A DNA stretch of 62,359 nucleotides, the filler included, from Dugesia japonica (taxonomy: Eukaryota), in assembly GCA_001938525.1 (NCBI GenBank). It is 4 parts of 4 records of this genome, joined end to end, with 100 filler letters (N's around TTAATTAATTAA, not from the genome) between each part and the next. Parts side by side here need not be neighbours in the genome. Positions count along the whole stretch, not along the records: positions 1 to 23,078 come from MQRL01409471.1; 3 more parts are not named here. One strand, written 5' to 3'. The translations under genes were made by a program, and so were the position numbers. Every line of letters begins with the position of its first letter. Position 1 is the first letter of the stretch. A model generated the notes under the pieces. That model had not been told where the DNA came from, searched no databases, and worked only from the letters and a program-made list of their open reading frames with translations. Of the stretch, positions 1 to 62,359 are shown one piece after another.

Positions 1-854
1 AATACATCAAATACTCAAAAATACCATTACTTTCATTAAATTCATCAATTTAAGCCAAATACAGTATTTTTAACCAAAATAAATATTTCAAAAAATTATG
101 ACGTCATAACCACCTGACAGAAAAATTTCAAATAAATCTTATAAAATCCTATAATTAATTCTCTTTCCACACATACCAACTTCCACCTCACGAAAAAAGT
201 TTTTAACACACTTATACTACTTACAAAATAAACCAATCAAATAGTAGCCTTTAAAATAAAAAATCAAATCACATTTGACAACCAACATCTTCCCAATCAC
301 ATTACCTCTCCAACAAACTATCAACCAACAAATTCCATCAACCACATACAAACCTATAGCATCCATAAAAACTACCCTCGCTAACTCATACGACTGTGCC
401 CGTGTGCCACTACCCTAGTATCAAAAATCATCCATCCAAACTCATAAGTCCTTTAGACAATATATAGACCATATTCTTGTCCAACCACTAACAAATCTTC
501 AAAACCAAAAAAATTATCTCCAAGATCTCCAGCTGCTTCTCGTTTTTTCCAGTCTTACACACACAACCACAAACACAAACACAACTTGACCTACTTTTTA
601 AAAACCACCTTAGCAACTCAAACAAACACAAAATTTAAAATTTAAAAATACACACACACACTTTCAGGATCAAAAAAATTGATCCGATCAAAAAAATTTT
701 GATCCCAAAAATCTTAGAAAAAAAACGAGCACAAAAATCATGTCTAAAAAACGCAGCTTAAGCGTAATGTGTGTCCTAGCCACCCCCCCTCCCGAGGGAA
801 GTGGGGAGGGGGAAGATTTAGAAAATTGTGCCAAAAAAAATTATGCTATCTACT
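1..854. mobile_element. Right terminal inverted repeat of a Maverick/Polinton (same lineage as 49156-57498, diverged copy)
   Basis: Base 1 onward aligns by eye with 56982 onward and with the reverse complement of the 49300-50000 region. It ends in ...ctatctact (reverse complement AGTAGATAG), like the 49156/57498 termini, and has the GC-rich tract near the end. Confidence 0.85.
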
Positions 855-3800
855 TTCTGGTTTTGTCATCTCTAGACCTCGTGTCGTTTTTAGCCTACTG
901 GTTAACCTTGTTATCATTATTGATCCGCTTGTTGTAATTCTTGGTTTGGTGACTTTTTTCGTTGTTTTATTTTATGATGGCTCCCACATTATCAAATACT
1001 CCACTTTGAACCATGTTCCATACCTCAAGTGTTTTTCGCGTTTTAATTCTTGTTGATTGTCGTCAAATTTATATTCTATTAATCAGTCCCATCTTTAAGT
1101 GATAGATAATGTCCCATTCTCATTGTGAGTGGTTTTGAAGTGAGTTGAAATTTTTGTGCTTTGATTCGGAATTATTGTTTTTTAAAAATCTCTTATTTGA
1201 TAAATTGGAAGTCACAAATTAATCTGTTTCCATATAATAATCCCTTTTTGTCAGAACGCGTCTCAATCCTTTCCTCGTTATCGTCTGTACTTTTACCTTG
1301 AATCTTGTTATATATACTTGATGTTATGTATGTACATCCTCGTAGTCATAGCATTCCTCTCCAATGGCAGCTCGTATCATTATCACGATGATTATCATAT
1401 ATATCCATAGATTTCCTGGAATCAGTATTTGGCTTGCTCCTCTGGGCATTTCCATTTCGATTTCTCTTCGTCTATTTACCCTTTCTCTTTTTAAGGCGAC
1501 CTTTATCAAAATTAATGACATTGTTATTTATGTTATTATAGCTACTGACAGTATCATTATCCAATACCTCTTGTGCTAATTCTTGTTTTTGATTCATTAT
1601 TATTCTCGGACCCATTGTCTAAGTACCTTCGCCTCGGATTACCTTTATCATTATTAATGCTAGTAATACATATAACAATTGTGTTTGTTGTTATTTCTTC
1701 ATAGATTTTGCTGTCAACTTTTGCCGGTGTTTCTGATAATGGAACATTTTGTCTCCTTTCATCCTCGGCTTTCATTTTCTCAAGCTCTTCGCGTTCATTT
1801 TCGATTTCTTTTTGTTTACAAATTTTATATCTCTCTTTATGCTGCCATTTTGGTAGGATTTCTAGCTATCGCGGTATCATATATTCTCTGTATCCTCTTC
1901 GCACCATTTTGCTATGCCCCACTGGTCCTCCGTATCGTATTTGAATTCTTCGCACTACTTGGTTATGTCCACTGATTGATGATTTTGTTTGCTTCTTCCA
2001 TTTCTTTTTGTTTTCAGATTCGGTATTTCTCTGTATGTCGCAATTCTTGGTGAATTTTCCACCACTGATGTGACACACCTTTGGGATCCTCTTCACAACA
2101 TTTCATAATATCTCTTTCCTCTTACGTATTGTAATCGATTTCTTTGTCACTCCATGTCATCTCCAACCAGTTTGATCTGTTGTTCCAAGTTCAAATTAAA
2201 TTTGCTCTATCCATTTGAATTGCGTTGAGCCAGTCTGTCGTTTCTGGCTGTTTTGTCAATATAGGTTTTTTCATAATCGTTACTACTATTGTTGTCTTCT
2301 GGCTTCATTTCTGTACCTATATCATACTGATTCTGTGTTCGTCACTTTTTATTTCTGTTCATTCGATTTTTTCTCTTTCGTCTTCTTGCTCTTTGTTTTT
2401 GTCTTGGACCATTATTACTTCTTCTTTGATCACTTTCACCTTTATTCTGTTCAATTGTTAATTTCTTTATTAGCTCCTGACATTCCACTTTTAATGTTTG
2501 AAAAAAAGTAGCGATCCGTTCCAATTTTCAACTTCCATAAATGTCTCGAATTGTCTCCACATTGTTACGATTTCCTCTCTGTCTTCTTCTGACGTGTTTA
2601 ATTCTCGAATGTTTTCTATTAGATTCATCATATTGTCTTCTGTGGACGTGCTCTGTTTTATCTCTTGATTTCGGTTCACTATGTACTCCCATTTTGGTTA
2701 TATCTGCTTTCTCAGTGCTGTTTCTTGTCTTTCTAGAGCGTTGAATGCGTTATTACTTTCTAGCATCTTCTTATCTGTCTTTTTGTTCCATAATCTCTTT
2801 GCATTGTTTTCCATATAATTTCATGTTAGTATTGACTGCAAATCACCTTCTCCTTTTGGAAAATCGACGTTCTCGTCGATTCGAGGTTGCCATATTGCAC
2901 GAAAAGGTTTCTCTTCCGTTTTTTGTTGTGCTATTACTTTATGCAGTTCATTAACTGTTTTCTCTAATTGATGCCTCATTAATTCTTTACATGTTAAACG
3001 CAAATTCCGAAACATTATATTTGGTATTGGTAATTCGATCTTCCGCTTTACATCTGAGATATCCTTGATTATACTGTACCGGGTGGTTTCTTAACCAGCT
3101 TTCGTTTGTTCTATGATAATTGATGAGTCTTTAACTTTAATATCTGTCTTTTGGAAGTATTAATTACATAAATTCTCTAAGTCTTCCGTCACAATTGGGT
3201 ATTTAATTGGTTTCTTCGATACACATCGATTACACGTTTTGACTTCTGGCTGCGTTTGATTCATATTTATAATATTCCATATTTTTCTTCAGCTTTTTTC
3301 AATCGTAGTCCCATTATTATTATACATTTCGAACATACTTCTTTTAACTTGTTTTCAGTTATTACGATTTTTGTTTCTTTTCGATCTTTGTTACAATATT
3401 TACATCTGATTTCGCCTATGGTCTGATTATTTGTTAGTTCTCGTTTCTTTTGTTCCACTTTTATTTATGATGCCTGAATCTCTTTGCGCAAGTTAATCTG
3501 ACAGCTTCCATATAATTTCCTTGCTGTTATCATGACAATTGGACATTTCGTAGATCTGAAATTTTTTACAATTTCCCTTCAAGTTCCACAGCGAATGTGT
3601 CATCCTCAAATCGGATCGGTTTATTAAACATCCATCTTTCTTGTTTTTTCATCGTGTTTCTCTGCAAAATTTGTAAACATGGTTTACATACTGGTTTTCA
3701 GTTATCTGCCGATTCATGTCCTTTCATTACATATCGTTCACATAAAGGGCCTGTCGCATTTTCTATCTTCTTGAATTATTCCCTGTTACACTAATGAGAA

Positions 3801-4250
3801 TAGATATTAAGTATATCTCGTCTATTTTCAATTATAGTTAAATCATTATTTAGCTAAAATTTTCTCATAATCTCTTCAGTTGTTAATTCAATATTTACTT
3901 TTAGTGGTTTTGCTGCTGATAAGCCTGTTAAATGATTATTGACACATCTGATTTCACTATTCATTATTCGTCTCGTATTGGTTATACAATTATTTCACCA
4001 TTGTTTGTACTTCACTTTTGACGTTTCTAATTTTATGACTGTTTTCGTGCATTTTAGGCATGCCAATCTTTTAATATCGGTTTTTTCTCTCTACACTTGT
4101 AATGACATTCCAATAATTTATCAATCTACATGTACGATTTGATGTTGGGTCGTTCGTAAGCATTGATGACACATTTTTAGCATTTGACGTTTTATTAAAG
4201 GTACTATTGCTGGTCCCATCTTTATGCATATTTTACACTGATCACCTTCT
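855..4250 (-). pseudogene. Long decayed coding extension 3' of the Gypsy integrase: repeated CxxC...CxxC units, then a charged/low-complexity region
   Basis: ORF 4121-4609 runs in frame from the GPY/F domain into CKIC...CHQC. Further units are CLKC, CKPC, CKYC...CSKC (3267-3458) and CNRC. Minus-strand coding-like bias continues until cut by the Maverick end at 854. Confidence 0.6.
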
Positions 4251-7200
4251 TTGTTGGAATCTTTAGTAATAAATTCTGCCACAGGTTTTGTTGTTATCAC
4301 CATTACGCGGTGTCTTGATCTGATTAGGTATCTCTGTTCATCATCAGGCTTGTCTAATTTAAATCGAACTCGTTTAATTTTACTCGTTTCTGGCTCTGCG
4401 GTTACTATGTTTTCTTTGTCTGTCTCTGCCTCTTTGGCTGATAGTTTACATCTGGATACATGTACGATACTTGGTTTCTTTAACGGTTTTCCCAATTCCT
4501 TAAATTTCAGATTTGTTGAGGTTGTTTTGATTACCACACATGGGCCTTTGTTTGGTCTTTTTAATTTATCCGTCTTTCCAATATCGATTGTCGGTGTGTT
4601 TACTAACACTAGATCTCCTTTCTTAAATGTATGAGCTTCCGTCTAACGATCATGTAATTTTTTGTAACTTTCCTGATTAAATTTTGCATTTGCTTTTGCT
4701 AATTTTCACATCTCTTGCATTCGCTCCTTCATCACCATTACATAATCATCTTCATCCATATATTTTGAAATTGGTGGTTGATATTCTAGATTTATAGGCA
4801 TATTACATTCTCTTCCATACATTAGTTTGAATGGTGTTGCACTTGCCGTTGGATATACTCCTATCCTATTTGCAAATAGACATAAATTCAAGTGTTTGTA
4901 CCATTCTGTTTGATCCTTTGAGGTATAGATCAACAGCATTCTTGTTAAAGGTTGATTGAATTTCTCTGTCATTTCGTCTGTTTGATGTCCGTAATTTGTA
5001 ATTATTGAAGAAACTCGTAACTTCATTCATTAACTCACTCAGAAAATTTTTTCCTTGACCTGTTCAAATTTTCTTTGGTGGTCTATAACGACTTAATACT
5101 TTGTCTACTAATACTTTGACGATTGTCGCTGCCTTTTGATCTCTTAACGCAAATGCTTCCGGAAATTTCGATAGATATTCTACTACTGTTAAAATATATA
5201 TCTTTCCACTGTCATTCGTGGGTAATGGCCGATTATATTCATTGCTATTATATCAATCGGTGCTGCTGGCACTGAAATCGGTTGTAGCGGAACTTTGAAT
5301 TTTTTTCCTGTTCATCTTTTTGCTGCACATATCTGGCATTGTTCTACTCATGTTTTTACACTTGTCGTTATATGTGGCCAATAATATTTCGCTCTCAATT
5401 TTGATTCTGTCGTTTTAGCTGACATATGACCTCCTAATATTTCATTATGATGTTGCTCCAAAATCTTTGCTCGTCTATTTTTAGGTATTACTAACTTTTT
5501 TTCGCTTTCTTTCATCATCAACCATCAGTTTATTATTGCATATCGTACACCTCGTTTCTTTAGATGCTCTTTCATACCTTTATTACATTCAACTTTACTC
5601 AGATTGTAATGAGTTAGATAATCTAGAATTATTTTAATCTCTTCATCCTCATCTTGGTCCTTTTTTAGACCTGTAAAATCTCTGTTCTCCACTAATATCA
5701 TGCACAATCCCCTTATTTTTTGATTTATTAACTGCTGAATATTGATCACTTTGTTGTCTTGTATTTTGGTTTCCACATTCTCTTCTGGTTCATCTGTGAA
5801 TCTCGGTCTTGACATATAATTTGCATTTGCGTTTGATTTACCGGATTTATATTTTACTAATGGCGCATATTCTTGTAGCTTCATTGCATATCATGCCATT
5901 CAGTTTATCTGTAACAATTTCTGTCTGATCATTGTTGATGATTGGTATAAACTACCAATTCATGTCCAAGTATTAATTGATTGAAATGTTTTACTGCTTT
6001 TACAATTACTAAAACTTCTCGTTCCGTTTTACTATAATTCTTTTCCGCACCTTGAAATGTTTTACTGAAATAGCCAATTCCTCGTTCTCGATCCTCTTTG
6101 TCTAACTGACTTAATACAGATCCTTCTGCATATCTACTTGTATCTGTTGCTAATATGAAGGGTTTCTTGAAGTCTGGCTGCACTAATATTGGGGGTGTTA
6201 TTAATTTTTCTCGTAATATCTCGAATGCATTTTGATGCTCGTCTGTCCAAATAAATATCACATTTTGTCTCACTAACGATTGGATTGGTTTGATTATTGT
6301 CGCAAACCTTTTGATACATTTTCTGTAATAGTTTGTCATGCCTAAGAATACTTGAAAATTATTTAAATTTTTTGGTACTGGTAATTTCTTCATCTTTTCA
6401 ATATTCGCTGGATCTGGTTGCTTTTCTTTACCAGAAATAAGATGAACTAAATATGTCACTTGATTTTTTGCCCATTCACGCTTTGTAGGTTTTACTCTGA
6501 GATTTTACATTCTTAATCGTACAAATACGTTGCGTAAATTTTTTAAGTTACCCTCAAATTTCCTTGAAAATATTAATAAATCATCGATATATACCATCCT
6601 TCCGTGTGTCACAAAGTTCAAAGATCGTTGAAATGATGCTGGTGTATTTGTCAATCCAAATGGCATCTTCACAAATTGACACAGATTTTTACATGCGTAA
6701 AATGCTGTTTTCTCTTTATCTTCTTCTTTTATTTTGATATACCAATATCCGCTTCGTAAATCCAATGTCGTGAAGATTTTTAAATTATATAATAGCATTA
6801 GCATCTCATTGGTATCTGGTAACGGATACGTATCTTTCTTTGTCTTAGCATTTAAATCTCGATAATCGATAGAAAATCTCGTTGATCTGTCTTTCTTTTT
6901 GACTAATACTACTGGGAATTGCCATGACAAACAACTTGGTTCTATTATATTATTTTTAGCATATTCCTGATTTTCTCGTTGCATATTGGTTTATCCACTT
7001 CCGCCGATTTGTAAGTTCTCTTTTTAATTAGGGTTTCGTTTGTTAAGATGGTGGCGTGTTTTATTACTGAACAAGTTCTTAGTTCATTATTTGTCCTCGC
7101 GAATATATCTCTGAATTCTTCCAGTAGTTTTAGTAATTGTATTTTCTCCATTACTGTTAGTATTGATAATTCCATTTTGAATTTTTGATTCACTTCTTTC

Positions 7201-7380
7201 CCTTTTGAAGTTATTTTGATTTCCATACGTTTCGCAATTTTTCCTTTAAGTGCATATATTAATTTCTCTTTGTTTTCATTGGTTTCAATGTGCCAATCTT
7301 TGAATTTGGATAGAATGTAATATCTTTTTTTGTTATGTTCAACACATTTACAGGTACTTTAGCCGCCTCTAAAATTTTTT
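4121..7380 (-). mobile_element. Degenerate Ty3/Gypsy pol (RT, RNase H, integrase, GPY/F)
   Basis: RT motifs RFSIDYRDLN, LDLRSGY, MPFGLTN, YIDD (6505-6984); RNase H ATDTS...YSKTERE (5929-6459); integrase core and TPFKLMYGRE (4706-5400); GPY/F-type KGPCVV...VHVSRCK. Many stops and frameshifts. Confidence 0.93.
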
Positions 7381-7384
7381 TAGT

Positions 7385-9990
7385 TCCGTTGTTGAGCATA
7401 CCTTTCTTTGTATTTGTTTTTTTCTTGCAGTTCCTAAATGGGCACTTGAATGGTGGCCCTTGCAAATCTATTTTGATAGGATATTCTGTTTCTGGTTCAG
7501 TCGTTTTTATCTCGATATCTGTTGTTGTTCTGGTTATCTCGCTTTCTTCAGGTTCTTCATTTACGTTGTTATCTCCATTGATTGTTGTAGTTGTTGTTAT
7601 TGTCGTTGCATTTGTGTGACAGCTCTTTGTGTGTTTCTCTAGCCATTCTTTAGTAGCATAGCCTGCATAGCAATTATTATGCTGGCACTTGAATTTGCTA
7701 TCTTTTTGATTTTCTATTGGTTGTTCTTCATGTGCCGATTAATCTCTTTTTTCTCGTTTGCTTTAAATTCGCATAGTTCGCACTCATTGAGCCTCATCAG
7801 GTTATCATTTAATCCTTTCACTGTTGTATCCACAATGTATAGGTCATCTGCATAGGCGCCATATGTTAGATTGTATGGTCCTTTATCTGTTTTCAGTCTT
7901 AATCCTTCCTTCAGGTTAGCCGATTTTATGGCATGGTCAAACACTATGTTGAATAATGTTGGTCCTATAATGCAACCTTGTCTCACTCCTCTTTTCATCA
8001 TGAATCGTTCGTCGCTAATTCTGCCTTCAACACCGTTGTGGAATTCTTTGATTATTCTTATCAAGTTCAGTGGTACTCTTATTCTTTTCAGAGTTTGCCA
8101 CATTATATCTCTTGGTATGCTATCAAATGCCTGCTCAAGGTCTATGAATGCACAAATTACCTGATTTTTTTTGTATCTTGCTGCTTCTTTAATACTCTCT
8201 TTAATATGAATATGCTTTGTATAGTTGATCTTTTACTTCTGAATCCGAATTGGCTGTCATCCAATGCTTTTTAACTATATTCCTGTAGCCTCTTATTAAC
8301 GATTTTGGCTAGAATTTTTCCATAGATTTCTAGTAGGAATATTCCTCTATAATTGGATGCATCTGTTTTTTTTCTCTTTCCTTTGTATAGGATCTTTACT
8401 TCTGCGTTTCTCCATTCTTTCGGGAATTCGTCTTCTCCAGTCCATATCTTTTTGAGGTCTTTGTACATCTTTTCTAGTAGTTCTGTTTTTCCGTATTTGT
8501 AAGCCTCAGCTGGTATCCCGCTTTCCCCAGATGCTTTGTTATTCTAAAGCTCAATGATTGCTTCATATATCTCTTTTTTTGTTGGTGGTTCATTATTAAT
8601 ATCTTCGTTTTCTTGGTTTTCGCTTACTGGTCTGTTGTTATCGCTTCCCGTGTTGGTTGTTCTTTCTTGTTTTCTGAATAGTTCATTGAAGTAATTTGCT
8701 AGTTCTTTGTCACTGATTATCTGTATGCCATATTTTGTTTGCGTTCCTTTATCTCCAACTTGCAATATTTCTTTTATTATTTCATTGCTCTTTCTCGTTT
8801 CATTTATCTTTATTAGTTCCTCAGCTTCTTCACCTTTCTTAATTATCCACTCTTCTCGTTTTTGTTTTATAAATCTTGATAGTTTCAATCTTGCTTTGTT
8901 GTAATTGAGCTTGTTTTGTTGGTTCATGTTCTTTATATATTCTGCTTTGTATTTTCTCTTTTCATCATTTAGTCTTTCTATCTCACTTTTGTGCTGTTCT
9001 GTCCATTCTCTGTTCTTTTTCTTTTTGCCCGCATTTTTCTTTAGACACTTTTTGATTATATCTGTTGTTTCTCTCCATGTCGAATTGACTGTGATCTCTG
9101 CTTTATTTAACTCTTTCTTTAGGTCCTCTTTATATTGCTTTTCATTTCTTTTCAGGTTTTCTCCATCGAATCTTTCTTTAGGCTTGTCTTTTTTTGCCTT
9201 TTTGATTATTTCTTTTGAGTCGTTGAGTTTCGCAATTATTGAGAAGTGATCACTGTTGATGTCAGCTTTGTTGTTTACTTTTATGTTCTTTATAAATCTT
9301 TTTGATTTTTCATTCGTCAGGAAGTAATCCAGCATTCTCTCTTTTCTTATCGGAGGATGTATCCACGTTCTTCTGTTGCTCTTTTTGTTTTTTAAGAATG
9401 TACTTTCTAGTCTGTATTTGTTATCTTCACAGAATTTGATCAGTTCCTTTCCATTTTTGGTTGTTTCGCCAATAGTGTATTTCCCTACACTAGTTCTGTT
9501 TCTATCCTCTTTACCGACACTACAGTTAAAGTCGCCTCTACTAATTGTTGCTTTATTTTGTTTCGTAATTGTTCCCAATTCTTCGTAAAATTTTCTGATT
9601 TCTATTTCTGTGCTGTTGCATTCCGTTGGTGCGTAGCATACAACAAGTTTTTCGGTTTGATTTTTGATGTTTATTTTGCTTTTGTCCAACAGATCCACTG
9701 AGGCCATTCTATCATTTATTGCACTGAACTTGATGTCATATTTTCTTTGTAATTCGTTGGTAATTAAGAATCCTACTCCATTTGCCCTGGTTTTTCAGAC
9801 TTCTACACCACTTGTGTATAGGGAGTAGTTTTTGTTTTTTTCTTCTGTACTGAACATATGTGTCTCTGTTATCATGGGAACATCTAGGTTGTTATCTCTC
9901 ACTTCTCGCACAATTTGAATTTTCTTTTCCACGGAGTTCATTGATCTTACGTTCCATAACATATGGTGGAAATGATTCAAAAATTCTCAT
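7385..9990 (-). mobile_element. RTE-like LINE (APE endonuclease + RT + C-terminal C2H2 fingers), internally deleted
   Basis: WNVRSM...ITETH, YAPT, GDFN, LDY, SDH (APE); NYRGIFLL, AFIDLEQAFDS, GVRQGCIIGPTLFN, YADD (RT). The sequence then jumps directly to CELC...HMKNN, CQHNNC...H...H and CPFRNC fingers. Confidence 0.88.
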
Positions 9991-10569
9991 TCTCATTAAT
10001 TTTGATGATTTAATCAAAGCAGTAAAATTTTATAATGAATATAATGTTATAATGTTGTAATATAATTTAATCAAAGCAATAGTTGTTATAATGAAGTAAA
10101 AATAAATATTTAAAGAGAAAGAAAATTCGTACAGCCCATCCGTGGAGACAAATTGCCAAGATGGTTTATTCCGAACTTGATAAACTGTTCAAACTTTTTT
10201 GGGCTATATTTTAAACTACATAACAATATATGGGTACGATTTTCGTAAAGACTACCAGTGACAGGAGTCAGAAATTTTTTACGATTACAATTAAAAAGCG
10301 GAGCAAAATTTACACCATTAAATATAGCCGAAGGTGGAATCTACCAACATGACGATTTAGATAAAGCGAGAGAACATACTACCATGATCAAAAAATACCA
10401 GGTCAACCCAATTTAAAATTCACACACAAATGCTATAGATGTAATTCCTATTTTTAATAGTTGCTGCATATTTGTTTTACTACATCACCAAATTTCAGCT
10501 GAACAGATCATAATTTGAAAAAGCTACAGTAATTTATGTAAATTAATTTTAATGTTATCTTCTATGTCT

Positions 10570-10918
10570 ATGATGGATGATATAATTGAACAAAGAATTT
10601 GTAATAAATTCTGCGTCAAAAACGAAACTAAACGTCCCGATACCTTGAAAATGATACAGAAGTGATATGGCAACAATGCTTTATCAAAATCAGCAACTAA
10701 TGAATGGTATGCGCAATTTTTAGATGATTGTAAGACTGTCACAGATGATACTAGATCTGGAAGATCATCAACCTCAAAGAACCACGAAAATATCAAAGAA
10801 ATAAAGTCATTGTTAATGGAAAATAGAAAACTGACTATTAGAGAGATTTTTAAAGATATAGGAATATCATTTGGAACAATTCAAACCATTTTGCATCAGG
10901 ATTTGGAATTGAATGGAT
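10570..10918 (+). mobile_element. Mariner (Mos1-type) transposase N-terminal HTH fragment
   Basis: Manual translation: MMDDIIEQRICNKFCVKN...*YGNNALSKSATNEWYAQF...DDTRSGRSSTS...LLMENRKLTIREIFKDIGISFGTIQTILHQDL. One internal stop; truncated before the DD34D domain. Confidence 0.85.
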
Positions 10919-11567
10919 GTTATTTCCAGTAAAGTAGAGAGATAATAGCGCACAAGCTCAATTCGAACCCCCTACCAGAAAATAGTGAGAATATTATTCG
11001 TGAAAAAATGGCAGAATCAATGAGGTTATTTTTTTAGAAAAATAACAGGTTAAACGAGGTTAGGTTTCGAAAGAGTTAAAGAACAACGGAGATTGTTTAT
11101 CAAGAAAAACGAAAGAGAAGATGAGATCGTTTTGTACAAAAATGAGTAACAGAAAATGAGGTGGTACTTCGGGGAAAGTGAATAACGGAAAATGAATTGG
11201 TTTCAGAGAAACTTAGTTATAAAAGTGTGATTTTGTTGTTTGTGTCAAGAAGATTAGAAGAAAAAAAATGGAATTGATGTCCAAGAGAAGTAATGATGTT
11301 TAGATAATCTCATAGAGAGATTGGTGTTAACGAATTTCTGAAAAGAGCTTGATGACCATGATTGCCGATTTAAAAGAATGTTTCTCTCTAAAATTGTATC
11401 AATAATGAGTGTGGTTTTCGTTTATCTCTTTATATTGAAAATTGGATTTTAAAAAAAATATATCAAAATTATATACTGATTTGACATTGCTTTGTCTGGA
11501 ATAATTATTTAATGAATTTTAACTTATATTATTAATAAATAAAGATGTGATGAAAGATTTATTTAGA

Positions 11568-12081
11568 TGTTGTAAAGCAACTGGTGACACTGCTTACTAA
11601 AGTCGGGTACGATCTCGATCGATAAGGAAATTCTTGAAAGAACTCCGGACGATTTGGAACGAGGAAATATAGCGGCTTATGGTTGATATCTTCTATGGTT
11701 CATAATTCCGGGAGTGGGGAATGAATTAAAATAGGTCGCAGGCCGAAGAAAAGTAAACTGATCAATCTTCGTTTCAATTTATTTAATTTATATTTATTGA
11801 TTGTGTCTGGTAAAGTAAAATCAGAGTGCTATTACAAGTCGAATTTTAGCTGAGCATGTGAGAGAGATTGCTGTTGAGTTTTATAGATTTTTAGTGAATA
11901 AGACGCGATACCACAAAGTCGCGCTGGACCCAGGAAAGAGAGAAGCATGTCACAGAGGTGACACAAATGCTTGTGGTTTTTAGGTATGCCCCTAGATATG
12001 TCGATGGAAATAATAATTATTAAAAGTGAGATCGGAGAAGTTAAAGAAAATTTAAAACATCAAAATTCTATAAACCCAACA
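11568..12081 (-). mobile_element. Putative solo LTR
   Basis: TGTTG...CAACA termini; more GC-rich than flanks; minus-strand TATAAAA (~11885) followed by AATAAA (~11795). No clear TSD. Confidence 0.4.
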
Positions 12082-12344
12082 TATTTAATATATTTAAAAT
12101 TTACTACAAATTAAAAATTTAGAGTTTAGATTTTTGTAAACATTTAAATACGTAAAATTTTATGTTCACTAATTTCTTTTATGATTGTATTAAAAATAGT
12201 TTTGTTTTGCAAATTTTTAAATACGTTAAATTTTATGTTTATTTAACAAATCTCTTTTAAGATTTAATTAAAAATATTTAATAAATAATTTTAATAATTT
12301 CGTCTCAATATACAAAAAATTTTAAATTGCTTTTAAAAACTACT

Positions 12345-12750
12345 TTACAATTAACAATAACTTCTTTATTTATTATAAAATTCCGATTCAATTCTTGATT
12401 CATCAATAATTCCTTATTCATAACATTATCACTTTTCTTAACGTGGTCATTGTTCTAATAAAACCAAATTAAATGAAGCCAGAACTATTTTATTGGTATA
12501 GTGCTTTTTTAAAAATCATGAAATTCGTTTTAAATTAACTACAATTAACAAAAGTTAACATTAACTGTTTAAATGTTTATTATCTACTGTAGAATCAAGA
12601 GAAGCAGCAACAACAAAGACAGCATCATCAGCATCATATCTTTAAAAATAATTAATAGATATTTAATAGGTATTTAATAATATTAATAAATTTACATTAA
12701 TCACATTCTTCATCTTGATTCCTCTCGATTCTTGATTTAAGTTACAGGGT
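12345..12750 (-). pseudogene. Possible degenerate spliced host-gene fragment
   Basis: Short exon-like blocks (e.g. YDADDAVFVVAASLDST) are separated by AT-rich GT...AG segments of about 50 nt. No continuous ORF was reconstructed. Confidence 0.25.
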
Positions 12751-12789
12751 TTTTCAAAATATTTTGTATTTTTAATTAATTAAATATTT

Positions 12790-12996
12790 GTCCCTTCTAC
12801 ATCGAGTAAAAATAAATCTAAAACAAATGATATTCGCCTATCTATTTGTAGAAAATATGATAATGGTAAAACTGTGAAAGAGATATCAAAAGATTTTGAA
12901 TTAAACTACACAACGGTCATATGTATTGTTAAACAATATATATTAAGAAATGTCGTGGTTTCAGAAAAATTTAATTATGGGAGAACAAAACTTAAA
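12790..12996 (+). mobile_element. Tc1/IS630-like transposase HTH fragment
   Basis: Manual translation: KTNDIRLSICRKYDNGKTVKEISKDFELNYTTVICIVKQY...GRTKLK. Confidence 0.55.
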
Positions 12997-13040
12997 TTAA
13001 ACTTTTAATCTGAGAAGCGATTTCCGATGATATGTCTGTA

Positions 13041-13189
13041 AGTAGTGGGTAAATGGTTCGTTTCCTGCAAGGTTCTGCCCTTTTTCTTCACTTAGATGTT
13101 TAATACTTGGAAAAAAATAACAATATAAAATTTTTGTATTATCAAAGTAAATTGCAAAACTAATGGGAACGAGCCATTTACCCACTACT
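13041..13189. mobile_element. 149-bp MITE-like element with AGTAGT...ACTACT ends
   Basis: agtagtgggtaaatggttcgtttcc (13041) versus gggaacgagccatttacccactact (ending 13189): 25-bp inverted repeat with 2 mismatches. Confidence 0.7.
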
Positions 13190-13294
13190 TGGGTTAGCGT
13201 CTTGGTTTTTGATTTTTCGTTTTTTGAAAAATAGAAATGCAAATGCTAACGCAAATGCAACTGCAAATAAATTTTTATTTTATTAGTAAAGAAA

Positions 13295-14602
13295 ATGGTT
13301 ACAACAAAACTTGATCTTGATAATAATATTAATTTTCAACATTTCTTTTTGAAAAATGATATTTTGAGAATTTCACCCTCATCTGGATCAATTAATAATT
13401 TAATATCTTCTGGTGATATTGTTTTTCAATCTTTACAATCATCAAATCTATTAGATATTTCAAATTCAATGCTATATTTTAAAATAGAAATTGATGTTAA
13501 AGATGGAGATAAAATAACTTTGGAAAATAATTGGTTTCTAAGTTTATTTAAAACAATGAGATTAGTAGGATAACTTTAGGATCTTCAAATGTAGAAATAA
13601 TTAATTACCCTGAAACAGTATCAACAGTATTAAATTTTTTAGCAACTAGTTCAACTTATAAAAATATATACGGTGAATTATCAGGTTGGTTACCAGATAC
13701 AAACAAAGGAGATTTAGATATTACTAGTTGGGGAGCAAATATAGGTTTTTATAAAATAAATAAATTTTATAATACAAAAAAAGAAATTTGAAGGTTATTT
13801 TTCATTAAAAAATTTATTTGGATTTATGTTATAATTATTATATAATACAATGATTAAATTTACATGTAATAGACAAATAAATTATAAATTATTATTTTAT
13901 GGTGATAAAGATAAAACAGCAACTTTAAAATTAACAACTTTAGAATTATACATCCCAGAATATAGATTACTACCAAAAATGGAAGTAAATCTATTGGAAA
14001 GAATCAATACAGATAAATATATTCAAGTTTCATTTTAAAATAGAATTGTCAAAAAAAAACAACTTTAGATTCAGGAAATTATTATTCAGTTAAACTCAGT
14101 AATTTAACTTATAAACTAAGATATATATTTATTGTAAAAAAGGATTTAGAAATTTCATATCTAAAGAATAATAATTTATTTATTCAAAGAATATCGAAAA
14201 CTGTTAAATAAGGAACTCCAGCTGTGGATGTAACTAAATACTATTCTCTTAAAAGTATTCAAATACAATCAAATAATACATTATTCTATAAATGAATGTA
14301 AATTTAATATTGATAATAATGAAATGATTTTACCTTATTTAAATTATTTAAATTTTTGTAAAGATTTCTTTTGTGAACGACAATTATCTTTACAAGAGTT
14401 TGGTGATTTGTATCCAATCTTTTGTTTTGATGTTAGTTCTCAAGACGATAAATTAAATATTAATAATGTAGGTGTAACTTTACATATAACTAAGGACAGT
14501 GATTTTGAAGGAACTTTATATTGGTGTATTTTAGAAGAAAAACATATTGAAATGAAATTATCTAATTCTAAAATTGTTTTGATAAACGAGGTGAAAATTT
14601 AG
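13295..14602 (+). pseudogene. Maverick/Polinton major capsid protein (double jelly-roll), disrupted
   Basis: ORF pieces 13295, 13850 and 14324 plus bridging frames: LLDISNSMLYFK...NNWFLSLFKTMRL, VEIINYPETVSTV, SGWLPDT, LELYIP, YPIFCFDVSSQ. Adjacent to Maverick integrase and pPolB remnants. Confidence 0.75.
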
Positions 14603-14662
14603 GTTAAAGTTTTCGTCTGCAGACGACACTTTTTAATTTCAAGTTTAAAATATATAAAATAG

Positions 14663-15190
14663 ATGAGCTTAAAAATAAATGCACTTGTGAAAATTGTAAC
14701 AAAATATTACTTAGAAAAAATAAAGCTAGACATTTAAAAGTATGTAAAAAAACAGGAGGCGATCTACAATCTTCTAAATTAACTTCTGCAATTTTAAAAC
14801 CATTTACTTGGGAAAAGTATATAGAAGAAAGACATTTGGCTGATGTAAATTTAATTCATGATTTAAATAATATTCAAAATCCAACTACATCTGAAAAAAT
14901 ACAAAGGGGCTTAGTAAAATTAGCAATCAAAGGTAATATTATTTTAGGTGGAGAAACGAACGAAGAAAGTTCCATTCCTATTGTTAAAAATAAAGAAATA
15001 TTATCAAACGAACTTTGTGCCAAGAAATTACATAAATATTATAGAAAACTAAAACATTTTCTAAAAGTAATAATAAAAGAAAAAGATAATACTTGGTTGT
15101 GATATTATTGATATGGTTAAAAATCAAGTAATCCTAACGGGTCTCATGGTTATAGATATATTTTAGTTTGTATTGATTTATATTCTAGAT
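14663..15190 (+). pseudogene. Maverick Zn-finger/PLA2/integrase fusion, copy 1 (PLA2 core deleted)
   Basis: CENCNK...RHLKVC; RHLADVNLIHDL...ILGG... continuing in one frame (14836-15102) to AKKLHKYYRK...DNTW; then DIIDM...GYRYILVCIDLYSRF (rve integrase N-terminal part). Confidence 0.8.
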
Positions 15191-15780
15191 TTTTTTTTTG
15201 ATATTTATATTTAAAGATTCTAACTCTATCTCCAATTTTAAATTTCTGTTTTTGTTTTAGTGATTTCGAATATTATTTAAATCATGAATTAAATTTACAT
15301 CAGCCAAATGTCTATCTTTAATGTTTTCTGACTTGTAAGATAAATCGTGTTTTAAAGCTGCTTCATCAACTGTATTAATTGGTTGTTCTCCAGGTTTGGG
15401 ACTATCTTCAGAATCTAATCTTAAATTTAATCTTGTTCCTGGGACAGTATAATTAGGTTTTAACAGGATACTTTTCCCAAGTAAATGGTTTTAAAATTGC
15501 AGAAGTTAATTTAGAAGATTGTAGATCGCCTCCTGTTTTTTTACATACTTTTAAATGTCTAGCTTTATTTTTTCTAAGTAATATTTTGTTACAATTTTCA
15601 CAAGTGCATTTATTTTTAAGCTCATCTATTTTATATATTTTAAACTTGAAATTAAAAAGTGTCGTCTGCAGACGAAAACTTTAACCTAAATTTTCACCTC
15701 GTTTATTTTCAATCAAAACAATTTTAGAATTAGATAATTTCATTTCAATATGTTTTTCTTCTAAAATACATCAATGTAAA
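15190..15780 (-). pseudogene. Inverted copy 2 of MCP 3' end + Zn-finger/PLA2 gene, ending in an integrase C-terminal piece
   Basis: 15468-15780 is a near-identical reverse complement of 14515-14820. Minus strand encodes NYTVPGTRL...PINTVDEAALKHDLSY...DRHLAD, then KFKIGDRVRIFKYKY. Confidence 0.85.
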
Positions 15781-16072
15781 ATATTGGTTTCATCATGAAA
15801 ACAATGGTTTTATCACGGAAATATTGGTTTTATCAAATAATATAAGACTCTTAAACTAGATAATATTTAATACATTAAATTAGAATATATTGATATTTTC
15901 ATCACTTAGACCAACGCAGGGACAAGCAAATAATACTTATTCAATTATTTCTTATTTAAACTAGGTTTCGCTTCATTCTCAGTAAGTTTCCTTGAATTAA
16001 GTTAGAAAAAATAATAAGTAAGTACAAGAGTGAGAAGGATCAAATTTTCTAAAACTCGTGGAATTTAATCTG

Positions 16073-16320
16073 AAATTTTATACTAGTCGATAAACATTAT
16101 CTGAAATTTCATAGTAGTCGATAAAGATTTTATGAAATTGCACAGTAGTCGATCAAAATAATCTGAAATTGCACAGTAGTCGATAAATATTTCAAAATCC
16201 TATGTAAAAGAATAGGGAAATAATTCAATTATTGCATAGAAGTCTCCAAATATTTTATGAAATTACAGTGTAGTCGATAAAACTTTTATGAAATTGCACA
16301 GTAGTCACAAATTATTTTAT
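16073..16320. repeat. ~31-bp degenerate tandem repeat (aaattgcacagtagtcgataaa...tg)
   Basis: About six units sharing TAGTCGATAAA and TGAAATT; probably Maverick subterminal repeats. Confidence 0.7.
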
Positions 16321-16653
16321 AAAATCATATAGAAAAATTAAAACATTTTATGAAATTTACATGAAATATGCAAGATGAATGAATAATATGTTGCATTACA
16401 TACAAAGTATGTGTCCCGTACAAGTGTGAGAATAGTGCAATATGAATGCCACTCACTAGACATTCTAATGTTACGCAATGAAATGAATAAATGAAAATTA
16501 TTGATTTTAATACTGACAAGTTTCATGACCCACTAATTCTTTCAAATTGGGTTTCACTTGTTAAAGTGAAAAATATCTTGTTAAATTTCTTGTTGAAATA
16601 TATTGTGTTATGGGAAAAAATATCTAAACATACACAATACTCGTTACCAACAG

Positions 16654-19527
16654 CTATATCAACACAATACTTGCTTGGCTTTTATCATTGTAATCTGTTA
16701 ACGCTATTTTCTTTTGTTTAATTAATTCAATTTCATGTTTATTTGATTTTAAAGTATAATTAGTTCCATGAATTATATTTTTTATTTCTAAAACTTTATC
16801 AAATTCTTTCATTCCTATTTCATTAAACTTAGAAACTTCTTTATGTCTTTTGTCTAACTTTATGTTATTATGAGACCAGTTAGGATTATTTTGAGCTTCG
16901 CAATCCCTATATTCACAAGCATAAGTTTTTGATTTTATAAAATCACATTTGAATATTTCGTTATTCATTTGAAATAAATTATTACCTAATAAACTTGTTA
17001 CTTTGTTTAAATTATCTTTTCCAATTATTTCTATAAAAATTGAATCTATATCAGTATAATGAATTTAGTATTTATTTTGAATTGCATTATCTAACTGATT
17101 ATAAATAAAATCACAAATTACTTCTTTTGCATATTCCAAAATAGTGAAACTTATATATGGGAATTTATTATATTTTAATTTTGTTTGTCTCAAATGAATT
17201 GCAGCTGTTTCTGCTTCTCCAGTTTCTGTGCATGTAAATATTTTACTAGATCTAAAGTTTATCTCTGAAGCGAATTTCTGATAATCTTTATCAGTTCCAA
17301 ATATTTCTACTTCACATCGTTTTCTTATATCTTCTAGTGTTTTTCCATAAAATACATTATTTAATAATTTGAAAAAGTAATCTCCAAATACATCGTTATT
17401 TCGTTTTGATATATTTCTTTGATTTATATTAAATTCAATATAATCTTTTAACCAAGGTTTTTTTAACATTTTATATTTACTATGAATTGTTTTTATTTTC
17501 ATTCCTTAAGATAAATACAAATCTAATGTACTTCCTAGAATAATATAATTTTGTTTATCAAATTTATTTAAAGTTAATTTAATATTTTTCTTAGTTAATT
17601 TCTTGTTAAATGATAATTGATAAGGAGCTAACATTTCATTTGTAATGTTTATTGGATCTGGTGCTAAAGAAAATTATTTTGTTTTTTCATGTATTTTTGG
17701 TGGATATTCTAAATCAACTACTTAAATATAATTCATTACATCTGTTTTTGGTGTGTAAGTTAAGTCTTGACATTCAAAGATTTCACCTGTTGGTAAAGGC
17801 TTAGTCATACAAGATGCATATAATGAATTTTCATCTAAATATTTTAAAAATGTTTCTTCAAAATAATCTTCTGGATGATATTGTTTATTTTTTAATAAAT
17901 TTAATAAATCATCATACTGAGCATTATTTATTTTTTTATTAATTCTTTTACTATTTTCAAAAACTTGTCTTTCTTCACAAACACCTGAATAACCGCCTCT
18001 AACAACTCTTTCAATTTTTAAAACTGTATTATATGTGTCTTCTTGAGCATATTTTAATTTAACTCTAGTAAATTTTGTTCCTGAAGCCCAAGTTAATCCT
18101 GGTGCAGAATATGTATAACTAGGATCTATGTTATAAAAATTTAAACAAATTTCTATTAAGTTTTCAAAGAAATCTGTTAAGATAATTACATCTAATTTTA
18201 AATAATGTAACATGTATTCAAATAAGGTTGTGTGGATTTCTAAATCTTGTAAAAATTCGTTGTATTCTTGTTCTGTTATTTTTTGTTGTTTAAGTTTATT
18301 ATTTAAATATTCTCTTGTTGGAATTCGATCTGATTTTAATAATTCAATTACTTCATTTATATTTTCTTCTTTTACATATTCTTAAGGAAATGATATTTTC
18401 TTTGGAGTAAAATTAAATAATTTTAAATGATTATATTTATTAGATTGATTTAATAATTTTCCCATTGTGTCAATTGAAGTAAATGGACACATTCTTGAAG
18501 AATCTAAAAATCTATTTTTTTAAAATTCAATTGAAATATAAACTTCACCACTGTGAGAAATTATTCTTTTAACTTCTTTTGGATATTTTTCTAATAATTC
18601 TCAGAAAAATATATGATTGTCGTATCCTAAAGCATTATGAAAAAAAGGAATAAATAAATCTTTTATTGATTTGTCTTGCAAATTACAAATTTTTTGAGCA
18701 TAACCTCTAAATTCACCATTAAAGTGATCATGATCAATAACTAGATTTTCAATTATATTTTTATTACAATATCAACATTTTTTATTGATAAATTGTGAAT
18801 GGTTTGTTCCTCTATAATATTCAATTAATTTATTTTCTTTTATATCTTTTAATTTATTATTAATTTCTTCTAAAAATTCAAAGAATTGTTCATGAATGTT
18901 TTCTCCATAAAATACTTTTTATTCATTTTGAATAAAATGTTAATATTTACTTGTGATGTAAATTTCAAGAGATAATGGTTTTTGTTTATTTGTAATTGTA
19001 CTTGTCCAACTTTCAAAATCTCCATAAATTACAAAAGGTAATTCATTTGTGAAATAATTTTTTTTTAATTAAAAATATTTATCAGTTTCAAAATAAACAT
19101 TTGATGAATCATGATATATACATTTTTTTGATGATTTATTAATAAAACTTTACTTCTATATATGAATTCATACAACATAAACACAATTCATTTTTATTTT
19201 TATTAGTATTTCTAAAGACACTATTTCTACATAAAATATAATGACCTTGGTAAAGTAATAAATTACATTTAATCTCCTCAGGTTTAGGATTACTTTCATA
19301 ATGAGAAATATAAACATGATAGATTTTAGCCTTGATACATTCAAATACATTTACTTTAAAATCATTAAATTTTTCAAATATTTTTACATCATCAATACTT
19401 ACCGGAAAATTAATTCCATTTATTTTTAATTCAGGAATAAATTGTTTATAAACACTTGCTCGAGTTTGATGATTTTGAAAAACATGTTTATGAGCCAAAA
19501 CAGAATATAAAAAACAATAATTATCAT
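16654..19527 (-). pseudogene. Protein-primed family B DNA polymerase (pPolB) of a Maverick, with an EndoVII-like insert
   Basis: Exo I YGDFES (~19020); VIDHDHFNGEFRGYAQKICNL (EndoVII-like, ~18700); FHNALGYD; YLKLDVIILTDFFE; YLDENSLYASCM; KLLNNVFYGK; YTDIDS (~17050). Many stops and frameshifts. Confidence 0.92.
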
Positions 19528-22115
19528 AGTAAAAAGACTAAATATAAAGTCATTAATATTAAGTATTTATTTAAGAATATATATTTTGTTTTATTCAAAC
19601 AAAATTGAATGTTTAAATAATCACTATTTTTTAACTTCCCTCTCCATAGAAATTGAAACTCGTTTTAGCCATTCAACTCGTCTTGACTTTGGTTTATCTG
19701 GAAAATTCAGTAAGACTTGATGGGGACTTAAAAACGTAATAATCGTATACGGCCCTTCATATCTGTTTCCACTTTTATGCATATTATGAGGTTCCTTTTT
19801 TACAAGAACATTTTCACCAATTGCAAATTTTCTGTGACCTCTTGTATCTGATTCTTACTTTCTCATTTCTTCCGCAACTCGTTTCAGTTCTACTTTTGTT
19901 TCATTGATTACTGGTTCATGATTAGCGGGCTCATTTCTCGACAACCCATGTAACAGCACTTTTCGCCCATTTAGAACTTCAAATGGAGATCTCTTAATAG
20001 CGCTTTGATATGTTGCATTAATTGAAAATTCAATCTTGGGAATGTATTTATCCCAAGTAAATCTATTTTTATCACTATTCATTGAAGTGGCTAACATATC
20101 TCTGACTGTTCTAATTGCTCGCTCTGCTAGACCGTTGGTTTGATGTTGGTAAGGTGATGTAAATTCCTGTGTAATTCAAAATCTTACACACAACTCGTTT
20201 ATTTTGCTACCTTCAAAAACTCTACCCCGATCAGATAAAATTGATTTTGGTTTTCCAAATTGGTAAATCCATTGGTTCTTTATTGCATCTGATATTGCTG
20301 TTTCATCTTGTTTACTAAGAGGTATCAATCGAACTAGTTTGCTAAATCTATCGATAATAACAAGCAAGTACTTTTGATTAGACTTATACTCAGAAAAGTA
20401 AGCCACATCTATTACAATTTGTTCTAGCGGTTCAAATTCTTCTCTTGGTAACAATAGTATTTTTGTTCGACCAGTGTAGACCTTTTGTTTAGCACATATT
20501 TCACATTTTTGAATTTCGTGTTCTATTTTTCTACTCATATCAGGCCAGAAATATATCTCTTGAATATATTCCACTAACTTCTTGATTCCTAAATGACATA
20601 GCTCTTTGTGCAAGTATTTAACTAATTTTGGTGAGTGATTTTCTAGTATAACGATTAGTTTCTTTTCTTATTCATCTTTAATCACAATATTCCCAAATAA
20701 TTTGAATTTATCTAAATGTTTAAAATATTTGCTTTTCTTCACATCAGTAGTAACATTATTATCCAAGCCTTGTAACCATCGTATTATTGATCTTATTATT
20801 CCACATTGATTGTGCAACTCTTCAATATTTTCGTCATAAAATACATTTTCATTTAAACTGTTTATAAATCGAATTTTCGATTTAGTTTCTTTACCATCAT
20901 GGTGTTTCAATTTATCAGTTCTAAATACCCACTTTCCTGGATTAACGTTTTAATTTTGATGCTTTAATTGATTCAAATGCTTTTTCTAATCTATGATTAG
21001 GTTCATCGACAGTTCTTACATAAACTAAAATGTCATCTAAATAAACACTTACACCTTTATACAGCATTTCTTTAAAAATCAAATTCATTAAACTCTGAAA
21101 GGTTGCCGGTGCTGTACATAAATCGAATGGCAACCGTTTAAAGCAGAATTGTCCAATTTTAGTACTAAAAGCTGTTTTTATTTGTGAATCTTCGTCTAAC
21201 ACAACTTGATAATAAGCTTGTCCTAAGTCCATAGATGAAAAATAGTTGATCTATTTAAAGTATCCAAAAGTGTGTTTATGTCAGGTACGGGAAATGAAAA
21301 TTTTTCAGTTACTTCATTCAACCGTCGAAAATCCAAACACATTCGGATAGAATCATCTTTCTTTGGTACTATCACTAAAGGAGAATTCCATGTGGTTTTA
21401 TATGATCGTATAAATTTTGATTCTAACAAATCTTCAATTAATTTATCAACTTTATCTTCTAAATGCATTGGCTGTCTTCTTGGATTTTGAGAAATTGAAG
21501 GTCCTTTAGTATTACATGATGCTTAATCAATGTAGTGATTCCTAAATCAAATTTGGATGCCATGAAAATCGATCCATATTTTTTAGTTAGGTTTTCAATA
21601 AATGGAGTTCTGTCAGAAACATAATTTAATGCCGTCTTAACCCGATAACAATCCGTATATGTTGTATTTACTTCAGAAGAATCAATCAACTTTACTTCTG
21701 CCAAGAATACTCTACATAATTTCATCATATCGATTCCACCAATAAAACCAGGAGAAATACTTTTAACAACCAAGGTTTCTTTTACCAAAGGTTTATTTTT
21801 TTATAAAACTTGTATAAATATCTTACCAAGACATGATTTATGCTTTGAAGAAAAAACACATGACAATTTAACTTCTGACTTTATCATACTAGGTGCACCA
21901 ATTCGGATCCAATTTTCTTCACTCATCACTGTTATTGATGCTCCAGAATCCCACAACATTTCAATATCACAGCCATTACAATTTATAATACTCCATTGCT
22001 GCCCATCTAACTTCTGAAGCATCCTAAATTTTGCATTATCCATCTCATCTTCTTCTTTTCTATCTCTATTATTAATAGAATTTATTGACTCAACTCCACC
22101 GACGAGTTAGCTACA
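19528..22115 (-). mobile_element. 5'-truncated Gypsy (PR, RT, integrase; RNase H deleted) with a 109-bp 3' LTR
   Basis: LWDSGAS protease; CLDFRRLN, LGQAYYQ, YLDD; H-H-C-C zinc finger and integrase core; purine tract GGAGAGGGA next to an AGT...ACT-bounded segment at 19528-19636. Confidence 0.9.
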
Positions 22116-22120
22116 GGGAG

Positions 22121-23078
22121 TTATAACTTTACATATAACTAAAGATGCTGATTTTAAAGGGTCTTTATGTTGGTGTATTTTAGAAGAAAAAAATATTGAA
22201 ATGAAATTATCAAATAGTAAAATTGTAATGATTGAAAATAAACGAGGAGAAAGTTATGTTTAGAGTNNNNNNNNNNNNNNNNNNNNNNNNNNNNNNNNNN
22301 NNNNNNNNNNNNNNNNNNNNNNNTTTGTGAATATTGCAATAAAATATTACTTAGAAAAAATAAAGCTAGACATTTAAAAATATGTAAAATAAAATTGGGA
22401 GGTGATCGCGAAGCTCCTTTCAGTCTTGAACAAGAGAGAGCTCAAGCTGAAGGCGATCTTCAATCTTCTAAATTAACCTCAACAATTTTAAAACCATTTA
22501 CTTGGTAAAGTATCCAGGAAAAGACATTTGTTTAAACATAATTATACTGGTTTCGCAACAAGATTAGATGAAAATAATAATCCAAAACCAGGAGAAGAAC
22601 CAATTAATAGAGTAGATGAAGCAGCTTTGAAACATGATTTATCTTACAAATCTGAAAACATTAAAGATAGACATTTAGCTGATGTAAATTTAATTCATGA
22701 TTTAAATAATATTCCTAATCCTAGTATTTCAGAAAAAATACAAAGANNNNNNNNNNNNNNNNNNNNNNNNNNNNNNNNNNNNNNNNNNNNNNNNNNNNNN
22801 NNNNNNNNNNNNNNNNNNNNNNNNNTATCAAATGAACTTTACAAAGAATATAGAAAACCAAAACATTTCTTAAAAGTAATAATAAAAGAAAAAGATAATA
22901 ATTGGGGTGTTGATATTATTGATATGGTTAAAAAATCAACCGAGGGTTATAGATATATTTTAGTTTGTATTGCTTTATATTCTAGATTTGGTTTTTGTGT
23001 ACCCATGAAAAATAAAAACCAAGAATCATTAAAAGAAGCTTATGAAAATATATTTGAAGAAAATAATCGAATTCCTGA
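22121..23078 (+). pseudogene. Maverick MCP 3' end + Zn-finger/PLA2/integrase fusion, copy 3
   Basis: Homologous to 14480-15190. ORF 22528 onward: NYTG...PINRVDEAALKHDLSY...DRHLAD [N gap] ELYKEYRKP...WGVDIIDM...YRYILVCIALYSRFGFCVPMKNK...NRIP. Confidence 0.85.
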
Positions 23079-23122
23079 NNNNNNNNNNNNNNNNNNNNNN
23101 NNNNNNNNNNNNNNNNNNNNNN

Positions 23123-23134
23123 TTAATTAATTAA
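23123..23134. other. Artificial contig linker TTAATTAATTAA in an N spacer (also 35248-35259 and 46942-46953)
   Basis: Identical 12-mer with stops in all six frames, flanked by 44 N on each side, seen three times. Confidence 0.95.
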
Positions 23135-23344
23135 NNNNNNNNNNNNNNNNNNNNNNNNNNNNNNNNNNNNNNNNNNNNTGAAATTAAATTCTGCATCTAT
23201 ATCATTTTAAATATTTTTCTTAACATTTTTCAATTTGGCGCTAGGTGGGGGGGATGCGGCAGTGCGGACACATCTATGGAGTCGAAACGAAGCATTTTTC
23301 GAGTATAGTACTTTAGACAATGTATAGATAACTTTTAATTTTAA

Positions 23345-23470
23345 GACTAATGGTAATTAGTAATATTAATATAAGTAATATAAGTAATATAATATAAGTA
23401 ATATAAGTAATATAATATAAGTAATATAAGTAATATAATATATAAGTAATATAAGTAATAATAATGGTAA
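23345..23470. repeat. (AATATAAGT)n-type minisatellite
   Basis: Direct reading of repeated aatataagt/aatat units. Confidence 0.8.
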
Positions 23471-23559
23471 TTAAGACTAATGGTAAGTTTCAAGTCAATA
23501 TCTCAAAAAAAAATTTAAAATTTAAATTCAAATTCAAATATTTTATTGATCCAATCATA

Positions 23560-23840
23560 TTTTTTTAAAAATAATTACAGAACATTGCGACGCATACTCG
23601 CGCGCATCTTTTCCACTTTTCAAAACATCGATAGCATACACACATTAACCTAGAAATACTTTTGAAAAAATTTTAAAATTTTGAAAAAAAAAAATTTTCT
23701 TAAGATTTTTTCTTAACAAAAAAAAATTTTCAAAAAAAAATTTGTCAAAAAAATTTAGTCGCGAAAAAAATTTGACGAAAAAAAATTTTTCTGGCTGGGG
23801 GGGGAGCGGGGGTGCGGCAGTGTGGACATATCTCACTACT
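23560..23840. mobile_element. Maverick terminus of a second TIR family (related partial ends at ~23245-23276 and ~38741-38762)
   Basis: Ends in ...gcggcagtgtggacatatctcactact (reverse complement AGTAGTGAGATATGTCC), preceded by a G-tract and A/T-run arrays; abuts a Gypsy RT. Confidence 0.65.
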
Positions 23841-24410
23841 GCTATCTAAGTCAATTTTTGAGGAATAATTGGCCACGCTTACTCTGTTTATTATGTCTTT
23901 GATGATTGGTAATGGGTAATTATCCGGTACCGTCACCGCAGGCTCTCCATTCTCCGTTTGCTTTTTATTTGCGCATTAGTTCGAATGACCAGTTTGATTT
24001 TGATCGATTGACAATATTACTTTGTTCTAAATTTTCGAATAATTTTTTTGGTATTTCCGTTTTGTTAGGATCCAGTTGCCTAACTTTGGCATGCACCGGG
24101 TTACCATTGTTAATGATGGCATGCTCTGTTATACATGCAGAATTTCCATTTATTGATAATTCTTCGGTGATGTGCTTATATATCTTTAATAAGCTATTTA
24201 TTTCGTCGGGTATTATTTTATTTCTGTGGTTGCCTATTGGGGTAATGTTTACCACTCCAATATCAATTTTATTTTGCGCTGTTCTGATGAACTGCGCTGT
24301 ATTTATTGTACTACCTTTGTTTTTGTTTTCTATTAATTTTCTATTGTGACACTGATATTTTTTATAATTATTTTTGTATATTAGAAAATTTTGAAATTCT
24401 TTCAATTACA
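23841..24410 (-). mobile_element. Gypsy RT fragment
   Basis: TEHAIINNGNPVHAKVRQLDP...SKSNWS; DNYPLPIIKDII...SKIDL. Confidence 0.8.
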
Positions 24411-24603
24411 ANNNNNNNNNNNNNNNNNNNNNNNNNNNNNNNNNNNNNNNNNNNNNGAGATTTTTCGATTTAATTAAAACATTTTGAGATTTAATTTAAA
24501 ATAAAAAATTTATAATTTAAATAAACCAATAAAGTTTTGATAAAATATAAAGAATTTTGTAACAAAGATCTATCATCGTTTGAATCTATCAAAAAGTCAT
24601 CAT

Positions 24604-24637
24604 ATTCCTGAAGAAGAGTATTGTCGAAAATTGGAAT
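24604..24637 (+). ncRNA. Degenerate minimal hammerhead ribozyme motif in a Penelope-type repeat
   Basis: attc-CTGAAGA-a-gag tatt gtc-GAAA-at-tg-gaat. Downstream 24720-24800 matches 44030-44110. Confidence 0.5.
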
Positions 24638-25156
24638 TTCTATAAAAATACAATTTATTTTAATCNNNNNNNNNNNNNNNNNNNNNNNNNNNNNNNNNNN
24701 NNNNNNNNNNNNNNNCTTTTTCTTTATTTTAATGAAATCTCAAATGCGATCAATGGTTAAGTCCGAACAATTATTCTCACAATAATTGTAATTATAAAAT
24801 TCATTAATCCTATAGATAATTTCTCATCAACTACATAGGAGGTTCCATCTTATGCGTACATTTCTTCATAAACTCCTATTAAGGTGCCCGCGTCACCATT
24901 TTGAGATAGAAAAATTCAACAAGGATATATTGATACTTAAAAATCCTTTAATTAATTGACAATTATCTGATTGATTCAAAATAATTATTATTTCATCTAT
25001 TCATCAATACATAAATGTAAATTTATTCGATAAAAATTTAAGTTTTCAATTCGTTTATTTTGCATGTAACATTGCTATTAAGCTGTATTTTGATTGTTTC
25101 TATTGATAAATAAAACTAAACAAACTAATGGATATTTATTTAATTTATACTTTTAG

Positions 25157-25527
25157 GCCCAACAAAGAATTTTCGCGAGTTCTGTAAGGAAAGAACATGA
25201 TGAAAATGAAGGTTAATTTGAATCAAAAAATAAATCTTGATTTTTAATTTGTATTTAATTTTAGACTTAATTTCTTTATTTGAAAAAGATAAAGAAAGAG
25301 AAAAGAAATCCCCTCTTCATATCAGAACACCAAGTCATCCTATATTATGTTCAACCGAGGTTGTTGATTTACCTAAACCTAGAATAGGTATGAATAAATC
25401 AATAATTTGGAAGCGATTGGGTATAACAGGATGTGTGTTTCTTTTTCTTCTTTGTGGAATATTTCTTCATGTATTTCTTCCAACTCAACTTTATAGAGGA
25501 ACCAATTTTACAATGATTTCTGTTTAA
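25157..25527 (+). CDS. Last two exons of a host gene encoding a C-terminally membrane-anchored protein
   Basis: ttttag|exon 25157-25211|53-nt GT...AG intron|exon 25265-25527 join in frame: AQQRIFASS...DLISLFEK...LGITGCVFLFLLCGIFLHVFLP...*. Confidence 0.55.
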
Positions 25528-25944
25528 CAATTTAGAGTTTCATTTTACCATAGGAAATTATAATTATAATACTTTTATGGAATAAGTAGCAAAGTTGAAA
25601 CATTTTTATTCTTTGTGAAATTTGAAATTTGTTTGTTCTAAAGTTTATTATTTACACAAAAACTTTATTTTCATTACAATTACGTTACTTTCACAATCTA
25701 ACTTCATTAAATTCCAATATTTATTTCAAATTGGATCATCTTTCTGTACATTTTGATTTTCTTCTATGATGTTTTCATTCTGTTGTATGATGTTATTANN
25801 NNNNNNNNNNNNNNNNNNNNNNNNNNNNNNNNNNNNNNNNNNNNNNNNNNNNNNNNNNNNNNNNNNNNNNNNNNNNNNNNNNNNNNNNNNNNNNNNNNNN
25901 NNNNNNNNNNNNNNNNNNNNNNNNNNNNNNATATTCTCCTAGAA

Positions 25945-26390
25945 TTGCCATTCATGTCTGAAATTGTTGGCTAATTTGGGTCTTTGGTGTTATTCATAAA
26001 CATCAATACTTTGTAATCTGTTCTTGCTAAGAATCTCTTTCCATGTGAATATTGCTTAAAATGTACCATATATTCATTTAACGCTATCAATTTTTTTCTT
26101 GTTACGCAGTAGACATTTTTATGATCAGTAAGGTGTCCGAATCCATATGCTATCACAACCTTTACACCATCTTCCGTTCTTTGGCTCAGTACTACATCGA
26201 TGGTTTTGAAACTTGCATCAATATCTTGGATAGATACTCTATTTTCTCTTGGGTAATCTAGAATTGGTGAATTACATAACTTATCTTTTACGTTTCCAAA
26301 CATTGTTTTGTATGCTTCTGCCCATATCAAAGTTTTGTCACATCTTTAGAAAGCTTCATACAAAGGGGGTGCAATTTTTGAAAATACTTT
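25945..26390 (-). mobile_element. Gypsy RNase H fragment
   Basis: PILDYP...DIDASF...VLSQ...VIAYG...YCVTRKKL...RTDYKVL. Confidence 0.85.
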
Positions 26391-26399
26391 ATTAAATAA

Positions 26400-26900
26400 A
26401 TACAGTAACATTCAACTAATGAACTCTATAAATCGATTAATCTTATAACATCTAATGAACTGAATACAACAATACATATCTTAAAACGCAATTCAACCAC
26501 ATAAAACAGAATAAATCCTTAGAAACTCCTATGAAACACTATAAAAACCTTAAAGAACTTCTATAAATGCTTATAGAAATCCAATAAAATACTATAAAAG
26601 CTTTATAAATCCCTATAAACCTTACTGATACTCAACAAAACTCTATATAAACATAAAACACTTTACAACCCATAGGTTCACTATAGATACCTTATGGAAT
26701 CCCTATAAAAATCTGTAGAAACACAAAAGCTCTATAAAAACTCTTGAGAAACCCTACAAACCCTTGTAGAAACACTTTGAATCACTATAGAAAAGCTCCA
26801 GAGAACTCCTATAACCCCCTTTAGAAACCTTAGTGAATCCTTATTGAACACTATAAGCCCATAATTCCTGTAAGTACCAACAAACCAATAAACCCGATAC
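26400..26900. repeat. Degenerate short-period tandem repeat (ccctatagaaa-like)
   Basis: Recurrent ctataaa/cctatagaaac units with strong strand bias. Confidence 0.55.
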
Positions 26901-27443
26901 AGCACTTAATGCAGGTTTCTGAACTTTCTCATTAAGGACTATATATGGTTTATTGATTTCTTGGTTGCATCGTTAATAATTCGCATTTTTTAACCATTGA
27001 ACAAAAATAGGTATGTAAATATATAGTAAAAATTATTCTGATGTTGTTTTGAATTGTGTCATTAAATTAACGACACATTTTGAGATGTTGGTGTAGTTAG
27101 TTATGGAAAATCATTTGATAATCTTAAACCTGGGGAGGATTTTCTAGTCTGCAAGATGGCTTTGATTATCGCGGCGTGTGAAATACGTATAGTTCAATAT
27201 TTCTTAAATAAATTCTTTTTCGTATCATTATTTTTATCAGGATATTTTTCCATTTCTGTAGTCTGTTAATTTTGTTGTAATTTCTATTTTGTGAACTATT
27301 TTACTTATATCTTGATTACATAATTATAATATTCTAATATTTATTTCTCAAAATTATCTTTTTGATTTCACTCTTAGATCATTTTTGAAATATTTCAGTT
27401 TTAGTAAAATTATGAACCGTGTAATTTCTGCAAACAATATAAA

Positions 27444-27869
27444 ATGTCTCATCATAATCATAAAATAACGAAAGTAATTCTATTAATCAATATTTCGTTA
27501 ATAAAATCAATGAATGATAATTGTTATGAAAACTATCAAGATGAAGTTTGCAATACTGATATTCAAATCCTATCAAATTTGTTGAATCAATGCCAGTTTT
27601 CTTTACAAAAGATTGATCGAATTCAGTGCAATATGTCAAATCTAATTGTTGATTATCGTCAACAATTTAAAACAGTTTTGAAAGATATTGATGGAGAAAT
27701 ACGAAATTTTAATGTTAATTTGAATAACGGAATGTCTCGTACTAATTCACAATGTGATTCTATAAATCCAGTGATCAATTTTCAAACTGGTGCAGAAGAA
27801 TTTAGACAAGAATTAAATGGCTTATCAAAAAGATTGAATAATATTTTTGATACTTTGGCAAAAGCCTGA
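27444..27869 (+). CDS. Uncharacterised 141-aa helical/coiled-coil protein (possibly a terminal exon)
   Basis: Uninterrupted ORF in non-TE DNA, protein-like composition, AATAAA ~45 nt after the stop; no recognisable family. Confidence 0.5.
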   Translation: MSHHNHKITKVILLINISLIKSMNDNCYENYQDEVCNTDIQILSNLLNQCQFSLQKIDRIQCNMSNLIVDYRQQFKTVLKDIDGEIRNFNVNLNNGMSRTNSQCDSINPVINFQTGAEEFRQELNGLSKRLNNIFDTLAKA

Positions 27870-28342
27870 AATTCTATTTCATTGAATGTGTAATGTTCTA
27901 CACTACTTTTGTTAAAATAAAGCATTTTAAAATCTTAACTTATTTTAAGTAATATATTAATTTTTTGAAAATATTTAACAAATAAATGATCAGTTTTGAC
28001 TTGTAAATCTTGTCAGCTTTATAGACATTTAAAAGCCCGTGGTAATTGTGACCCTCTTTTATAGAAATGTTAATTGATATTAAATGCAGTGAAATTAATT
28101 AATTTATATTTATTTGTATTTACTTTGTAAATTACATAGAAGAATTAGCATGTTAAGGAGGAATATACATTTATAATTCGGTTTTAGGACAATTTGTCGC
28201 AGGATAATTTAGAGCGGACAATAATCTTTCTGAAACCAGTGATAAAAATAAAATATTTCATTTTTAATTCAAATTATATATGTTTTGTTAAGACATAATA
28301 ATTACAGACAAGATTTAAATTACTAATAAGGTTTTTTACTAA

Positions 28343-31300
28343 TTATTGTTAATTGATTTCGTCATAATAACAACTTTTAAATTGGTAATGTTTATTTCAA
28401 TCACAATATTTAAACAAATGAATTTATTAGTATTAAAATATTAATACTACATTACTACTCTCTCTAATCTGGAGGGTTCTTGAGGATGAATGCTGGACGT
28501 GTTCTATCCACTAAAACGCTTTCGATTTTTACCTTTTCTCATTCTTTGTAGTACCTTACCATCTTTGTCTCGATTCGTAATTGCATAAGGTCCTTCATTT
28601 ATTCGCTGCAGTGGTCTTCTGTTTTCACTTTTGATCCAAACACTTTTGCCTTTTTCCATCTCTCTTGGCATGAACACCTTCATAAAACCGGGTGACCTTA
28701 ACCGATTATTTCGAATTCTGTTGATATCATTGTTTGCTGGTTGGAGCATGATGGAAGGATAATGTCACCTGGCAACCTCACTGTTGTTCCAAAAACTACT
28801 TGTGATGGCGATAGTTCAGTTTCCTCGCTATCCAAATTACGCAATGCCATCATAGTTATTGGTATCTCATCAAGCCATTCACGTTCTGCATTTTCCGCCC
28901 CTGTTCGCAATGCATTTTTGAGAGTTCTATGAAATCTTGCTATCTTCTCATTGTATTGGGGATGGTATAGTGTAGTACGCTTGTGCTTAATTCCAAATGT
29001 ATCACAGAATGTGCTGAACTCTCTTGAAATGAATAGTCGTCCGTTGTCTGTTATCATAATTTCTGTTGCTTCAAACGCGTTATCCAGTCTTTTATCTTCG
29101 CTGTAACTATGATTGGCGTAATTATTTCTCTCAGTGGGGCCACTTCAGTCCATGAGGTTTCTCTATCAATTACGGTAAGCAAATATGTGTTACCTTTGGA
29201 GGAAGATAGAGGTCCTACTATATCTAAATGTACTACTTTGAATTTTTCTAAGTTTGGTAGTGTACCAATTGGTACTTTTATGTGCCTTGAAACTTTATTG
29301 GCTTGACATTTAAGACAGTGTTTACACCAATTGCGGATTTGAGCTCTCATTTTTGGCCATACATATCGATCTGATATAAATCTGATGGTAGCATTAGTCC
29401 CCTGGTGAAATAGATTATGCAGCCTTTCAAATTCATTATATCTTAATTGCTCTGGGAGTACAATTCTGAGATTTGTCTTTGATTTTTCAAATAATATTCC
29501 TTCTTTGACTCTGTGCAGTTTCAGCGAGTGTTGTTTAATATTAATCAATGATTGATCATCTTGTTGGTTTCTCAATAGATCTGTTATTGATGCGTGACTA
29601 ATAACTACATGATTCTTTCATCGTGACCATCTGATTGTTTTGATATTATATCTGCTACTACATTTTCTTCACCTTTAATATACTGCAGTTGCATATCTTG
29701 TTGACTAAGAAATTCCGTCCATCTCCATTGTCGCCCTTAGGGTTTTTTTATTTGCGTTGAACTCAACAAAGGTTTGTGATCCGTGCGAGCGATAAAGGTG
29801 TTTGATTGAAAGTACTAATGCCAATAGTTCTCTGTCAAAGGTAGAATATTTGCATTCAAATGGTTTTAATTTTCTAGAAAAGACAGCAATAGGATCCAAG
29901 CTTACGGTCTTCATTTTCTTGGTTTAAACTTCCTCCAACAGCTAATCTTGATGCATCAGTGTATAATAAAAATGTCTTTTGTTGATCAGGAGTTGCCATT
30001 TTTGTCATTTCAGTTAGTTTTTGGATTGCTTTTTGAAATGCTATGTTGTATAGTGATGACTATTTAATCAATTTCTTCTTTTTATATGGTGTTATAAGTT
30101 CATGTAGTGGAGCAAGTGGCTCTGATAATCGTGGAATCATCCATTGATAGAATGTCATAGTGCTAAGAATCTACTTTGTGCTTTTGCATTTCTTGGTGTT
30201 GGTAAATTTTTGATAGCTTGTATTCGTTCATTGATAGGCTTGATAGCTTTCTTGAATATAGAGAATCCTAGAAATTCCACTTTATTTTTATTGAGTTGAC
30301 ATTTATCTGAGTTGATGTTCAATCCATGTTTTTTAAGTTCCAACATGACTTGTTTAATATGAAATTCGTGTTTTTTGTAATCTTTGGAGTAGATAAGGAT
30401 GTCATCAATATAAGTAAATGCTAAAGCTTGACAACTGTTTAGACACTTGTCCATATGTCTTTGAAATGTTTATGATGCATTTTTCAATCCAAATGACATC
30501 TTTCTGTATTCAAATAGGCCAATTGGTGTGATTAATGCTGTTTTGTGGCTGTCTGATTCTTGGATTGGAATTTGGTGGTAGGCTTTTCTAAGATCCAGTG
30601 TGAAGAAAATATTACATCCATTGATTTTGTTTAGTATGTCACTCNTTTTGGGAAGTGGATATCTGTCTCGCTTGGTTATTGAGTTCAACATTCGGTAATC
30701 GCCACATGTTCGAAATGTTTCTTTCTTCTTGACCACTACCATTGAAGATACCCATTCGCTACTGTTTGGTTGAATAATGTCTTGTTTAATTAATTCTTCA
30801 AATTCAAGTTTGATTTGTTTCATAATTAATGGTCCTAATCTTTGAGCAAGTTGTTGAACTGGTGGNNNNNNNNNNNNNNNNNNNNNNNNNNNNNNNNNNN
30901 NNNNNNNNNNNNNNNTTTGGTGGTAGGCTTTTCTAAGATCCAGTGTGAAGAAAATATTACATCCATTGATTTTGTTTAGTATGTCACTCTTTTTGGGAAG
31001 TGGATATCTGTCTCGCTTGGTTATTGAGTTCAACATTCGGTAATCGCCACATGTTCGAAATGTTTCTTTCTTCTTGACCACTACCATTGAAGATACCCAT
31101 TCGCTACTGTTTGGTTGAATAATGTCTTGTTTAATTAATTCTTCAAATTCAAGTTTGATTTGTTTCATAATTAATGGTCCTAATCTTTGAGCAAGTTGTT
31201 GAACTGGTGGNNNNNNNNNNNNNNNNNNNNNNNNNNNNNNNNNNNNNNNNNNNNNNNNNNNNNNNNNNNNNNNNNNNNNNNNNNNNNNNNNATTGTTATG

Positions 31301-32499
31301 ATAATCTATTAAAAGACGATGTTTTGACAAAAAATTTGATCCCAATATTAGACGCTTGACATCGGCTAATGTAAACGTCCATTTAAATGTGGCTTGAATA
31401 CTTGGTATATGAAGTAAGATTGTCTTTTAACCATAAACTACAATTTCGCTTCCATTTGCAGTTAATAATGAATGTTTAACATTGTTGTTATTTGGTATAA
31501 ACATTCGATATGTCAGGATGCTGATATCTGCATCTGAGTCAATTAAGAATTGATATTGATTATTGTTTGATCAATCTGAGACTGTGAAAATGGATTGTAC
31601 TTCTTCCGACTGTTTGGGTTTGTCGTGGATCTCAGTGATCGGTTTCAGTGAGAGCCATTGACTTTTCTTGAATTGAAACTGCAAAGTGATTGGCATTTTC
31701 TTGCATTTCTACCAAATTTTCTGTGGAAGTAGCATAACTCTTTGTTTGACGTTATCTTATTTAGTATTTGTCTTTGTTTGGCTTTGATTGCGTTGATCTC
31801 ATCACGTATGTTGCTGATTGTGATTTCGTCATATTGATTTCCCATTTGCCTGATGTCAATAATTTCGACATTTTAATCATTCATCTCGAAATGATATTCT
31901 GCTAACTGTGTTATTCTTCAAGGCTTTTGCTTCTGTGCTGAACTAAATGATGTCGCATGTATTTTGGTAGATATTCCAAGAACTTTAGTCTCAAAATGTT
32001 GTAATTTTCTGGATTTCTATGTGGCTCAATGATTTTGTAAAATTGTTTCATTTCTGTCAACTTTCTTGATGGAGTCTTGTAAGAATTAGTAATGGGATTC
32101 ATTGATTTATTCATGGCTTCCTTTGTTGACATTGTGGTTCTGCGTAGTATTGAAGCTTTCAGTTTCTNGTATGTGGATTCAACTTNTGGATCCATTTCAT
32201 GTGACACTAGGTCCAGTATNTCTGGTGGGAAACTGGTAAGTTAATGCNAANATTTTGTTCTTGAATTTCGGATATTTGATAGCTCAAAAGCTGCATCCAC
32301 TTGGGCAAACCAATTTGCTGAGTTTGAGAAGTAATTTGGTATTCTGATTTGGACATAGTTTTCTTCAGCACTTCTGACACCATTATTCTTAATTGATTTC
32401 GTCATAATAACAACTTTTAAATTGGTAATGTTTATTTCAATCACAATATTTAACTAAATGAACTTATTTGTTTATTAGAATGAAAATATTAATACTACA
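28343..32499 (-). mobile_element. Full-length degenerate Gypsy with ~110-bp LTRs, tRNA-Leu PBS and TSD
   Basis: LTRs 28343-28451 and 32383-32499; PBS TGGTGTCAGAAGTG (32369-32382); TSD CTAA(T) on both sides; gag WFAQVDAAF and CYFHRKFG...C...C; protease FLIDSDADIS; RT YIDD; RNase H; integrase. Confidence 0.93.
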
Positions 32500-32578
32500 C
32501 TAATCTTGTAAGAATTTTGTTGTGGATATACTTCGGGTTAATTAGAGTTTATTAGCAAAGCATATTAAATATGATATA

Positions 32579-35045
32579 AGTAGATGGATAGTAGCGCACT
32601 GGAACATTTCATTTTAAATTCATGATTTTTCCAGTAAATGTCAAATTTTAATGATTTTTATAACTTAAATTTTAATTTACTTTTACAAATAAGAGTTAAT
32701 AAATATTTACAAACTATTTGCATTGAAAAACTAAAAAAACCGAAAATAATAATAAANNNNNNNNNNNNNNNNNNNNNNNNNNNNNNNNNNNNNNNNNNNN
32801 NNNNNNNNNNNNNNNNNNNNNNNNNNNNNNNNNNNNNNNNNNNNNNNNNNNNNNNNNNNNNNNNNNAAAAACATACAAATTTAAATTAAAAGACTTATTA
32901 ATTACACATACTTTTTCGTAATAGTACATACTTTTCTAAACATAATTAGGTTAGATTACATTAAAAGTATAAATTAAATTAAATTATCGTAATAAATTAA
33001 TTAGTTTACTTGAATTTCCTGATTCGATTGAACACTGATACAATACTAAATTTAATGTAATGTGTAGTGTTCATTTGCTTACTCTATTCATTGGTTTAAT
33101 GAAACACATTGGATTTATTGTATCACATGAGCTTACTGTGTCAAATTAGCTTACTCTATCCATTTGTTTTACTGAAAGAAATGAACTTGCATTGTCACAT
33201 TGGCTTTATTGAAACACATGGAGTTTTACTGAAGCACGTAAGCTTTATGGTATCACATTGGTTTACTACATTAAATTAATTAAATTCATTGTTCGAAAAA
33301 AATGTAATCTTTTCAATTTCCAAAATTTGTTATTCGTATATACATGTCAAATCTTTTAGAAATTGTGCAATATTACAAAGGAAACTGTGACAGCACTTGT
33401 ATACCTTCTATCTAAACCAATTCAAATCATTAAACCTGATATATTCATTAACCCACTGTAATCAATAAACCTAGTACATTCATTAAACATTGAACATATA
33501 CATGTAAAACCAATGAATAAATTTAGCAAATTAGTACAGATACTAATGTTATACAGAAAACCAAATTACAATATTCTCTNATCAACTCCTTACATACTTT
33601 AACTAAGTTGTTCAATTCACTTAAAATATACAATTATCCCAAATACATTCAGCTCATATACCTTTTAAATAAACTTTTATAACAAGCACTTAAAAGTAAA
33701 TGAAATAACAAGATTAATTAACTAAGATTTATTAAAGCATATACATTATCGTCAACTCCTCTCTTTTCTTTAATCTGGAACAGGTATATTTCTGTTACCT
33801 AGAATACTGAATCTTTTTGTAAATCTAGTATTCTTCTAAGATTTGAATAAATAATAACAAGTGATTAATTAATTAATACAATTTAAATAAACTATACTTT
33901 TTCCATTTACATGTTGTAATTCTGACAATTCTTTTTTCCAATTTATTATTCTTATTGTTGCACAAAGACTCATCATTCATGAGAAATTTACGAGGCCTAA
34001 TGCTGCTAATGCGATTGGTAGTAATTCTGCTTTAAAGTCATCACCTTGTTCATACAAAACCATTTTCATTAATTTCTTATTCTTTATATTTACAAGTGTT
34101 AACAGTGACATTTTATGTTTTTTTCAATGCTTGTCTTCTATTTTTGCTTAAAGTTACATTACCATGAACGTCACTTGCAATAATCTCGAGTAAATCACCT
34201 CTAACAAACAATGGAAATGACTGTAACATTCTCATCATAACTGGGGATTTTATAATTGCTCTAAAAATCGGAAGACTTATTTCTAAATCCATTATTATTT
34301 AAATAAATACTTAAAGACTTGCTTATCACTTTATATATTTTCCAGATGAATTCTTCTTTCCATAAATATCCGATAGCATTTTAAATTAAAATTGTAACCA
34401 CCTATGTGTAAATTACGATTATCTACGTACGAACAGCAATATCATATGTGTGATTTCTCACCATCTGTTGTACATTGAGGCCTTAGTTTGTAATTTGCGA
34501 AATCAAAATATTATTTGGATAACAGAATTTTATAAATTTATATAGATTTCTAGAAAATAATACTAAGTTCATAAGTAATTTTTATTAAAATGTATGCATC
34601 CAAGAATAAAAAATAAACTAATTTTTATTAAGATTAGTTAAATTTCAATTAATTGCTTTAATTTTCTAAAGTTTCATAAATATCATCGATTTCCGTAAAG
34701 TGAATTAAAATTAATTAATTACATTTAATTAAAATCACTTAAATTTCATCCATTTCTCTAAAGTGTATCGAAAGTAGTATAACATATTAAGTGTCCATTA
34801 GTTGAATATTGCTGTATTTGTTACATATAGTTCGGTGGTTGTATTTACACAGCAGGCCAATAGTAATAGTAAATAAGTGGGAAACCATAAGTAAGATCGT
34901 AAAACCGATAGATAAAGTAAGCAAATCGGATTTACAAAATCCATGTGACACAGTAAAGCCCTTGTGTTTCAATAAAACCAGCGAATAGAGTAAGCAAATC
35001 TCATGACAAAGTAAAACCATTGTAACACAAGAAAATCAATGTGCT
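32579..35045. mobile_element. Internally deleted Maverick derivative
   Basis: Starts AGTAGATGGATAGTAGCGC, matching the 57498 terminus. ~20-bp repeat arrays at 33040-33530 and 34860-35045 are mutually inverted. Contains a homolog of the 50693 gene. Confidence 0.65.
33977..34292 (-). pseudogene. Maverick small basic protein (PW/cupiennin-like), one frameshift
   Basis: MDLEISLPIFRAIIKS...QSFPLFVRGDLLEII...HGNVTLSKNRRQALKK/HK...ELLPIALAALG; clearly homologous to 50693-51015. Confidence 0.75.
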
Positions 35046-35336
35046 TAATTGATGTTAGTGTTGGGCTGTTACACCAAAATTAGTCAGCGGAATATAGAAA
35101 TAAGGAAACGTGAAAATAAATAAAATGATGAAGAATTTGCACAAAATTGATGAACTGGACCAAAAATGTTATTAAGAAAATCATTATTATTATTATTATG
35201 GTTNNNNNNNNNNNNNNNNNNNNNNNNNNNNNNNNNNNNNNNNNNNNTTAATTAATTAANNNNNNNNNNNNNNNNNNNNNNNNNNNNNNNNNNNNNNNNN
35301 NNNTAACAAATCGATTGTCACACACAAATATCAATC

Positions 35337-36337
35337 TCACTCATATTCATATTGATTCATCACAAATATCCAATAAAGTTTACAAATATCCACAATTCGA
35401 TGTGATATATCGATGCAAAATAAATTTGTCGAATTGAGAAACGATGAGGGCAATTCTGACAAATTTTGATTCAATCTGTCATCGATTGTATCATTTAATA
35501 AGAGAATTTGTCTGAAATACCTTTTATTGATTATTTTTAAAAAAATATTTCGCTCAATTACTTGATTTTAATCATTCGATTTATCAATAATATTCTTGTT
35601 GGTTCATCTTTGTTATTATCACGAATTTGATCAACACTATTTAATAGTAATCAATGAAAACTTACAATATATTACTTTCTCACAATAAATAATCATCTAG
35701 GTAAGTTCTGTCATGCAAATAGCAGCATTCTTCAAATGTATTATTAATCTCATTTCCTCTTCCATCATCACATCTAATCAAAAATTCTATTAATCAATTA
35801 ATCAATATTCAAATTCACCTAATAATCAATTTGTAATTCTCATTTGTCTCAATCTCGTTGACTATTTGATCATTTTTCATTTCTTTTCCATCTGCATTCC
35901 AAATATTGATTATTTCTGAATGACTTACTTCTATTATTGATCTGACTGTTGAAATAGTATAATTTTGTTTCACAATCAAATATTCACCGCCAAAATTTTT
36001 CTCATAATAAAATACATAAAGGATGACATCATCTCTGCAATAAATCAAATTAATCACAATTATTTCATTTCCATTAATTAATTTACTTTCTCAAATAATT
36101 CTCAATTTTACCCAACCAAATTTCATCATTTTCACATATTTTGTAACTTTTTATCAAAAAATTATTAAATAAAATAATATTTTTATAAATTAATGTGAAA
36201 TAGTCCTTTGTAAAATTTCCATTTCCATGGTAAATCTCATCTAATTTATTTTTTATATCTCTCACCATCAAATATTCATTAATATTAATTTCTATTTTTT
36301 CATCATTATTTTCTCCATTTATAATAAATAATTTCAT
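35337..36337 (-). CDS. Five-exon host gene encoding a tandem ubiquitin-like-domain protein
   Basis: GT-AG introns 36086-36035 (52 nt), 35818-35774 (45), 35683-35637 (47) and 35561-35521 (41) join into one open frame. The N-terminus MKLFII...IEININEYLMVRDIKNKL...LIYKNIIL...IKSYKICENDEIWL follows the ubiquitin-fold pattern. Confidence 0.7.
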
Positions 36338-37699
36338 TTATCAATGTTAAATTATCTGAATTGAATTTAATTTAATATAATTGGATAATTGAATAATTAT
36401 CAAATTAATTTCTAAATAATTAAAATATCATAAAGAATATAAATTTATAGAATTTTCTAAATTTCAAAATAAATTATAAATTTTATTGTTTTAAATATTA
36501 CAATGACAGTTAAAATAATAAAGATAAAATTGATTGATTTAAACAACATCAATAATTAGGACATACAAATATATGTATAATTTATATCGATCGCATGTAT
36601 GCATAATTATAATATTGGACCTATGAAAAATCTACTTGAAAATGTTTAGAAATAATTTACTTTCTAATATTAATTGAATGTGTTATCGTAACTACACACA
36701 TCAAAAATAACCTTGGAAAATATGAAATTTGAACGAAATTTTTCGAAATTCACTTATTTTTCTTAAAATTAAGGATATCTTCAGTTTTTTTTTGTAATTT
36801 GGATTGATGTATTGATGTATTGATCCTTTTGAATGAGAGTATTCAGAATCGAATACATATATATCTTAAGACATTTTTATTAAAATTTAAAAATGGTATT
36901 TACTTATTGAGATAAACCGCAAAAAAATAAAATTTAGAAAAAGAAATATTCTCTTGCACTGAAAGAAAAACAAATCAAGTGTGAAGCTTGATTTTTAATT
37001 TGTATATATACACATATCTGAGACGAAACTTGTTTAATCATTCATGTTCCTATTTAATATTATAAAGACATGTATTTTATTAAAATTAACCGTTATTTCA
37101 GGTTATAAATGTCTTGAAAAATAAAAACCAATCTATCAGCTCAAGGTATTTTGCGCAAAATGTTCGATGCCGATATATACAAGTCGCTAGTCATATTAAA
37201 CATTTTGCCAACCAAATACAACATTAAATAAAAATTATATATTGACACAAGTGAACTTAACTTAAATAAAATGCACTATTTATTGATGAACATGAGGAAG
37301 ACCAGCAGCGCATTTAGTAATGTTGCAAAGAATATCTTAAATAACCAGCTCTTTCGATTGAAGTAACATTCCTAGCCTCTTCCGACATCAACTTCGAAAG
37401 TGTACCAACTGGTCCCAATCTTAATTAATTATATTAGTTTTTTTTAATTTACTGATACTGTTGCATTGATTTGATAATTTCATAAGGACCAAATAAACTC
37501 ATATTTATAATTTCAAAAGCATGGAAAAATTGTTCATAAAAGAAAATATACACATATATTATTAACTGAAATTAATAATATTTAATAATTAATAATAATT
37601 TTAATAATAATATTAATAATATTTAACCAGTGAAATTCTAATGTTAAAGTCTACTAGTAGGAAATTAGGGCAGTAGTACCGCTCTTTGTGCGCTGATTC

Positions 37700-38175
37700 A
37701 CGGATAAATAGTTCATTTTTCACAAATTTAGTAACTTTCCCCTATTTTTGTAACTTCTTCCGTAATTTAGTAGCTTTCCCTTTATTTTAGTAGAATTTTC
37801 ATTGTATAAACTTATTTTACAAATTTCTCACACTGTTGACTATTTTCAGTATTCTCTACGGCCATTTAAAAAGAAATATGAACAATTTAATGAATGTAAG
37901 AAATTTTGATAATCAAGTTCCTCGTGATAGTGAGTTTTGGTTAAATGTTTACTCGGAGTTTTAGAATTCGGTTGATTTCGGTCCGATATTTACTAACAAT
38001 GGTCATTTTTTGTCGAATTTCGGTGATTTTGTTTAAATTTTAAAATTTTAAATTTATGGAAATTGAAGGAAAATATCCATTTTGTTAAAATATTTTAATT
38101 TTTTAAATATAATTAAAGTTTTCATTAAAATAGGGAGAAAGTAACTAAATTACGGAAAAATTCACTATTTATCTT
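37700..38175. mobile_element. MITE-like non-autonomous DNA transposon
   Basis: gataaatagttcatttttcacaaatttagtaactttcccctatttt (37702 onward) is an imperfect inverted repeat of 38127-38173. Confidence 0.5.
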
Positions 38176-39494
38176 TCATTCACATGTCTTAACACTTTGT
38201 ATACTTATCGACCTATAAAAGCACCTAGTCGCTTAAAGTGAACTTCAAGAGTTCATCATATCTCATTATAAAAAAATCTGACCACTATGTACGCACTTTA
38301 TGAGTACATTCATTAACAAAAACAGTTTAAGCGTCTATGAGCACATTCTTGGCGATCATCAGTTTGTAGGATTACTTTCGTCGTCTATGGGTTTACTTCT
38401 TAATTTCATCAATCAGTAAAATTACTTAGCCATATACGAGCACACTTTGGGCTTTCACAAAGCAATAGGCACACTATAGCTATCTATGAGAGCACTTTAT
38501 GTACTTAGCAACCAATAGAAATACTTTATGATAAGGAACGCACAATCATCATTTATTTTTTTGATCATTTAAATAAAATTACATAAGAATAATTGAAAAC
38601 TAAAATAAAAAAATAACTAGTCACTCAAAGAGAATACAACCAAAGGTTATAAAGTCGCACATAAATTGTTTAATTTTCATCGTCATATAAAAACACAAAA
38701 TTTGCAACTCACTTTATTACGTACAGTAGAAGAGTGATTCTGCGTCAGTGTGGACATATCTACCTAAATATAGGTAGAGATCCTTTACTCTGGAGAGATC
38801 CTTTCTAGAAATGCGGCATAACTCATCAGGTAATACAGTGCGTAAGTACTATTTATATCCAGAAGGAAGCAATTTTACCAAAGGTTTTCAGACAATGTAT
38901 AGTCATTTTTTGGTTCTACCTCACCTTTCAACGGTTTCGATTTGAAAACCGCAAATCAATACGTGCACAGTGCAGTTGCATGTGTAAACGGTAATTTGCG
39001 AATATCAATTAACACATTCAGCACATCAAAATTCTTTTAATTATCTTGTTAATATATACATTAACTATTGTCTTTAGAAATGGAACAATTTTACTTTCTT
39101 CGCTTGAAATGGATATTTCTTAATCATTTATTTGACTCCCAGGAGCTTATTGCGGTATGATCTTTGTCAACAATCATAAATTAACTGTGAGTGCTATTTT
39201 TGTCATTTATTTATTTATTTATAGATTTCTGGATATTTTGCCAAACATTGATTGAATTCTATTTATAATTATAATTATTGTTATAAATGTTGTTGAGAGT
39301 GAAGATATTAAATGCAGCTAATTTATGAAACCAAATTTCCAAAAATTAAAAAGCACATTTATAATTTTTGAAATCGTTTAAAAACGAAAATATTATCCTT
39401 GTAAATTGATGGATAGATGTATAATAATAAATAATTCAAAATGATATGTATAATTCATTAAATTAAACGTTTCGATCAAAATTTTAAAAACATC

Positions 39495-39529
39495 AATTCC
39501 TGACGAAGACAAAGTCGAAAATTAGAATT
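39495..39529 (+). ncRNA. Minimal hammerhead ribozyme motif (Penelope pLTR type)
   Basis: AATTC-CTGACGA-A-GAC(AAA)GTC-GAAA-AT-TA-GAATT: stem I, conserved core, stem II and a minimal palindromic stem III. Confidence 0.65.
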
Positions 39530-39534
39530 TTTAA

Positions 39535-42500
39535 AGTTAAAAAACTTGAACTTTCCATAAGTATTTATTTTAAATAAAAACTATTTATTAATAATGAATT
39601 ATTTAAACAAATAATATCATTTAATTTTAAAAACTTAAAAATTTTATATCATTTTATAAATGATATATTACTGCTCTTTCTCTTTTAATTTTCATTATCA
39701 ATTTTCTTCAGCCATTCAAGTCTTCTGGGTTTAAGCTGTCCTGCATTATCTATAAGCACCTGATGTGGGCTTACAAATTTACTAATTTTGTAAGGACCCT
39801 CATACCCGGAACATTCTTTCTTTAACTTATGTAGTTCTACTTTCTCTAATACTCTCCCCCCTTCTTCAAAATGTCTGGACGTTTGCTTTTTACAGTTGTA
39901 TTTGTTTAGTCTTCGAGCTGCTTTCTGTAAATTTCATCTGCCAGTTTTTTCATTTCTTCGTGTTTTGAATTTCCTTCTTGTGGTAATCCATGTTAGACTA
40001 TTCTTCTTTCAAAGATAATTCCAAAAGGAGATAGAGCCGTCGATTTTTGTTGTGTTGCATTTATTAAAAACTGAGTTCGTGGAATCAATTTGTTCTAACC
40101 TAATTCTGTGCAGCCGTTTTTAATCGTGGTTGTCATCATATCTTGCAGTGTTCTGATATTTCTTTCTTCTAAACCATTTGATTACTGTTGATATGGGGAT
40201 GAAAATTCTTGTTGAATCTTAAACTTCTCTGCAAGTGACCACATTAACTTTCCTTCAAAAATCTTTGCTCTGCCAGTCAAAAATGATTTTGGCTTACCAA
40301 AACGATATATCCAGTTTTCTTTTATCGTCTTAACTACCAATGTTTCATCCTTTTTACTTGACGCTACGAATGACACTAACTTACTATACCTGTCAACTAT
40401 GACAAGAACATATTTACTTTTGGTTCTCACTCCTGGAAAGTAAGTGACATCCATGATAACTTATTCTAATGGTCCAAATTCTGTTCTTGGAATAAGAAAT
40501 TCCTTTGTTCGTCCAGTGTATGTTTTACGCATGTTACATATCATACATTTGTTTAGTTGATGTTCTACATTTCTTTGCATATTTGGCTAAAAATAACTTA
40601 CACTCAAACATTTTGTCAGTTTTTGACCTCCCACCTGACATAATTCATCGTGTATGAAATCTTTAAGATCGGGTATCGATTTTCATGCCAATACAAATCT
40701 TTTCGTGTCTCATTCATTGATTATCAGTATCTCATCATCCAACTCAAACTTTTCGAGTTTGGTAAAATACTTACTTCTGGTCACCATTGTGCTCAACTTA
40801 TCATTTACCATTCCACTTTCAATATATTCAATGATTTCTCTCGTTATTGGCTTGTTTCCTTGTAATTCTTTAATATGGCTTCTATCAAAGTTAGTTTTGT
40901 CTTAAGTGTTGATTCTTTTAACTCAAGATCGTTCCCATTTGGCATCTTGAAGTATAGTCTGACATTGCGAACAAAGAATTTCTCCTATCGTTGAAAGTCC
41001 ATCAGCATTTCCACGAGCTGCTCGTTTTTGGAATTTTAGATCAAAATTAAATTCTGCTGGATTTGTTATCTATGTTTGAAACTGAGAACTAATGGGCTTA
41101 CTAGTCTTTGTCATAAAGGTCAATGCTTTAGGATCCGTTCTTTCTTTAAATATTTTGCCATACAAATAATGTTTAAAATACATGATAAACTCATGCAGAG
41201 CTAACAATTCCTTGTGAGTAACACAATATCCTTTTTCGTGATTGTTTAAAGTTCGAGAACCATATGCTATAACCTTTACCAATCTATTATCCATTATATC
41301 ATTCAAACCCCCCAATTGCTCCAAAACTAGCATCTGTATCCAATAACATTTCTCCCCTATTATTTGGGAAAGTCAAAATCGGAGCACTACACAATTTTAT
41401 CTTCAAAGATTGAAAACAATCTTCACATTCTATTTTCTCCATTCAATGTTCTTTTCTTTTCCTGTCGTCGCTGTTTACAATGGTGCTGCAAGTAAAGCAT
41501 AATCTTTTATAAAACGACTGTAATAACTTGTTAATCCTAAGAACGCTCGTATTTGCGTGGCGCATTTTGGCGTTACGGCTTCTCAAATTTTTTTCGATAG
41601 TTTCATCATTTGTCTCTACATCTTTAGCGCTAATTATATGTCCTAAAAATTTCAGCTTCTTGGAATTTAACACACATTTACTTGGATTTATTTTTAAACC
41701 CACATCCAGATATACTTATTCTCCTTTGTACAACTTTCTTTCAAATATTTTATGCATCAAGCTTTGAAATGTTGCTGATACAGTACATAATCCGAAGGGC
41801 ATACGATCAAAATAAAATTGACCTATCTTTGTACTAAAAGCCGTCTTCAGTTTTAATTCTGCGCTTAGTTCAATTTTATTATATGCTTGCCCTAAATCTA
41901 AAGAAGAAAATAAAACTGATCCTTTAAGAGGATCTAATAATACTTGAATATCTGGAACTGGAAACGATTACTTTTCTGTAATTGAATTCAATTTTCCAAA
42001 CTCAAGACAAATTTTTATCGTCCCATCTTTCTTTGGTACAATTACCAATGGGGAATTCCATGGACTTGTGCAACGTCTGATAATATTTGATTTTCTCAGA
42101 TTTTCTAACTACTCGTCTATTTTATTTTTCAAGTGCATTGGCTGTCTTCTTGGGTTTATCATTATAGGACGTACTGTCGTTTCAATGTAATGTTGCATCA
42201 GTTTCGTATATCCAAGATCAAATTTTGATGACATAAATATATCTTTGTAGGTTTCTATTATTTTTCTTTATTCTTGACTGACATTATTTAAAGCATTAAA
42301 GTCATTTCTTACCCTTTCTGTATTATCGGTAAAGAGATTTTCATCGTTTGAGTTAATAAAATCAACTTCAATAATTCTCATTCCGAATAACTTCATATCA
42401 ATATCTCCGATAAATTTGGGAGAAATATTTCTGACAATTATTACTTCTTTCTCTTTTAGTTTCCAATTCCATTGTAATTTGAGTTTAGTTTTTTCGATAT

Positions 42501-44003
42501 ATTTTTCTCATTTTTCAGAAAAATCTCATGCTAGAACAATGTGTGACGACGATAAATCAGGTGACCTAATTCTTCTTCACACATCTGTACTAATGACTGA
42601 TATTGCTTCTCCTGAATCCCGCAATATCTCAATGTCATATCCATTACAACGCATCAAACTCTATTATCTTCCATCTCTTTTCTGAAACATTATATCATCA
42701 AACATAAATTTTTCATCTCTGAGTATTTTCTCTGTTATTGCCACCTCACGGAGTAGATGGATGCAATGAGTGGCTGATCGCTTTACTATCATCACAGTCT
42801 GAAGGAACATCGTGTATATATTCAAGTTGTTTATTACTGTAATATAACATCATCTTCTTCTGCAAAACACAAAATTTTCGGAAAAGTAGAATTTCTTATT
42901 CGAATTAATAGACAATCTCAAAAATTATGACCTTCTTTTCCACAAATTAAATTAATTTGTCTTTTAATGAACAATTCATTATTCTATGTCTTGTATCTCC
43001 ACAGCAGACACATGCTCCAAGTGCTAAAACGTCTTCGCATGGAGGATTCTTTCCTTTGGCTTGACAATGAAGCTTCTTGGCTGTAAACTTCATCGAGTAT
43101 CGAGAAAAACTATTGTTTTGGGCCCGTCTTTGGGTATGAATTTTATTTGCACAATACTGATTCTCTTTGAAAACAATTGGTCGACGTTTTGTACTTTTAT
43201 CGTTTTGAGTATTCATTCGTGGATAAGTTTTTGAAAACATTGACTGATAATCATCTTTCTTCACTGTATGTGCAAAGCTGTTTTTACCACATTAACAGAA
43301 TATGTAGGTATCAATTTATCCAAATTGCTAGCTAATTCTAGTCTTTGAATATCAGTAATTTCTGGTTGAAGAACAAAAGAAACTTTCAATTTTTTGCTTC
43401 TTATAATATTAATTACAAACATTGTTGCAAGTTCATTTAGAGTTTTTTTACTCGCAAAAACTTCATTTACTATTTTTCAGACCCTTAACTCGAAAGTGCG
43501 ATATTTTTCATTTGGTTTTGTTTGATCTTCGACAAAAGTGTTATTTTATCTACCAGTGTCTCTGAAATCACAAATTACTCACGAAACCATTTTTCGCAGA
43601 CCTCGTTCGTCAAAATTATATCTTCTTTGCATTTTCCATTCATAATTCTTTCGCATCTCGTCTTATTAACATATCAAACGCGAATGATAGCTCCATTTGA
43701 CGCAGCAAATTCTTTTGTCGGTTGAATCTATTCATCAGCATCTTCAGATGAACCCTCGAAAAAACTTGGTTTTGGGATAAGAAATTCTTGTGTTGAAGAT
43801 GGCAAATATGAAAATATTTTGGCGATCATCCTTTTATTTTTTAACCAGTACGCTTATTTTGGTGTGGTCGTCAGTTAAAAGACTTGAACTTTCCATAAGT
43901 ATTTATTTAAAATAAAAACTATTTAAAAATTATTTAAACAAATAATATCATTTAATTTTAACAAATTTAAAACTTTATATCATTTTATAAATGATATATA
44001 ACT
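39535..44003 (-). mobile_element. Full-length degenerate Gypsy with ~135-bp AGT...ACT LTRs
   Basis: LTRs 39535-39672 and 43873-44003; PBS-like TGACGACCAC (1 mismatch to the TGGCGACCAC tRNA-Arg type) overlapping the LTR end; purine tract; gag with CVCCGDTRHRIMNC knuckle; RT, RNase H and integrase remnants. Confidence 0.92.
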
Positions 44004-44399
44004 TTTTGATATATAACATTTTGATCGAAGCTTTTATTTTAATGAATTCTGAAAAACGATCAATGGTTATGTCCAACAATTATTCTCGCAATAATTGAAA
44101 TTATAAAATGATATGTATAATAAAAATAGCTAAAATTACTTTCTCTCATATAAATTAAATAAACATAATAATAAACATAATAAACATATGAATTCACCAT
44201 TGAAATAAATTGATTGTTGCCAAAATTAAAGAATTCTATATGTATATTTCGTTTATTTACATTATTTTTATATTGTTCTTCAGCGTAAATTTTAATTGTA
44301 AAAATTAGGTATTTCAAAATTTCATAAAGGAGAAATTTTTGAAATCTATTTAGTTTTTTTTAAAAATGGTAAAATGAAAAATAAAAAAGGATCTTTTTT

Positions 44400-45670
44400 A
44401 ATAATGACCCCAGGGGTAGAATTTTAACATGTCTTTATAAGGTCATTTTTTGAATAGGTTTAATTTTACGGTCAAACCTTTAATATGTATTTTTGGAATG
44501 TTTAATTTTAGGGTCATTTTTTAACATGAATTATATACATTAAAATTTTTAAAAAATATGTATTTTTAGTGTTATTTTAATTTAATATTAATTTAATATT
44601 TTTAACACGTGATTTAAAAATTACTATAAATGATTTGTTATAATAAATAGTAATTTTAAATAGCAATGAACTTGTCAACTTATTATGAGGAAAAGATATG
44701 AGTCTTGCTGAGAGGCACTTTAGAAGAACTTATATAGTTCTATAAATCAAAGGAGTTATTGGTTTCATTAATGCAGTGTAAGTACAGTGAGATTAAGATG
44801 GATTTGTATGGGAATGCCAAAATACACATTGTAGTCACTATAAGATTACAACATTTTTCATTTTTTGTTAGTTTCACAATCGATCTTAAAACTTGTTTGG
44901 AGATTTTATATTGATGGGCAGTTGAAGAGAGTATTTGTCAGATTAAAAATCGATATCGATTGCGCCATCTACCATAATTAAAATCTTCAAACGGTTGAGA
45001 ACCTATGTCTCCAACTATTTTCTTAGGCATCTAATTAAATTTGTAGGAGAAAATGTTGTTTTTCAAATTGTCGAAAGCTTATTTTGTTATAAGCTTTTGT
45101 TATAAGGTATCGTCGAGGCAGGGTTTCAGATTCTCAAATATGGTTGTTTGGAATTGTAGATTACAGTTATGTTCCAGCTAAAGAATTTATGCAGGTGGTA
45201 CCTGATAGAAAAGCTGATACTTTATTGAAAATTGTTACTAAGAAATTCCAGGTAGCAAGTTCCATAACGAGGAGTTGAGAGCTTATTGTTCTCTTGCTAC
45301 TTTGGGATATGTACACTTGACAGATAATCATAAAATGAACTTTATTAACCCTCAAACAGGAGCTCAAACCTAGAATATTGAATCATATTTGAATAAACAA
45401 AAATCGTGTTGTAAAAATATGCGAGGAATTATAAAAGAATATTTACAAGGTTATCTTAACGAATTTATGTAGCGTGACAATGTCATTGAAAATCCATTGG
45501 AGAAATTTTTTGAGGTAATAAAAGAAAATTGGAATAAACAAATTGAAATGAATAAAGTTGTTCGTTAAAAAAATGTGTTCTTGAAACGTGTAATTTTAGG
45601 GTCATCTTTTAAACTTGTGTAATTTTAAGGTCATTTACTGGAATTGTACACTTTTGGAGACATTTTTACA
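44400..45670 (+). mobile_element. Merlin (IS1595/IS1016-like) DNA transposon relic
   Basis: VVFQIVESLF...YRRGR...WLFGIVD...VPDRKADTLL...NHKMNFINPQTGAQT*NIES...YLNEFM*R; ggtcatttt subterminal repeats on both sides. Confidence 0.85.
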
Positions 45671-46555
45671 TATGATCCATAAAAAAGGCAAATTTATTTA
45701 AAAAATTGATTTTATTTATTTATATTTTAGATTTGACTAAATTTTAATACGGACACACATGGTAATTATGATTTAACTATTCAATCCACAACGATCGATT
45801 TCAATCGATGTTGTCATTTTTTTTTCAATGAAGTTATTCAGTTTTATCAATATAAGTTTCTAATTTGGTTCTTTTTAATCTTAACTCATATTTCTGCTAA
45901 TTTTGATTTTCTTTGTTTCTTTTATGGATTTGATATTTTCCTGCTGATATTTACAGCTATTTCTGATGGTGATGTTCCATTTCTGTTTGCTTTGTAAACG
46001 TTCTCCTCTTTTTGTTAGTTTCAGTTACTTTTATAAATCAGATCTGTAACAAATTACAAATTGTTGTTTTAGATTCTTGATTTTATTTGATAGTTTTAAT
46101 ATATTTTCTTTTCATGACGTTTCATTCCACAGTTTCTTTTCAATAGGTTTTCTTTTTTCTGATTTTTAATGTTTTATTTTTGTAAGTTTTATTTGTTTTC
46201 TTCATTTAAATCAACTAAGATAAGACGTTTGATTCAATACTTTATTTAAAATACAAATAATTCGTTTTTAAAATTCTTATTGCTTTTCAAACGCTACTTT
46301 CAACACTTGTCTTTCCAAATTTATATTTTTAAATAAAAATAAACTTAAACAAATTTATTATATTTTTTAAAAATATACTTTGCAAAAATAAAACTTTCGA
46401 ATTTAAAATAATTTAAAAATAAAACGATAAAATCAAATTATTAAACGTTTCACTAAATATTTACGAATTTTTAAAATTACCTATTAATTTTAATAATTAT
46501 TATTTTATTATTGATATTCCGATTTTTTATTTATTTCTGTAAATTTTACTTTGTA

Positions 46556-46810
46556 AGTAGGTAGATAGTGGTGCACTGGAACAAAGACATTTTTCGAACC
46601 CCTCCCCTCTGAGAAAATTTTTTTCTAGGCGAATTTTTTTTTCTGGTTGTGGCGCACTGGAACAAAAACTTTCCAACCCCCCCCCCCAACAGAAAAAATT
46701 TTTTCAGGTCGATTTTTTTTTAAAATTTTTTTTTGATTTTTTTAAAAATTTTTTTTTTAGTTTTTTATTTTTTAAAAATTTTTTTTTAAAATTTTTTTTT
46801 CGGAAAGGCA
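46556..46810. mobile_element. Isolated Maverick terminus
   Basis: AGTAGGTAGATAGTGGTGCACTGGAAC followed by C-tracts and A/T runs; matches the 32579 and 49156 termini. Confidence 0.7.
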
Positions 46811-46997
46811 ACAAAATTGATCTGGTTGGATGCGCAATGAGACGGTTGACAAGATGGTGTCTTTAAATTTGTAATCGGTTTCATAGGTCAAAAGGTANNN
46901 NNNNNNNNNNNNNNNNNNNNNNNNNNNNNNNNNNNNNNNNNTTAATTAATTAANNNNNNNNNNNNNNNNNNNNNNNNNNNNNNNNNNNNNNNNNNNN

Positions 46998-47060
<63 letters not shown>

Positions 47061-47067
47061 TATAATA
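46998..47067. repeat. (AAT)n microsatellite
   Basis: Direct reading. Confidence 0.95.
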
Positions 47068-47069
47068 AC

Positions 47070-48145
47070 TGATTGAAACTTATTACCGAATTAACTCACT
47101 TTCTATTGGTTAAAAATATCAAATAATAATTAGTTCCTTATATCCCCCTTCTTAAGAAACTTCTAAGTTTTTTCACATTTCTTTCTAATCACTGTTTATT
47201 TTCTCAATTATTCGATAAGGTTCTTCAAATCTTTCTTGAATTTTATTTCTAGTTTCTATCTTGATGAGTACGAAATCGCGCACTTTGAATTCTCTATTTG
47301 TATTCCCATTAAAAATGTTTTCTTTAGTTTAATCTGAAATGTCTGACGGGTACCAATTTTCTCAGCTAATCTTCTTTCCAAATACGATCTCAGTTTGGCT
47401 CATTCCAGTCGTCTTTTGTTTTATTGCGTTCATTGTTAATTCTATTTCTGGTAAAAGATCTGCCCAATCTGTTGTCTTTCTTTCCTGAAGTGTTGCATTA
47501 ATCAAATCTCGAATTGTNNNNNNNNNNNNNNNNNNNNNNNNNTTTGCATTATGATGATAGGGACTCGAAAAGCAAAGTTTAATATCTAGCTTCTGTGCAA
47601 ACTCTCTCATAACTCTGGATTCAAAAGTTTTTCCAAAATCGAGTCTTATTTCTCTTGGACATCCAAATCTCAATATCCACTTTTCAAAAATAGCTTTTCT
47701 TATTGTATCCTCGTCTTGTCTAATCAATGGTATAATAACCAAATATTTACTGTACTGGTCGATTATTCCAAGAATGTATTTTTATCGTCCACTTGTTTCC
47801 CGCATTGGCCCACATATATCTGTGAATATCACTTCAAATTCCACCAATTCCACAACTACGAACTATCTTATGTATTTGGATCCACAAATTCTTCGCAATG
47901 TATTTGTTTCTCATGTATTCGTACACGTTCTCAACTCCTGCATGACATAATAATTTATGTATTTCTTCTATTGTCTCCGAAATTTTTATTTTCTTGATTA
48001 AATCTGTTTCCTCAGAAATGTTTAATTGCTCTTATTTTTCCTTTTCAATCAGGTTCAGTATTCTCGTTTTAATCTTCCCTTTCTTGGCATCTTCATGTGA
48101 CATTTGAAATTGTACATATACCTCACATCTTGGTCTAGATAACAG
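47070..48145 (-). mobile_element. Gypsy integrase fragment with polypurine tract
   Basis: WILRFGCPREIRLDFGKTFES...SSPYHHNA...WADLLPEIE...TTGMS; AAGAAGGGGGA tract at ~47142-47153. Confidence 0.88.
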
Positions 48146-48149
48146 TACC

Positions 48150-49150
48150 ACACGTAATCATACGCTGCGAAAAACCAAACCCTGTTTCAGGTTAGAAAAT
48201 CCTCCCCAGGCCTAAACATGTCCTGGTTTGGACAGCTTGAAGCTGTAATAAAAATTAACAAAAAGAGAAGAAAAAGAAGATTGCGCAAGGAAATATCGGG
48301 ATTTCTCTTGACCCTAATTAGTTTCATTCACATCAGACATGTCGGCAATCGAGTTCTGTTATTTCCATACTGCCAGCCTGTCCGATGTGGAATTGCCAAT
48401 TTTTGCTTGACCAGGCTATGCATTTCTGGATCGAGGCAAGTGCGAATTTTTTAATTGTGTTTACGCGGAACCCAACCTGTTTGAGCACAGGCTCATTCTC
48501 TACACACCACGATCCAAAACATCAAAATTGAGATCGTCTCAAGGGTGACTTTCCAAGCTGGCAAGTTCTTTTGGATGTCCTCCTTGAGTGGTATGTATTT
48601 CGCAATGTTTGAGTCCCTCGCTAATTTTAGGTTACTGGATGTATCATAATGGGTTTTAAAATCCAGTAATATTATTCGCTTTCCCTTGCTATTGATTAGT
48701 TGCAAGTCAACGCGATCAGTCCTATTAACAAGGTCACACTTCTGATCGACGATGACTTTATAGCAAGTGTTGGCTCTAATAAGCCTGGCGACTAGATCAA
48801 GCACGTCATTGTGTCGCCCAGATTTAAAAGCTGATGAAGGGTGCAATGGCACAGGACATGTGCTTGCGATTCCAAGTGGTAGTCACACTTCCGACAGGAT
48901 TTGAATGACATCCCATGGTTGCTACCTACCGGAAGTGTGCTAGTTCTAGCACGGTGAATAAAACGTCATTGCTCAGATTTAATAGAGCCATCATATAAAG
49001 GCTTCGTGGACAGTGGGGATGCCCCAATCGCAGTGGAAAGCGATCCAGCTTTCAACAAGGCATTCCATTTGCTTGTTCGTGCCCAACTAAGAAGACCGTA
49101 AAGCAGTTTAGTGATGTTGAATTCTTTTTCCATATTCCAAAATCATAGTA
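48150..49150 (-). mobile_element. 3' part of an RLE-type (R2/NeSL/R4-like) non-LTR retrotransposon
   Basis: RARTSTLP...CRKC...ESQAHVL.C knuckle, RHNDVL, RVDLQLI...ILLDFKT (PD-(D/E)xK), KYIPL; GC-richer 3' UTR. Confidence 0.85.
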
Positions 49151-50692
49151 GGAATAGTAGGTAGATAGCAGCACCAAGAAACAAGCACATTTTTGAGGGG
49201 ACCCCCTCCCCCTCCCCTGGGGACTCCGAAACACAGACTGTACTAAGAATTTTTGTGCTAAGATTTTTTGGTTATTTTTTTCTTTCTAAGATTTTTGGGA
49301 TCAAAAAATGTTTGATCGGATCATATTTTTTTGATCCTGGAAGTGTGTGTGTGTATTTTTAAATTTAAAATTTGTGTGTGTTTTGGTTGCTAAGGCGGTT
49401 TTTAAAAAGTAGGTCAAATTGAGTTTGTGTATGTGGTTGTGTAAGTGAAAGAAGGAATTTGGACTCGAGTAGGAGCTGGAGATCTTGGAAATAATTTTTT
49501 TAATGTTTTTAAGATTTGCTTGTTGTTGGGCAAAAATTTGGTCTATATATTGTTTAAATGACTTATGAGGTTGGATGTATGGTTTGTCCTAGAAGTGTGG
49601 TAGCGCCAAGAATCAGTGGTATGAGTTATCGTGGGGTTGTAGGTTTGTATCTGGTCAATGGATTTTGTTGGTTGATGTGTTGTTGAAGAATTAATGTGAT
49701 GGAGAAGATTTTTTATGTCGAATGGGCTTTGATTTTTTATTTTAATGGCTTTAATTTGTTTGATTGATTTTTGTAAGTAGTAAAAGTGTGTTAAAAAAAT
49801 TTTCGGGACGAGGAGAGTGGTATGTGTGGAAAAAGAATTAATTATTAGATTTTTCAATAATTATTTGAAATTTTTCTGTTGGGGGTGTATGTCGTCATAA
49901 TCTTTTGAAATCTTTATTTTAGTTNNNNNNNNNNNNNNNNNNNNNNNNTGATGAATTTGATGAAAGTAATGGCATTTTAATGTATTTGATGTATTTTTGA
50001 GTATTTTTGACTGGGAAGTGTGTTTTCATATTGTTTGAGCAGGGAAGAGGGAAGTCTTGTTATTTTTTGTTGGTAATATAAAATAATTTTTGGAAGGAAA
50101 TTTAAAAATTTTTTTTTGGTGGTAAATTCAAAAATTTATTTTTGCATGGGAAATTAAAATTTTCTTGAGCAGACTTTATATTTATGTATAAGATGGAGCA
50201 GTCTTGATATTTAACATGGGGAGTTTCTATATTTAGTAACGAAGAGTTTCTATATTTAGCATGGTATGGGGCAGTCTCTATATTTATCATGTGATGGGCA
50301 GACTTGATATTTTGCATGGGATGAGGTAGTCTAAAATTCATAGGCAATTTCTAATAGAAAATATCATTACCGATGCAATTTTTAATAAAAAATCTCATTA
50401 ATGATGCAGTTTTCTATAAAAACAACTTAATAAAAACATGCATTTTTTTTCTATAAAAAACATATTAAAATGAGAACATTTCTTTGAACAAAATGATAAA
50501 AAAACATAGAACTGTTTCCATAAAAATCATAAATTCATGGAACCTTTCCATATATAACTAATAAGTCTATGTAAAAAACTTATAAGAAAATATTTTTATG
50601 AGTTGCAAAAAGAAGTGGAAAGAAGCTGCAAATAAGGAATAGAAAAACGATTATAAACAAATAAATGGTATGTATTATTTTAATAAATAAAG

Positions 50693-51015
50693 ATGAAATT
50701 ACAAAGAAGCATTCCGTTTTTTACAGCTTTGATTAAATCATCAAAACCATTTAGAATGAGAATTATACAATCATTCCCACCATATGTTATAGATGATTTA
50801 CTTGAAATTATAATAAATATTGTTCGTGGTAATGCAGATTTGAGTGCAGCCAAAAAGAAAACATTGAAGAAACATAAAAAAAAACTTTATTAACTCTTAT
50901 AAACACAAAAAATATAAAATCAATGAGACGAGTAATGAACAATCAAGATGGTGGTTTTATAGTAGCATTGTTACCAATTGCATTAGCTGCATTAGACTTA
51001 GCTCATTTCAAATAA
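50693..51015 (+). pseudogene. Maverick small basic protein (PW/cupiennin-like), frameshifted
   Basis: ...LLEIIINIVRGNADLSAAKKKTLKKHKK/...NQDGGFIVALLPIALAAL, a typical small basic Polinton ORF. Confidence 0.75.
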
Positions 51016-51119
51016 ACAATGGTTGACTGGAATATTACTAATTACAATAGAATTAACTCAAATGAACAATGGGTGAATTGCAATCATTACCTAACTTGGA
51101 ACTGAAATTTGCATCAAAT

Positions 51120-51450
51120 TGTTGTAATGGAGACAAAAATGAAGACAATATAGACAGATCCAAAAACCCCAGCAGGTTTTTGAGGAGTAGAAAAATTGAT
51201 GAAAGCAGATCAAAAAACGAAAGGTCAGACGAAAAAGTGGTTATCTGTTCATCTAGTGTACAGTCTGAACAAGCCAATGTTGAAAATATTTCCAATAAGA
51301 GTATATAAAGCTTATGGTATTGAGGATTTATGGTAAATGTATCTAATTGAAATGAGTAATAAATTTTACAAGTATATTTTTGTCTTTTATCGTTGTATTC
51401 ATTAGATTTACAAGAGCTGTTCCATTTTAATCAAAGGGTCCTGAAAGAAT
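51120..51450 (+). pseudogene. Maverick integrase N-terminal remnant
   Basis: I*TDPKTPAGF*GVEKL...KKWLS...YSLNKP...FPIR...GIEDLW*MYLIEM...YKYI. Confidence 0.75.
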
Positions 51451-51539
51451 AAACAATATTGTGTAAAATGATATGAATACGAAAACCAATTTGAATAGTA
51501 GCAGCACAAATAAAATAACAAGACAAAAGTTTAGATTAA

Positions 51540-52580
51540 ATCAAATAATTTCTATACACTTTTACCTAGTAATAGTAGTCACTTAGTTCATCCAAATATC
51601 ACTGCTAGTAATTACATTGTTGAGCTTCAAAACCCAATTTACATGGATGGTAGTTGGGAAGTAGCTTTGATGGATTTCACCTTTGAATATTCAGCTATGC
51701 CGATTTACAGTCAATCTAGGATTGATTGTGAATTATTTACAATAATTGAGAAGGAATTAATACTTGATATTAACAATAAAGAAAAAAGTTCTTTTAACTG
51801 TTAATTCTCAAGACAAATATAAAAGTAACAAGGAAACAGTTATACAATAATCGAAAGAAAATGTTTTTTTGTCTTTACTAGTGGTATTACATACCACAGC
51901 TTATTATTTGAAAATCAGGAAACTATAAAGAGATTTTTATATTTTAGTGGTGAATTTGAAAGAACGGATATTAAATTAGTTTTTGATGCAAGTAAAAATT
52001 TTGGAGATAAAACATTTTTTCTTGGCTTTTAACACTTTAAAAACGATGAATCCATTGAAAAAATAAAAATTAAATATTGTAACTAAACATTCTTTTCAAT
52101 TCGAATCTGAATTGTATATAAAGGATTTAAATCAACTAAATGACTATTTTAAGAAACACATTCTAAAGTTATTTAAAACTTTTTCATTAAAGCAAGATTA
52201 AATATTTGAATTTACATTAGCAAATAGAACTAAAAGTGTTAAATTTGATAAAATCTTAACAAAAACCTTAGGATTAAATGAATCGCAATATACTCAAATA
52301 CAATTTAATGATAAACAACTACTATATAAAAGTAATAAGAAACCTATAATATTAAAGTGTCATAATGAAATGTTCATCTATTGTAGTATTGTTGAACCCA
52401 TAATTGTGGAGATTTTAATGTTCCTTTATTGAAAGCAGTATGGATAGAATAACATGATAATGATGATGTAGTTCAAATAGTTGTTGATCATCCCATGTAT
52501 TTACATATTTCTTCATCATATATAAACAATATAGAAATCAATATACGTGATGATAGTGGAAAACTAGCCAACTTTGCTNN
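51540..52580 (+). pseudogene. Maverick minor capsid (penton/PX) protein
   Basis: FYTLLPSNSS...PNITASNYIVELQNPIYMDGSWEVALMDF at the N-terminus; MFIYCSIVEPIIVGD..VPLL...PMYL...IEINIRDDSGK at the C-terminus. Confidence 0.85.
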
Positions 52581-52624
52581 NNNNNNNNNNNNNNNNNNNN
52601 NNNNNNNNNNNNNNNNNNNNNNNA

Positions 52625-53070
52625 ATGAACCCTGATATTGTATCATTGTATAGTACTAGTCAAGCAGGTGGAGAATTACCTTACTTTCTTGGAAAACAGT
52701 ATGGATCTGGGTGGTTACGAACAATAGAGAGGTTTACTTTGCCCATTCTTAGACGTATTGGTTCTTTTGGTATGAAAATAGCACAGGATGTACTAGCTAA
52801 TGATGGAAAAATACTACCCACATTGAAATCAAATGCATTAGCTGAACTTGGAAATGTAGTTTTTTCCTTACCTAGTGGAGTTAACAGTATGATTCCAAAG
52901 ATAGCAGGTATATTACCAAAAGTTATAACTAATAAAATACAATCTGAAATAACTAATATGCTATCAAATCAAGTACAAACACCACAAAATAGTAGAAAAC
53001 TTAAGAAATCTCATGGTTCACGTATAAACAAACGAATGAAATCCGTACATGGAACAATATTTGAAAAAGG
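52625..53070 (+). CDS. Maverick Gly-motif core protein (PZ/GasX-type)
   Basis: Y..SQAGGELPYFLGKQYGSGW...RF.LPILR...AQDVL; basic C-terminus; lies between the minor and major capsid genes. Confidence 0.7.
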
Positions 53071-54279
53071 ATTTGCGGTAAAACTGAATTATGTATTTTT
53101 GATCAACCATCTCCTCAAGCTGTAATTGAAAATGGTGCTTTCAAAGATGTCTTTCCTATGAATTCAATTTCTGAATCTCATAGTGATGTAGAGTTTTTTA
53201 TAAACGGATCTCAAACAGAATATTTGGATTTGAATCATACTGTATTGTTTATTAAAGTAAAAGTAGTTGATAAGGATGATAAAAATTTGACTGATAACGA
53301 TGATTCGGTTCGTAGTAACTATATGTTTCATACACTTTTTAAGGATGTAATACTTTCGTTTAATAATTTCAAAATTGAAGGTGAAAATGGATCTTATCTG
53401 TACAAAGCATTGATTGAAACTATAATTAATTATAATGGTGATAGTAAAAATATCTGTCTTGCAACAATGGGATATGGATCAGAAGCAGATAGTCTATTGC
53501 AAAATCAAAACAATTATCTCTATGTGGTTCTTTGCAACTCGATTTCATGGATCAACCTTATACCCTATTCCTGGTGTCAATGTTCATATTCGATTGAAAC
53601 GAGCAGATACTGATATTTGTTTGGAATCTGCAGCCAATCAACCTAAATATATATTACTAGATGCAAAATTAAGGGTTAGACGTGTACGTGTTGAACCCTC
53701 AGTACAAATTGCTCATTAAATGGGTCTAAAAAAGCAAAATGCTGTTTATCCAATAAGAATCAAGGAAGTCATTGCATTTGCAATTAGTAAAGATAGTTCA
53801 TCGTTTTATAAGGAACAAATCTTTGGTGATCGTCGATTATCTAGCTTTATTCTAGTTACATTTCAAAGTGGTGAACAATATAATGATAAGTATAAAAGCT
53901 TGAGTTCAACATTTAAAATTCTAGATGCTGTTTCCGTTTCCTTGTAGAAAAACACTGATTATCTAGAAATATATACTCAAGATTTTACAAACGATAATTT
54001 TGCCGCAAAATATATGCAATCTATAGTAAGAAATATGGGATATTTGTATAAGAATGTGAATTGTGGAATAACACTTCAAGAATTTAAGGATAATTATCCA
54101 TTCTTTACATTTGTTTTTGCTCCAGATTTTGATATAAATCAGAGTCAATTAGCTTAACAAGGAAATTTGAGATTGGATATCAAATTGCCAAAGCTTTAAC
54201 AACATCGGCATATGTTCTCATTTATTGAGTATTCGAAAAAGAAATTCAAATTAAAGAAAACGGAACAGTATTGGTGTAA
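53060..54279 (+). pseudogene. Maverick major capsid protein (PY/hexon-like), disrupted
   Basis: VEFFINGSQTEYLDLNHTVLFIKVKV...NYMFHTLFKDV...YLYKALIETIINY; IPGVNVHIRLKR; AKLRVRRV; NAVYPI; FVFAPD; GNLRLDIKL. Confidence 0.88.
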
Positions 54280-54876
54280 ACAATGCTATGTATTCTTGAA
54301 ATAATTGTAATAAAGTAAGAGTTAATGTTTAATTTATTGTTTAATTTATTAATTCTATTCAGATTGAACCGAGTACATCAATGTTACTTAAATCATCTTA
54401 TTTCAGTAAACAATGCCTTAATCGTCAAAACTCATACCACAAATCTATGTGAAGAACACTAAATAACGNNNNACAATAAAAGAAGCAACATTACATATGA
54501 AATATTTATTTGCATGTATTTGTATTTTAAGAAATATATGTTTTATTATCAATTAATCTTGTTCATTTTTTCTTTTTAATAATACTAAGAAACAAACGTA
54601 CTCTATTTAAATAAAACTGTTATTATGTATTTAATTTTGTGAACATGTCATGAACATAAATTTAGCATGACACGAGCATGCATTTAGATTACTTCCTCAA
54701 ATCACATGGTTATTATGTAAATAAAACCTATAATACATGGTTACTATGTAAATAATACACTCATAAACCAACTGTAATTAACAAACTATTTACTTATAAG
54801 TTTTGTTATATAAATAATGCAAGAAAGAAACAAAATTATTCAAATCTTTTTATTAAACAACAAAATAATAATTACA

Positions 54877-55191
54877 TTAATTCCGACGAAACAAATAAAA
54901 TATCAAAAAGGATGTCAATAAAGTTGCAGCAATAAGTTTATTTCTCTTTTGTCTCTTCAATTCTTCTTTAATTTTGTCCATGAATATTGATCGAACAATG
55001 AGTTCAACATACTTATGTTTTCTCAATAGACCATTGTCGATCCTGCTTATGAATTGAATTTCGTCAACGGATCCACTGGTTATTTTATCTGCCAATTTTT
55101 TAATATGTCTTTCCACTTGCTTCATTTCTTCAATGGATCCACCGGTGACTGCATCTGTAATTTGTTTAATTCCTCTTTTGATTTGGTTCAT
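54877..55191 (-). CDS. Orphan 104-aa tail-anchored protein inside the Maverick
   Basis: Intact ORF; TATATAAA ~55 nt upstream; internal repeat ITDAVTGGSIEE / LADKITSGSVDE; C-terminal KRQKRNK-LIAATLLTSFLIFYLF-RRN. Confidence 0.6.
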   Translation of the reverse strand: MNQIKRGIKQITDAVTGGSIEEMKQVERHIKKLADKITSGSVDEIQFISRIDNGLLRKHKYVELIVRSIFMDKIKEELKRQKRNKLIAATLLTSFLIFYLFRRN

Positions 55192-55539
55192 TTTATTATA
55201 GTAATTTTGAATTGTAAAAGTGACTTATTTTAGGAAACCTGTTGTTTATATACTCACTTCGATACATACATACTCGTTATTTGTTAGTTTTTATTGGTCG
55301 TTACATGTTTTAAAGGAAATGAATGGTTATNNNNNNNNNNNNNNNNNNNNNNNNNNNNNNNNNNNNNNNNNNNNNNNNNNACATGTTTTAAAGGAAATGA
55401 ATGGTTATTATTCATTTTGATTTATATGATTGGATGTAATTTGTTTTAAATGATGTGATCTGTTATCTAAAATATTCATGAACATTATGAAAGCATGCAT
55501 TGTGCATGAAGCGAGCATGCATTTTGCATGGTGACCTCT

Positions 55540-55907
55540 TATTACACGGTTAATATACTCATAAACCCTGAAATATAGGGTTACTATATAATTATTACTC
55601 TCATAAGCAATATATACACAGTTGCTATGTAAATAATATACTCATAAACCCTATAATACACTTATAATCTCTATATTACATGGTTGTTATGTAAATAATA
55701 CATGGTAACTACACAAATAATGTACTCGTAAACTCTATAGGACAGGGTTACTATGTAATAATACATTCATAATTCTTAAAATACATGGTTGCTATCTAAA
55801 CAATATACTCATAAACCATATAATACAAGGTAACTATATAAATAATATACGCATAAACAATATAATACAAGGTAACTATGCAAATAATATACTCATAAAC
55901 CCTATAC
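55540..55907. repeat. ~41-bp subterminal tandem repeat (ggttactatgtaaataatatactcataaaccctataatacat)
   Basis: Repeated units next to the right TIR; further copies at 54700-54775. Confidence 0.75.
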
Positions 55908-57499
55908 ACTCATAAAAATATTTTCTAATAAGTTTTTTATATAGACTTATTAGTTATATATGGAAAGGTTCCATGAATTTATGATTTTTATGGAAACAGT
56001 TCTATGTTTTTTTATCATTTTGTTCAAAGAAATGTTGTCATTTTAATTTGTTTTTTATATAAAAAAAATGCATGTTTTTATTAAGTTGTTTTTATAAAAA
56101 ATTGCATCATCAATGAGATTTTTTATTAAAAATTTCGTCGGTAATGATATTTTCTATTAGAAATTGCAACACTAATGAGATTTTTTATTAAAAATTGCAT
56201 CGCTAATATGTTTTTTATAGAAAAGTTTTAATTTCAATATTTTAGCATGAAAATATCACGAAGTCTCCCCTCTTTAAAATTTTTGGATAGATTTATTTGA
56301 TAATAGAAATATCACAAAGATTTGAAGTTTTTTGATAGATATGTTTTATCATGAATATCGCAAATACTCCCCTCTTTGATTATTTTTAATGCACTGAAAA
56401 TCATGTGACTGATAATTTTCATTAATAAAAACAATAGGTTTGCAACTCAGATGTCATTAGAATGTAACACACATACACTTAAAATCATGCGCCAGATAAC
56501 TTTTAAAACTCAACATAGCCTACATTTTGATTTTTCAAAACTCAACATAGCTGCCAGTTTGAATTTTTATTTATTTTTTAATGAATGCAATAGGTATGCA
56601 ACTCAGATACAACACGCATACAATGAAAATCACACGCCTATGAATTTTAGACTACCCCATCCCATGCAAAATATCAAGTCTGCCCATCACATGATAAATA
56701 TAGACTGCCCGTTACTAAATATAGAAACTCCCCCTGTTAAATATCAAGACTGCTCCATTTTATACATAAATATAAAGTCTGCTCAAGAAAATTTTAATTT
56801 CCCATGCAAAAATAAATTTTTGAATTTCCTGCCAAAAAATCTTTTTTTGAATTTACAACCAAAAAAAAATTTTTAAATTTCCTTCCAAAAATTTTTTATA
56901 ATACCAACAAAAAATAACAAGACTTCCTTCTTTCCTGCTCAAAAAATATGAAAACACACTTCCCAGTCAAAAATACTCAAAAATACATCAAATACATTAA
57001 AATGCCATTACTTTCATCAAATTCATCATTTTAAGCAAATTACAATATTTTAAACTAAAATAAAGATTTCAAAAGATTATGACGACATACACCCCCAACA
57101 GAAAAATTTCAAATAATTATTGAAAAATCTAATAATTAATTCTTTTTCCACACATACCACTCTCCTCGTCACCAAAAAATTTTTTAACACACTTTTACTA
57201 CTTACAAAAATCAATCAAACAAATTAAAGCCATTAAAATAAAAAATCAAAGCACATTCGACAACCCAAACACACACAAAATTTAAAATTTAAAATTACAC
57301 ACACACACTTCCAGGACCAAAAAAATATGATCCGATCAAACATTTTTTGATCCCAAAAATCTTATAAAGAAAAAACTAACTAAAAAATCTTAGCACAAAA
57401 ATTCTTAGCACAGTCTAATGTGTTTCGGAGCCCCCCAGGGGAGGGGGAGGGGGTCCCCTAAAAATGTGCTTGTTTCTTGGCGCTACTATCTATCTACTA

Positions 57500-59480
57500 A
57501 CCATGTCTAGACTACTCGGATGATTATTCTATGTCTAAAATTGCAACGTAATTGGTTTCTTCGTCGTCATCATGAAAGTTAGAGCTTTATGATCTGTTCT
57601 AAAATCTTCTACAGTACAAAAAGTGTTTGAAGTGCATGCAAAAATAATAAACAGCCAAGAATTAATTTCGTGTTATGCAATATCCCTTTTCATGACTCAT
57701 CATTGAGTGTGATCCATGGTCAACAACTCATCCTCTTCCTTCTTTATCTCTGTGTGACAATACTGCTCCAATCGTAACAAAACTGGCATCTGTATCTAAT
57801 ATAAATTCTTTGTTTATGTCTGAAAAACACAATATTGTTGCAGTCATTAGAGATTTCTTAACAAAAGTATCGTTTATTTCATCTGTCCATTCTAACTTTT
57901 TGTTGCTTGGCCTGCTAAACAACTACTCTAAGATCCTTGGTTTTCTTGCGAAGTTTTCTATAAACTTTCTGTAATAATTACATATTCATAAGAAACTTCG
58001 TAACCTCTTCACACATTTAGGTTTGCCAAATGTTCTTATTGCTTCTATTTTAGACGGATCAGTTCTGACACCATCCCTGCTAGTTATGTGTCCAAGAGGT
58101 TTGATTTCGCTTTGAAGAAACTGACACTTTCCGGATTAATTCTTAGACCAGCCTTCATTATTTCCGTCAATACGCTTTCAATTACTTCAAAGAGTTGATC
58201 TTTATTGTTCGTAAATATCAGGATGTCATCAAGATATACCATGGATCCATTGATTTAGCCTACCACTTTTGTCATAATCTCTTGAAATGTCCCTGATGCT
58301 GCTGCGATGCCAAATGGCATTCTATTAAAACCATATTGTCCATATTTTTTGAAAAAGCCGTTTTTTTCTTGAGATTCTTCTTCGAGCTCGACTTGATAGC
58401 ATGCATGTACTAAATCTATTGAACTGAAATATTTGGCTCCATTTAACTTGTCCTGCATTTCATTGACATTAGGCATCGGAAAGGCTTGTCATTTCGTTAC
58501 TGCATCCAATTGTCTGAAATCCAAGCATATTTTTATGTCCTTCTTTTCCTTTTTCCAAACACAGTTCAGTGGGGTATTCCATGGAGAGTTGCATTTCCTG
58601 ATAATATTATTCTCAAAAAGGTTTTGGATAGCTTCTTCAATTTTAGATTCTAAGTTCATTGGTTGCCTGTATGGTTTTACATTGATTGGTTCACCACTTG
58701 TGATTATTTTGTATCTTGTCCGATGTGTGCGTCTTACAACCCATTTATTTGTCATAAAAACATCTTCTTTATTTCTAATTATTTTCAATAATCGATGATC
58801 CTATTTAATCTTAAAAAGTATTTAAGGCTTTTGTCAATTGCTCTCTTTTTAAATTTGTCTTCCGAATTTCGCTTTTATATTGCAAATGTAATTTTTGACT
58901 TTTTCATTCGTTTTGATATCAACCTTTCGCATAAGCTGGTATCGAAAAATCTTCTGCATATCTATTCCTGCTATCAGATCTGGTGTTACTCTTTCAGCAA
59001 CTAAGAAAGTAATCTCTTTGCAAACTTCATCAATTATCACTCCGGTTCTAACCTTTTCAACAATTTCAAGTGTACTATTATTTGCACAACGCAATCTTTC
59101 ATCACTCATTTCTAAATGAACTTCACGTAATTTGTTAAAACAACCTAAACTCATCACGTTTATTCAAGTCCCTGTATCTAATAGACATTTGACTTTATTT
59201 TCTTGAATTGATACTGTAACACTTGGCCTGCCTTGCAATTTATGGTACGAAATATTTGTTTTCTGTTCTGCTTCAACTGTTCCAACCCATTCTACTTTTC
59301 TATAATCCGTAAAACTTTCCCTCTTTAAGTACCTGTATACTTTTTCTGTAACTTTTCTGATATCATCCGATTTTTGGACCCCTTGAGGATAATTACTAAC
59401 TTCATTTAACAATGGATGGCTCCAACTAACTCCTCTACTGGTGAAGCTCTGCCTTTTGGGTACTGCCTTTCAGAATCACT
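57500..59480 (-). mobile_element. Gypsy pol fragment (PR, RT, RNase H)
   Basis: CLLDTG; PWNTP...CLDFRQL; MPFGIAAASGTFQ; YLDD; FILDTDASF. Confidence 0.92.
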
Positions 59481-59939
59481 TTTATTGTGATATATCTCTT
59501 TTTCATAAAGTTTGGACTTTCTATATATTAATAAGACAAGGAAAGAAAGATTAGATTAGCATTACATTCATATTCATAAACAAAATCAGAACACAAGTTA
59601 ATTCCCGTGTTATTACTTAATAAATGACTTATTACTAAACATATTTATAATTTTATAAAATTGCAAAACAACTTTAAAATTCCAACAGTCATTTCTATAT
59701 TTTAATAACCCATTCCTATATTGATTAAACCATTCTGAATACGGAATAGTTCATACGTAACTAAAATTATCTATCTTACTTGGGTGTTTGATAATATTTT
59801 CACAATTAAAATTATTACTATCATTATTATTGACATCTTTAATTTCATTATTATTTCTAAAACGATTTTATGAATAGTTTCACGATATTATTTCTCCATA
59901 ATTGATTTATAATAACCATTTTTATCTAGTAAAGAAGTT

Positions 59940-61650
59940 AGACTTTAAAGATTAGCAGGGTAATGGTCTTGTAATTTTGAATGATTTTGATTATATAAGT
60001 AAAATAATAGAGATTTCGAAAGGACTGCAATTTTTGGAAAATTAATAAATTTCGTAAAAATGGTAAATTGTCACCAATCTAAGACGAAGAAAGTTTGAAT
60101 GGTTTATTAAAAAAACTAATCAGTGACAAACTTCTTGATGTTAATTGTATAAGATTATTAAGGTGGTTGGTTCACAGCCATCTAGGTTGTATGGTCTTCC
60201 TAAAGTCCATGAGAGTAATGTTCCTATGACACCTGTATTATCTTTCACTATCACAGATCAGTATAATCTTGCTAATATTTAAGATAAGAAAAGTAAACCT
60301 TTGATTGACTCCAAATATGAATGCAAGGATAGCTTTGATTTTTGTAATTTTATTTCTAATTCTGAAGTTTTTAGTATAACTGAATGTATGGCGTTCGATG
60401 ATGTTGTTAGTTTGTTTACAAATATTTCATTAGATGAAACTATTAATCTATGTTGTGAATTATGGGAGAAAAATTTGTCTAAGCATAATTTTTAACATGT
60501 TACTGATTTTAGGGAACTTTTGAGCTTTGCTACTTCTAATATACATTTTTTGTTTAATGATAAATTATACAAACCAGTTGATGGAGTTGCTATGGGTTCA
60601 CATCTTGCTCCTACTTTAAATTCTTTGTTTTTGGCAAATATTGAGAAAAAGATTAATTTGTTTATTGGAAATAAGCCACTAGTGTATAAACTCTATGTGA
60701 ATGATATATTTCTGATTTTTAATAANCAAGTAGATATTGANCCATTCCTAAACTATATGAATTCGTTACATAACAACATTAAATTCACTACAGAAATGGA
60801 ATGTAAATCTAAACTTTCTTTCCTTGATTTATCATTAAAAAGAAAGTCCAAACATTATGAAACTGAGATTTATCACAAACTAACGAATACGGGCTTGTAT
60901 ACATCTACTGTTAGTTTTTATCACAATGTTCTCATTACAAGTATAACATGATTAAAGGACTGTCGTAAAGATCGTGGACTCTTTCCTCTTCATATTTGAA
61001 CTCTTGTGCTAATAATCAAAGTTTAACTTCTTTACTAATAGAAAATGGTTATTGTAAATCAATTTTGGAGAAATTAAATCGTGAAACAATTGATAAGATC
61101 ATTTATAAAAATAATAATGAAATTAAAGATGTTAATAATAATGATAGTAATAATTTTAATTGTGAAAATATTATCAAAGACCCAAATAAGATAGATAAGT
61201 TTCGTTACTTATTAACTATTTCGTATTCAGAATGGTTTAAACAATATAAGAATGGGTTATTAAAATATAGAAATGACTGTTGGAATTTTAAAATTNNNNN
61301 NNNNNNNNNNNNNNNNNNNNNNNNNNNNNNNNNNNNNNNTAAAACACCGATTCAATTGTGTTCTGATCTTGTTTATAAATATGAATGTAATGGGTGTAAT
61401 GCCACATACATTGGAGAAACTTCCAGTTATCTCTGTACAAAAATTCAAGAACATCGTCGAATTGGTAGTGGAATAAATATTGATGAACATTAATTGCAAA
61501 TCAGTTATCAGTATAAATAATTTTAAAATTTTGTGCAAAAACTTTAAAGATTATTTGGAGAGAGGCATGTGTAAAACATTGATAATTAGATCAATTGATC
61601 GAAAAATTAATGTTCAAACTGGTTTTCTAAATCTTTATTAAATGTTTTTA
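59940..61650 (+). mobile_element. Penelope-like element (RT + C-terminal GIY-YIG endonuclease), degenerate
   Basis: LYGLPKVH...P.LS; DVVSLFTNI; GVAMGS.LAP; YVNDIF; FLDL; YHK.TNTGLY; LVYKYECNGCNATYIGET...IQEH. Confidence 0.92.
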
Positions 61651-61790
61651 ATTAATTTGATTTATTGGAGAGATTGCATAATTGTGTACATTATCAGAAT
61701 TTTTTAATATATAATCATTTTTTTTAAAAAATGAAAAAAATAAATAAATATTCTTTCAATAAAGAATTTTCAAAAAACGAATTAAATTAT

Positions 61791-61833
61791 TATATCCGAA
61801 AATGACAGTTATGCTGTCGAAACATGTAATGCA
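61791..61833 (+). ncRNA. Degenerate minimal hammerhead ribozyme in the Penelope 3' pLTR
   Basis: tatat-CCGAAAA (vs CTGAAGA)-t-GACAG(ttatg)CTGTC-GAAA-CATG-TA-atgca: palindromic CATG loop, located just downstream of the GIY-YIG ORF. Confidence 0.65.
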
Positions 61834-62359
61834 GAAATATATATTTAAATGGAGTTTCAAAGTTTTTAATATAAATAATTATAAAATATTTTTTTAAAAA
61901 TAATTGTTCTTTTAGTTTTTTTTAAATTGTAACAAAACTATGAAAAGTTAAAACATTTAAACCAACTTTTTTAATAAAAGGAATTTTGAAATATTCATTT
62001 TTTATAATAAATTTTTTATTTTATTTTAATTTTGAAATTGAAAATTTAGGTTAAAAATCGTTTATAATAACCTAAATATTTTCAATGTAAGTTAAAATTT
62101 CTTTAGTAAAATTAATTTCTTCGTATAGTAATAAATATTTGATTTATAATTTATTTCAGTAATATATTTACTGTAACTGACATTTATAATTATTACTGTT
62201 TTTTAGAAGATGCAGCTTCAATGTTTATCAATTTAATTATTCATTTCCGTTCATTAAACAAATCATCTTGTTTCTTTACTATATTTTTTCAATGTAATAT
62301 ATGAAAATCTTTTACAATTGTTTATTTACCATTAATAAGCTATTATAAATTCAAAAAAA

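Follow-up and report, generated by a model that had tools for sequence, protein, structure and literature searches.

Does the phospholipase A2 (PLA2) of Maverick elements form one gene with the integrase, and if so, what becomes of the joint product? The question was raised by a stretch of 62,359 nucleotides (filler included) from Dugesia japonica (GCA_001938525.1), hereafter the window, in which a sequence-only reading had recognised three partial copies of a gene that joins a Zn finger, a parvovirus-type PLA2 and the integrase, with an adenain-like site (ILGG) at the junction of the two enzymes.

Maverick/Polinton remnants in the window

The window is AT-rich (GC 22-37%) and, as a profile scan of its frames showed, filled with decayed retroelements. 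The region of approximately 13.3-19.5 kb is a rearranged and decayed Maverick/Polinton (Polintoviricetes) remnant, containing capsid-protein fragments, the fusion gene, an inverted partial duplicate and fragments of a protein-primed DNA polymerase B (pPolB). A second remnant was found at 22.1-23.1 kb, with the same order (capsid end, Zn finger, PLA2, integrase) and 80-93% DNA identity to the first, and in both remnants the fusion gene follows directly after the capsid gene. The capsid-protein (MCP) fragments are located at 13271..14602 on the plus strand; the fragmentary PF21738 match (14234-14599, E 0.0026) is below the cut-off, the upstream frames were assigned by position only, and the ESM Atlas MCP/DJR clusters, with scores of 0.96-0.97 for the capsid fragments, have low recognition value. 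The decayed pPolB gene (16657..19537, minus strand, outer limits from ORF positions) was recognised by a PF03175 match above the cut-off (17725-18381, E 2.9e-9), and an Endonuclease_7 match (18604-18771, E 1.6e-4) lies within the same gene region. The remnant is truncated, and no Ulp1/adenain-like protease, packaging ATPase or minor capsid protein was found among the 104 + 24 window frames scanned, the best tblastn match for the protease in the window having an E-value of 0.65. Self-BLAST of the window gave no repeat pair flanking the remnant as terminal inverted repeats, and the ends of the remnant were probably lost.

We found a perfect 14-bp palindrome after the MCP stop and ahead of the fusion gene (14613..14626, with a second at 15662-15675 in the inverted copy) and, shortly upstream of the ATG at 14663, a TATATAA-type motif; palindrome and motif are possibly termination and promoter signals. 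Imperfect repeats of approximately 31 bp with AGTAGT occur at 16080-16310, in the interval that separates the inverted copy from the pPolB gene. The remnants are surrounded by decayed retroelements of Ty3/Gypsy-like and LINE-like types and by an HTH fragment of the Tc1/mariner type (profile scan: 19627-22106, 5932-6990, 7717-9794, 28701-31426 and 40185-41967 on the minus strand, and 12784-13005 on the plus strand).

Three broken copies of the fusion gene

Self-comparison and tblastn confirmed the three partial copies at the places where they had been read, and none of the three is whole. Copy 1 (plus strand) has a stop-free frame of 164 aa at 14608-15102 that includes the Zn finger; the ORF at 14836-15102, proposed before to link the PLA2 end to the integrase start, indeed does so in one frame, but is only part of this longer one. 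The frame holds a C2HC zinc finger (CxxC-x11-H-x3-C, 14686-14745) that aligns with the Zn fingers of the intact relatives P0002-P0005 described below, a di-glycine (GGD, 14755-14763; candidate cleavage site 1) between the Zn finger and the PLA2, the C-terminal helices of the PLA2 (14821..14940, from tblastn and alignment, with ERHLAD at 14827-14844), the ILGG junction (14941-14952, from frame reading; candidate cleavage site 2) and the start of an rve integrase (15028..15198, with LHK at 15028-15036 and DNTW at 15085-15096), which is in frame to the stop at 15100-15102 and is followed by frameshifted fragments. A tblastn search with relative P0003 matched copy 1 over 14683-15198 (E 8e-34). The Zn finger is not in frame with the ATG at 14663 (feature 14663..14745), and copy 1 lacks both the Ca loop and the HDxxY core of the PLA2.

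Copy 2 (minus strand) includes an inverted duplicate of the MCP end, the intergenic region and the Zn finger (15468..15780), in which 15780-15468 is 97% identical to 14515-14820 over 313 bp. It contains the PLA2 core (15263..15478, PF08398 E 4.2e-6, above the curated cut-off; DEAALKHDLSY at 15367-15335) and jumps from the PLA2 helix to a C-terminal integrase fragment (15204..15251, tblastn with P0003 395-410, 94% identity, E 0.001); the junction is missing. Copy 3 (plus strand) has the MCP end and the zinc finger with GG-D at 22124..22505 (81-88% DNA identity to copy 1) and a single stop-free frame that covers the PLA2 and the rve integrase at 22492..23130 (PF08398 E 1.7e-7; PF00665 E 0.0023, below the cut-off). 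The junction of copy 3 is an N run (27 X codons) on the length of which the continuity of the frame hinges, so that ILGG is legible in copy 1 only.

The Ca loops read NYTVPGT in copy 2 and NYTGFAT in copy 3, both damaged; since neither has an intact YxGPG, the motif string given in the sequence-only reading is a composite. The parvoviral-type catalytic helix (D-x5-HDxxY) with a downstream Asp was found in copies 2 and 3, and the PLA2 and integrase domains in the window are well above chance. By itself ILGG is not strong evidence, because [MIL]xGG occurs five times in the 19,291 residues of the stop-free window frames of at least 60 aa.

Intact relatives of the fusion gene

When copy 3 was used as a query among longer proteins, five matches were obtained from 178 candidates and all five were fused. 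These relatives (P0001-P0005) are single proteins of 389-463 aa with both PF08398 and PF00665 (the latter with E 4e-14 to 1e-5), without a stop between PLA2 and integrase, and four of them have a Zn finger at the N-terminus. The claim that the two enzymes form one gene in Mavericks was thus borne out. A profile of the five relatives gave 957 matches, and both families were present in 106 of the best 120, one match being named as a gene model of a coral (Oculina patagonica). To avoid the bias of a PLA2-containing query we also ranked on the integrase only; a PLA2 with HDxxY was then found in 18 of the 20 best, 37 of the 40 best and 76 of the 120 best matches (of 671), and the remainder of these 120 comprised four proteins with only the PLA2 end and 40 without a PLA2 by BLAST, several of which nonetheless start with the junction motif. 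In a search with the PLA2 only, integrase sequence was found downstream in 29 of the best 150 of 275 representatives, which is no estimate of the fused fraction because many other PLA2 matches are fragments. ESM Atlas clusters of 184, 111 and 72 members, for which both families were present in 78-99% of the members (scores below 0.9, hence a lead), included one that was automatically named after both families. Of the database proteins, 130 are single-ORF fusions, with 64 left after a cut at 75% integrase identity.

An integrase tree was made from 183 proteins, minus 11 without a usable integrase start and plus copy 3 of the window, thinned at 75% identity to 88 rows. The unrooted tree consists of two clades (SH-aLRT 100). 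The clade of copy 3 (58 rows) comprises 48 fused proteins, seven with PLA2 remnants and three labelled as integrase alone; copy 3 itself adjoins the intact fusion P0001 (69% identity over 83 columns). The other clade (30 rows) is mixed, with 16 fused, 10 stand-alone, two remnant and two protease-fused forms, in which fused and stand-alone forms are interspersed and near-identical pairs are found in opposite states; therefore, either the fusion has arisen or disappeared several times in this clade or part of the gene calls are in error. On these sequences the fusion is labile in the chromodomain-bearing clade. The chromo motif was absent from 75 of 100 scored fused proteins, and the clade of the window appears to lack the chromodomain. 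Judged by the database proteins, the PLA2-integrase fusion of Mavericks is genuine and widespread. For the genomic context of the relatives, two scans of genome contigs gave 363 and 23 pattern matches, none of them a relative, and no match was obtained by tblastn against 50,697 phage records.

Conservation of the two enzymes

Among the best 120 of the 957 profile matches the catalytic residues of the PLA2 were kept almost without exception (D95 in 117/117, H101 in 116/116, D102 in 115/116, Y105 in 117/117 and D117 in 117/117), as were those of the integrase (D226 and D288 both in 120/120, E322 in 119/120). In the same set the Ca loop, Y/F-x-G-P-G, had its G in 108/113 and its P in 108/116 proteins. 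From this conservation both enzymes look active in the family. An AlphaFold2 model based on an alignment of five sequences was a low-confidence multi-domain model (mean pLDDT 58); structure searches with it returned the retroviral integrase fold (Z 15.9, rmsd 3.3, 154 aligned), and no PLA2 structure was among the matches listed, which is uninformative either way because of the low confidence and the multi-domain nature of the model. PLA2 matches in sequence searches of the PDB were weak (AAV capsids E 0.42; putative PLA2 entries 2wg7/2wg8 E 1.1-1.7). Three relatives (P0316, P0319 and P0329, 92-97% identical to each other) have the PLA2 flanking helices and GxG before the integrase and lack the catalytic core; the in-frame core loss of copy 1 resembles theirs and was probably caused by decay.

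Glycine motifs flanking the PLA2 domain

An adenain site is canonical if it reads [MIL]xGG-x or [MIL]xGx-G, the hyphen marking the cut (PMC12517501, S1 Fig legend). The ILGG of copy 1, which had been read as an adenain-like junction site, fits this pattern, but a canonical site ([MIL]xGG or [MIL]xGxG) was present in only 12 of the 130 fused proteins; there is no conservation of xLGG, a junction GG was found in 18 of 130, and ILGG as the conserved site was rejected. The motif that is conserved at the junction is K-x-x-x-G followed by GG or GxG (119 of 130 fused proteins), with the upstream Lys in 130, the first Gly in 128, GxG in 105 and GG in 18, vs a background of five GG and six GxG per 32,148 residues in the integrase. 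At position P4, 70 of the 130 proteins have K and 25 have R (together 95), and the second junction Gly (G154) is kept in 100 of 119. P1 was G in 14 of the 23 proteins in which P1' is not G, vs four of 105 otherwise (Fisher p 1e-9), an either/or pattern that matches the canonical adenain alternatives (PMC12517501); a kinship-corrected test of P1 and P1' was not significant (eight independent pairs, 2.7 with and 1.0 against, sign test p 0.625). The linker between the junction and the integrase varies from 8 to 66 residues.

In 148 further PLA2 matches the motif was present in 19 of 25 linked to an integrase, in 46 of 65 with other tails and in four of 17 ending within six residues (of the rest, 29 stop upstream of the site and 12 have no HDxxY), and thus it marks the end of the PLA2 family when something follows and was not invented by the fusion. 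Approximately nine non-fused PLA2 matches have no GG or GxG at the site, most of them no Gly at all, so the PLA2 domain seems not to need the motif. In the low-confidence model the junction Gly (G152) comes directly after the last PLA2 helix (132-151), and therefore it may act as a helix cap. Two proteins, P0279 and P0309 (integrases 56% identical to each other), have an adenain-like protease (PF00770, E 0.12 and 4e-4, respectively; His, Asp, Gln and Cys motifs visible) in front of the same integrase family. Their junctions are KTGAG and MVGG, with no PLA2 helix to cap, which argues, albeit from two proteins only, for a role of the glycines that is independent of the helix.

Another motif, missed in the sequence-only reading, is the GG upstream of the PLA2, which on the aligned proteins is better conserved than ILGG. 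It was found in 75 of 82 relatives with enough upstream sequence, or 61 of 66 when the rule was tightened, and each of the three window copies has it; it is a true di-glycine with a variable P4. The 11 residues after this GG had a mean hydrophobic moment of 0.44, vs 0.27 for shuffles, and were more amphipathic than shuffles in 55 of 61 proteins (individually significant in 19); the window's own segment is not amphipathic (moment 0.19). As an analogy only, the segment is reminiscent of the amphipathic helix in adenovirus protein VI (PMC4113798). The Zn finger, read as a part of the fusion, is indeed in the window frame but proved to be a variable add-on and was rejected as a core domain, since before the upstream GG a finger of the C2H2/C2HC type was found in 12 of the 130 fused proteins, another CxxC module (DUF5679 in those scanned) in 23 and none or a short N-terminal stretch in 95, some of which are perhaps N-truncated gene calls.

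Comparison with known systems

A parvovirus-type PLA2 in Polinton/Maverick elements was described before. The PLA2X of the Alpha (Mayetiola-class) adintoviruses is a gene of its own with a pX-like C-terminal domain, for which a role in membrane disruption was proposed (Starrett et al. 2021, PMC8502044); the non-fused PLA2 relatives found here have the same C-terminal glycine motif, whereas in the fusion the PLA2 is followed by an rve integrase in the same ORF and does not stand alone. Similarly, the CAP ORF of the insect elements Sf Maverick 1 and 2 has an N-terminal parvoviral PLA2, and these elements also carry INT, PRO, POLB and ATPase, but CAP and INT are separate ORFs and INT has a chromodomain (PMC5803895), which the clade of the window appears to lack. 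In Group 2 Maverick-Polintons and Gosseviruses a phospholipase domain is common beside a cysteine protease and is treated as a capsid-associated gene, but the text covered makes no mention of an RVE fusion (bioRxiv 10.64898/2026.06.19.733378; PMC7805220). The rve integrase of mavirus is related (BFVD match, E 2.5e-10) and packaged in the particle of a virus with a maturation protease; it differs in being a 358-aa integrase for which the source passages mention no PLA2, and the protease substrate reported there is the capsid protein (PMC6428243, PMC6723459). The PLA2 in the unique region of parvovirus VP1 has the same motifs but is tethered to a capsid protein (PMC4113798). Adenovirus precursors also have glycine-based maturation sites, and protein VI an amphipathic helix near its N-terminus (PMC4113798, PMC12517501), but canonical adenain sites need M/I/L at P4 (PMC12517501), which most of the fused family lacks.

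We found no description of a PLA2-integrase fusion in the literature passages covered. Where the passages covered mention a Polinton PLA2, it is a separate gene or an unplaced domain (e.g. PMC8502044, PMC5803895), and a fusion to the integrase is not mentioned in the covered text of PMC3671162, PMC4642659, PMC11296320, PMC11071296, PMC11131425 and 10.64898/2026.07.28.741253, nor in that of the other papers cited here. The fusion thus is apparently undescribed, yet already visible in automatic annotations.

A probable packaged precursor and its alternatives

The database proteins show a single ORF, conserved catalytic residues of both enzymes and two conserved glycine motifs at the borders of the domains, and the glycine motifs suggest cutting by a protease. 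We lean towards a packaged precursor that would be cut at both motifs by the protease of the element, giving a PLA2 for entry and an integrase that stays with the genome; what we infer are the time of expression, the packaging, the cleavage, the protease responsible and the role in entry. The precursor, with the layout [optional Zn module]-GG-[amphipathic helix, PLA2]-GxG/GG-[linker]-[integrase], would be made alongside the structural genes and carried into the particle by its PLA2 part, as the rve integrase of mavirus is packaged in the particle (PMC6428243, PMC6723459). The Ulp1/adenain-like protease of the element would then cut at the glycine motifs, for which K/R at P4 must be tolerated; Polintons encode an Ulp1-family protease, and in their pPolB there is a vOTU domain with predicted protease activity (PMC11161782). 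The released PLA2 would help to breach the endosome, in line with the role of the parvoviral PLA2 in endosomal escape (PMC4113798), and the released integrase would travel with the genome. A more far-reaching version, which we hold tentatively and at somewhat less than even chances, is that a large and so far undescribed Maverick lineage loads its integrase into the virion as a Pol-like precursor ([Zn]-GG-PLA2-GxG-integrase), that it is cut by an Ulp1-type protease which accepts a basic P4 and that the motif is a general cut tag by which the integrase can be joined to varied packaged partners (PLA2, protease). To be counted against the precursor are the mostly basic P4 (95/130) and the few canonical adenain sites (12/130), the possible helix cap in the model and the motif in 46/65 non-integrase tails, the window in which no protease gene was found and in which the post-GG moment is 0.19, the kinship-corrected p of 0.625 and the seemingly labile fusion in the chromodomain-bearing clade.

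Several of these points would fit a fusion that works uncut, its junction glycines being a helix cap and flexible hinge taken over from the PLA2 gene and its PLA2 a handle for packaging or targeting the integrase. The helix end at residue 151 adjoining G152 in the low-confidence model, the basic P4 unlike that of adenain, the motif shared with non-fused PLA2s and the covariation that lost significance after kinship correction all agree with it. A cap, however, accounts for one Gly and not for the second (G154, 100/119), and leaves the upstream GG and the glycine junctions of the protease-integrase fusions unexplained; the approximately nine non-fused PLA2s without GG/GxG and the linker of 8 to 66 residues do not fit either, and we consider an uncut fusion unlikely, though deserving some weight. 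Enzymes of the vOTU and Ulp1/deubiquitinase types generally cut after GG. A cut at the upstream GG only, exposing the amphipathic helix or dropping the Zn module, or a cut by another protease (the pPolB vOTU or a host enzyme of the Ulp1/deubiquitinase type) would agree with the upstream di-glycine (75/82) and its variable P4, with the scarcity of GG at the junction (18/130) and with the predicted activity of the pPolB vOTU (PMC11161782). Nevertheless, conservation of the junction GxG/GG (119/130) equals that of the upstream site and points to a constraint common to both, and we judge such a scheme quite improbable.

Doubt about a role in entry could be drawn from the clade in which fused and stand-alone forms mix, with near-identical pairs in opposite states, and from P0316, P0319 and P0329, in which the catalytic core is missing but the flanking helices and GxG are retained. 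The PLA2 would then act at another step (nuclear envelope, egress, signalling) or as a scaffold, and its link to the integrase would be an operon-like compaction; given the near-invariant catalytic residues and the almost uniformly fused clade of the window copy (48 fused, seven remnants and three alone of 58), this is very unlikely. A local artefact of decay, rearrangement or fragment stitching is hardly credible as the origin of the fusion: none of the three copies is intact, the locus has an inverted, rearranged structure and the junction of copy 3 is unreadable, but the window copy groups with the 130 single-ORF database fusions (64 at the 75% integrase-identity cut), and an artefact was rejected because intact fusions were found by the copy 3, profile and integrase-only searches.

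Polintons encode capsids and a maturation protease. In the literature searched we found no report on how a Polinton integrase reaches a new cell or on what the Polinton protease cuts. In more than 100 database proteins a conserved entry enzyme is attached to the integrase, which argues that this lineage spreads via particles and not only by intragenomic copying. If the precursor with a cut tag is true, a substrate code would for the first time be predicted for Polinton proteases, and there would be a mechanism by which an extracellular particle delivers an integrase. The fusion also points to the two exact candidate cut sites named above. The profile matches are automatically annotated as integrase or transposase, and such pipeline labels hide the fusion architecture.

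Variant architectures

Some relatives show further arrangements around the glycine motifs. In P0224, P0250, P0183, P0199 and P0208 PLA2 and DUF5679 occur in shuffled order on one or the other side of the glycine motif, and in one protein of this set MBT repeats are joined to a PLA2 piece. In P0015, several tandem QKGG repeats are located between the Zn finger and the PLA2.
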